From NCBI GenBank assembly GCA_976226885.1, contig OZ320318.1, forward strand, positions 26,536,001 through 26,600,000: a DNA stretch of 64,000 nucleotides. Reading direction: 5' to 3'. The notes under the pieces are model-generated. The model did not search any database, had not been told where the DNA came from, and worked only from the letters and a program-made list of their open reading frames with translations. Origin of the DNA: Iphione sp. A-MEVVRFRX5. Its lineage: Eukaryota. The translations under genes were made by a program, and so were the position numbers. Each line of letters begins with the position of its first letter. Position 1 is the stretch's first letter. Below, one piece after another: positions 1 through 64,000 of the stretch.

Positions 1-371
1 TGGGTTGTTGATCTAACAGCAAAACCTCTGTTTATGTTGTGAGAAAACTCAGGTTCTGTTCTTTGGTGTCAGTCTGGCATACATTTCAAATGTGACATGT
101 GGGGGAGACTGAACAGATTCCGTGACCCTCAACTGTTGCCGTCAACTGTATGACTGTCACGGGTCTGTCTTTCAGGCTTTCAGCAGAAGTGACATTCAGC
201 GGGAAGCAGCGTCTGTCTGCTGGTCAGGACGCGCCTGGCCGAGCGACACTTGGAGAGCGGGGGAGGGTGGGAGGGAAGAGAGGGAGGGAAACAGAAAGAC
301 AGGATGAAACAGAAAGAGAGTAGGAAATTAATAATGAACAAGAGGCAGACAAAGATCAGCAGAGAAGTGAC

Positions 372-372
<1 letters not shown>

Positions 373-422
<50 letters not shown>

Positions 423-441
423 GTCAGACAGTCAGACAGAC
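373..441. repeat. (GACA)n microsatellite
   Basis: Tetranucleotide tandem repeat, directly visible. Confidence 0.97.
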
Positions 442-587
442 GGGATTGAGTATGTGCTCATGTGTAGAAATGTCCACTACGTATATATGCATGTACAACG
501 CCCCTACAGAAATGCACGTGTGTGTGCATCGGCTTCAGTGGCGACGTCGGCGACATGATTTGATCTACAGTTACCTGTTTTTCTGTA

Positions 588-750
588 GCCAAAAGCAGGT
601 CGATGAACCAGTCCAAAGGGACCGGCAAACAGTACCATTCTCCAGCGTATTTTGTTTTCGTCCCGTACGATAGAGCACCACTTTTTACCCGCCGTAGGCC
701 CATCAGTCATGATACCATTCAGTCGCATATGGCGTACGTTGCTGTTAAAT
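588..750 (+). pseudogene. Possible decayed zinc-finger cassette
   Basis: Strong acceptor ttttctgtag at 588. Mixed frames give PFS(S)VFC...AHQS*YH and ...HDTIQSHMAYV, which resembles the finger-2 ends KSHMKTVH/KAHMMCRH. Several lesions have to be assumed. Confidence 0.28.
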
Positions 751-974
751 CGTATCTTTAGCATCCTTGTCCAACGGCGGACCAACGGTTAGTCGGTCGG
801 TGCAGGAAAGTGTGCAGTTGAATGATCAACGACCGTTTTGATCTCTAGACATACTATTCATAAGTTATCTTCACTGTATCTATGATAGAAATAGTGGACA
901 CGTTTTTTTAGATCTTTATAAGGGTAATTTATCTCCTAAATATAATGCGCTTATTCTTTATTCTTCACGCTAAG

Positions 975-1286
975 AAATCCAATGGTGAGGATGATAGTTC
1001 GCAAAAGAAAGCCATTTGGGGTTGTAGTCCTAAAAAGTAATGCACAAGACTTTCCGCGCAACTTCCCTCCTGTACTCCTCAGTATTCAGCGAAACCTCTC
1101 TACTAAGGACACTCTATAAAGGACACCTCACATAACGGACATAAAAGAAACAGAACCAACTTTGTGTAATCATGTTTAAAAACTCCTGGTATAAAGGACA
1201 CCCCTCTTTATGGACAGCTTTTGGCCAGTCCTTTTGCTGTCCATAGTAGAGAGGTTCCACTGTACATGCATATCAGAATTCAACAT
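975..1286 (+). pseudogene. Decayed zinc-finger cassette split by a MITE
   Basis: Pyrimidine tract + aag|AAA, reading KSNGEDDSSQKKAIWGCSPKK*C, then after a frameshift KTFRATSLLYS, then the MITE (1087-1262), then YMHIRIQH (H-x4-H, 1263-1286). Confidence 0.42.
1087..1262. mobile_element. Tc1/mariner(pogo)-type MITE
   Basis: About 25-bp terminal inverted repeats: cagcgaaacctctctactaaggaca at the left end, and the reverse complement of the right end reads cagtggaacctctctactatggaca. TA at the right flank, no ORF. Confidence 0.8.
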
Positions 1287-1733
1287 GCTGCTATATGTTT
1301 TTTATTCATAATTTATACTTGTGTGAAACTTGTATCAGTGGAACAATAAGGACAATACATCGTCTCCTCGACTGATTGACACGCACATGTATATAACCCA
1401 GTCCTATGTATTAAGGTGTGCATCATTAACTCCACTTAAACTATGTACCAGAGCGGGGAACGACAAACCAGTCTGGTCCCTCCTTTATGCTCATGATGAC
1501 ACCCCTAGGTATGATTTCTCAGCCCAGCATTAGTTCCCGTAAGACCTAATAAGGACCTCCTCGTGCTCCCACCTACTCACACACTTTAGTACGGCGTAGA
1601 GCTAAGGACTTAAGCTAACCACGCGGTCCGCCTGCCTAGATGGAACGCTTTCCCTGCCAAGAATGTTGTGGAGAGAGAGCGAGAAAGAGAGAACAACACA
1701 AACCATGTGGCACCTTCCTTGGTGTTCTTTCAG

Positions 1734-1937
1734 TTAACCAGCACTTGCTGTCCAGAGGGGCGAGGCGGTGTCGGCGAGCGGGAACTTCCGGGCCAAGTAC
1801 CCTCGGCCACCGCTGGGGGCGCTGGCTGCGCCATCACGTACACGTGCTGCTTCTGCAGCCGGCGCTTTCCGCACAAGGGTCACTACCTGGCTCATCTTCG
1901 CGGACACACCAGCGACCTGACTGCCGCTCAGTCATAG
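1734..1937 (+). CDS. Alternative terminal exon A: single C2H2 zinc finger
   Basis: Acceptor ggtgttctttcag|TTA (AG ends at 1733, phase 0). Reads LTSTCCPEG...YTCCFCSRRFPHKGHYLAHLRGHTSDLTAAQS*, a canonical C-x2-C-x12-H-x3-H, with no ATG after the acceptor. AATAAA at 2669. Confidence 0.78.
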   Translation, partial: LTSTCCPEGRGGVGERELPGQVPSATAGGAGCAITYTCCFCSRRFPHKGHYLAHLRGHTSDLTAAQS

Positions 1938-3033
1938 AAGCTCCGCCCATCGCCCCATCACCCAGGCGGGCGACAAACTCCAAATGCTGACACAGGAGGA
2001 CATTGCGGGATTTTTTAGCGCTGCACATGTCTATATCCGCCTACTTAAATGATGTTTATGTATTAGGAGATGGAACACTATATACGCGTGTGCAGCTTAT
2101 TTGATTTTACATTGCATAAGTGTAGTTCTATTGACTTTATTTTACATAACATAGGACATTCTGCTGACTTCATTTGGCTTGATCTAAGTGCATTCTGTCG
2201 ACTTTATTTATATAACTTGGATACATTCTATTGATTTGATATTAAGAAACATTCTAGTGTTATAGACTTACATGACAGCACGCTACCAAGTTGATTCTAC
2301 ACTATCTATAGAGAGTATTAATCAACCTTTATTCGCGTGTACACACATATATATGTAGAAAGATACTATGCTGTGCACTGTTTTAGTGTTTACATGTACA
2401 TGTACATGTCTATAGTTTGGTTGGCAAGCATATTTGACACCTGTAATTACTTAAATGTATGCATCAGCCTGATAAAAAGCGAACATTTTCTGGAAATATG
2501 TTAACAAATACCGAGACCCATCTAACAAATGTCCCTTCTTTCCACAAATAGAGTAGGACACAATCCATTTGAGTCCCATATTTGTATCTTATGAGACTTA
2601 TTTATATAATGTGACTGCAGCTAGCACGAGTTCATGTGGGGTCTCAGAAGATTTCTGTCCCCATAATTAATAAAGATATCTGTAAATGCTGCTTTGAAAA
2701 CCGCACAAGTGATGTCATAAGTGGACGTTTGAAGAACAACTATTATCCGTGTTTAAATCTGTGTTGAGTAATTGTTCATGATGCCTTGGGTTTTGATATT
2801 TCACTAAAAGCTTAATTAGAACTATGACGCCTGATCATTTTTTTTTTTAAATCAGGTTTGAATGATTTTCTTGTTTTAAATGAAACAGTTATTCGTCATA
2901 ATTAGTCGCTTGCAGCCGCAACTGGGTGGTGTGCCCGGCCTTTTGACCTGGACGTGAATGCTGGGCCTCATTTGGTGGGCTGGCACTGGAATGACTGGAA
3001 TAGGAATGACCAGGCACTGTGGTCTCATTACAG

Positions 3034-3255
3034 ATGGACACATGGGCGCAGACGCGGCGCTTCCACGCAGGCACCAAACGCAACGTGTGCGGCCTGTGCG
3101 GCAAGGAGTTTAAGCATTCCTGGATGCTGAGGCGACACGCACTCACCCACTCGGGAGAGAAGCCCTTCAAGTGTCCGATGTGCGCCAAATGTTTCAACCA
3201 GAAGGAGCACGTCAAGTCGCACCTGGCCCGAGTGCATTGTGAGAAACGTTCATAG
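3034..3255 (+). CDS. Alternative terminal exon B: C2H2 zinc-finger doublet
   Basis: Acceptor ggtctcattacag|ATG (phase 0). VCGLCGKEFKHSWMLRRHALTH-SGEKPF-KCPMCAKCFNQKEHVKSHLARVH, stop at 3253-3255. Confidence 0.87.
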   Translation: MDTWAQTRRFHAGTKRNVCGLCGKEFKHSWMLRRHALTHSGEKPFKCPMCAKCFNQKEHVKSHLARVHCEKRS

Positions 3256-3502
3256 TTGTGCGGAGATCGACCTTGCCCTTGATGCACAAACTTGTGCGTG
3301 CCCGCCCCTTCAGCCTAACCCCCCCCCCCCCCCACCCTAAACCCCCACCCCCACCCCCGCCCCCAATTATGAGAACCCGGCCGCCTGAGGAGAGGAAGAA
3401 CACTGAGAAGGGCTCACGAGGAGGTCCTCTACAACTGAGCGGCTCAGTTGAAAAGGGGCGGGTTGTGTCAGAGTCGTGTGTTGTCGGGAGCTTTTGTTAC
3501 AG

Positions 3503-3720
3503 ACCGTCGGTCGGACCCCGACGGCAAGGCTTGCCGCTGGCTGTTGATGTAATCCGGCTGTGAGCCTGATCTGCACCTGACATTTTTTTGGCGTGGAAAG
3601 CAGGTGGAGACCACGCCAGGACATGCACCTATTGACCCAGCATGGAGAAGAACAGTAGAGTATGCCGCTTTGTTCGAGGTCTTTGAATCAGAAGGATATT
3701 AATCGGAGAGCTCTCTCCCT
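3503..3720 (+). pseudogene. Decayed zinc-finger doublet cassette (B/G-like)
   Basis: Acceptor gcttttgttacag|ACC. The phase-0 frame has internal stops: ...SLICT*HFFGVESRWRPRQDMHLLTQHGEEQ*SMPLCSRSLNQKD. This aligns by eye to B (HSGEKPFKCPMCAKCFNQKE) and G (ASRWKLERH). Confidence 0.58.
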
Positions 3721-4602
3721 TTGGCCTATACTTCTCAGACAGACACGACTTCTCAGACTGTCCTGAAGGAACGGATTTGCACGCAGAGCAGAATAATCAT
3801 ATCAGCATCAGGATGAAACGTCACCTGTCTGCCAGTCATCGCAGCTGGATGACGTTCGCGTAACTTGTGTTGGTATCAGTCGATAGTACAGCAACCCACT
3901 GAACTTAGTATTATTAATGAGTTAACTATTTCGCCCCCCCCTAAAAAAACGCGCTGTTTAATGCACCGTGTATCATTTCATATCCACATAGTTTGAAAGG
4001 AAATCTCCTGATAATTTTGCCAATTTGGACTGCTCCGGAACATTTAATTAAAAATGCTTCTTAGATTGCAACACTGAGTGCGTTACCTCAGTTGAACTGC
4101 CTGATTGTTTTCCTGTGAGGAGGGAAAAAACTGAATGGGTTTCTGAGGGTAATCTATGGAATGTGATTCTCAAAGGGGAGTTTTAGTAATGAAAAATTCC
4201 TTTTCGATAATATTTGGGATAAAATCTTGCGGATCGGTTTGTTGGGAGAAGGTCTCGAGGGGCCACCCACCAGTTTATCACGCATGCAGGAGTTTGTACG
4301 CAGTCGGACTCCTTCCCTCTGAGAGTGAACTTTTCTTTTTAGTGTAGGCGCTAGAAAGGTACCGAGCTAAGACCGTGTTTACTTCCGCGCAGGCTGTAAA
4401 GGACTCATAATTCGTAATAACCGTTGACTTTTTTTGCTTGCTATTCCAGTGGAGCCTCCCCCCCTTGGCAGACGTGGTCTGTTGTTACGACACCTTAGGT
4501 GTACGGTCGCTGCCATTGATGGAACGCGTTTAAAAACCCCCTCTGCATTTGCTGACGAGTGCTGTTTCAACTGAATCAGTGGCGTTGTTTGCCTCTTTCC
4601 AG

Positions 4603-4830
4603 ATTGGGCGGATACTGCAGGCGGCGTCGGCGCTCGCGTCCAAACACTGCGACGGCCAGAAAGAGCTTAGCGTGTGCCCCATCTGTGGCCGCCAGTTCCG
4701 TTGCAGATATAGACTAGAGCGCCACCTGCCCGGCCACTCGGGAATGAAGAACTATCACTGTCCAAAATGTGGCAAGGCGTTCATTCGAAAGGACTCGGTG
4801 GCCAGACACTCGAGAGCTTGTTTGCTATAG
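4603..4830 (+). CDS. Alternative terminal exon C: C2H2 + C2HC finger doublet
   Basis: Acceptor gtttgcctctttccag|ATT (phase 0). CPICGRQFRCRYRLERHLPGH-SGMKNY-HCPKCGKAFIRKDSVARHSRAC, then TAG. AATAAA at 4841-4846. Confidence 0.87.
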   Translation: MGRILQAASALASKHCDGQKELSVCPICGRQFRCRYRLERHLPGHSGMKNYHCPKCGKAFIRKDSVARHSRACLL

Positions 4831-5263
4831 GGCGAGGCGGAATAAAAAGGTGGCTTTGATTCGGGTGGAAAAAAACGGCCATAAGTAACATTTATCTTTT
4901 TTTAAAAAAAAATGTCAGTGTATACGTAGATCCGGAAGTATTGAATAATCTTCCTGGACATGTTAGTCGATGTCTTCTTTTTTTTATTTTTTTTTGTTAT
5001 AGTCTTTCGTGGGATATGTGATGTTTTGAGTGCGTTTAATTTATTCCTTTTGTATTAGGCCGTAGATCCTTTCATGGTCTACTATGAAAGTATCAGTCTC
5101 CCACTCAGGCAGCAACACTTAGCAGTTAGACCGTCTTGGGAGTTCTAGTCCTTCGTCTTTTATTCCCCTATTTTCGATTTGTCCGTATAAACTGATGACG
5201 TAGGCAACTTTCGCATATTGTTTCCACAAGAAGTAGACGTGAACCGCCATTGGCCATGTGCAG

Positions 5264-5405
5264 AGGAAATTTCTCTTGCCAAATCCTGTTCCGATGCGGT
5301 ATGGATGCCACGAAAACGAATTCCTTTTCCTCGTCCATTTGGCTTCCCACAGCGGATAATGCAAATGGCCCCCCATCGGCCACGAGTAAAGACTTGAAAG
5401 AGGCA
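5264..5405 (+). pseudogene. Decayed zinc-finger cassette (C-like)
   Basis: cag|AGG frame reads RKF...FLVHLASHSG*CKWPPIGHE*RLER, resembling exon C CPICGRQF..YRLERHLPGHSG with deletions. Confidence 0.4.
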
Positions 5406-5753
5406 GCGTCGGCTTAATAGCATCTCTCCCGCCCGTTTCTCCCTCTGTTCGAATCGTATTGCAAGTGATTTTGGCGCCAGTTCAATCTGGATCGTATGGC
5501 ACTGCGATGTCGGCCGGGACTGATCGGTCGTGCATCCACCGTGGCGGCTCCGCTGCTGCCGTAGGACGGGCTCCACACGGACGAGCAGGCGACGAGGAAT
5601 CCGACTAGTCATTCAATGGTAGAGAGAGAGTAAGCCCAGCCCGTTTTACCTGTTCTCAGCATCTTTCTACCCTTGATGTGTGATACTACATGCCCCTCCC
5701 CGCGAACAGTGATATATATACATGGAGATGTATATATCGGTTCACCTTGTCAG

Positions 5754-5915
5754 CGTGGTGTGTGTGTTCATTGCATGTAAGAAGTTGATGGGCTAAACTA
5801 ACAAGTCAACACCCCCCCCCCAAAAAAAAGTTTTGAATTGGGCAACTTGATGCATCTCATGCACATTTACATCGTTGCTATCTGTCAAAATTGTCTCAGA
5901 AGGTGTGATTTCTAA
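5754..5915 (+). pseudogene. Possible decayed zinc-finger doublet cassette
   Basis: Acceptor ttcaccttgtcag|CGT gives RGVCVHCM*. Downstream, in another frame, NLMHLMH..AICQNCLRRCDF. Confidence 0.33.
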
Positions 5916-6392
5916 GTAATCAACACAACCTATCAATATACAGTCTCTTCCCTGCAGATAATTGGACCCAGGGATTTTTTTAAAACATCATTTCACATGC
6001 ATTTCGTTTATTACATCCCAGAACTTTCACGAGACGTGAGGTCCCGGCTCATGTTCTGTAGCACCATACGTTCTTCTTTTACAGTGATGTTTCAGTCAGA
6101 AATTTATCCTGTTTGTTAATAACGTCTAGTCTGTAGAATCTGCCCACTGTTCTAAAATTCACGTACCAAAGTCCGCTTTTGATTTGGTCGTGACGTTCGT
6201 TTATTGGTCAGGGTATCCGCCAATGCGCACACACGAACACATACAAGCACACACATATATAAATACACAGTGTACAGTTGTATATATAATGTATGAGTGC
6301 ACAGTGTATATGTATTATCTACAATCTTAAAGGAAAATTGTAGTTTCATGTTTTTGTACTTAATTTCAAGAGATTGATACTATATTTCCCAG

Positions 6393-6530
6393 GACGGCCT
6401 TTGTCCAGTTCTGTTCTTGGCAGTATTGAGTGAAATCGTACTGAAGTACCACCAAATGTCCGAATAATCAGATGAGCGATATAGGTTTCTGTATGCTTGT
6501 ACATGCGTGTGTATATATAGATTTTCCATT
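6393..6530 (+). pseudogene. Decayed zinc-finger doublet cassette
   Basis: Strong acceptor tatatttcccag|GAC. One phase-0 frame reads DGLCPV(L)FLAVLSEIVLKYHQMS(E)*SDER..YACTCVCIYRFS. The x12 spacing, conserved Leu/His, a TGERP-like linker and the start of finger 2 are retained. Confidence 0.52.
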
Positions 6531-6711
6531 TGTTGTAATGAAATAAAAAAAAAAAACATTAACCAGACCGCTGCTTTTGTTGGCATCCTTTTTCTGTCCC
6601 TCTTTATGCGGACGTCCATTATATGGATTATACCATGTATTCCAACCGTTTCCCTCGTGGGCGTACTATCAATTCTGACAAGTGAAGTCCCTTGTATATA
6701 TTTCTTTACAG

Positions 6712-7038
6712 ATCGCCCGCAAATCCATGAGCTCCACTCCTAAGTCGGAGCTGAGCTGGGTGTTTGTTTGTCCGTTGTGTGGGAAACAATTCGCCCAGCG
6801 GAAACATGACTTCGAATGCCACATACGTACGCATACCGGCGAAAAACCGTTTGCTTGCGATCTGTGCGGCCAACGCTTCAATGATCCCCGCAACATGAAA
6901 AGGCACCGCAACAAATATTGCTGTGTGCGCTTGGAAAAAGCGGCGTTGTCCCAGCTAGAATCTCAGCGGAGCATTGAATGGCCCCGAAATACAGCCCCAT
7001 TACCCAGGTCTCCACGGAGACTTCCCAGTGACCAGTAA
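6712..7038 (+). CDS. Alternative terminal exon D: extended-spacing C2H2 + C2HC finger doublet
   Basis: Acceptor tatttctttacag|ATC (phase 0). CPLCGKQFAQRKHDFECHIRTH-TGEKPF-ACDLCGQRFNDPRNMKRHRNKYC plus a C-terminal tail, stop at 7036-7038. Confidence 0.87.
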   Translation: MARKSMSSTPKSELSWVFVCPLCGKQFAQRKHDFECHIRTHTGEKPFACDLCGQRFNDPRNMKRHRNKYCCVRLEKAALSQLESQRSIEWPRNTAPLPRSPRRLPSDQ

Positions 7039-7677
7039 AAACGAAAGCTGTAAAAAGACTATTTGGCCACCACCTCACAGGGACGTAGGAATGACGCAGT
7101 CTTACCATGTGACCCTCCATCATAACCTTGTAGGTCTATCTCCTCCCAAAGTATTGAATGATGTTTCGCTGTGGATGAGTGTTACTGGCATATTTTTATG
7201 TAATTCAAAAAAATTTAAATGATAGAAATAAGGACATGTATATAACAGATTGGAATTGTATACATACATGCTCACTCAAACATTAACAATTAGTTCCACT
7301 TAACAACAGCAGACCCGACAATGGACATTGTAGGCCCCTATAGTCCCCCACCTCCAGGAGGAGTGAGGGACCTTAGGATCACTGCTGCCTTACAGTCTGA
7401 TCATCTATCATAACCTTGTAGGTCTTCTAGCCCCGATACCTTGATATCAAATGAACTTGAAAGTTGGATATTATACTAACCCATGGACACTTTGCTACTG
7501 GCTTATTTCTGTTGTATTTAAAGTAAGTTAAAGGTGAAAATATTACATTTCAAGATATTCTGCTCACCAGCACATATACATACACTCACTGTGTATAATG
7601 CAACATTGTGATAGTCAACTGTGTGCACTCTGGCATAGAATTCAAATACACGGTATATCATCACGTTGGTAAATTCT

Positions 7678-7678
<1 letters not shown>

Positions 7679-7746
<68 letters not shown>
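7679..7746. repeat. (CT)n microsatellite
   Basis: Directly visible. Confidence 0.98.
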
Positions 7747-7753
<7 letters not shown>

Positions 7754-8138
7754 ACCTTCCTCGTATATATCATTGGCTTTTTATACCGTGTATCTGTAAA
7801 AGACATTTGGTGTTTGTGCTTTGAGGCCAATTAAATGAAACTTGCAAAGATACCGACTCGAGTCTTTCTGTCGCTCCATAATTTCCCCAATATATGTATA
7901 TTTCCCAACAGGCAGTCCAATCTTACTTCCTCTGTATTCCTCCCTGAATGTCTGCGTGACAAACACACAAGCTTTTAGTTCATCAGCTTTCTAATCACGA
8001 GCCTTCAAATAGGCAGGTGTAAAACTGATATCCACAGAAGTGGGAAAGGCCCAGCAGCTTTATATCACTTAGTTCTGTCTTATTGCTCCAATCCGACTCA
8101 GTGGAGTGACTCCGACCTCTTGCTCCTCGTCATTGCAG

Positions 8139-8465
8139 GTGCTCGCCAACACCACCACCCCTCCAGGCGGTCCTTTCCACGACCCCGCTCGCCACCCAGC
8201 CCCCGCGGTGCTGGTGGGGCTGGGGGCCACGGCATGGCGCAGTGCCGTGCTGGAGTGTGGGGTGTGCGGCAAAGTTTTCCATCGGGGGCGCAAGCGGGAC
8301 TTCCAGTGCCACATGCGCTCGCACACAGGCGAGAAGCCCTTCTCCTGTGAGGTCTGTGGCCTGCGCTTCTCCGACCCTCGCAGCATGAGCAGACACCGAC
8401 GGACTCAGCACCCCGCGCTGAGCACCGCGCCCACAGGAGAGCAGCTCTGGCAGGCACCTCGTTAG
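8139..8465 (+). CDS. Alternative terminal exon E: extended-spacing C2H2 finger doublet (paralog of D)
   Basis: Acceptor ctcctcgtcattgcag|GTG (phase 0). CGVCGKVFHRGRKRDFQCHMRSH-TGEKPF-SCEVCGLRFSDPRSMSRHRRTQH, stop at 8463-8465. Confidence 0.87.
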   Translation: MLANTTTPPGGPFHDPARHPAPAVLVGLGATAWRSAVLECGVCGKVFHRGRKRDFQCHMRSHTGEKPFSCEVCGLRFSDPRSMSRHRRTQHPALSTAPTGEQLWQAPR

Positions 8466-9604
8466 ACAGCATCACTCATCCACCCCCCCCCCCCTCTGGA
8501 TGCTACCCGCTACCAACCCAGGCAGCAGTGCGCCTGAACAGATCAGTTCTTGCAAAGACAGTCATTTCTCGTTTGTTTTGTAATAATCCACCGGGGAAAT
8601 TGGAAAAGGAGCCCTGCGCTTTATACAGTTCCTCATAGGACACGAGGTTTAAAAAAAAGCAAGTTAGGAGGCGAGTCGGTCACCACCACACTCTCTTCAA
8701 GATGTGATATTACATGTGTTTTGCGAGGCACTGGACATGCAGCCACTTTGTCCGAAGTATCATTCAATCCATGTGATACAAGACAAAATGGATTAACATT
8801 TTACAATATTCTTTTAATCTATCGTAGTGTTAGGTCAACGCATATTATTATTCAAACCATAAGGGAAATTCTTGTCACGATATTGGCGATTAATGTACAA
8901 AGTACTTCTGAAAGAATGAAAACTTAAATCCCTTACCAAGGACCTGCTGAATCGGATATAACGGATATTTGAGAACATTATTAACGAGGCATAGGGACAA
9001 AGCGTTTGTAAAACTCACATTTATGACAGCCAAATACGCAAATTTATATACTTTTTTCAGCACATGCTCACAAATACAGAGATGTTGCAAGGAAAACACT
9101 TCTGGAATCACAAAATCTGGTCTCCATCGAGCAACTTTAAATCGGTTATGGATAACTTATTCACGTTACGTACTATTTATTCCTTTCATATTCGGTGAAT
9201 TGTTTTTATGTACTTTGCGAAGTAAATGTTACTTTAACTGCAGGTACTTGTTGATTTTGCTTTCGAGATTGCTTTATTTTGGCAACAGGAATAGACTCCT
9301 CCTCTAACATGCAGGAAAAAGAATCTTCTCCCGTTATTTTTACGGGCTATGAATGCGGTTGAGTTAAGTATCGAAAAAACACTACAACCAACAATGGACA
9401 CCTCTGTTCACCTTTATTTAAATACATCACAGTGAAATCGGGACTCGCCCCATTTCAGAGCACATACCACGAGTCGCTCGTACCACATCCCCTTTGGGTT
9501 ATGCGAGTAGCTCATCGCTATCACTCATTTCTCACATTAATAAACATGCACATGTCCGTGTCATGGTCTGCAGAGGGTAACTCTCCGTCCTCTGTCTTTT
9601 CCAG

Positions 9605-9901
9605 ATGTTGCCTTATCGAACGCCTCGGAAAGGCCAGTCGAGGCGGAACGAACCTAGAAACTTTGCCTGTACGGTGTGTGGCAAGCGCTTCCCCGATGGG
9701 TGGAAGCTTGCCAACCACAGACGTTTACACACGGGCGAGCGGCCTTTCCAGTGTCCTCTCTGTTTCTATGCGGCCAACGTCAAGGGGAATTTGAAATCCC
9801 ATATGAAAACCGTTCATAGAATTAAACCATCGCTCGATAAGCCCGGGACGTTTAAGCCTAAAGATGACGACGACTTCCCTACATCGACCATGGACAACTA
9901 A
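9605..9901 (+). CDS. Alternative terminal exon F: C2H2 finger doublet
   Basis: Acceptor ctctgtcttttccag|ATG (phase 0). CTVCGKRFPDGWKLANHRRLH-TGERPF-QCPLCFYAANVKGNLKSHMKTVH. AATAAA at 10058. Confidence 0.87.
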   Translation: MLPYRTPRKGQSRRNEPRNFACTVCGKRFPDGWKLANHRRLHTGERPFQCPLCFYAANVKGNLKSHMKTVHRIKPSLDKPGTFKPKDDDDFPTSTMDN

Positions 9902-10963
9902 ATAGAAAGTCAGACGTTTACGAAAGCCCTGTCATGTAAGGACTGTTAGCTCTCACCCTTTATTGTTTTTCTAAAGAATGAAGTAGGATTAGTTGACGGA
10001 TTCGATTTATGACACCATTTGAAACGGAAGCAGCAAGTGCAACAAAGGAATCGAGGAAATAAAATCACCCAAACTCTTATTAAAATCGCAACCTCATGTT
10101 GTACACGTCGGTCGGGCGGTGGAATGAACAGGCTTTCAGGGAATAAAAACACTCATGCCTGTAAAAGATAGTTGAAGATGTACAGGGGATATACATTCCA
10201 GTAGTAGTCAGCCCATGAGTCTGATGTTGGTTTTATTCACATAACTGCTCAAATATTCAAATACAAATTCAAATAAAGATGTCTCGTCTGAATGCCTTCA
10301 ATATAGCGTCTTGAATTTAAGAGCACATCGGTATTTGGACCAGTCGTTTGCTTTTTATCAGTAATCACGAGTGGCCTCGACAATAATTGTCCCGGATCAA
10401 TAAAAACAAATTGCAAATTGAGAGTAATGTCCCCCCATTGCATTAGATCCGCGATATTTCAAGCAAAATAAGTCCCAAGTAGTGTATTCAGTGTTTTCAG
10501 TACTGAAGCTGTGCACGATATAGCAACATTTAAAAATCTATAAATATTCAGGCACCGTACATTTGGTTCTTGGAGGTTTTCCTGGCCTGTAATATAGATA
10601 TCCGCGTAGTAATGGTGTATCTGTCTATCTCTTCAGTGTCAATCTCACCCAGTCTTTTAGTCTGTTGTTTGGTCATGTGACAGACTGGTGACAACTACAC
10701 ACTAATATCTCACATAGAGATCACGTATATTGTACTAATATGTATAAATCCTGCAGATTAAACAATACCTTATACGGGTTTGACAGAAATCTGTGCGTGT
10801 ATATATGAGAGAGAGAGAGAGGCGGCCAGTACTCGTAATGATGGAAACTACGAGAGGTAGATATCACTTAGACGTTTCTGACGACACAGGCACTGTCACT
10901 ATTGAGATAGTCAAAACGCAGACTTCACCCGAGATTTCATTTATCTCCTTCGTTATATTTCAG

Positions 10964-11218
10964 GGAGACCCCGCGGAGTGGGCAGCCTTTGTGGTCCCCA
11001 GCAGTGGCAGGTCGCAGGGCCCGCGTGGAGGATCTCACATGTGTACGGTATGCGGGAAACGGTTCGCAAGCCGCTGGAAGTTGGAGCGCCATGAAAGAGT
11101 TCATACCGGCGAGAAGCCCTTCAAATGCCGCTTCTGCGACTATGCGGCCAACCAGAAGGCAATGACCAAAGCGCACATGATGTGCAGGCATAAATACTTT
11201 GCAGGCGACAGTTCATAA
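10964..11218 (+). CDS. Alternative terminal exon G: C2H2 finger doublet (paralog of F)
   Basis: Acceptor cttcgttatatttcag|GGA (phase 0). CTVCGKRFASRWKLERHERVH-TGEKPF-KCRFCDYAANQKAMTKAHMMCRH, stop at 11216-11218. Confidence 0.87.
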   Translation, partial: GDPAEWAAFVVPSSGRSQGPRGGSHMCTVCGKRFASRWKLERHERVHTGEKPFKCRFCDYAANQKAMTKAHMMCRHKYFAGDSS

Positions 11219-12517
11219 CACACTGTTCTCATCGCAGAACCCTTACACAAGCGAATTATGTCAACTGTGGTTCCCCTCCCACACTAACAAAGAGGTACCC
11301 TCCGCCCCGCCCCCCCGGTGGTGAAATATTGGTCACTGAGTTTTATGTATAAAGTAGATAAAATACTACTGGGTGAACATGAGAGTATTTTCCTTATTTT
11401 AATGTAGATATACTATCAGTTGTAAAGATGCTCATGAAAGCATCCACTTGGGATCGTATAGTACTCAGTTGCCTGGTTCCAGTGATTGATAAGAAAGTTC
11501 AGTTTTACTATAAGTAAAGGATGGACTTGGAGTACACTTAGAAATTAATTTTGATGACAACGGATTTCACTTTTACCTGCTTCAACAAAGTGATAACATG
11601 GAGTGCACCTTTTAACATTCGTTTCATTTTAATGTTTCTTTCGATATGTCTAAGACTGGGTGTCCATGCACACGTGTCTCTGTGGCAGTCTGTGTGTGAG
11701 CGTGCTAGGGTGTGTTTCTGTTAATCTGATAACCATTATAGCCTACACACCATGGTGCATGTATTCACCATGTTTTCACACTTGCACATCTGTTTTAATC
11801 ATTCTGCCCAAAATACATGCGCCAAACACGCAGAGTGAAGCATGGAAAATGGAATATTTCCCATTTTGAAAACATGCTCACGCACAGACACACACCACAT
11901 GTATACATGGAAACTTAGCCTTAAGGAGCAAAAGTCACATCTACAAGATGCATAGTACTCTACATGTTAACAGATGTATATATTTTTAGAGATGTATATA
12001 TAGTCTATCTCAGTTACCGAATGTTCATTTTACTTTAAGGTAATAATGAGCTGGTTCTTGAAAGAATTCACCAGTATCTCTTGGATCCAACAGTGTACGG
12101 AAAAGGCCAGTCCCCATCTGAGGATAGATCCCTTAAAAAATGTCTCCGTATCTTCGGAATGGCTGCTGCGCATCACGCAGACATGGGTCTGGATCATTGA
12201 TATTTTTCCCAAATTCCTTTATGAAAACAAAAGACTTATTGGTTGGCCAGTAGAATCCACGACGTTAAACACAAAATATTCTCCATTTTGCGTAAAGAAA
12301 ATCATCCTTAATCTGCATTCAGATTTATTGTTTTTTTTTCACATTATTTGAAATAAAACATAATTGGAGATTCAATTGTATCAGAGATATCGTGTTTGTT
12401 TTCCATTGTTTTAGACAACTGTTATATGCCACAGAAGATCTCCGTTCAAAACGGTTTGCTGCTGGATTTTTTAGCACAACATGGAAAAACACAAAATGGA
12501 TAATGAGCAATTGTAGG

Positions 12518-12650
12518 TCCCATGTAAAGTGCCGCCTTTCACACCAGGTGGCGCCACAACACCTTACATTTCAGAAAACCATGTATTTCGTGGGGTCCTG
12601 CCTTTCACTGGTATCTACCCCAATACGACCTACCACATATTTTTCACATT
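12518..12650 (+). pseudogene. Possible decayed zinc-finger doublet cassette
   Basis: PCKV(-)RLS...QH followed by KPCIS(W)GPAFHWYLPQYDLPHIFH (C-x2-[W]-G-x-A-F...H..H). It lies immediately left of the LINE fragment. Confidence 0.33.
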
Positions 12651-12689
12651 TCGCCGGCTGATTCCTCCCACTGGATGACCAAGTTTGGG

Positions 12690-13135
12690 GTTTTTGAAAG
12701 TCTTCCTCAAGGAAACGTCACTTTGTTGTGATGGTGGGAGTGCATTCTATTTTTTTTTATTCATTCCATCAAAAAACTCCTCATATAGACATTGGCACGT
12801 GGTACGGACCGTTCTAGTTGTACTGTACAGCTTGATCTAATTTTAACACTTTTCTTTGTAGGAATCCTTCCTAAGTCATACATTTCTGTAATTGTTGATA
12901 ACAAATGGTAAATCATACACAATTTGCAATCCTTAATACCTCTACATTTCAACCAATTGGAAATTTCAGCTTTAGAAGCCCAGTTAATCATAACACTAGC
13001 TCTGATAGCTCTGTACTATGCTGACTCTAACCTCTCAATATCCCCTTTCCTAGCCCCCTGTAGAAAACCAATGCCATAATCCAAGTATGGGGTAATAAAT
13101 GCAGTAAATAAACGTTTATCAAGCACATAACTTGA
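12690..13135 (-). mobile_element. CR1/L2-group LINE 3' fragment (end of ORF2)
   Basis: Minus strand LFTAFITPYLDYG...KGDIERLES (typical L...RP.LEY...DI..LE), then KLCMIYHLL, RANVYMRSF and NALPPS...SL..FK, in the expected order. Confidence 0.62.
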
Positions 13136-13860
13136 TCTTCGCACTAGGTAGGAGGTATGTACATTTGCATGTACCATCTTGGAGAAAGTGGAGGTTAATT
13201 CACGATGGAACTGTTTTGAAGTCGCGCCACACGGATGTTCAGTTTGAGAGTTCGAATACTGATCCGAACAGTTCATTAATTTGGAGGAGTTTGAAATGTT
13301 TTAGTAGGGTAACGTTTTCAGTTTATCAATAGCCTATTTAGTCCCACTGAAGGTCTCAAGATATTTGAGAGTTTGTTGGAAATGAATGAAAATATATGCA
13401 CTAGACTAAGACATACATGCAATTTAAATTCAGAATGCACTATGTACTCCATAATAGTACATAAGGGAGAATATTTGATATTCATGCGTGTATTCAGAAC
13501 TTTGGAATGAAAGCATTACGAAGGATTACAGTCTTTCGAGTAAATTTTATATAAAAACAGGATTCGAGCAGTTTTCTACACACCAATGCTATAGAAAAAA
13601 CTGCCATTTTTTTTCAAGAGACTAGATTATTCAGCTATCTATAATTTAAGGTCTGTAGTAATGTCAAGAAACAAGAACTGATACACGCAGCTTTACCAGC
13701 ATTAGGCCATTAGATTACACAACATATATCCATAAATGTGTTGACCCTACCGTTGTTCTCTACTTTTTACAAAAACTGCATTTTATAGACCTTCAAGATA
13801 CCTTGAAGAATTCATTTTGGGGGGAGATATTCGCCGTTCACTGGAACAATTCGATTTCAG

Positions 13861-14204
13861 ATGCAGTCACTGATCACTTTGCAAAGGTGCCACAAGGGAA
13901 TCATCAAAGGAAGTGAGGTGGAATCCATGCTCCATGCAATTTACCGAGAAGTGTGTCTGAAGGCTTGTCGTTGGAAATCGGATCTGGAGATACATCTGAA
14001 AAATGCTCACTATATAGAGTTCAGTGTGAAGTTGGCCAGACCGGGCTGGGAAATGTATGTTTACTGGCAATAAAACTGCAGGAAGATCCAAATAAAACAT
14101 CTCCGAACAAAGAAATATTGAGAGGCCACATAGTTGATATACACGTATGGGTGAAAATAAAGCACATTAAACACAGGGGCGGACAGTGCAATTTCCTCTC
14201 GTAG
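13861..14204 (+). pseudogene. Recently inactivated or variant zinc-finger doublet cassette
   Basis: Acceptor aattcgatttcag|ATG (phase 0). Finger 1 YR-EVCLKACRWKSDLEIHLKNAH lacks the first Cys but otherwise has x12-H-x4-H. Finger 2 is in a shifted frame (ORF 13953..14204): QCEV(G)...NKEILRGHIVDIH. Confidence 0.65.
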
Positions 14205-14393
14205 TACTTAGTGGAACAAAGAAGGTTGTGTTTCAAAATGAAACGTATTTGTCAATGTCAGCTTAAATGATTTGTCATTGTAATCGAATGGTTGCGACAT
14301 TTATAATTCATCATCTCGTGTGTTAAAATACAACTTCATCTACATGAGGAAAAGCATAGCGTTATGACTTCTTCGGTAGCTGGACTGCTCCAG

Positions 14394-14650
14394 CTGGTAC
14401 AAATTCAGTGTCATGCCTGTGGTTCGTTTATATATTAGAATTTGTCAGCAATAAACATATCGTTCGCGAGAATTCTCCATTATATCTCAAATGCAACGAT
14501 AAAATCGATGTCAAGATATTCTTTACTGCCGTTCCTAAATTCAACAAGAATCATATCGATGGAGCGATACCATGCAGCCTCGTCGATCTGCATTTGTCAC
14601 AAACGTAAATGGGAATCCTTTGTATGCAACATTACTCTCTATGTAAAATA
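14394..14650 (+). pseudogene. Possible decayed multi-finger cassette
   Basis: ctgctccag|CTG (phase 0) gives LVQIQCHACGSFIY*. Other frames give KHIVR..PLYLKCND and HKRKWESFVCNI (HxRxHTGEKPFxC-like). Confidence 0.33.
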
Positions 14651-17564
14651 GGCCCCCTGATTGTGCATTTGTTATGCTATTGATATTACAGATATGGGAG
14701 TAAGTTTTGTCCAGACCTTTAAAAAAAGTAACTGTAGGCCTATGAATGATGCAGACTGATTCAATAAATCTCTCCAGTCCTAGGGAGCAGCGTCGCCTGA
14801 TTCATTGACACTTCTTTTGAACATTCTTTTATGATATAAGACCCCAGCGGAGACCACCAGCCATGGTCTAATCTCATCAATATTCATCCATAAAATTATA
14901 ACTGACTGGTTCATGGATATGGCTGATGTGACACGAACCTTGCAGTCTACAGAAATCTTTATTCGAGGAACCACTGTATACGTGACTAAATGCATGGGTG
15001 AGTAACTAAGGTTGGCAAACGGGAAAATCCTTAATCATAATAAAGTGTAGTAAATGCTTCTTGACAGTAGATTAAGCGCGTGGTTCATCGCTGTTCAAAA
15101 CTGTTAGTTAAAAAAAGACAAAACACAGGAAAACAAATCTGATATCTTTAATGTTGTTACCCGAATGTGCTCATAGACAAGAATCAATGCTAACAGATTA
15201 ATGCGTTGTGTACACTTTTCTTTTATTGATAAAGTAACATAAAGTAGCTTCAAGTTACCACGAAAACATAAATTTTAACGAGGAAAGTGTAACGTTCCAA
15301 TCTTTGAAAGAAGACTCCGCCTCTTTATCTCTCTGGAAATGTCAACGAACTTCTCCAATATTCTTTCCAATCAGAATAAGAAAATGAAAAAAGAAATAGC
15401 TTTCCTCAAAATTCCGCAAAACTATGGTGTATTCGAAGGGCACTGCACTAAATCATTTACAGTATACTTATAACTGAATTTCTGCCATTGTTTGTAATGA
15501 AGCAAGTTTCATGAATAATACAGAACGTCTTGATTTTTGCCGTCTGTGTCAAGCTGTTGACGTTGTGGAATTGGGGAGCAACGTGGAACAGGCAGCAACG
15601 CATTGGCTCAATTTCCAGTCGATCTTTCTTATTTTTTTTGTAGGGGAAATGAGAAGACAGGTCTATATTTTATGGATAACCAACAACCAACAGTTGAAGA
15701 ACTTTATCTATGCCTAGACTGTACCCAAATATCTGTCCAAATGAACTGACTATGGTTGGCCAGCTTACATCAGTATGCAGTGGCAGTCTAAAATACCGTA
15801 ATTAAAATCTCTCAGAACAAAATAGAAAAATCGACAAACTTCAGAAACTATACTTTAACCCGTTTCCAGGAGACGTACGACACAGCTTTTGACAAATTTA
15901 TTTTGATATAAAACATGATCGACAAAAATTTTGTCGGTTACGTTTTATATCAAAAATTGCTAATCAAAATGGTAGCTGATATTGATATAATACATGGTAA
16001 CTATAGGATAGGGAAAGAAGAGAAAATTCGAGAGAGACACAGGAAAACGAAAGAGATGCCAGAGGAAGGAAAAGAACACGGGATAAAGGGAGAGGGGCAT
16101 ATGCAGAGACAGGGAGAGAGATTATGAACATGGATATGTTGGATGTAACTCCGTTCATGGGTGTAACAATAAATGTAATTTTTACAGGATGTAACTGTAA
16201 TTGATCCCTCGCTGGACAGGTTGGACAATGTTCCACTCTCACGTCTTTGATTTATAGGGCCAACCCTAGTGTATTTCCGAGGCACAGAACCTCTGCTAAG
16301 CAGCAAAAATGATCTATACCCGCTAGAAATGTATCTAGGTTGGTTACAACAGCTATATAGAGACAAATAAGAGCTGGATAATATCCAACATCCCCCCCCT
16401 TCAGCCGTTAGTCGGGTAGTTTTCCATGTGATTGTATAAAAAACTAGTGGGAAATTTAGAACAGTTTGTACTTTAAATCCACTGATAATATAACCAGATG
16501 AAGCAGTATGACCTTCAATAATTCTGTTGCAACTGAAAGACTATGAATACATAATCAACTTTAAAATTTATCATGTTTTACCCTCCATTGATTATTTGAA
16601 AAATGTGCACATTTGATTACCTAATCCGCTTCCCTAATGATACGGATAATACATGAACATGAATGTCAGTTCGTTTTTTCATTTTCTATAGAATTTGTTA
16701 GCACGAAGGCATTCAGCATTTACATGGTCCAGTAGGTCGAGTTTCTAGCATGTCCTGCATCAATTCTGAAACGAAATAAAGTCGGACTAGTTGCAATGAC
16801 AAGAGATCTGTTATGGCATGATGTATCTGCTGGTAATCATTTTAAATTGGATTTAAACGCTTTTCATATGCAGAAGGATTGAAGCTGGAAATAGATTCGG
16901 TATCTCTTAAAAATAATTATGATGACTGTATCCTGACCCTACGTTGATCCATTATACAAACTGCAAACCATGAAGTCTAATGACGATTGGCCACAGGTAA
17001 ACGCAAGAAACGGCATCTAGCGGATGAGTTTAAGAAAGCCGGGATTGCATTTTTCAAAGCAACATCGGAACACTTGTGTGTAATAAGAAACATCTAGCAT
17101 GACAAATGACATCAGTTGAGTGGAGAGTGATGACTGAGTGGGAGGCGTGGATAGCTCCAGGTGTCTGTTGCCACACATTTCTATACTATGGTTAAGAATT
17201 CGCTAGTATTGTTCATACAGGGAGTGGGAAAACATCAATTAACATGTAGGGACAAAGGTCAGGAACCATTGTTTTGGTGGTAGGTGGGAGGGTGTTTGGA
17301 CAGTTTAATGTCGGTAGTTGTAGATTCCTTTATACTCCCTTTCTGTATAGTTTTCCTTTCCTCCTCAAGCCTTCGGGAAATAATATTTTAAAATCGCCTG
17401 TGAACATAATCAAATCAATCAAAACCAAATACGAATGAGACAGGCTTTCATTGCATTTCTAAGGATAGCTGCTGGGTTTTCGGCTCTACAACCGATCTTG
17501 CACCAGCAACATAAACCTCACTAATTTTAGAGTGGTGTCCTTTTGTTTTCAATGGGAGCAGTGG

Positions 17565-17690
17565 TGTGTTGTCCCTTGGTCGCCCACGCTTTACTGGTAA
17601 ATACCTTTGCTAAATCTGGCATATCGCATTTGTTTTAGTCCAAAACACTGACCCAGTCATTCAGTGAATGACTGCCCAAAGCTATGTGTA
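17565..17690 (+). pseudogene. Possible decayed zinc-finger cassette (C-like)
   Basis: CPL...TFAKSG.SHL and KH*PSHSVNDCPKLC. The DNA cactgacccagtcattcagtgaatga..ctgcccaaag resembles exon C cacctgcccggccactcgggaatgaa..ctgtccaaaa. Confidence 0.33.
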
Positions 17691-20600
17691 GGAGCAAATA
17701 AAAATAAATTTGTAATCCCTCCAGTAAGATCCAGTGACACCAAGTAGTATTAAAGACTGTAAATGCCTCTTCGCCTCTCAATAATGCAACCTCTCGTGAA
17801 GAAATTTATACTGTTTCTTACGTATGGGTGGGTCACCTTTGGTGGCTCCTGCATTAGAAGACAATAAATACTTTGTAGCTGCTTGGCAATGTCGTCATAT
17901 CTACGCAATGTAATTCTCTTCCCGTTGTCAGTAGTCGATACTCTTTGCATATCGTAGATCGGGTATCTTGGATTGTAATCCGTTCTTGGAGTCCGATGCA
18001 ACGAGCGCCAGTGGAATACCCTCGTCTCAATCTTCTTTTTCCCCTTTTTCCTACCTAAAATTATCTTCCTGACACTGTAAGCAATAATCAAATTATCAAA
18101 GCACCCACAGCTTCATCCCTTATGTCTCTGCCGATGTTTTGCTTGCACAGGCCGCACTAAAACAGCGTAGTTCTAAATGTGTCTTTCCGGGGACCATATA
18201 CTGCATGGCCACTGCAAATGCGTGCTAATTCAAATGCCACGGCACAATACATGCGTATGAGCATTGATTGAATTACTGGAGACGACTATTGCCGTAGAGG
18301 TCTCAGTAATGAAGAAAGTTGACGAGTATAAGTTTTGCTATATGAGCAGAAAGGGAAGTAAGTAAATGTGTGTGATAAATGTTCTCAAGATACAATGTCA
18401 GACAGTAGATTCACTTGCTTCCTTGTCTATTGTAACATGAGCTTGGTCTCTGACAAAGAAGGTGACACGAAATAATGACAACGATCTCAAAATATGGTTC
18501 ACTCCAAAGGCAGAAATTTAGCCTGCTGGAATGGTGCTCTCTCAGAGTGAAATTGAGAGAATAACTGTTTATTACAGGAAAAAATGCATACTTATATACT
18601 CCTGTTGATAAGTCACATGACACTGTAACTGTCTAGACAGAGATTACACAACAACAATCAACCCTGATGTCTATTCTTAGCTCATACTCACACCACGTGG
18701 TAAGGAACTAGCGGATGGTAGGCATGTCTCCACTACACTATATACACATAGCAAAGTTCTTATGATTAGAAGTTTTAAATAACTGCTCCAGTTGAAAAAC
18801 AAAGCTAATCCACCTTCAAACAAAGATCCGGCATAAAACAAGACTGGGTCTGTTGGCTGGGACACCAGTTTACATGTAGTTGTGCTTTAGTTTGGCTTTT
18901 GTGTGCAAGCAGATGTAGACATATCAACAGTAGTTATGCTACTGTTGACAATCTGCCTCGTTGAGGACAATTTGACTAATATTGTCAATGTTCCCTTGCC
19001 GCCGGGAGTACTTCAGGGTTCGATAGTAATAATACAGCAATATACATACCTACAAAAACTGCTTGTCTCTTCTATTTCTTCATCCAACAGCTCCAATCTA
19101 GTTTGTTCAAAGCATTATGCCGGGAAATATTTTGTCTGAACTTCATTACTTTACGTCTCTTACATTTAAAGTCGATAGCCACAGAAAATTGTATAGGCCG
19201 TTGAAAGTTCTAAACTCCCTAGCCCTTTTGTAGGCAAAGTTCTGCTTACAATCCTGTATTATCACCTTGAGGTGTACTGGCAATAAAAATTACCAACCTA
19301 ACATCACCAGATTGTCTGTACAGAACACAACTTTGATAATCTTATAACACCATGAATTTCAGTTGGTCATTCCTGAAGTCTGAAAATGTATTTATGACGC
19401 TCGTCTTTTTAGAAAAACCCAAGACACTGCACTTAGAAACTCTAATGATAGGTCTTAATACCATATTATCCGTTCATGCAAATAGGGCTGCTCAATACGG
19501 GAAGGTGAAGTGTTATTCAAACGAGGAAAATGTTACTCTGCCAAAAGCTCCTCGGGCCATTATCGTTCACAACGACGGGACAAACGGTTCCCTAATGACA
19601 CGTCTTCAGCCGCTTCCCTCTGTTGTAATCACATAATGATGCAGCAATCCAATGCTCGCTGAAGCTCATTAAATTAATCGCGGCAAAAAAATGATAACCA
19701 CCTCTATAAAACATAGAACTATTTTACGAGTCTCTATTTTTCTATCAATGCTCTACACATGAACGATAGAATTATCATTTCGACAAAACAATTTTCAACA
19801 TTGGTACTATTTTTGTGGCATAGCGAGGTATTTGTAGCCGCGAAGCAACGTCCGATATCTTATAAATGTTATTTATTTTTCAGCATTTACCCCTTTAAAA
19901 CTGGAGGAAAAAACTGGTAAGTTATATTCCTGACTCATTGAAATGCTTTGCTGTAATGCAGGAGTCGGTTAAAAACTAAAGAGCCCCCTATGTCCGCATT
20001 GTGCATGTGGAATCAGATAAGGGCCTATCGCTACACACAGTTCTCTTAAAACTCTTGTCCTGCATGGGCCTAATTTTCATGTGCATTTGTTTTTAATGGT
20101 TGTACTGCCGTGTGTTTTCGTGTATTTTGGGAACTATGGTTAACAGGAGTGTATCCATGGTAGTTTGTACTGTATGGCATGTTTTCATGGATCTATTGGT
20201 GTGTTTTTTTATGGTTGGGTATGCATGTTTTCAGCATGTTTGAACTATGGATAATACAAGGGTTGATACAAGGCTCCACTTAAGTTCTATTGCTATTTCA
20301 GCGGTTTAGGTGGAGAAACACTGCATGGAATGTTTCATGGTACTTCACGTTCCTAAAATATGGTACACGGGTGCACGGGCACATAAAAATCAAGCATCAT
20401 GCAGGTCAAATCATTTTGGTTCACAAATACATGTATTATATGGGAGCTTAGTGAAGTTGACTTCCAGCCTTTCGCCCAGCTTTCCCTGTCCACTACTTTG
20501 AAAGCGTCACCGGGTTGGCAATTATCGGTACACTTCCACTGTTCGCGTCGCCCATTTATTTCTGTCGCTGGACTTCAGGAAAAAGGATAAATTGTGCGAA

Positions 20601-21329
20601 AGTTCAATTTAGCCAGCCATAGTCCAAATCAATGTAAATATCACTGCGGGAGCTGCTTCAGGGTCACACCAGGTCACGTTTATACGCAACTCTGACGTTC
20701 TGTTCACGAAAAGGGCGAATAGATTAACAGCCTTCATGCGAGGTATTTAGCAGTCTATGTCTAGACAAATAACACAACCGGGCAGTGGCCTTTTTTCTTT
20801 GCTTTACTCAGTATTGACTCCCCCGCCTGAAGTAAGTGGATATAAAAGGCTTTTTTGTGTCCATATGCGCGTCTTGCCCTGTTGTCCCACTCCCTTCTCG
20901 TTTCGTGCGGTTATTTTCTTACACATCGCACGTTGCTCGGTGACGATGTGATGGTTGATCGTGAATGCAGGACCATAACCGGCGAGGCATTTTGTGCCCC
21001 ACCTCCCCCCCCTCCGCCGCCCCCTCCCCAAACACAATAGCTGATATCTACCCAGATGCCTAAAAGGTCGAAACTGGTAATCCGAGAGTTTTCCTAGTGA
21101 GTGTCATACCGGGTCTAAGGCCAATGAATTTTCACGCTAACACCCAATGCCTACCTTTTTAAAAGGGACTGCTCGAGGTATCCCTCCGCCAAACACACAT
21201 GTGCGCACAAGCCTGGTGCCGTGCCTGGAATATGTACCGGGTACCTCAATTTATTTTCTGGTGCTTCCATCACGCTACCCCACGACGTCCTCTGGGACTA
21301 TCTCTCTAATAAGGTGACAGGATGTAGCT

Positions 21330-21640
21330 TTCCAGGCTAAATGGGTGTCTATTATCGTTTATGTTGGGGTCAGAACCTGAGGAATCTTGAACGTATCTGT
21401 ATGAGGAATGGTTTTGCTGGCCCCTACAGAATCCCCCTCTTCTTATCGATAATACCTCCTTGGGTGGATGGGGAGTGCTGATGAGCTCTGGAACACTAGA
21501 CCGTACGGGTCCAGTGTCGTCCTCGCACAAAGCCTACTTGCCCCGATGACATTAATGGTCAAGTGCTGCAATCCTTCCCTTGCAGTTCTTAAGTAAAGAT
21601 AGCGGACAAATTGCTTCCAGGTCAAGATGGAGGTGACTGA
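21330..21640 (-). mobile_element. Highly degenerate LINE reverse-transcriptase fragment
   Basis: Minus strand PLMSSGQVGFVRGRH resembles the Q.GF..GRS motif, with a weak FLD..AFD-like stretch downstream and many stops. Confidence 0.3.
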
Positions 21641-22193
21641 GTAACGTGCTGACCGCTTCCTACTCCAGAAATCACATATTTATATACAGTGAAAAGCCAC
21701 TGTAGGGACACGATCCCAATAGAGACATGTCTGTAATGGGGACTTTTTTTGAAGAACAGATATTTGCTATACATTAAAAGACGCCTGTGATAGGGACATA
21801 TTCCAATTATGAATAGTTCGGGAAGGAAACCACTGGTGTCCTGACGAGGCATGAAGGCAATACTAGTGAAGGCACTAGTCACAATATACATATTTTTTTC
21901 ATTTCTATCGTTTCCGTTATATCCATTTTCTTTAAGTAATGAGACGAGTTTATACAGGCTGCTACGAGTTCCAAGCGGTATAAAATTGTCGAAAATCGCT
22001 CGACAGACACTAATATTAAGCGGTCATTGGTCTGGCTTGAAACGAACCCTGAGTTAATCCTGTAATGGGTGCCTGGGAATCCAGGCCCCTTATGTGTGCA
22101 TCGTAACAAGTAAGTCATTGACGATGGTTTTGCCCATTTTGTCTGATAAAAATAAAGACGGTAAAAATAACAATGGAATTTGGGAGGTTAATA

Positions 22194-22235
22194 TGGTCAC
22201 GTGACCAATGGGCAAGAACCGGAACGTCAAATGTC
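22194..22235. promoter_or_regulatory. E-box palindrome + CCAAT + ETS-like cluster
   Basis: Perfect 14-bp palindrome tggtcacgtgacca (USF/TFE-type GTCACGTGAC) overlapping CCAAT, followed by accggaa. Confidence 0.4.
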
Positions 22236-25200
22236 TCCAGTGCTGATTCCCGTCATGACATTTGGTGCTGACGGAATTGTTGGTTCCACTGTGACGACAT
22301 TACCCTTGACCTAGTAAATCGCCGATAGTAATAAAGAAGCAGCGGTCCCAATATTACAAAACATAGGCTTAGATGCTCGTGGTATATAGTTGGCGATTTA
22401 CAAGTGTTACTATAAGCAACGGGAAAGGGCTAACACAGAATAGTGTAATAATCACTATATGTGAACAGGCAAAGGCACATGTCAGCAGGCGTAGTTCTGT
22501 GTGAAACTTCCATCATCTCTGGGTCACCCCTCCTCCCTTCACTATATATGAATATGATGCTCTGGATGTGTTGCTTTGGTAGCAAAGAATTGTGGATTTC
22601 ATTTTGGCGCAATGTATACCTCTCTGTACCATATACCTATAAAATCTAAAAAAAATATTTGTTTTTAGACACTTTTTGTCTGACACTTTATATATGTATG
22701 CCATTATTTTTTAAACATAAATACTTTCGTATGTATACCGAAAATGAACGGATTAACACGTTTATAGGCTTCTAACACTTTGAAACATTTTATTGGTGTT
22801 TATTGGAACCAATAGTTTTGATATCAAAGAATATTAGTGCTTGAAGCTACAATTAACATCAGCTTAGTGAAAGTGTTAATAATTTAGTATTTGTGTTCAT
22901 TATCAGCACATTAACATGTTAATACCAAAAACATACATGTATGTTCAGTGTAGTGAGGTTTGGCTTCTTTCATACAAACCGACCCCTCTCACAGACAGAG
23001 ATCATAACCAGTTTCGTCTTATACATTGTACAGGGGGGCATCCTAGGATTGAACTATAAAGTATAGGAGCTAATGAATGATGTAAGACTCTATACACGGG
23101 AGCCTTCATAATACCGTCTATGAAATATGATAAATACGTGATGAAAAAGGAGATATACACGCATATGATACCAGTGTGACGATAATTTTTCAGAGGAATC
23201 CGCCAAACTTCAGTTGTCTTTGGATTACACGAGACGCTTTCTACCGAACCCTATTAGCGCACCACTAGAGATAAGAGTCGGAACTTCCGTCGATGGTAGT
23301 TCGCTGGTGATCTCGGCTTCGCTAAATTAGCAGCTTCGGTCATAACTGGACGCATCAACAACGGTTGGTTTCCACTCAGCGACAGTATTTGCAAAAAAAA
23401 GAGGAAATAAAGCATGTCCTCTGAAAAGTTTTTAAACGAAAATACATCTGGCAGACAAAAAGCCAGCGCGACAAGAACAGGAGACAGGCAATCACAGATG
23501 GATACCGATCCATGTAAAAATTCGTTTGGTCTTAGGGTGCCGCTTATTTCGCCGCCGATGACGGGCCAATTACATCGGTGTGCCAGAGCTTCTACTGCAT
23601 GCTTCTTCTTCAATATTGATAAGAGGACGCCTCATTAAGGAGGCCACGTTGTGGTGACCATCTTTTGATGTGGTTCCCAGCGGTCGCCGAGGCCGTTTGG
23701 AGCTAGTTGGAAGTAGTATAAGAAAAGTGGACTTTGCTGTTGGCGACGGAGGTGCTTCTCCCTGCTTGTTTCCACAATGGTACGAGACAAAGAGAGGAAT
23801 AATAAAAAAAACCCACTCGGCTCATGAATCAGCCGTTCATTGCAGACCTCGAACCGTTGATAACCCAGTTGATTGGACTTGGTTTAGAGTTGTATGCTTT
23901 TGGGACCGCTAACAATCACACCCCGCTTAAGCTAAGACAATCGAGTAGACAAATGTTTGGCATCAAGGCCAATAAGAAGAAGATATATAGACTAGAGACA
24001 TTAAATAGGTGTCAGATTCTCGTCGCATCCCGAAGCGTTCTGTCTGTGATGATTGGTTGTTTATGAAATCATATTTAATGAGTTCCTATGTAGTGTACAA
24101 GCATGCCTCAGTTTGCCGTATCTATCCGTTATAATAGTGCAATTAGCCCAGGTAACAACAGATTGGATCATGTAAGCCTGAATGTACAGAACACTGTTTT
24201 GAGGTAATATGAAAATACATCCCGCCTTCTGGGATCTAGATAATGTGGATAATTGTTCAGATATGGTTAAAGTGTATATTGCTCATTTGGTAGTGGCATA
24301 TGAAGCGTTTTACTCAACAACTAACACATCCTCTTTTCACAGTGGAGGCTGTCATCTTGGTGGGTCGATTTCTATCAAAACAAAGCATTTCCTTAGCTTA
24401 AAGGGTTACTCAAAATACTTCTCTATTTTGACTTCCTTTTTAGGTAGATGGAGGGTTTCCTGCTTTGTAAACATGACAGTTATGTTGAAAAATAATATTG
24501 GTGCATAATAATAAACTCTGATTCTAATTCCATAATTTTTAGCGCCGCTAATACTGCTCAGACCCTGTGTAACTGGATCAGGGCATCCTTATAATAACTT
24601 TTACGTCCGATGAGAGGCAATGATCTCTAGTATCTGTATCGGACTAACCTTCAAACCCTTAATCCGGCCCAAAGAAGTGAAATATCAGGAAACATAGATG
24701 ACTGTTTGCCACTGTTCTGCAAACTATCACATCAATGCTACACATCAATCTATTTTACGAAAGGCGCATATGACATGATAATCAAACGCTTTGGCTTTAG
24801 ACAACAAGTCCCTCTGGTAATAGTAAACGACAGGCCTAATGGTTATCTTAAAATATTTTACAGAATGGTGAGTATGTCACGAAAGTAAGGAATGAATTTA
24901 TGAAACTGTATTACTACTTGCTGCAGATATTTTAAATCAGTTTCATTTCATAGAATGAAATATAAAATATGTCTAAAGTGTTGTTATATTATAAGAGATG
25001 ACATTTAAATAGTACCTCTTCATAGATATGATGTCGATGTCAAACCACTACCACCCTTAAGCCACCTTTATAGCGTAATAGACATTGCGATAAACAGTTG
25101 TTTTCACGACTTCTACATTTTGGGAATACGTATTTCGCATTGAATTCAATAGTGTTACAGATATGTAAGACACACTGGCACAATTATGGTTACTATTAAG

Positions 25201-26230
25201 AGTTTCAATTTTTTCTCATGAATTGTACAGAGGGGAATGTGACAACAAACAATGCGAACATTCAGTTTATTTCAAAATAACAGGAAAGTTTGTACAGAGC
25301 TGGGTTTCAATGAGAGAAGCACCCGTGTTACCATTGTTATAGCGAAACAGGAGCCACTAAGTGATATGCAGGTAGTTTTCGTTGCTTTGCGTCAATGATG
25401 TGCACTTACCCTTCTAACATGAAGACATTTTCTTACAGAAATTAAAGCAGATATATGTATACTTTATTAATATGTTTCCTTTACCACGATTAACAATATT
25501 CCGTCTGTTGTATTTCATAAGGATTTATTGCACCTTTGCAACATCTAATAAAGAATAAGCACCAATATTAATAAGTTCAGATACACTGACACGTTTATTT
25601 CGGATTGTTGAAAGGGCCCCAAAATTACATTCGCTTGTGTGTTTTGATTCGTGCGAATCCTTATTTTGGAAGAAACGACGCATCAGTTATGAATCAGGGT
25701 AATGAATCGTCGGTGCTATTTTTTACATTATGATAATTATTATTAGAAAATAGCCATGAGACACCAAAAGTTTTATGGATTCATTTCGGAAGTCAGAGTT
25801 TAAGTTTAGGTTTCAATATCATTTTTAAAAAACATCCATTTTCACGAAAGTGGCAGTGAGTTTTATATTTGAATTAATACTTGAAACATCTCAACTTTAT
25901 CATCCGTCCATTTTGGTAAGTGAATTAATACTGTGTGCTTTATACTGTATCTCGAATTTAAGTTTACACCCAAAGTCAATTTTATTCATCCATTATCCTT
26001 AACCAATTGTTCCAGTTTATACTCATGTATATTATCATTTCGAACTAATGGAATATTCCATACCATCAAGAGTTTGTAAGAGATAAGCATCAAGTGGCAT
26101 CGCTTCCCTTGTATCTGGCACTGACGCAGACCTTCAGACTATCCAGTAAATCAACTTACACGTTGGGTATGCCTCTGGGCCAGCGATCCGAGATAGCAAC
26201 ATCCCACGCGGTAATCAAATATCTGATATC

Positions 26231-26267
26231 AGAGAGAGGGAGACAGAGACGGAGACAGAGAGACAGA

Positions 26268-26310
<43 letters not shown>

Positions 26311-26355
26311 AAGGAGGGAGGGAGGGGAGGGTGGGAGGGAGACATGGAGGCAGGG
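26231..26355. repeat. (GA)n / (GGAG)n purine tract
   Basis: Directly visible; lies in the probable 3' UTR of the PRR16-like gene. Confidence 0.95.
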
Positions 26356-26741
26356 AGGGTCAATGGTTTTTACTCGTAGATTTTCCTAAGATCAAGCTAT
26401 TTTTCTCTTTAACCTTACATTGGGTTTAGCTTTGCCTGGCTTCACGAATGTGTCAGACATAAAAAAAGCGTTCTACTTTAGTACTTTACTTTGTAAAGGT
26501 ACGTCGTTTAACAAAGTCATTTCGCTCATTTTAGTCTTGACAGTGATGGATCAAAATTGTCGCCAATCTCTATGAATGTACTGGAGAAGAAAACAAACGC
26601 CTCTAATGAGAGGTAATGGGAAGAGGCTGGGAGTGTGTACTGTCATTTTGTCATTTAGTCTTGAAAAAAATGGTAGACCCGGCAGGGTTTCAACAGCAAA
26701 CACTGTAAAGCTGTTCCTAGTAATTGCCATAATGAAGCCGT

Positions 26742-28475
26742 TCACCCAGTTTCCAGGCCACCAAGGCTTTGGTTGTAGTATTTGTCGAACACAGAGGCCC
26801 AGGGCACCTCAGCAGCACAGTCTGGCATCACGGCCTCATCGGCCTCGGACACGAAGACGTTGTCATTGAGAATGTCGGAGGAGGCCTCGGACGGTGTTTC
26901 GGTGAATTGGTCGGAAGAAGAGGTGGGCAGGGTGCCCAGATTCACCAAGGTGTAGGCGGCCCAGCGACTCACCCTCTCCCGGTCGAAGGTGGATCCGTAG
27001 TCCGGGTAGGTTTGCAGATCGAGCGTCCGCGGACTGTTATCGAGCTCCTCCTCGTCGAAGAAGAGCTCCAGCTTGAGCTCGAGTTCACGCTCGTAGACGC
27101 CGCAGTACTCGGAGTCGGGGCTCGGAGAGCATGGGGAACACTGGGCGTGGTGGACGTGCAGCAGGGGGCCTTTCAAGTCGTCGCCCAGACACCCACTATC
27201 CCCTCCGACTGGCAGCAGCCCAGCCTTTGCACGGTGTTCCTGTAGTGGAGCGTGGGGATGGCTTGAGAAGTGGTCCTCTTGCTGTCGCGGCGGGTTGCCA
27301 TCTGCGGCTAGTGATGGTCGATTGTCACAGTACTGAAAGGGCATCGGCGGGCGGTGCAGGTCTACCTGAGTCGTATTGTCGACCATTTCAGCGCGACGGC
27401 CGGCCAGACCCCGGCCCGACTTCCGATGCCTTCCATGCTGACGGCTGCCATTGCATGTGTTGCCGTTGCCACTCTCGTTACTGTTGCCTATGCCACTGCT
27501 GCTGTTACTAGTTCGTGGCGACTGCGCCTGACTTCCCATCGACGTCCGCTGGGAGGCGCGCGATGTATTGTTCCCCACTCTCGTCGGACCTAAAGGCTGA
27601 GATGGAGGCGGTGGTGGGAGGAGCGGGAGGGGCCCAACCCGCATGGGGAAATTCTCGTAAATGGCTTGGCTCTCCGCTTTTCTCCTGCTGCCTGTGACAT
27701 TAGGAGAAGTACTGGTTCGTAAAGGCGAATTGGTCGCCGTGTTCGAACAGTTGCTCGCGGCGGCTCCAGCGCGCGTGGTCTCCCTCTTAGGGCACAACCC
27801 ACCGGGAGAACATATAACAATGTCGTCCTTACGGGGTGATGCAGGAGCCCGGGTGCTTGCGGTGTGATTTGTCAGGCACGTTGCGGCGTTCTCATCTCCC
27901 GACTTTTCTACAGAAACCAGCGGCGGCGCGTTGTTCAACTCGTTGCTCGGGGCCTCTCCCCCAGATCCAGACATCCCCGTTGCTATATCATGGCCAGTAT
28001 TAAGGATAGGAGTCACGTCGCCATGAATCTGGAAGACCCAGTCAGCATGTGGCCGCAGCAATTCAAACGGCTGTGATAAAGAGTGGCGGACGAGCCCAGG
28101 AAGGTGGCGGCGAGGGGAACCCGTTTCGAGCAGTGACGCGGAACGCCGCCTCTTATCGAGCAGCTCCGCGCCATACTCCTCGTCGATTTTGCTTGTCACT
28201 ACGTCAATTTGGTTCACGAGCACGCGTAAGTCACCGACGACGGTTTTCAGCTCTCCCAGTACATTCTCCAGGTCGTCGACCACAGCCTTAACCTGCTCTT
28301 TGACAACGACCTGCTCGCCGCTTCCTGCACTACTGGTGGCTGCACTGCTGCTTCTGTTGCTGCCTATGTCGCACTCCTTACAACCATCACTGATGCATTT
28401 CACAGCACTGCTCTTACTGCTCGCCTGTCTGGTGGGGCTGGGGGTTCCGCCCTTACTATCTTCTTTTATATCCAT
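26742..28475 (-). CDS. PRR16: PRR16 (Largen)/INSYN1-family protein, single coding exon (~577 aa from the first ATG)
   Basis: The 586-codon ORF is by far the longest in the window. VKEQVKAVVDDLENVLGELKTVVGDLRVLVNQIDVVTSKI matches the recalled PRR16 coiled coil (VKEQIKIIVEDLELVLGDLKDVAKELKEVVDQIDTLTSDL). It has a Pro/Ser-rich body and an RERV motif. First in-frame ATG at 28475; the track start at 28502 is TTG. Acceptors lie just upstream (AG at about 28530 and 28591). PRR16 versus INSYN1 orthology is unresolved. Confidence 0.8.
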   Translation of the reverse strand: MDIKEDSKGGTPSPTRQASSKSSAVKCISDGCKECDIGSNRSSSAATSSAGSGEQVVVKEQVKAVVDDLENVLGELKTVVGDLRVLVNQIDVVTSKIDEEYGAELLDKRRRSASLLETGSPRRHLPGLVRHSLSQPFELLRPHADWVFQIHGDVTPILNTGHDIATGMSGSGGEAPSNELNNAPPLVSVEKSGDENAATCLTNHTASTRAPASPRKDDIVICSPGGLCPKRETTRAGAAASNCSNTATNSPLRTSTSPNVTGSRRKAESQAIYENFPMRVGPLPLLPPPPPSQPLGPTRVGNNTSRASQRTSMGSQAQSPRTSNSSSGIGNSNESGNGNTCNGSRQHGRHRKSGRGLAGRRAEMVDNTTQVDLHRPPMPFQYCDNRPSLAADGNPPRQQEDHFSSHPHAPLQEHRAKAGLLPVGGDSGCLGDDLKGPLLHVHHAQCSPCSPSPDSEYCGVYERELELKLELFFDEEELDNSPRTLDLQTYPDYGSTFDRERVSRWAAYTLVNLGTLPTSSSDQFTETPSEASSDILNDNVFVSEADEAVMPDCAAEVPWASVFDKYYNQSLGGLETG

Positions 28476-29309
28476 ATCGACCTTGAGTGTCGGGGATGTC
28501 AAGTTAAGGAAGTGAGGTCGACACTGAACCTGAGTATGATATACATACTATGAATGCATTCCGTGTCAAAACTCCACTATGAGTATTTACCTGCGGAAGA
28601 TTGAAAATAGTATTACACGTTTATAAGGAAACAGATGAGAATTGCAAGTAATTATATAAACTAAGGTGCGCATGATATCGCAGTTGTTTTCATATGATTT
28701 TACCGTCTAGTATTTGTTAATTCTGTTTGCTAAGTAATTTGAAATCACTTAGACATACGTTAAAAGTTGAGAGCTATGCAATCATGTTTTAGATTAAATG
28801 CCGCCATGATGCGCGACTGGTTCTAGTGAGTGAAATTAACGTTCTGAGACTGGAGACAGATCCACTTTCACGGACATACAGCTGCGAATCAATAGGCTTT
28901 TAGATCTCCGATGTGGCGATGAAATAGGGGCCTCTACAGACCGCGTGAATTAATCACGTATGCGTGAGAAAAACCATTAGAGATGCTTGATGAGCTTGAT
29001 GATCTCTCCTACTCCATCCAAATTATCCGGATGGTGCTATATACATAGCTGTGAGGATAATGAACGTAGTGACAATTCAAAGACTTCAATGCGGCTTTCT
29101 GGGAACTGATCGGTGATCAAGAACGTACAGAACACTCTATTCTTTCCTCACTGCTCGGAGTAGACAATAAACAGATAGCGTTGTTAATTTTCTAGTGATT
29201 GCGATTATCAATCCAAAGTTTCAATCCATAATTTCTTGGATTCTATCCAAAATAACGACAATTGTGAAGTGTGCGGTTTCTGTTTGCAATTCGGTCCAAG
29301 GAATACATA

Positions 29310-29737
29310 CAGTGGAATCCCTCTACTAAGGAAACCCTATACCAAGGACACCCAACATTATGCAAAGGCTGGAAACAGAACCCGGTGTAATCATGCTTAA
29401 ATACTTCTACTATTAAGGACATGCCTCTTAATAACGTGTTAATAGCTCAGTTCCACTAACAACATACGTGAGGAGGCCTTGCAGAGCAAGCTACGTCTTC
29501 TATTTTCTATCTGGAGTTAGTTTTGTAACAGGTGCCCTTAAATCACTTTTGTCGTTGCATTTTGTACAGTAGTTATCATTTCATTACATATCATTTAAAT
29601 ATCTTTTGGTATTTGACAGACTTGGAAATGCTGGGTGGGATACTTTATTCTACACCTCACCAGCGTAAATAAAGAAATAACAAAATATTAAAAAATGTAT
29701 AATTTCCATCTCTGTCCATAGTAGAGAGATTCCACTG
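29310..29737. mobile_element. Second, longer copy of the same MITE family
   Basis: ta|cagtggaatccctctactaagg ... tgtccatagtagagagattccactg. Shares the internal words aaacagaacc, gtgtaatcatg and aaggaca with 1087-1262. Confidence 0.72.
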
Positions 29738-30379
29738 TGCTTTCTTAAACTAAAATGTACCCGCGACACCCACCATCCTTTCGACTCACTTGACCACTCT
29801 AATTGCAACTTACTTCTGATATGACCTGCTCGGTTATCACCTGTCAAGTAAAGCATTGCTTTCAGTGCCGGGTGACGCTCCGTTTCGTCATTTCCAGTGA
29901 AGTCTTCTCCTTTCTCTTAGCCTAAAATTGGTCGTCTCTTCCTCCATGCCAGCGGCCTATGAGAGAAAAGAAAAAGTACGTGTTCAAATTTCATTTGGAG
30001 CAAAAATGTACCATTTGGCCCTACATGTTATGATATGAATGTACAATATTCTCGGTTTTAGGAAATTAGGCCACTAGAGGCACATGTGTATTGTATTTTA
30101 AATTCTCGGTATTGTTGGCCAAGGGCGCTCTTGGATGGAACCAGAGCAAAGCGAGGGAGGAGGTGATGTAAAGAGCAAGGGTCAGATATAGGGAACCACG
30201 AGCTTTTGTGACGCTTGTAATACACGGAGGTGCTGGGGCTGACAGCTCGGGCCTTGCAGTCGTTGTCTGTGAGGTTGGGGGGCCACAGCCTCTGGTTCGC
30301 AGTCCACTAAAAACGTTTGATCGATGGACCGCTTCAACGGACCAGTGGGCGACTGTTGGTGCCCTCTGCCTCCCTACAT

Positions 30380-30730
30380 CGCCCACTTCACCACTCAACT
30401 CCGCTCAACCCGGACGTACCCACTAAATACACACCGACCATCCCTCACAGAACCTTACGTCCGTGCCCCCAGTGCCATGCCCACAGAGGAGATCATAAAT
30501 TGCTGGGAGGAGCTCCTATCGCTCCTGGGGACCGTTCCAGCGTAGCTATAACCATTTGCCGCTTCAGGCCTTGTGCCGCCAGCCTCACCCTTTCCAGCAT
30601 GATGTCTCACGACATTCTCCCGCGTCTTCCTGCCTCTTTAGGGTTGCTACCACTCTCGTGTTTCACCGTGTCCTTGCCATAGAAAGCGATTCCCATTCAT
30701 CGTGGGTATCATCAGTCAGTGCAACCCATG
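30380..30730 (+). mobile_element. Possible DIRS/Ngaro tyrosine-recombinase remnant
   Basis: GC-rich island. QLRSTRTY and SLGLLPLSCFTV loosely match the (L.PSTRRTY) and (FFGFLR.SEFT) motifs. Frames are broken. Confidence 0.22.
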
Positions 30731-31160
30731 TGCCAATTGGTCAAAAGACGTTAGAAACATTGGACTGAATATGACCGTTGCGGTCTTTAAGCTGGACACC
30801 GCCTAGATGCGTTCTACTTTCCACCTCTGAATGCACTACATTCGATGTACTCCTATCAATCCATCAGTCGCGTTAACATCATGAGATTCCCTTGCACTAT
30901 TTCCACTTGCCTGATTTTACCCAATTCCGTTCTCTCCATTGAACTCCCCTTGTGCACCACCTGCCAGTGTCTAATCATCCCCACTCATGAATATTTCCTA
31001 TTTCGTGTGAGCAGTATGAAAGATTCTGCTGTTAAATGGGTCTTTTTTACCTAGAGATCATCGTGTCACGTGTAATAATGGCGAAGATCACAATGAATCA
31101 TTTTTCTAAACAATTCCACAAATCTCTCTTTTGCATCCGTTCTCTGTCCTCTCCCCTGTC

Positions 31161-31307
31161 NNNNNNNNNNNNNNNNNNNNNNNNNNNNNNNNNNNNNNNN
31201 NNNNNNNNNNNNNNNNNNNNNNNNNNNNNNNNNNNNNNNNNNNNNNNNNNNNNNNNNNNNNNNNNNNNNNNNNNNNNNNNNNNNNNNNNNNNNNNNNNNN
31301 NNNNNNN
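31161..31307. other. Assembly gap (147 N)
   Basis: Run of N. ORFs crossing it are artefacts, and contiguity across it is not guaranteed. Confidence 0.99.
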
Positions 31308-31489
31308 CGCTATAGGATAGAAACCCTTGCTACTGCAACCCACATAAAAAGCCTCAGTGCTATCTCAGGTGCAGTACTCCCCTGCTAGCCTCACGTAACC
31401 CCGGACTGCCATATCTTCAAAAGCAGAGGCCACTTTACATGGTAGCCAACCAAATTGAATCGACCACTGGTCGCCGGACTAGGTGTCAG

Positions 31490-31712
31490 CTGACGGCGAC
31501 TGGGCGACTCGCGCATGCGTCTCCCGCGAGGCGCGCCCGGCCCATCGACATGTCACGTGGAAGTCACGTAATTTCCCGCGTTGCCACACAAGACCTCGCA
31601 CGCGCCACCTGACCCCGGCATGCAAACTGACGCCCTAGTCGCACGCATGACATTCAGATTTCCTGGTTCTCCTGAGCGCAGGAAACCACCAGGAATCGAC
31701 CGTAGACTAATG
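31490..31712. promoter_or_regulatory. CpG-rich element with housekeeping-promoter motifs (may be repeat-derived)
   Basis: gcgcatgcg (NRF1-like, 31511), gtcacgtg (E-box, 31552), tttcccgcg (E2F, 31572) and a hairpin at 31660-31695. Confidence 0.38.
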
Positions 31713-34539
31713 TATACCTTAATGACTATGATACCTATCACACGCCATTGTCTTAATACCTTAGCATTTTTAACTACAATATACAAAAGCTACATACGAA
31801 ATCATATGTAGATTTTTGGGACCTCTGTGTATCAATTATGAATGTTTCAATTAATGTTTGCATATGTATATATTTGTATGATTATTATAAATAGATAGAT
31901 GAAAAATGAGATGTATTTCTTACTAACATAGTTTGTTATTATACCAGCTTTGTAGTAACTAGGAGCAATCCTGGTTGCAAATACATTAATTTGTATACAA
32001 TTTACCAGGTGAAATAAAGACTTATAATAAAAAACAAGTATAAACGGACAGAAAATACATGTATTCTGATAATGTCTATATACTGCCAATGAAAATAAAG
32101 AATAAGAATCATGAGTGAGACATCCTACTCCCCCCCAAGCCACAATAGGACACTGGGCTTGGACTGGGATTTTTGTTGCTACATGTCGACGTGTAATATT
32201 TTGCACGAAAATCATCCATTTACGTGTGGATGATAGACAACCGCGTTTTCCGTGCCAGAAGAAGGGGGATTAAACCTTTTATATCGTCAGCTTAAACATG
32301 TAAATATTTATATTTATCCTTTGATATTTAATTCTAAAAACAGAGCGATGGCCCTTATCTATGCCGGGGAGAGTGGCCCACCAGCATAATATTAGAATGA
32401 CCATCAACATTACATCAAAGAATCTAAAATGTAGCAGTTTCTTTGTTTTGCATTAGTTAAAAATGCACCATTTGCAGACGCATTGGTTTCTATATGGTTA
32501 TGAAGGTGGTTTGAAGGCAGTGTCTGTTAACCCATTCCTGCATATTTTCGTTGCAAAAAATGTTGTCGCTCTGTCCGTTCCAAAGTTTTCCCTCACTCTC
32601 CATGGCGATTATTATTTACGGACATGGCCTATTGCTAGTGTAGTAAGGTTTCTTTGACAAGCTATTAATCATTTCAAAGTCTGTATCAAAATGATTCATT
32701 TCTTACCTAAATTAAGGGTATTATGGGATCCAAGGAGACAACCTATTTGAAGATAACCTTAGCAATATAGCAACAGTGAAACAAGCATACACACATCCTC
32801 AATTTAGCTGATGAATAGTACCGAAGCGAAACAGATGTGTGGAGACATACAAATTCTCTTTATTTACCAGATTGTAGACTGCACAGAACGTATAAATATG
32901 TGAGCTGCTATTAGGAACCACATGAGCAAGCTTCAACACGTTAGTAACTGAACTCTTTTGTCGTTTTGATTATAGAGATTAATGGAAAAATGTAAAACAT
33001 GATCAATGAGATTCGTTTCAAGCATCCATCTTGATACACTGAAACTCACAACCTTTCTTTATTCAGTGGGCAAAACATAATCTCTATTAAAAGGTCTACT
33101 TCTACCTTTAGGCACAATAAAATAGAACATTCTGATTCAAGTATCTGGATCATTATATCGCCTATGTGAATTTTAAACTTATGAGAAGGCTTTTCTAAAA
33201 AGAAACTCTTTTAATATCGTCATGTTCAAAGGTATAACATTGACTTCAGGATACTTCTCCGACTGTTGGAGAACCTCCCTTAACACGATCAGATTCACTG
33301 ATATCCTTTTAGTCATGAAGTAATGTTGACCGGAGGGAAGGTGTAGAAAACGTGCGCTATGATAGGTGTTTTGAACAGTAAGAATCGCACTTCGAGAGCA
33401 TATTTCTACCTAATTGTTTATCGATCGCAAAGCTGATTGATCCAAGTGTGAGTATAGTTTTAGGTATATTTATTTGCATTTAAACAAGAAGAAGGTTTAT
33501 ATTAAAACACTCACTGTGGTCGTATGCACCCGTTCCGTATATTTTTATTATTTTGCTGTAGATCGACCGTCTACTCTAATAACTGTTCGGCACCGAGGAT
33601 CTTAGAAAAGGAAGAAAACAAGTTTCCTGTCATCTCCAATAAACTCAAATTATTTGAGTGCTCTTCAAAGAGATTATGCTCATACAAGTGCAATGATCAG
33701 AACAGTTCTGCTTGAGAGCAGTAAGAAAGATATAGCTTCGAGCAGCTGACTGTCGTGTATAAAAATGAATAAACTAAAAGGTTCTGCTAGGATGGTAGAG
33801 GCCATGGATATGTGCACTGTAGACGTTCATTTTTTTGCCAGCTCATTGGAAAGTAACTGACGTCATCAGAGTGAGAGCTTTTCCAGGGGGCAATGGGTTC
33901 GAAGAAGAAAAATGGGAGTTATATTTGGAAAGAGAAATCTTCAGTCAGAAAGGTTGGCAAGGGGCGGGGGATACATTAAGAGATAAGAGGCTAAAGATAC
34001 AATAATAGTCAATAGCACACAGGAAAAATACCATATAATTTATCTGCATATGTTTATGCATATATGGACAAAGCTTACATTATAAGTATGAAAATGGTCT
34101 GATGTCAGGGAAACTACTTTTGCCAGGGCCTATATAATTTACTTGGCTTATAAATTCATGGAGAGAATGCCTGCATAAATTTGGGAGGAGGAAAGCGTTT
34201 TTTTTACACTGAAGAAACTGATTCATTCATGCACAAGCAGACCGATATCTCGTGCATATGTCCGTCTAGACGTAGACGGGCAAAGCATATGGTACATTTC
34301 CCTGAGCGCTGGAGACATGAGAAGTAGCTTCCGTCGTCTATCTACTCAATGTATCCTCGTAGGATGTTTGCCTCTCTATCGATGGCCCTGCCTTGCATGA
34401 TCCTGCTTTCAAAGACCTTTCCATTTAGTGTGTTGAATAATGTGCACGGCCCCCGGGATGGGTTGGGGTTGAGTCTCACGGAGGCCGCACTGCTGCAAAA
34501 TCATCTCGCCGGATTAACATTAATAATGCATGTGATCTT

Positions 34540-34880
34540 AAGGTCGTGCGGAAGGTTGCAATCATGTGACCGGAAGATTGGGACGTGCGCGGACATCTGT
34601 TGCGTCCATCCGCCCATTTCCGTATCCGATCTCTTTTGCCTCTTATCCTCACATGCCACTTATATACATTTATACTTTTTTTGCGTGGAACCTCTTTGCA
34701 ATTGCTAGACGGAAGCCGGAAGGCTTTCGTTTTATACGGGGCTTGTCTGTCGGCAGTCAGTTTGCCAATCTAGCAACATGAATGTTTACGTGTATACGTT
34801 CAGCCATGCAGTACATAATGAGACTACACGGTATCTCTTTTGAATCACGACATACACGGCAGACGCATGCGCAGTGTGCT
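34540..34880. promoter_or_regulatory. Promoter/enhancer-like motif cluster
   Basis: ccggaag ETS sites at 34570 and 34716, NRF1-like acgcatgcgca at about 34863, local CpG enrichment. Confidence 0.33.
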
Positions 34881-35998
34881 GTATCCGCCGCTATTCTCCA
34901 CAAAGCTTTAGCCCCCTCCAACAGTACCAGAAAGCGACAATAAAATGAAGCAGCATCACATGTTAGCTAGGAGCTTGGCTGTCATTTCTGTGAAATAGCT
35001 ATCATTTCTTTGAAGTATTTTACATTTGTTTCGATACAGTCTACATTCACTTATCATCCCTGGTCTAAGATTTCCAGGTAAACAGCAACACTGCATGACT
35101 ACTAGCAGGATAAAATGCTGAGCCGCCTAACGTCAATATTATACATGTACATTGTAGAAAGCAGGTAGAACAAATATAGAAACATAACTAGGCCCTACCT
35201 ACACAACTGTATATGTAAAACTGTAGTGGGGCCTTGCCTTTTTTACTATCTGCACCTTATCCCGTCCGTGCTGCATGCCAATTAAATTCGTCTTCTCCGG
35301 CGACCAACCAAACAGATCAATTTACCTAGTCGGTCCCATCAGGCGCTTCGCTATGCTGGACTTCCTCGGAGAATGTCAACCTCGGCGATTGCATTTGAAT
35401 CTTCCACCAGGATGACGCAGGCGAACCGATCTCCATGGTGGCGCTAAGCTAGAAGGCCTTGCCCTGAGGGTTGGCATTGTCTTAAAGAAGATGTGAACGT
35501 TATAGTAGCCAGCAGCATCCAGGCCAGGGTATCAGTTGTCACCGCCGTTCGTTCGGAGGCCGCTGGTCCTGGACTCCGAATAGTGCGAGGCACGGACCAT
35601 CCAACACACGAGGATAGATCCTTTCTCATTTAGGTTAATGAACTGGAGGTGTGACTCCCCCCTGCTCCTACCCAAGGTTGTTGGGTATTGGCTGTAGCTG
35701 CTGATCACTGGCACCAACTCAATACCAGGCACCTTGACTACACCTCCGCGACTACTGCCAATATTAATTGATCCCCCCCCCCCCTGCGGGCGGGAACACA
35801 GACATATCACTGCAATAGCATCACAGGCTGGTAGGTCACATGTATAGACAGGGAGGAAGCGTTCTGTTGGGGAACGAATAGAGAATTCATGCGCTGGTGT
35901 GTGTACTTTTTTTGTACCGCCGAAAAATAGCAACGCATAGGTCAGCGCTGTCTATGTTTCTCCCTGAATAAGTATCTTCCTCCCCTTATCTTCCCCTT

Positions 35999-36003
<5 letters not shown>

Positions 36004-36048
<45 letters not shown>
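36004..36048. repeat. (CT)n microsatellite
   Basis: Directly visible. Confidence 0.97.
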
Positions 36049-36052
<4 letters not shown>

Positions 36053-39000
36053 TGAATATTTATATCACTAGTATTCCAAGTCAAGTACTGATGGTATGTT
36101 TCCTTTCGGTAAGAAAGCGAATTCGCTGCGTAACGGTTGGCGCCATCAAGTGACAGCAATGCGTTTGATAGTGATCTACATCTTTACATAGAATAGCCTG
36201 CTTGTCATAAGAGGAAAAAAACAAAATACTATGAACAATGCACTAGGCTTTTGAGCCTTCAATTAAAGTCTAAATTGGATGCCTATAAAAAGTCATAAGT
36301 ACTCTCCTGGTATCTACTCTAGCCTAGAGTACATAGCCTTTCCAATCAATTCAGAAACCATGCTCTTTTTTACTTGCACCAAACAACAGGTAACTAATAG
36401 TGACAACGCGTCAGCGCGTGCTGTGTAAAAACCGGATTGGAAGTAATGAGGACCCAAAATGGGTCGGACAAGTTAATGCATCGTGGACGTTCACAATTAA
36501 GTGTTTGGCTGACAAATTATTTCGCCAACCGAACAAATGATTACCACCTTCTCAGAGATGGGTCAACCTTGATGGGGAACTCTCACTTGCCGCTGGATGA
36601 TAATAGTTCCCGCTCACATCTGTGCCGTCTTTTATACGCGAGGAGTCAAAGGAAATTGTAGACTATTTCAATGTCCTACGCATGAAAACTTTTTAATTCT
36701 GGACTACAATTGTACTTTTCCATTCACATTGGGAACTCACCGTTTGAAAATCACCTCTTGCAGCATCTCTGATCTGCTACTTCAGGGTATTTATCATTTT
36801 TCGAAAATGTTGCCGAATGCACTCATAAAACATGCTCACAAATCCAAGAGAGCAGTCAGTGATGTACAGTTGCTTGGGGAATCTTAAGAACAAGCAGTGT
36901 TTTTCCTATTGACAAAAACGTATTATCCTGGGAAAGGTCCCGATCGGAAACTCTGCTAGCGGACAGGCTTTTTCTGACCGTCTTTATAAGGGGTCAGGTC
37001 TGGGTACTGAATCCCACTTGAATTACACTTTTTTCAGGAATAGATAATTGCTCGTTCTTTAAGATAAGCAATTCATAGGAGAACCGTGGTCCTGTCGTCT
37101 AGAATCAACTTGGCGAATGAGCCGCTGATACGGCATATGCTGATATACGCGTTGACCCTGGAGGACGATGCGAAGTATTTCTCTTTTCCTCACTAGGTGT
37201 ATCTAACGAGCAGAGCCTTTCAGAGGTACCTCCGTCCAGACGCATCCTGCAGGCACCGAGCTGGCTTCCCTCTGTTAGTGTAATCAGGCATTGCCTTTGC
37301 CATTCCATCTAGCAGTACTCTTAACAGAGCCGTTTATTTGAGTAAGAAAACGGCCGCTTCCAACAGAAAATGCTACGGAAAAAAAATCTACTGACGAAAC
37401 CATAGAAGACAGGATATTTTCTTTTGAACTTTTGCCGATTGTTTGTTTGCCTTCGTTTGCCTTTCAAAATGAAACATTATATCATGCTTGGTGTCCCTTT
37501 TTAGGGATTAAATATATTTCAAATGCGGTGGACCCACATCTTACTTTGGTATCGTTTTCCAGCCTTGGTGTGAAGTCTCGTTGAGTTTATAACGCTCATC
37601 GTTTTGTCAGTTCATGTAACGGTTATTCTCACAAAACGATGAGCAACCAGAGAGCATTACCATACGGAAACTTTACTGAAATGTGTATTGCAATACCTTC
37701 AACAATTATTGTGCAGGCGGGAAAGAGAAGTGAAACTTCACAGGCGCCCCCCCCCAAATAATGTCAGACGGTGAGAAATAACGCGACAATTATGAAATAT
37801 TTCTCCTGGGGACATTGAGAGAAGTACAAGGGAGGGTATGAAAGGAAGGGCGAGTCGAATACGAATTGTACGATAATTAAAGCTGCTGCATGCATCACAC
37901 GGCACAAATCGCACACTATCGTGATGACTTGATTAATGAAAGCTTCATTCAGAGTGAAGAGCGTAGCTCTACGTGACAGAAAGGATTTGGGCTCAATTAC
38001 GGCCGTCTGTTAAAAGGCTTTGCAACACATTGGTAGAAATCAAAGAAATAGGTTTTTTTCAGGAGAATTAGTTACAAATATAGAATGCAGCATCTGGACA
38101 GCCAATAATCATCGGGGAAAAAATCAACTGTCACAGGTCTCTTCCTACGTTTTTAATCAACTTTCATGATGCGACTTCAGCGATCCAATACAATTAAGAG
38201 CTTTTGTCTGAACATTGCACGTAGGAGAGGTAACATGTTGATGATGAAGGGTAAAGTGAATAAGTATCTCGTAATTCGCATACGATGATGGATATGGTAT
38301 AGATTTAACGAATCGTAGCTTCTTAATTAGTAGCTAATAGTCAATTGATGTTCGTTGAAAATATTAGCAGATGTGACGTGACTCCACGTTGCTTCTAATT
38401 GGATCTTTGGGAACTATCAACACGCGATTGCAGCTCAGTTCTCACAGTACTTTTCTTTCTTCAACCACAGACAAGTCACAACTCCCTCTGACAAGATACA
38501 GCTTTTCTATTTTTATACCTCTGCAAGTATTGTTTTTCAAACATGCTATGAATGCCTATCGCCTTCGCGTATCACCCGCATTCATAGCCTACTTTGTCGT
38601 CTGCTCGCACATGTAATGAACTCTACTTTAAAAAATGATGCGACAATATTCTATGATGTTGTATTTCAACGTTGGTGCGAATTCAGTGACGCACCTCGAT
38701 ACCGTGTTTCTCTGAATCAATCGATTAATTAGTAGCCATGAATTTCGGACGATTTAGTAAAAATGCAGGCTTTGGGACATGACTCAAGCTTCAGACACCA
38801 ATCCCAGTAACGGGGATGGGCAAAGCATTGACCCCCACATAGCTCCGATATCCGCTAATCATATCACATTCCGTCGTGGGCAATGCCAATCCAATCAGGG
38901 TATTCATTAAGACGTGATTACAAGGGCAGGGTGGTGGCAGCTGGTGGCTTAGGAAGGCCATAAGCCAGAGGAGCGAAAGATGCCACCGGCCGCATTCTCC

Positions 39001-42000
39001 TCCTACCCGCCGCACTGGGAGAACCCTACCACGAAACATTCCCAGGGTTATCACTCACATCTTTACGGTTTCTTAAATTAAAGCAATAACAGAGAGAGAT
39101 AGTGTTCTAGGCAGCCTTTATCGTAGAGAATTAAAGATAAAAGGAATGATATAAATCGTTTACAGTCAGCTACTTTATCACGATACGAAATCGAATTATT
39201 TAAAAGACTTCGAATCACTAATTGCGCCGCTGCGAAAAAGGCTCCTTTGTGTACCCCATAAAAGTTTTACACTTGCTTTCCGTTTCTTCCGGTCGGTGTA
39301 ATACTTTGATGTTTCAGTCATTAGGTTGCATTAAAGAGCAACCGGAAAAACATACAGCTTTATCTAATTCAGGGTCTCCCGCTACTACTTTTATTCCAAA
39401 TTGACTTTGTTCATACAGGATGTACCTGCGACAGTATGCTTTTCGAAGTGTTCCACGAGGGGAATAGTCCTATGAATCACGAGACATAAACGGTTTCCCG
39501 ATGCAGGGGATATGTATGTAGAAAGTGTAAGGAGGCTCCAGATCGCCTTCTCATCTGTATCTACCACAGCATCATACTCTCCTGTCCACCTTGTGGAAGT
39601 ACATCTATTAATGTCCTCGTCAATTTGTTTGACTTTGTCAGCCTAGGTAACCACCAGACGGTGGTCGATAATCTCGTTTGAACCGCTCAAGTGCACTCTT
39701 CTCGGCCTATACATCCCTGAGGTACTTAGCAAAAGTAGCTACCGTCCGAGGGGGGCTAGTTAGGCTTTAAACATATCTGTGTAACATATCTTGTAACCCG
39801 ACTGACCCTGACATTGCTTCTTCAGAACTTTCAAACAAATGTTTTGTCAATATCCTGGGAATGACTAAGGCTAGAGCCTGACACTACACATAATTTTCTT
39901 CCTCAACCCCTTGGCTTTTATGTGATATTAATCTAAAATTCAAAAGCAGAAGTGATATTTTTGAGCCTGCAAGATACAGTGTACTTTTTTAAAGCTGCAT
40001 TATAACTAAAAAAATAAACACCTATCTACCAACCCTATATTTCGTCAGCCTGTTATCGGAAACACATATTGTTTTAGGCCTCCGCAGTGGCAAAATGTCT
40101 ACACTCCACCCGGAGGTATATATATATATATATTTACACACGTATGTTCTCAATCTATGTAAATATATAGTATACATATTCATGCTGCAGCTTGAATGTC
40201 GACTGTACATTAACATCAGAGTGGATTAATATCCTTTGGTCTGTATGGCATTTTGCCTCGTCACTGACTTTGAATAGTATTTCACATGGGCATACTATTG
40301 CGGCATTCTCTCTGTCCCTTCTCGCAAGGAATACACCATGGCAGATAGAGCAGGAAGTTATTTCCGTGGTTGACCTACACATCTCTGGATCTGTGTATTA
40401 GGTGGCTTGCCATCAACTGGATGAATGATAAATTCCAACGTTCTTTGGGGATTTGTGATTTCACGATGCTTCCAGTACGCATAAAAGGCAGATATCTGCA
40501 TATCTAGATATCTTCCAACGTGATCTACTTTCTTGACCATCATATCGTATTGTTGTAAAAGAAGGATGGGCCAATTCTTACTGGAATATGATGTGGGACA
40601 CAACGGCCTACTTCCGATTTCAGAGAAATTATTACTAGTACTTGGGCGACCATTTCGAATTAAACGTGAGCGTTCAATGTATGTAAGGAAGTTTTTTTAC
40701 TCCTCCTTGGAAGGATGTTTGCCGAAAACGTCGTCGATAATGAACTCTGCTTCAAGACTGATTGGGCCTGTGGGACCCTTCTATAATGATTATTAACAGT
40801 TTTTGAAAATGTCTTTATGGTGGGTAAGCTATCAGAAATCTAAACAGGAAGAAGCCAATGATATCCCAGAAGACATGGCGCGATATGCTGTGGACCTGTT
40901 AACCGTGATTCGTCGCAGATTATTCTGCAGTGATTATGGTAAATGCAATCGCTAGAACTGATTTTCTATCTATCTCTCTATCTTTCATCTATCTCTGATT
41001 AAAAGGACATAAACTTGAGATATAAGTAGAGAAAAGCTAGGAGTTAAACCATACGTGCCACTCGGCATTTATTTATGTCTATATTCATATGACAAATCCC
41101 TGTACGTTTTATTTGATGTTATTCAGATTTCTTTGTGCTTGCATCATTCATTGCTTCCGAAACTGGAAAGAGCTTGCCCACCCATTTGCTGAGGCTGGAA
41201 AAAACGCAAAATCAGATAGGGCCAATCTTACTATAAATATTGTAAAAGAGAGAAGCGCATTGATTTCTCAGGGAAGAGTTCGCCACCAGAGGCCGCTTTT
41301 ATTTCCCAATCGCACTGCCACAAAGGAGTATCCTCTTACTGTGGTCGTGCGTCTTTAATTAAAACATTGGTTCACAGCAGGGCTCACTGTAGCCTCGGGA
41401 GCAGGCGGAGAGCCAATAGAGATCATTGCACACGGTCGTTGTAGGAACCTTGGTCCAACCTTCTCGGATACCATACAACCCTTTTGAGTCCAACCCCCCC
41501 CCCCCCCGTCTCTCAACCCTCCTCCCTAATTTTCTTTTCTCAGGAAGCTACTTCTTCTGGTGTCACGCAAAGACATGGCCGATTCACGGCTGCTCTCTTG
41601 ACTGTTCGGTTACTCTCTCAAGAATAGTTTTGCTAGGTCCACTAGGACCAATTATTTGCCAGAAAGGCACCGATTATACATGTATACATGTATTCAGCTA
41701 TATGCGTGTTTCTGCCGCATAATTATATTATTCCACGCAAGCATGCATCTGGTTTCTTCAAGTTAAATTGTCGGTCGTAAACTTTGTCAGTTAACATCTT
41801 TCCACTAGGAAAGTTTTGGAAAGCACTACGATGTTTTAACGTTTCCTCGACAAGTTATTTGCTTCATTAATACCTTTTTAACAATGTACTTTGTGCTTAT
41901 TATGTTAGTCTTCTATAACTCTGACTTGCAAGGACAGTCAATTATTCTTCTACCCGCTGGACAGTATAATAAGATTATTCTCTACCAGGAACTCCCAATG

Positions 42001-43134
42001 CCCCACTCTCTGCTTGAGTTAATACTATGCCTGCGTGCTGTTGCCCTATTATTTACCGGTATCCTTTCACTCGCGTCTGCTGTAGAAGGCAAGACGCGTC
42101 CAGCCACAACACCTGCCTTGTCATCCGTCCAGCTCCATACTCAGCCGCCCTTTATGGTTCCCTCTTACAGCGAGATGTTTGTCGCTGAAGCTACTGTTTT
42201 TTTCGTCGGAATCTGTACGCCATGGATTTGAAAGAGTGTTTTAACGAAGTAAAGCTAATGAGACAAGCCCGTGATGTTTTAGGCTTGTAAGACCTAGGAC
42301 TGGCTGGCTAATTGGGAGACGCTTAAGGCAAAATATACGCCCGCCTTAATATAATTCACAGGTCTATCTATGTTCATATGTATGTTTATATGTGCATGCA
42401 ATGAAATAGCGAATAATGCAAAACTGTATCACCGTATTTAGATGTTTTCAATGTTCTGTACACAATGTTAGGATACAATGTGCGCAAAATAATCTTTTAG
42501 GACTTTTAAAATTCTTCGGGCTGTGAGGCCATAGTGGTGCAGGAGGTGGGGGATGCTTTTGCACATGCTATCTTCGACTCTCCACCACCTCTCTATCACC
42601 CTCCCTCCATCTCTCTTTCTTCTTTTTTTTTTGTCTTTTTTGTGTGTGTCTTCTCAAAATGTAGAGGTTTTTATTCTTGTTATATTTTTGTGTTATTACC
42701 GCAAAAAATATCAATTACCAATGCACCAGCCTATTTTACGCGAAAGACAATCCCTGCTTTATATTCAGTGAAATATTCTAATGTAATTAAAGGGGCTGCT
42801 TTGTAAATGAACTAAATCATGCGGGGCAGTAAACAAATGGGATGTTCCAAACGCAAATGACAGGTCTCCTCATGGTGGTTGACTCATTCGTGTAAATTTG
42901 GAATGTCTCCTAGGAGTACAATACAGTAGAACCCCTATTTCCGACTACCCCTTGGTTCCCAGCTAAAGTGGTCGCATTGGCGATTCTGGTCTGAAATTGG
43001 TTGTAGTTAATATAGAATTTAAGACTTCTGGTCCCACCTTAAATGGTCAGAAAGTGGATTTGGTCGGAAATTGATGTGGTCAGAAATAGAAGTTCGATTG
43101 TATTTATAGGCTTATCATATGTGTACATATTTAG

Positions 43135-43140
<6 letters not shown>

Positions 43141-43219
<79 letters not shown>
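43141..43219. repeat. Compound (TG)n(GA)n microsatellite
   Basis: Directly visible. Confidence 0.97.
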
Positions 43220-43223
<4 letters not shown>

Positions 43224-44759
43224 TGAGCGTATCCATAAGGATCCATATGATACAATGGCTAGTATCTCAATTTTCACAGACCGACCTGTTCATTAGGGAA
43301 GTAGCACTTGAAAGTGGCCTTAGATAGCACAGAAATGTACAGGACAGTATAAAGAATGTAGGATCAGTCAGAGAATGCAGAATCAATTATGCCTGATCTA
43401 TTTTTCATGATACCTGTGCGGAATACCAGACATTACACACAAAAAACTGGTTTTAGACATATATTATGCCAATTTCATAAGGAATATGTAAAAGATATAC
43501 ATGTACCTATTTATATAACCCTATGCCAGCATTCAATCTACACATATGTACATGTTCTCCCATGCATCAAATATAGGAACAGATTGTACTTTCCTTGCAT
43601 AAATTATATGGACAGCTTTCGATTAGAAACAGTCTAGGAGAGAGGAAAAAGTGTTCTTATTAGAGGCACACCACTGTGTATATACAAACCAGAAATTAAA
43701 TAATGTAACATGTATCTGCACGTGCGGATGCTGAGCAATAGAGACACCTTTCACTTTCAGAAATCCAACCAAATTTGCGATTTTGTAGAAACACTCCTCA
43801 TTCCTATTATCCAAACAGTTGAAAAAAGAAAGCAACATCGACCTCTTTGATATGGTGAGAAATCAGATCAGATAGGCGTGGAGAAACAATGTGTGTAGAC
43901 CTGTTTTAATACTGACACGGTGAATAGCAAGCCCTTACAAAGCGTACACTGCAGGGCCCCAGCATTGTCAGTAAGACGGCAAAAGAAATGTGCCCAGCTG
44001 AAGACTTCATGATGCGATTTTTATCCTGATAAAGAAACGCAGGAACTTGAGCTACGCCCAAAGGACGAGACCTGTCTCACCCGAGGAAATTAACGTCCTG
44101 CGTTTCGTCCCTCTCTCGCCAGACAGGAAGTGGTAATTTTTTTCACGAATTCATTCCGGACTGCGAACGTGGACAATGCTACCATGATATATTTTCAGCG
44201 CTGTCTTCCTCTGACCGTTCTTGACTTTTTCTACCGATGAACGTGACCGGAAATATGGTGGATTCGATCAAATGTACACTGTCCAGATGCACCGTATCAG
44301 CTAGCAAATAATTTCCACGTGGCATTTCTACAAGCCTCCACTGATAAGCATACAGCGTTGAAGACACTGTCAGACGACAAAATCAGATGTGTACGCCCAC
44401 TGTGCACATCTGAGCTGTGTCTAATTGTCATGTCGCTAAACTCCTAGCAATTATAGGAAATAATTATGGACTGAGATGCTGTTGGAATAATAGAGAGTTA
44501 CAGAGGGAAGGAAAATGGGAGCATGTCAAGTGTATCATCAGATAATACAGGACTGCGTGAATTATGCGCACATTGTAGACGCAGGCAAATCGCAAATATC
44601 CATCTGAGCAAGGGAGTTACAAGTAAAAGGAAAGGAAGTGGGGTTTTGGACAAAAAACGGGAGAAGAAGGACGGAGGCAGCCCTCGTCCATCAGGACCGG
44701 TTATTTCCCAGAACTAAGTGGGCCACCGTTTATAGGATTGCCCTCCAGGGGTAGTATTT

Positions 44760-45530
44760 CCGCCTAAATGCCCCATTGTCGTTTATTGGCAGCCGGCGGC
44801 GCTGACCCCCCCCCCCCGCTCCCCCTTTCTGCTTCTGCTCCCTCCTCTCCCGAGTACATGTCGTCTACCCACTGACCTGGTTGCGTTCAAGGACTGTCAG
44901 CTATATAGGTAAACAAGTGGTGGGACGAGTCTCGGATACTCGCAGGCCAACTTGACTTCCCCTCTAGTCAACCAGTGCAAGCAACTCACTCTCCGAATCC
45001 GGCAGTAATTGAAGCTGCAAGTAGTTTTCAGTTATCTTTTAGTGGCCCGTAAAAAACAAGGGTGTGGGCCTTATTACATGGAGGCGCGGTGGGGAGGTGC
45101 CCCTCACTCCTTCCTAACAACTCTTGAAAAAAAAGAGGGGGGGGGGGTAGTCACCCGTTTTCTATCCAATATCTCCATCTCAGCGACACACGCAGTCGGG
45201 ACCGCTTAAACCAGCTCCCCGACTACAACTGGCCCATATATAGGGTTGTGCAGTGGTCGTAGGACGACATTTTAAGGACGCATTAGGCGTGCTGAGCTAG
45301 CCTATAAATATCGGAATTCGACCAAAACGAAATGACAAGGCGGTAGGCCACACCACCTCGGGCGGCGGCGGCCGCCGCCGCCGCCAGGCATGCGGGATCA
45401 CGTCGACGAGGCCGGCGCAAATGGCCGCCTCGCGGCGGCGGCGTTTAGAGGACACTGAAGTCTTTACGGCGACCATCGATTCTGATCGATATATAGATCT
45501 CATGTCTGCCGGGCGTTTATGTTAATGATA
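44760..45530. promoter_or_regulatory. CpG-island-like region
   Basis: High CpG density in an AT-rich background, tataaata at 45303, GGC/CCG runs and a YY1-like aaatggccgcc. Confidence 0.35.
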
Positions 45531-46249
45531 AAGCGATTGTGTATTCGTTAGACGTGATGAGGATATATAGCAACGATTTGATGGTCCCACTAAACGAATA
45601 CTTAATGCCTAAGGCATGACGATTATATAACAACTTTGTCAAAATTCATAGGTTACTTTTAAAGTGTGACCGGGGTCGCTTTCCTTATCAATCTTATAGT
45701 ATTTACTTAAATTGTAATGTGTCTGCGAGTTTGTCCGTTTATCTATGTTTACATGTAGGTGTATCTCAGAATGCCAGGCCACGTGAACTTAAATTGAATG
45801 TCAGTATTAAGCTTATAAAAATTATAAGGTACATATCCATTATTGGCTTCCTATAGATCTGAAGAACACGTATTTGTATTAACCACAGCGGCGCTACTTT
45901 TTAACATCCAGTCTCGCTGAACGATTGTAAAAAATGCCGTGAGATTATATGTAGTGTCCTCAATAAAGATCACTTTAAAAGATTCACCGAACTAGACGGC
46001 CTGTCAGAGTTTGGTTGGTAACTGTCTCTGAACACCCGGGCCAGAGAAAATAGCGGGAAAATGACATCTTGACATATGGTAGATTTCCTGCCTCTAAGCA
46101 CTACATATATATTTTATTTCAAGGAAAAGAACAGATGTTTTTAATAAAAGGGGCATGTAAATCTATTCTGAGTGTCACGTTGACTAGTAGCTTCTAGCTT
46201 GGTTTCATGTGCGTAGTCGAAGGCTTTCAAAATGTATGTACATTCCCAT

Positions 46250-46640
46250 ATTGATACAGAGTGTGTCGAATAATTTATGGCAAGCGCTTGTTTGACGTCT
46301 TGGTACTATCCCGAAGACACTTAATTTTGCATATTGAATATCCAGAAGAACGTACGTTTTTTAAATACCAGCGTATTTACGAACATCATTCCTTTAGGAT
46401 TCCATAAGAAACGTCTCTGGCCTGTTCTAGCTGAACCGCCCAGTCCACATTCGTAAACAGATCGCTGAAAGGCTGCGACCGTTCATTAAAACGAGTTTGT
46501 TGACAGTCCATCCGCTTTGCAGATGTTGGCTTCAAAGAAACTGATTCAATGAAGAACTGTCCAGATGTTGTGGGAATATCACATGAAGGGCGCGGCAAAA
46601 TCAATGACAAACGGTGTGGTCGCTTTTCAATATGCCCGCC
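46250..46640 (-). mobile_element. Degenerate LINE ORF2 fragment (endonuclease end and linker)
   Basis: Minus strand KSDH (C-terminal motif of the APE endonuclease) near 46625, followed by FSDLFTNVDWAVQLEQARDVS (typical F...L..VDW..V...DV linker). Confidence 0.42.
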
Positions 46641-47924
46641 ACTGATAATAATACCATTTAATTTGCCAAATGGAGAAAGTTGCGGGACCTACATCAACAC
46701 CAAAAGGTAATATGGTAAACTGTTCAGCAAATGGCATGAATGGCATCATTTCCTCCTGCTGCCTCGTGTTTCTTTGACATCTCCGGGGTGTTTTGTGTAG
46801 ACAACTACCAACAGGGGCGGAAGCGTTGATGGGCGTAAGTAGTATAAAGAACCAGTGGTTTGTCGACGGCACAAGGTGCAGAAATCAAATAGGATACGTC
46901 GGTGGGTAACAGAAATGTCATTTCATCAGGACTTCGTCCGAGGAAGGAAATGACGTAGAAAAAACGTATGGAAATGCTAGAGTAAATGCTATTATGGTGC
47001 CGTTTGTTTTTATTTTGATTTGATTCCGACAACAAATATTGGAGAAAGGTGAATGCTCATAGCTCCCAACGATTTGCTTTTTTGATGAATCAGTTTAATA
47101 TGCACTTTTTCCTTCGTACAAACAAACGTAGGAGCAAACAAAAATTCTCGAAACTAACACAGCTTTTTCCTCTTAGACTGAGTCTTATCATCTAAGATTA
47201 TCACAGTTTTTAAAATGAAGTACCTGGTCCATCAGCTGATTGCTCTCCGTGTTGTGAAATGCCTTGTTTTTGTCAGGTGCCAATTTGCAACGTCTTAAAG
47301 TCCCACAATATTTAACTCGCCCATCAAACCTTGATTTCTCAAACTCAGGTCGGACGCAACTTCTTTGGTCGAGGCGTAAATGTAAAGGGATGGCAAATTC
47401 GAATGACTTCAGTCGAATTACATGTATGTAGCATCAGCTCAGTAACAAACAACACCGACTATTTTGGGCGCCGTCCAGCTAGTCTGGGCTGGACATACAT
47501 GTATATGAAGGTTTTGTATGCTACCAGTTAACATGTCCAAAACAACAGATACTATGACTGCAAAGTATCACATACTGCATTAGCCAAAACTGAAATTGGA
47601 TCTGTGAACACGCTACATTTGCCTCCCACTCCATGGTCTCATGTATAGATAATCGCTATCAAACTCTGTTCACCCTCACCGTTAACAACATTGTGATGTA
47701 TCAATATTCAATAATCAAACCTGCGAAAACGTACTTTATGTATGTATATCAGGATAAAAAAGAAAACAAATACACCCTGCAGTACCTTGTAACCTGTAAC
47801 ACAAGAACTCGGGATGACGCAGGTTTCCTGGTTAGTCAATGGCTTTATTACGGCAGAGTGGACACATATAAGTAGCAGGATGGAGCTCTCCGAAAAGTTG
47901 GGAGAAATTATCGACATTATGTAC

Positions 47925-48070
47925 CAATAGTTCACGACTCTTATGTTGGAGTTCACAACCTTCTGGTCATAGTTCCTAACCTATGGAACATAGTTCACAA
48001 CCTTAGGCACAAAGTTTATGACATGTCGTAACCTTAGCTCATGGTGCACATGACCTCTGACTTAGGTGTA
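47925..48070. repeat. Degenerate ~21-bp minisatellite
   Basis: Recurring atagttcacaacctt / agttcacaacctt / atagttcctaacct units. Confidence 0.55.
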
Positions 48071-49899
48071 TGCCCTTGGTCATGACCAGTCAAGAATCAA
48101 ATTAACCCTTGATCCCATCTTAGCACCCTTTGTGATACATGGCATGAGCTGTCAACACCTATCTTTGAAGTGCCTCAAAATCCACATTCAAATGTAACAT
48201 TTATGTCCAACCTGTCACTTTTCATAGATTATGAGTGTCTGCTCCACCAGAGACTGTTGGTGTCCAGACTATCAGTGGTACTGCTTAGTAACATGGTAAA
48301 GCTGTTGTCTCTACATGGACAGCACTTATAGACTTATATCTGTATAATGTGCAAGGATCTCTGTCTATTTTAACCAATCATGAACAGTAATATAATGTTT
48401 TCTTACAAATAAACCGTTATCTTAACTGTAACATAACATTATCACAATCTAGTATAACACTACCAAACTATTGTCTGAATCCTGTAATGTTATCTGACTC
48501 ACTGTCATATATCTATGATACACAAAAAATGTCCAAACCAACATCCAAACATTCTATTGTCCTCATGTCCGAATGTCAGTTTGCCTGCTATGACTTGATG
48601 TCCTCCATGACTGAACATCCGAATGACCATCATAATATCTTTATTCAACACAACTGTATTACAAACCTATCCACTGCCGTTTTCAATAAAAATTAATGAT
48701 ATTATTACAAATGCATCCAACAGACATGTGCACAACTTTCATGTATTTAGTAGATTGGATATATTTGTGATATTACGCATTATTCCTTTCATTGCCATAT
48801 TTCCTCAGCTTTTCCTACATCCAAACAAATATCTCCAGTGGCAATTTGCATAAACATTATACCTTGAAACAGAGTGAAACATCTACATGATGGCTTTGGG
48901 CTCAGGTAGTGGAGTTTGATTCTCGCTGTATGTGATGGTGATGCTGTTGGTGCACTTAAGGCTGTAACGATTAAGTGCTGGTCAGTAAAACATTCTCCTC
49001 ATTTTATTCGTCTGAGAGGAAATTTCAGCCTTTCTTAAGTGTAAAATTCTGGCAGCATGTAATTGATCCAAAGCATGGCTATCCAAATTATTCTGTATGT
49101 TTAAATAATTACGACTCTGTCGAAAATGCCTGCCGAGTTAAATGAGGAGTATAAAAACTCCTTTTTGTCGTGTTGAAGCACACGTTCTTCACTAATGGAT
49201 CAGACAGTATAATATTTTGGCATTGAACTGTTTTTATTGGATTCATTTTGCCTTTAACCTAAATAAACGGACAACAAATATAGCACACTAACATCTGCGG
49301 GTAAAAACGTAATTGATAAAGATTTGGAATGCTCTTTGAAGAGGGGAACTACTGCAGCCTAAAAGGGAAACCTGTCAGTCCTGCACTATTGATTTTAGAT
49401 GATGGTTTCAATATTTTTGAAGTTAACGTCAGTGCATTACAACGTATAATCATTTGCTACGCGTACATTGTAATACTATTTCCTTCTTTGCTCTTGACAG
49501 CTGAATATTTAATAGGCCTCATAATTATCTTAGCATTTAGTTACATCACACATACTCTTACGTGCAATTTACCAAAAATAGACCCGCATTATTTACTGAC
49601 AGATCGAAGCTGGAACTAGAAAATTACATAGGTAGACCGTAGGCTGACAAACTTTCTAAACAGTATGGAAATTTCATCACACAGCAACTAGTTTGACTGA
49701 CACCAGGAAAAGCGATCTTTCCGCGTCAAATATGCGTGAACCATTAGTGGGGTTTAGCGGCTTCATTCCTTATTTTTCGTCCCTACTTCCTGTGAAAGTT
49801 GCTTCTGACTTCAGGGGTTAAGGAAGAAATTGCCTTGCGGCATCAGAATGTGCCGCTGGTTTTTAATTTTGTGGTCTTTCGTCGGCGACGAACGATATT

Positions 49900-50150
49900 G
49901 CCTTCTCTGAGGACGTACACAGCGAGGGTAGCGGCCACTTGCCGGCTGCTGGGCGGCGCAAGGGGCGGTAAGTTGGCAAAGTCAACAAGGCCGGAGGAGC
50001 CCATCAGAACAACCATTGTTCCTTCTTGGAGACATGGTTCGTCAATCGATATACCACTGGTCCTTCTGTTGTAGCTGGGTTGCTAGGCATTTCCAGGACC
50101 TCCTCCGGTGCCAGCAGGTCCATATTTTTTTCATTGCTGACTCTATATGG
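49900..50150 (+). mobile_element. Possible LINE endonuclease N-terminal remnant
   Basis: GGARGG...KVNK...CSFLETWF resembles the RGG / SL.NK / ETW motifs of L2-like ORF2 starts. Confidence 0.25.
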
Positions 50151-53100
50151 TATTTTCTAGTTCTGGAGATTGGCAAATCATTATTGTTTACCACCCCATC
50201 GTTTCTTCGCGTTCCCATGAATTAACAGAAAGTATTTCTCGCCACGGCACTTAAGATTTTGCTACCAAGGAGAATAAGTAGCTAAATTTTGCACGGAAGC
50301 AAAACGGCAGGTCAAGTTTCAACTTATATGTTTATGACCAGCATGTTTTTAGGCTATGCAATATCCTTGGTACATACATTTTAATCAATCTGCTTGTACG
50401 TCTACCACACAGCCTCCACAATCTTCTCACATTGATATGATGCAGGAATGAATGGGTACGGGCTTCCCGGCCTCATCCCTTTGATGTAGATCCAGAGAAA
50501 ATTCCGGAATACTATTGGAATTATAGCCGGATGCTTCACTGTGTAGAAGTACGAGCGACTTCCAACGGAGAACCCGTTTTGGCGAATGAATTATGGAGCA
50601 GCAGATTACGTTCACTGATTAGGAGTGGAGCCACGCTCTCTTCTCCTCCTGTCTTTTTGGCGTCGTGTAGCGGCGCTAAAAGCCAGCGGCGAGAGGTGTC
50701 CATATTGCCAGACATCTTATATTCCCGACCGGAGTGAGAAAAGTTGAGGTAATTTCTGCCAAAAGATGTAGTGTACCCTCAGACTGATTCTACACGAGGG
50801 AGGTCAGCGCTGGTGTTCGCTATTCGTGGAGTTCATCTACAGAATCTAGCATAGTTATATAATTATGCAGGTTTATGTGAGAAATTTCCCAGACATGAAC
50901 GTTAATCATTGAGACATCCAATGAGGACACCGGGTACTGCTGAATTGAACTATATACATTGTACATAGTATGTATATAGTTGTACATATGTTAGAATTAA
51001 GATTGCCTGATGTAGAAATCTGTACTATGGCTGGCTCCAATTAGGGCCAGGATAAATAAAAGTTCAAAAAAAAGAACTGAATAGTTCTCTTATTTTGGTG
51101 ACACATGTGCATATTTTTCTCCAGGATTGTTTCAGACTGTAAAGTGTAAAGAACACACCATACGTTCGGAAACCTCAAAATGAGAAAAGTAAATATGAGA
51201 CCAATAGATGCCTTCTAACAATGTCGAACGCTGCGTGCACCATTGCCAGAACGTTTCAGCTATCTTCTTTGACTTTGTATAGGCCCCCAATATGCTGGAA
51301 TGTCCAGTTCCCGTTGTAAAGCATGGAATGCCAAAATAGGTACTACATCGCTTCTAGCATGTGGTTGCCAAAAATGAAGGTGTAGGTCTTTCCACCAGCC
51401 TACCTTGGCTGATCGTGTTTGCTAACTATTTAGATAAGAGCGTATTTGAAGAGCTACATTTACATGTAGACGGGTGTATGAAGCAGAGCCCGAGGGGACA
51501 TATTTATATTCATATATGTAATTATATAGGCCTACATGTCTGGATATCAAAAGGGTGAGGCGTTTCTTGCCACAAATGAGTGGAACCAGCTTCTCTATAT
51601 TTATGGTTGGTTGCAAAGATGTCTCGAACAAGCTTTATTTTTTCTTTTTTTTTCTAAATTCAAGGTGATTTGAATGAAAGTGATGAAGGACACAGCCATA
51701 CTGATGGGATTGACGGACGTAAACACTAACTGCCATGCAGGGAAGGACCTCTTTTGTGCAGACAAACATCGACCGGCCAATCCAGAGTGCCTTGTGAGGA
51801 CACTGGCGTGGACATTTCACCCAGTTAGGTGGACGAATCGCCCTCGCCTGGCTCTATACAGAGACGGCCGAGCGCCCTACCCAAACATGCGACCCGCCCG
51901 GCCCCTTTATGAGATGCAATCAGTTTCCGATCGTTGTCAGCTGGTAATCCTCGGTGGGCGAAGTTGGGGGTTGGCGCCCACATCACAGGCCGGTGTATCC
52001 CTGGGTTTACTGCTGGCGGCCGGCCCTACCGCAGTCTGGTCCAAGTATAGAGCCGTAGTCGGACGGGCGCCCACGAGGGCTACTCTCCCTCATCCAACAG
52101 GTCTTACACATGGCCGGTTGATGCATGCTGCGCCACCGGATGGCATCATTGGGTATTACCGGGAGCGGATGGGATGGAGGGGCGGGCTGGTTGTCTTTGT
52201 GTAATCACCCATCCATTCGTCGGGCTCTGAGGTCTTTTGTCTCTCGTCTTGCGCATTGCCGTCCTGCAACTGCTTAGCCGACGCCTCAATATTGCCATCT
52301 CCTGTGTGCTTTGAATTGGTCTTTTCAGCCAAATCGTACGGCTAACAGCAAAGAGGAATGAAATCATCCCAATAAAGTTTCCAGGCAAGCTCATCCAGCG
52401 ACGTTATTACACTCTTGGGACCACCAAGACGTGTTATCAGTTCGCCAAGTACGTGCGTATTTTTTCTACCGCGCAAACAAAATGAGAGTGAAAGTGTAAT
52501 CATTCCATTCCTTTAACGCTCCGATCTCACATCGAGGATTAATGTACATTTGTCTTCGGGTTTAAAGAGAGCACTTCATACAAGCTGATCTTTCAATTAC
52601 TATCAAAGCCCGAGCAGGCTTCCAACTTTAAGCAACTGCTTAGAATGACATATAGATAGCATGGGTACGGGGAAGAGTTGTCCTTATTGGACCTTAATCG
52701 TATGCTTAGAGGTATGGTAATGAAATACATGTAATTTGTGTCCTCAGGGATCGCTCAATGAGTTTCCGGCTTAGACAGGTGCTTTTCGAGATAGGAACAC
52801 AGCAATTGCAGGATGGAATATCACTTTCCTTGGGCAGGGCAGGCTCTCGATATATACATTCGTAAACCTTGGGGACAACCAGACAAGGATAATCTCCTAT
52901 CCCCTATCAATGTGTTCCATCATACTAGATACGCTTGTAGGACCGTCACAGCAATTGGTGAGCCGCTGGGTTTCCCACATAAGGATGCATATCTATGATG
53001 GCCGGGAGTTTAACTTCACCCACCAGCAGTAATCAACATGACCCTCAGGGATCGCTGTTTGTTGTAGTTAAAACAAGTACATGTACATGGAAGGAATGTC

Positions 53101-55797
53101 ATGCAGAAAATCCAGGAGGATATGAAAGTACACAAGACGGAGCGGACACTAGGAGGAAAATCGTTTACATCAAAAGCCGGCCTTACACTTGGAAAGGAAG
53201 CAAGTTTCTGTGCTACATTACTTCTATCTATCTAATCTCCATCCTTTTATGATATATCCATCTGTCACACATGTTCTTATCATTACGTTTTCACGAGGCC
53301 AAAGCCTTCTTCGTGGTTTGCTTCATTGCACATTTGAGGGATACCTTCTATTTTATGCATCCAAGTAGGAAACCGATCTTTATAAATTGCTTCTAACAAT
53401 GCTCTCATATTGGACCTCTCTGAGTGATCACCATCTAACGGACACGCTTTCATGATACACATTTCTCTCACGATTTCCCTATTTATCTAGTTGTTACTAT
53501 CCAGGCAGAAGTGACTAAATTAAGATGTTATACAATCACTGCCATCTCTTGCGACCGAACTATTGTTGCTGTTCTCCATTTACTGGTGATGTAGAGCCAT
53601 TTTGTTAGACCTGGAGCACACATCACTTTTACCGACTGGGCCCACGACATTTATGACTTCAGTGTAAGGGTGTTTCGGTTCAATTCTATCAATAGACCCT
53701 TGTAATCGGGATTTAACTGGGAATTCCTCGTGAAGGTAAATAGGCGTCATATCAACAGTGCTGCAGGATTTTATTCAGGTTGACTTTATAGCTTGAAATG
53801 CTTTTCGATCAACAACATACGCAACGAGATTAATTAAAGTAAGAAACATAACGAAACGATGAGGATGTAGTGCAGTATGCGAGTATCCTTCACTATACAA
53901 GTGTTAGATTGATATATACATGGGCCTGTATTCCAATTCATGCGCAATTCTATCTAGACATCATATTAAATGGCATCTGACCAAGCTCAATGACTTAATA
54001 ACTTTTGCACAGTTCTACCATCGGCACAAAGCAATAACAGCTACACAATAAGAAATTCTAATATCATCCTTCATGATGATTAACCATAGAATTTGATATA
54101 CGCCTTACTTCTCACGATCACTGACCTGTGAAAGCACAGTCGATTCATTTTATGCCTTTTCGTCGAGTTCGCATCTATAGTCTCCCACCACTGTGTATCT
54201 GGAAGGAGATGGGATCAGATTTAAATTTCGATACGATACGTACATGATACATTAGAAAACGTTAAAACATGGGTACCTTTTATCATTTAACTAGAAGAAA
54301 TAAGTAAAGGAAACTACTTTATAAGCTGTCGTTTGAAAGATAGATGCCGAGAATTCTTCATTTAGAGAGCGGAATATGTCTTGCATAGAGATTATTTATA
54401 TTTCAGATGGATCAATAAAACGACATTTACCATTCCATTAGGCAATATATAAAGCAATTCAGTTTACTCGGTTGCGATTTGATTCAGAGCAATCCTATTT
54501 CACAGCGAGGTGCAAGCGGTCTCCATAAACACTTTGATTTCAATCTTGAGGCAAATCTGTTTACAATTTAACTCTAAAAGCGTCGCCCAGAAGGTATCAA
54601 CTTTTGAAGCAGCAGAAATCAAATACCACCTTGAGGGTCTTGTTTGCGTCGTCACTTAAAACGTGTGGCCCTCTCGATTTTATCCTTTCATCTACCTTAT
54701 TTATTTCTTGTCGTTTGAAAGACGTGGACGACAAAGAAGAAAAAAGTTTCTCACTAGCGTTTTGATACCCACCCTCATTTCTTGTACATGTACTTGGGAC
54801 GAAACTAGTATTTCTAGAACATGAGTTCATTGTTTACATCACCCAGTAATAAAGCAACTCATAATACCCGAGTCCGCTAATAAAGAATCTATAAATGGCG
54901 TGATTGCTGGTGCCGGATTCGTTAGGAGCTGTCCTCGTTTGGGGAGAGCCCCCGTCCGTGTCTTGGTCCATTTGTGGCCAGCCCCTCTGTTGTGGCTAAT
55001 TTGATAGACAGGCCGGCGTATGCCGATATGTAGACCCTATCACACGGTGCTATCATAACACGAATCCTGTTGACATTGACGTAAATTATCACGGAAAAAT
55101 GATATACGTTATTTAGTCACTATTGAGACAAATAAAGAAAAGCCCATAATGTGAAGATTCGTAGCCAAATGTAATCAGTATTCGCCGACTAATATATATA
55201 TGGTTATTTAATGACGACCTTTCTTTCAATGATACATATCTAAAAGGGCTCTTGTGATTCAGTAGGGAGCTTGGTAGTTATTTGGACTGCTCCTAATCGT
55301 CCCTAGTGTGGCAGCTTATTGAAGGAAAGGATTCATGTACAGGAGCTTGCTGGTGCGTCAACACACGGTAGAGCTACTAATGTCGAAATGGCATGACTCT
55401 CGTGAGCTGCTCACCCGTTTTGAACGGCCTGGCACTAACATCAATGGCGAGCACGAGGCGTGAGCAGCTCAACACTGTGTTCTACTGTTTACAGACGTGC
55501 CCCACCATCCCCGGCGCACTACGGGCAGTTTGGGAAGAGGCGAGGGGAGGGTGGGCTAAAGCACACCAATGAGAAAAAAGGGAACAGCCATAGGCACCTG
55601 CTCAAGGTGTATGTCATATACTAGGTTGTCAGACTACATGGCGTGTCAGAAACGGCGGCCCCCCCCCCGGGGAGGGGGGTATCCTCCTATGTTAAATGAA
55701 TTGACTTCTCAGTATCACTGTCGTCGTCTCTGCTTAAAACAAGACATAACTTAAGCCGCTTATTTGTTTGCTTCCGGACCATAAGATCTAATTAACT

Positions 55798-57200
55798 GGA
55801 TGCCCAGAGACTATAGGAAGTCACAGTGTTATTTGCTTGCGGAAATTAATACCTACCGTAGAAGTCCTGCTTTATCTGACAAATACATGTGTGCGACTTG
55901 ACGTTCACAGCATCACTCAATCCTCAATAGACCAATATTAATGGGTATTTTGCAGTTTCAATATACAAGTTGTCAGTGGATTCCTGCATCATAGATGTGG
56001 AAAAAAGGAATGTACATTAATGACAATGCCGCCACTGCGACTGCTCCATTGAGGCTCTGTTCCCTACCTCCCTCATCAACGGCCCTGTTGCCTTTCTCAC
56101 TTGTCATCAGAACAGTTTGTTTATATCACTCCTCTTCCTTTGCCTGTCTGCTGTCCTGTCACCTCCATCAGCTGCCTTCCTTCTGTCATCATAACACTGG
56201 AAACTAGGGATGCACAGAGACCATAGCAAGTCACAATCTGATTTGCATGTGGAGATTAATCCCTACCTTTGAAGTAAATCAACCTGGGAAGGAACTGCAA
56301 GCTCTGAGATACAGTCAATATCTGGTTTATCAGATTTTGTCTGACTACAGCAATAGTCTCTAGCTTTCGGGTTTGTGTGCCGCTTTACTTGAAAAGTCAT
56401 TTAAGAGTCGTTTTTGTTGATTGGGAAATCAAATAGTAGTAAAGAGTGCACACTGGAAATATATGTAATTAGGCAAATATCACAAATATTAAAAGTGGTG
56501 ATTAAAAGTGAAATTCTAATAAAGGTCCCTGCAGCGGCAACATGTTAAAAGGTAATATCACAGCTTCAGTCACTCGCGGAATCACATTTTGGAGTAAATA
56601 GTAATATCAAATAGCAATCAGAACAGATTAAATGGAAGTATCACAATCCAGTGATTGTAGCTCGTTACGCACTCTCGAAGAGGTACGGCTGTTGTGAGCA
56701 AACTGTCTATGGAAAAGAATGGGAGGTTGTAGAATACCTGAATCATGGCAGCCATGCTGTCCCATGGTCAGGAGTAGTGTCCTCAAAGCTGGGTGGTGCC
56801 AACAGGACTATATGCAGCAACTATTCGGGGATGCTCATCTGTGAGGGAGAGGTGGTGGCTGCTGGTGGTGTCATCATGCCCACGCTGGTGGTTGACCGGC
56901 TCACAGCAGCAGTGTTGGCAACCTTCACCCATCTGCTGCCCTGCCGCCTGATAATCTACCCTGAGAGTGTCAAAGACCAGTTTTATCTGACAAAGCTCTC
57001 ATGTAGTTGACGTTCACAGGAATAACCAAAGCTCAATAGGACTAATGCTAATGGATATTTTGAAGTTTCAGTATACAATAGGTGGTCAATACATTGTTCC
57101 ATCATAGATGCAACAATGAATACTGTCACAATTACTGCCGGATGGAGGCTCTGTTGCTTGCCTCCCTCGTCCGTCGATGACCCCGTTACTTTCCTTGGAT
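55798..57200. repeat. Diverged local direct repeats (2 long copies + 1 partial)
   Basis: About 55866-56080 aligns with about 56980-57190 (tttatctgacaaa, ttgacgttcacag, ctcaatag, catcatagatg, gaggctctgtt). About 55800-55858 aligns with about 56210-56268. Confidence 0.7.
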
Positions 57201-60099
57201 GCCTTGGTTCATATTGGAGAGAGCTGTGCCACTACTTGTTCAATACGAGAAAGCAGAGCTACCCAGACTTTCACGGTTGTACACGCAATAATTACCCTTA
57301 TGCTAATCTTTCTAGTCTAGCTTAAGTGGCTCATATGCCAGAGCTATGGTACCTGCCTCATTAGCTCATAACACTTAGCATACCAACTCTTGTAATATCC
57401 TCTTCGATGTGCGTGTATTGTAACTGCTTATTCCTCTGTGCATCCCAGTTGATAATAGATGTTCAAATGTCAAGTTTAGAAAGAAAACAGGTATAAACAT
57501 TGGTTTATCAGCGCACAAGGCGCGCAAATTGTCAAATTCTAAATGACAATTGTGTCATGATAGCATTATCCTCATATTCCACATCCTTATAAAGACAATT
57601 TAAGCAAATAATAACCCGTGTCAGAACATGAACTTGGAATGTAATCTACGAAGTGATCCGAATTTCCTAAGCTTATGTCTATATATAATTCCTGTATCTC
57701 TATGCTAATTTCCAGATGATAAATATACCCTTCCTCCTGTTCAGACGCATTAATCTTCTATATTATTGACACCCCTAGGTGTGCAGACGGCTCTCTGCAG
57801 AAACTGAACTTTCTAATCTAAGAAAAAGATTTTTTTCTCCTCATATATAGTATTGAAACGGTCCAAATTGTAGCCCCGGGCTCCAGAAACCGGTCTACAA
57901 ATTTGCACGAGATGGTATACTGAAAGGGCCCATTCAATAGGTCGTGGGGATGACATTCATGTCTCTATGTAACGCTCCAAGCAATCAGCCCATATCCGCC
58001 ATCATTGAAAGCCCCCCTCCCCCCGGAGGAGATCTCATATACGGGGACAGCATATTAATATGCAGCATTATATTTATTTGCTGCTATATTGCCGTTATTG
58101 AACAGTTCCCTGTGGTGACTGTAGGCTCCATGCTGATATATAATTGATATTGATTCTGCCTGCTATCAGACGTCCTCCGCTCAGGGGGGACAATCATTTC
58201 ACGCTCAGACCACACCTCCACAAATCACATGCTGCAAGAATTGATGAGCAAGACAGAACACGGTCTGCTTGCAGACATCACTAATCCGCAATCATACATT
58301 TCATGGCTCCTGACTGGCAAATCTTTAATGCATATTTGATTAGAAGAGGAGTATATCGATCATGTTAGACTACTGCAGGCCCTTACAGCATTTTCGACTT
58401 TGAAGCTACCTTACATGTTTGGCCTTCTTCGTTCGATCGGTAAATCGTATCAGGAGAAAGGGTCCACTGAACGCTATTTACGCCAGCAATATCCTTTGAC
58501 ATTCCTTGTCGCTTTCAGTAAATAGAACTACTGACTTGTCTGTACCGCCTTCGCTGAGAAGCTCGACCGAAGGGATAGGGGAGCGACGTTTCATCGTGGC
58601 GGGCAATTATGTAAATCAGCTAAGGTTCTTATCGACCAGCGATTCCAGGAGCGTCATAATCTGAAACAGTACGTAATCATTCCTATCACCAGATACATGG
58701 AAAGGCAATGGAAGAGACTAATCCATTGTCTATATAACGGTTGTTTCTCACAATCTGTACATGGTTCCTGGTATTGCCATGAGATCACGGTACATGGTGC
58801 TGGTGAAAATCACGGTAATAGCATGGAAAAGCTATAATTGTATCAATTATCTCTGCACAAATTAAAATATAGTCCACCGTAGTATACAATCCCATATAAT
58901 TTTAAAATATTGCCACAAAAAGCCGTTTCTACTGGGTGGATTTATTAGAGAATAAAGCCCTTGGGGACACAAAGTGCGGTATTTGCTTGTTTGTTATCTC
59001 TTTATCATATAAAGAGAACTTATGTCCTAGATGTTGGAGAATGTCATGTAACACCTGTCAGTAAAGTTGAAGAAACTCCACTTGCTCACTCTTTATCTCC
59101 TTCTCTTGGTGTGCAGTGTTACGAGTAGAAATCCTTCATGTCCTCTCATAGAAACTGTGTCAACAATCTGCTAAAAAGGGTTTGAAGGAAATAAAAGAGG
59201 AAACTTCGCAGACGACCACCCCATACTAATAAAAACGTTGGTGGAACACTTCGCTACAGAAACCAAACACGAATCCTGCCCGACATGGCATTGCTATCAT
59301 AAACATTAATCATAATGATTACACTGTTTTTTAGGTGATCAAAAAACCTGTACTTCCGAGAGTACCGAGCGTTTGTGAGGAGCGCTGGAAATAAGGATCT
59401 TGTTGTCGACTCCAGGCTTCTACTTGAGATAATGAATATTCCAACTTCAAAAACCTAGGGCTTGTAATATGAGTGTTTAAATTGAGTGACACGAGTAATC
59501 TGATGAAATTTCCACAAATCTGTCCTAATGAAACGGCACATGAAGCTGGTTATGTTGAATTACTAGTGATGTTAAGGTAGCAACCGGTGTATTAATACGA
59601 TTTCCTAAATGTGGTTCCAAGTATTTCCAATATAAACTACCCTGCAATAGTGTCCTAGAGCAATGTTGATTAGAGGTAATTAGTACTGTTACATTATATA
59701 TTTAGTCCTACGGCATAAAAAGGGACATTGTCGGTTTTCTACCGATCTATCCGTTAAACGTTTACGTCTGTATTTAGACAAGTGACATGAACTGTGTACA
59801 GAACTCCATCGCAATTGTATGCAGCTTTTTGAGTTTGTTGATAACAGGCGACTAGTATGAGAATGCTTTGGCTGAAATACCTGTGCCGACAGTCAGGCAA
59901 GGACTTGAGCTATACTCTGATTTATCCTAAACCTTATTTTCCACAAAAAAGTTAATTCTCTTCATGTTCCCAGTCAGAAGAATCCAACTAGGAAGGTTCT
60001 ACGATTGTTGGTCTAGAAATGTGTTTTTATGCCAAGAGAAATGACTTCCTGTTTCTTCATACTTATCACTATAAACTGCTGGATTGAACGCATTTGTTT

Positions 60100-60590
60100 A
60101 TATTTAAGGACTTTAAACTTATATTTGAAAAATGCTTCAAAGGTTTTTGTTTTTATAAGACAACATGGCTGAAAATATTTGTTTTTCTCAACTCAGTAAA
60201 TCTGGAAAATGTTCCTGATTTTTTTTAAATATCGACATATTTGAAAAAATGCTTCACTTTTATCATCTATATGTATATAACTACGAATGCTTAAGAATTG
60301 GTCTGTCTCACTCCATACATCTGATAAAACCTTAACTCTGGTGTATTTATTGGATATACCTGAAAAATGCTCTAAACCTTAGTTCTTGAACTCCTTATGG
60401 CTGAAACTGCTTACATTTTTTATTTTCGTTTTCATTTTCGTTTTTTATTTCATTGTATCTTGTAATATAGTCACCTACCTATTCACCTATGATCAGGACG
60501 GGCTTGAGTTCTATAAACTTCACATATCTTGAAACATGTTTCAAACTTGAACTCTTTTAACTCTGTATATCCGGAAACTGCTGCATGGGA
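60100..60590. repeat. Degenerate AT-rich tandem repeat
   Basis: Recurring tgaaaaatgct(t)c, atggctgaaa and ttgaactc words. Confidence 0.5.
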
Positions 60591-63500
60591 AATGAGGAAG
60601 GCAGATGAAGGCAGTAGGGACCTACAGACAGACGTATAGCGCGGTCATGAAAAGAGAAATTTAACCCTGTGAGCTAGACCCGTTTTAAATTACTGCCGTC
60701 GTAGGTTACATCCCGCTTCCTGATTCTGATGTAATATTATACAATGGTCAACATAGGATGTAATACTTGAGTGGTCTCACCTACGTGTTCAACCAACGTG
60801 AGGATGTACTGCAGCCTGTACACACGTTATCTGAATGTCCAATGCGATCTTCTTGTACCTCAATAAATTATTTGAGGCCTGTATTTAAGTAGAGACGAGT
60901 GCACTTGCCTATGCAAACGTCGTTTGCCATTTCTCTCAAGAAGTGTTGAAGGACATGCCTGAGGAAAAACCTGGGTACTCGTTTCCTGCCTCATGGCACT
61001 TCCTTGAGAAGTATGGGTTTTCTTAATGTCATCCTGTTCTCCCTCTTATCATATCCACCATACCTGACCAGGACTTCCACAAAAACAATATCCCGTCACT
61101 CTGGCGTCTTCAGTGCGTTGTTTTTGCCTCTCAGTGTCATCGTCATTGCATTGATTTTCCTTGTTAGGCTGATACGGACAGGTTAGCTGAATGGCGCCAC
61201 ATGTCGCTGTCGGGCATGCTATTCGCCGGCGGATAGATAGCTAACTAAGAGAGGATTATCCACGTCTGATCCATGGGACTAATGATGATCTGCCAGCCCA
61301 CGGGGCCTTCCACCCCCACCCAGCCCCACCCACCCCCACATTCTGTGTATTTCTTACCCTGAGTCTCTTGTCAGACGAATGCCCAGACATGCCACGTCCC
61401 CTAATCTCCAAAGAGGCAATTCAGAGACCTGTTTTACGTAGGACCCTAATCATACTTTCGTGAATTACTGCAATTTGTTGTCACATCTGCGCCCATTTCC
61501 CAGCTGCAAGTATCAGGAAGTTCCCTTGGAGGAATATGTATTCAGAATCTTTGACTTAGCTGTCAGAAAAACAACCCATGCCTTTCGGTGCACTTGTTAA
61601 ATCCAATGCAATGGCGACAGGAAGAATGACAGCTGCCATAACTATATCAAATATTTTCAATAAGGCCTCGGTTAAATAACCGGATTCTATGCTCGCGAGA
61701 ACAATCATTCTACAAATTTCATCTCGAGGAAGACTGACTCAGCGGAATTTGCATTAATCGTCCGACTTTAAAACAAATTAAAAGCCCAGCGATGTTCGAC
61801 CGTGCTTTAGTAACCTTTGATTGAATTAGAAATATTCGGAATTTCCCAGCCGTGCCGGGGTCGTAAGCATGCATTTACATGCACTGTGCAGTGCTTAAAA
61901 GATTAAATGAATGGTAGATACAGCGAAGTATGTGTTCACGTAGGGACATTCTGGCTTTCGATAAAAGTTTATGTATTGTGCTATAAGCCTTTCCATAACG
62001 ACGTTCTTGTGTTAGACTACATCATATCATTGATCCTCCTGGTATGAGCAGCGCAGTCAACCTATCTAGCAAAAACAGATAAATCAATCCAGGCATTCCT
62101 GACTGTCTATGCGGTAATATCGTGTAATTAGACAGGACAAGCCTCAATTTTAAGAGGTACTATACATGGATTTGCGCCTTATAATAGAGAGATGCCGTCA
62201 TTTGCCTGTTGTGGGCTGATTAATGCGATGTGGCACCATTTTGGTCGGTACGCGTCTTTGAAAGATGAAGCATGGGGTCATCAGAGTTTCCTTCGGTTGG
62301 ACAATCCAAACGTCGCTCCTCTGCGATGGCTTTTTGACCCGGGGCGGCGCCCCACTTCCTCTTTCAGGCGTCTATTGGCTACATTAAACCTTGATTACGA
62401 TGTGTGGCAGCTGGCGGTCGCCTGCTGAGGGCGAGGGAGGACTCACGGCTTTTAGCATGATCAGTGCTCGACACGGCCTGCGGTTGTGTCGATCAGCAGA
62501 AGGCAATCACGGGGGCCGCAGGCACCGACGTGAATTTGCGTCTCTCTGTGTGATGTGTATTAGACTGTCTCCGCATTCTTCTACACAGAGCGTTAGGCTA
62601 CTTGGCTTCGGTAAGAGGAGTGGGTCTTCCATCAACACCAATCATGTGATTACACCTCACGGTGTTCTCCTTGTAACACGAACACACCTCTATCGGTGTA
62701 GATAACGTGTGAGCAGCTCACTAAGAGATGGCGGTCTCATGAGCAACTGCGCCTTTCCTAAACCATGGGGCAAACCGAATACCCGCCCAGATATCTTAAT
62801 TAAAACTCGCAATGTGATCGACACAGCTCAGTGGACATGTATAGCTATTCCCGCAACTATTCATTACAGCCCTATGCGTCTATGTCTGAATTGAACTGCC
62901 ACACATAAAGCATTTCATTTTCACAACAGCAACATATACAGGTGTGCTATACACCATACTGTTCTCAACATAGGATGCAAAAAAAAAACAAGACGAGTTG
63001 AAAACTCCTGTCAACCATCAGTGTAATATCTCATGGTTCAACGTGCGATTTAAATACTTATACCAATTGTTTTTTGAGAGAAGCATTAATCGCATTAATC
63101 TGAGCAGCTCTGGAGTTGTTAACTGTAAAAGCGACATTTGAAATGGAAGCAAAACTATCAAACTCTATAGAGCAAGTATGCTTTTTGGAAATTATCAAAT
63201 TACTGTTGTTCTGCTTTACGTTGAACGGAGAAGTAGGAACTGCAGTGCAGTTGGGTACATTTGCACATAACATACAAAAGCAACACAGTAATTTTACCAG
63301 GAAGTTCATGCCGCTCCCAGGTTGTGTCGCTTGCAAACAGGAAATAGCATCAGCTAACTGGTAAGCATGGATGAAAGGGCTCTGGAACGTGCTGAATAGA
63401 GTGCAAAGGAATAAGGCATGGAGCCAAATGCTAATAATGTTTAGCAAACATTTTAAACGGATTGAAGTGAATATCATGCATTTGATGTGCCAATGATGAC

Positions 63501-64000
63501 TAAATAACACGTGATTAATGCATGGTTTTATAATCTACTGGTGTTTATGTTCTGTTCTCCGTGACGATGTGCGCGTGTTTCGCTTCTGAAAGGCTTTCAC
63601 GTGAGTGGTCATGAGGTATACTAACGCGTCTACGGTACTGACACGGTAATCTGCCCATACACAGCTTTTCTATTAAAGAAACGTGACGCTTCTGAATGCT
63701 GCCAATCTGTGCTAGTGCCAAGTGACACCCGACCGCCGTTGACACATGTAAGAGATGGTACCCTCGGTCTAGGTTAGCCTGCAATTGCGAGCCAACGCAG
63801 GTTACAGGAGCTGCTTTCAGGAGCAAGGGTCCTGCGCTTAGAAGGAGTAATGCAAATACCGTGTCAGGGGAGGACAGACAAGTACTAGACACTAGCTTCT
63901 TGAGTGTACTTACATGTCAGTGTCCGCTAGATTGAATGGCCCATTCGAGGGGGGTTTTGCAAGGCCATCCCTTGTCTGAGTTGAGTTTGAGGAGGTCTCA

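What the first reader, a model, noticed from the sequence alone, without database searches (positions are those of the whole stretch)
1721..11218. Array of mutually exclusive zinc-finger last exons (lola/mod(mdg4)-like diversification locus), apparently in a chordate
Seen: seven same-strand cassettes spaced 1.3-2.1 kb apart. Each has a pyrimidine tract and AG followed by an in-frame unique linker, 1-2 fingers and a stop. All seven acceptors are phase 0 relative to the finger frame (1734, 3034, 4603, 6712, 8139, 9605, 10964). Five have no ATG at the junction, and AATAAA follows several (2669, 4841, 10058). Established: Drosophila BTB-ZF genes (lola, broad, fruitless, tramtrack; mod(mdg4) with FLYWCH modules) join one constant N-terminus to many alternative DNA-binding last exons. 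Inference: this is the variable region of such a gene, with constant (possibly BTB) exons upstream of position 1, so one locus makes many DNA-binding specificities. I know of this design mainly from arthropods, so a chordate case could be convergent or an ancient retained system.
Basis: partly seen in the sequence, partly recalled or inferred. Interest (0 to 1): 0.92.

Follow-up and report, generated by a model that had tools for sequence, protein, structure and literature searches.

The report
Array of alternative zinc-finger last exons
Seven same-strand exon-like cassettes, each a splice acceptor, one or two zinc fingers and a stop, are most likely the variable 3' end of one transcription-factor gene that makes many DNA-binding isoforms, as fly lola does; its relatives in annelid worms use a small unnamed N-terminal domain rather than BTB, and nothing ties the locus to a chordate.

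Summary
Seven + strand cassettes lie at 1734-11218, and they hold the only convincing C2H2 fingers in the 64 kb. Six of the seven acceptors are the best AG within 300 nt upstream of the fingers and rank above the 99th percentile of all AGs in the window. All seven are in phase 0. No donor-like site follows the fingers in any cassette. Three cassettes have no in-frame ATG.

The lola-like design of alternative terminal zinc-finger exons is backed by homologous loci. In Capitella teleta, a 231-codon constant exon with a phase-0 donor is followed by at least 10 phase-0 zinc-finger cassettes. An unidentified Logan contig has a constant exon plus 4 cassettes. A transcript-derived protein joins that constant exon directly to one two-finger cassette.

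The constant module in these relatives is not BTB. It is an approximately 55-aa helix plus beta-hairpin domain with no Pfam family and no structural match. It has 770 representative proteins. All named ones come from annelids, and look-alike clusters are mollusc proteins named up to "isoform X25".

The window's own constant exon lies upstream of base 1 and was not seen. No evidence supports a chordate source.

The scan's first readers noted a similar non-BTB system elsewhere in this genome (s1-311991, not checked here).

The parts
1734..1937 (+). Cassette 1: acceptor (ttctttcag|), 37-aa linker, one C2H2 finger, stop
   Evidence: acceptor score at the 99.3rd percentile, phase 0; no in-frame ATG
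3034..3255 (+). Cassette 2: acceptor (weaker, 94th percentile), two C2H2 fingers, stop; ATG at the junction
3623..3697 (+). Decayed copy of the finger-linker part of cassette 2, interrupted by a stop
   Evidence: tblastn E 0.017; weak HMM match
4603..4830 (+). Cassette 3: acceptor, C2H2 plus C2HC finger, stop; AATAAA 11 nt after the stop (4841)
   Evidence: no in-frame ATG
6712..7038 (+). Cassette 4: acceptor, two fingers (the first with a one-residue insertion), 37-aa tail, stop; paralogue of cassette 5
   Evidence: 62% identity to c5 over the fingers
8139..8465 (+). Cassette 5: acceptor, 38-aa linker, two fingers, stop
   Evidence: no in-frame ATG before finger 1
9605..9901 (+). Cassette 6: acceptor, two fingers (AANVKGN-type second finger), 27-aa tail, stop; AATAAA at 10058
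   Evidence: 57% identity to Capitella array cassette L005:13478-13684
10964..11218 (+). Cassette 7: acceptor, two fingers (RWKLE-type first finger), stop; last cassette of the array
   Evidence: its best database hit is Capitella array cassette CAPTEDRAFT_131093, 63% identity
13951..14010 (+). Possible decayed finger (RWK..LE.H-like), very weak
   Evidence: HMM i-Evalue 0.5; not relied on

Best explanation
Positions 1734-11218 are the 3' variable region of one transcription-factor gene transcribed left to right. Its promoter and constant coding exon lie upstream of base 1.

Inferred mechanism: a single phase-0 donor at the end of the constant exon is spliced to one of at least seven phase-0 acceptors. 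The chosen cassette supplies a unique linker, one or two C2H2 fingers and the stop codon, and the transcript is cleaved and polyadenylated downstream of it. One locus therefore yields a family of proteins with the same N-terminus but different short DNA-binding modules.

By homology with Capitella teleta CAPTEDRAFT_209229 and related loci, the constant part is most likely a single exon of about 230-250 codons. It would encode an approximately 55-aa N-terminal helix plus beta-hairpin domain (consensus starting MKPEQERV, then LL.DTVTLLCKNGL), probably a self-association module, followed by basic, acidic and Q-rich disordered sequence. It is not a BTB domain.

Shown: the cassette anatomy in the window; the constant exon plus array in two other genomes; and one spliced isoform in a relative. 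Inferred: that this array feeds from such a constant exon, that usage is mutually exclusive, and that the N-domain oligomerises.
For: Window evidence:
- Seven intact cassettes, with all zinc ligands preserved although synonymous sites between paralogues are saturated.
- Acceptors above the 99th percentile in 6 of 7, and all in phase 0.
- No donor-like site after the fingers in any cassette, and no in-frame ATG in c1, c3 and c5.
- No repeat or transposon flanks.

Homology:
- The best hit of cassette 7 among proteins of 78-246 aa in 5.8 billion clusters is a Capitella cassette (63% identity).
- That cassette sits in an array of at least 10 same-strand two-finger cassettes with phase-0 acceptors, some separated by only 127-236 nt from stop to next acceptor.
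- The array starts 2.9 kb downstream of a 231-codon exon ending AAG|gtgggc in phase 0.
- c6 and c7 are more similar to particular Capitella cassettes (57-63%) than to each other (47%).
- A second locus, L009, has a constant exon of 248 codons with a phase-0 donor plus four phase-0 cassettes.

Transcripts:
- P0018 (TSA-derived, complete ORF) is the constant exon joined directly to a two-finger cassette and a stop.
- The Urechis cDNA ANP93620.1 and Logan contigs, probably transcripts, show the same join.

Family:
- 770 representative proteins carry the N-domain, and those with fingers have 1-3 of them at the extreme C-terminus.
- Mollusc look-alike clusters carry names up to 'isoform X25' with only zinc-finger Pfams.
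Against: - The constant exon of this locus was not seen. No N-domain occurs anywhere in the 64 kb and the upstream sequence could not be fetched.
- No RNA evidence exists for this genome.
- The link to the annelid family rests on similarity between finger pairs of 51-58 aa, and C2H2 fingers are easily 40-50% identical by scaffold alone.
- Annelid cassettes mostly use a CX4C first finger, while the window uses CX2C.
- c2, c4, c6 and c7 do have an in-frame ATG and could in principle be translated on their own.
- Poly(A) hexamers are distant from most stops.
- 'Isoform X..' names come from automatic cluster labels; the sequences were not inspected.
Confidence: 0.65

Rival explanations
1. One reading: a true lola/BTB-ZF type gene, with a BTB constant region upstream feeding these cassettes.
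For: The variable-region architecture is the same as lola's. The constant exon of this locus is unseen, so BTB cannot be excluded directly.
Against: The closest cassette relatives belong to loci whose constant exon has no BTB. TTK-type BTB, the type linked to multi-isoform genes, was reported absent from annelids and molluscs (PMC11426971).
Confidence: 0.1
2. A tandem cluster of independent small zinc-finger genes, each with its own promoter and a short 5' exon hidden in the 1.3-2.1 kb spacers.
For: The spacers are long enough to hold a promoter and a small first exon. Four cassettes have an in-frame ATG. Capitella's annotation calls such cassettes separate genes.
Against: c1, c3 and c5 cannot start translation on their own. 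All seven share phase 0 with top-percentile acceptors. In Capitella, homologous cassettes lie as little as 127 nt from stop to next acceptor, which leaves no room for promoters. A transcript joins the constant exon to a cassette.
Confidence: 0.13
3. The cassettes are successive internal exons of one long multi-finger mRNA.
For: Same strand and same phase.
Against: Each cassette ends in an in-frame stop within 3-37 codons of the last finger. No donor-like site lies after the fingers.
Confidence: 0.03
4. A silent, decaying remnant array that is no longer expressed.
For: One clearly dead fragment at 3623-3697 and a possible one at 13951-14010 show turnover.
Against: All 13 fingers keep their ligands and six of seven cassettes keep the TGEKPF-type linker, despite saturated synonymous divergence. 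There are no frameshifts or internal stops.
Confidence: 0.05

Closest known systems
Drosophila lola (also fruitless, broad, tramtrack; mod(mdg4) with FLYWCH modules)
   Same: One constant N-terminal self-association region is joined to one of many same-strand alternative terminal exons. Each terminal exon encodes a unique linker, a pair of C2H2 fingers and the stop. lola makes 20 isoforms, 17 of them with fingers (PMC11426971).
   Different: The constant module in the homologous annelid loci is one exon with an approximately 55-aa helix-hairpin domain, not a TTK-type BTB. The relatives are annelids and molluscs, not arthropods. Trans-splicing is not known here.
Capitella teleta CAPTEDRAFT_209229 locus (scaffold KB291800.1), with cassettes annotated as separate genes such as CAPTEDRAFT_131093
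   Same: Phase-0 cassettes of two fingers plus a stop on one strand. Shared finger signatures (RWKLE.H, AANVKGN), with 57-63% identity to window cassettes 6 and 7.
   Different: Capitella's cassettes are packed more tightly (0.2-3 kb). Its first fingers are mostly CX4C. Its constant exon is visible, whereas the window's is not. A piggyBac-type transposase sits inside the Capitella array.
Urechis unicinctus 'specificity protein 1' (ANP93620.1)
   Same: A cDNA-derived protein with the same N-domain, a disordered middle and C-terminal fingers.
   Different: Its name suggests Sp1, but its layout (N-terminal MKPEQERL domain, two fingers at the C-terminus as far as the record goes) is that of this family, not the Sp/KLF layout known from the literature (three C-terminal fingers, a Btd box). 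Only one isoform is on record.
Variable-exon gene clusters such as protocadherin and UGT1A
   Same: One locus with many alternative exons joined to a constant part.
   Different: In those genes the variable exons are first exons with their own promoters. Here they are last exons selected by splicing and polyadenylation.

Membership tests
lola-type BTB-ZF genes (TTK group) | TTK-type BTB domain in the constant N-terminal exons | not testable with these tools
   The constant exon is outside the window and no BTB or N-domain occurs in the 64 kb. In the homologous loci this feature is not met: no BTB Pfam hit in the constant exon or in the complete isoform P0018.
lola-type BTB-ZF genes (TTK group) | Array of alternative terminal exons, each with a C2H2 pair and its own stop | tested here: met
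   Seven cassettes, with no donor after the fingers.
lola-type BTB-ZF genes (TTK group) | Arthropod lineage | tested here: inconclusive
   The source organism was not identified. Named relatives are annelids and molluscs.
lola-type BTB-ZF genes (TTK group) | Trans-splicing between pre-mRNAs | not testable with these tools
   This needs allele-phased RNA data.
N-domain (MKPEQERL-type) zinc-finger family of annelids and molluscs (unnamed; e.g. CAPTEDRAFT_209229) | N-terminal ~55-aa helix plus beta-hairpin domain in the constant exon | not testable with these tools
   It lies upstream of base 1, if present. tblastn of 150+ family members finds no N-domain in the window.
N-domain (MKPEQERL-type) zinc-finger family of annelids and molluscs (unnamed; e.g. 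CAPTEDRAFT_209229) | Phase-0 junction between the constant exon and the cassettes | tested here: met
   All seven window acceptors are phase 0. Donors in L005 and L009 are phase 0.
N-domain (MKPEQERL-type) zinc-finger family of annelids and molluscs (unnamed; e.g. CAPTEDRAFT_209229) | 1-3 C2H2 fingers at the extreme C-terminus | tested here: met
   Window cassettes have 1-2 fingers followed by a stop. Family members are the same.
N-domain (MKPEQERL-type) zinc-finger family of annelids and molluscs (unnamed; e.g. CAPTEDRAFT_209229) | Cassette sequence kinship with cassettes of a locus that has the N-domain exon | tested here: met
   The top database hit of c7 is a cassette of the Capitella array (63% identity). 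c6 is 57% identical to another. The caveat is that these are short finger alignments.
N-domain (MKPEQERL-type) zinc-finger family of annelids and molluscs (unnamed; e.g. CAPTEDRAFT_209229) | mRNA joining the constant exon to a cassette | not testable with these tools
   Shown only for relatives (P0018, P0032, P0102). No RNA data are available for this genome.
Independent tandem C2H2 genes (KZFP-like cluster) | Each unit has its own start codon and open reading frame | tested here: not met
   c1, c3 and c5 lack any in-frame ATG before the fingers.

The most novel reading that the evidence does not exclude
Annelids, molluscs and the source of this window share an old family of 'one constant exon plus many zinc-finger last exons' loci. 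The family is built on an uncharacterised N-terminal helix-hairpin domain instead of BTB, which would make it an independent, non-arthropod invention of the lola strategy. Individual cassettes (c6, c7) appear conserved between this genome and Capitella, implying an array maintained for hundreds of millions of years.
Probability: 0.5. Interest if true: 0.75.

Novelty: new variant of a known kind. Interest (0 to 1): 0.62.

Why it matters
Diversifying transcription-factor specificity by alternative zinc-finger last exons is treated as a speciality of arthropod TTK-BTB genes (PMC11426971). Here the same design appears on a different, unnamed constant domain with hundreds of relatives. It has genomic arrays in at least three genomes and transcript support in relatives. 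Four full-text searches found no paper describing it.

If confirmed, it gives a second, independent system for asking why this gene design evolves. It would also add a new candidate oligomerisation domain to characterise. Finally, it corrects gene annotation: Capitella's cassettes are currently annotated as separate tiny genes, and a Urechis family member is labelled Sp1.

Tried and rejected
- Identifying the species failed. Rfam found nothing. The 586-aa neighbour gene has no Pfam family and only unnamed homologues, the best at 50% identity on an ENA contig. Accession searches in papers were blank. Atlas look-alikes of that gene and of cassette 7 were generic.
- Fetching the upstream sequence failed. 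Exact look-ups of window ORFs found no contig, so this genome is apparently not in the collection. Earlier notes cannot be queried before base 1.
- The synteny test was negative within reach. The locus of the 50% homologue has no fingers within 10 kb.
- Two large contigs with the N-domain could not be read because the sample file was too large.
- Capitella paralogues: CAPTEDRAFT_221202 has a single finger exon and no visible array, but 5.8 kb of that locus is N. The contig of CAPTEDRAFT_199592 ends too soon to tell.
- Fold searches of the N-domain in PDB and Swiss-Prot models gave nothing significant.
- I did not use the one exhaustive HMMER search on a cassette, because multi-finger proteins would have dominated the ranking.
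- One paper search on Urechis Sp1 returned only unrelated Sp1 papers.
- dN/dS between cassettes could not be quantified because dS is saturated.
Full report
**1. What is in the window**

The + strand between 1.7 and 11.2 kb carries seven short open frames. Each contains one C2H2 finger (c1) or two (c2-c7) and ends in a stop 3-37 codons after the last finger. Pfam recognises the fingers.

A regex scan and a purpose-built HMM of the finger pairs, run on all six frames, find no other convincing finger in 64 kb. The exceptions are a stop-interrupted fragment at 3623-3697, which copies the linker region of c2, and a very weak match at 13951-14010.

Nothing else in the window looks coding except a 586-aa single-exon ORF on the minus strand at 26742-28502.

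**2. Are they exons?**

I scored every AG in the window with a simple pyrimidine-tract/CAG matrix.
- c2's acceptor is at the 94th percentile.
- All seven are in phase 0 relative to the finger frame and lie downstream of the last in-frame stop.

With phase unconstrained, seven of seven in one phase has a chance of about (1/3)^6.

c1, c3 and c5 have no in-frame ATG before the fingers, so they cannot be free-standing genes. c2 and c6 have an ATG exactly at the junction.

No donor-like site lies after the fingers in any cassette. The only two donor-like sites score weakly and lie at or before the first finger. The cassettes are therefore terminal exons, not links in a chain.

They are not recent duplicates or transposon cargo. 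There are no flanking DNA repeats. Synonymous sites between the closest pairs (c4/c5, c6/c7) are saturated, while every zinc ligand and most TGEKPF-type linkers are kept. That pattern argues for long-term selection.

Poly(A) hexamers follow each cassette, but mostly 0.7-1.1 kb away. I give them little weight.

**3. Relatives**

I searched cassette 7 against 5.8 billion protein clusters, with the tool's length filter admitting 78-246 aa. The best hit was a Capitella teleta gene model of 87 aa, CAPTEDRAFT_131093 (63% identity over the finger pair).

Its locus (L005, scaffold KB291800.1) is an array of at least 10 same-strand cassettes within 10 kb.
- Each has a pyrimidine tract, a phase-0 AG, two fingers and a stop. 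Some are separated by only 127-236 nt from stop to next acceptor.
- 2.9 kb upstream lies an exon that starts with ATG and runs 231 codons. It ends AAG|gtgggc, a phase-0 donor.
- c7 and c6 are more similar to particular Capitella cassettes (63% and 57%) than to each other (47%).

Searching the first 80 residues of that exon found several informative proteins:
- P0018, a complete transcript-derived ORF, reads constant exon, then directly a linker, two fingers and a stop.
- The Urechis unicinctus cDNA product is labelled 'specificity protein 1'.
- A cluster of proteins on Logan contigs, probably transcripts, ends either in a single-finger cassette or in read-through sequence after the same point.
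- Three Capitella paralogues were also found.

A second genomic example, L009 (a Logan contig of 8.5 kb), has a 248-codon constant exon with a phase-0 donor (ATG|gtgggt). Four downstream cassettes follow, with phase-0 acceptors and stops.

**4. The constant module**

An exhaustive HMMER search gave 770 representative proteins at E <= 0.001. Nearly all carry the match at their N-terminus. The conserved core is about 55 residues (alignment A2).

It has no Pfam family and no sequence relative in the PDB. AlphaFold2 models it confidently as one long helix (residues 3-23) followed by a beta-hairpin (29-40, 44-55), with pLDDT above 90 over the core.

Foldseek finds nothing significant in the PDB or in Swiss-Prot models. 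In AFDB clusters and the ESM Atlas it finds only uncharacterised C2H2 proteins. By their accession series, as I recall them, these come from Capitella, Helobdella, Dimorphilus and Biomphalaria. It also finds Atlas clusters from Annelida and Mollusca whose automatic names run to 'isoform X9' and 'isoform X25'. The feature search with P0018 likewise gave mollusc clusters named 'isoform X14' and 'X18' with only zinc-finger Pfams.

A helix plus hairpin is unlikely to be stable alone. I infer a self-association role, analogous to BTB in lola, but this is untested.

**5. What could not be shown**

- No N-domain exon occurs in the window, so the constant exon of this locus must be upstream of base 1, and the array may also extend there.
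- This genome appears not to be in the searchable collections. I could not fetch upstream DNA or any RNA evidence.
- The organism remains unidentified. The neighbour gene has only unnamed homologues at 50% identity or less.
- Nothing found here points to a chordate. All named relatives of both the cassettes and the family are annelids, and the look-alike clusters are molluscan. First-stage notes calling the genome an 'invertebrate chordate' are guesses, and other notes (sulfakinins, an arthropod-type knottin) would fit a protostome as well. I tested neither set.

**6. Comparison with known systems**

The variable region works like lola, fruitless and broad: alternative last exons that each carry a finger pair. 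The eLife 2024 survey (PMC11426971) ties multi-isoform architecture to TTK-type BTB domains, found them only in arthropods, and reported none in annelids or molluscs.

The present family reaches the same design with another constant domain. Four full-text searches found no description of such loci outside arthropods. The library is incomplete, however, and annotation pipelines already list many isoforms in molluscs.

**7. Verdict**

The architecture reading is probably right (about 0.65-0.8). The BTB and chordate parts are not supported.

It is best filed as a new variant of a known kind: a lola-like isoform generator on a non-BTB constant module, probably in a spiralian. Interest is moderate to high, limited by the missing constant exon and the lack of RNA evidence for this genome.

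Noticed in passing
window 26742-28502 (-): A 586-aa single-exon ORF encoding a largely disordered, Ser/Pro-rich protein with a short predicted helical stretch near the N-terminus. It has no Pfam family. The best homologues are 50% and 41% identical, on unnamed ENA contigs. It lies convergent to the finger array, 15.5 kb away.
   Followed up: partly
P0017 (TSA-derived, EukProt GHVO01027994.1.p1): The same annelid constant exon is joined, at the same junction (after ...ASQK), to a complete mitochondrial-type thioredoxin beginning with its own Met. This is either an assembly chimera or splicing into a neighbouring gene.
   Followed up: partly
L005 10631-12469 (+), Capitella teleta: An intact 612-codon piggyBac-type transposase ORF (Pfam DDE_Tnp_1_7, E 1e-75) sits inside the zinc-finger cassette array, between the first and second cassettes.
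   Followed up: partly
window 3623-3697 (+) and 13951-14010 (+): A decayed finger fragment after cassette 2 and a possible one 2.7 kb beyond the last cassette. These suggest birth-and-death turnover of cassettes.
   Followed up: partly
window 356-453; 3300-3365; 7680-7760: Three simple repeats: a (CAGA)n microsatellite; a C-rich tract just after the stop of cassette 2; and a (CT)n tract between cassettes 4 and 5.
   Followed up: no
window 31161-31307: A run of 147 N (gap or masked). It was left untouched.
   Followed up: no
P0032 (Urechis unicinctus ANP93620.1): This protein is deposited as 'specificity protein 1', but it has the MKPEQERL N-domain plus C-terminal finger layout of this family. 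It is probably misnamed.
   Followed up: partly
P0036: One family member carries two tandem copies of the N-terminal helix-hairpin domain (about residues 1-65 and 77-146).
   Followed up: no
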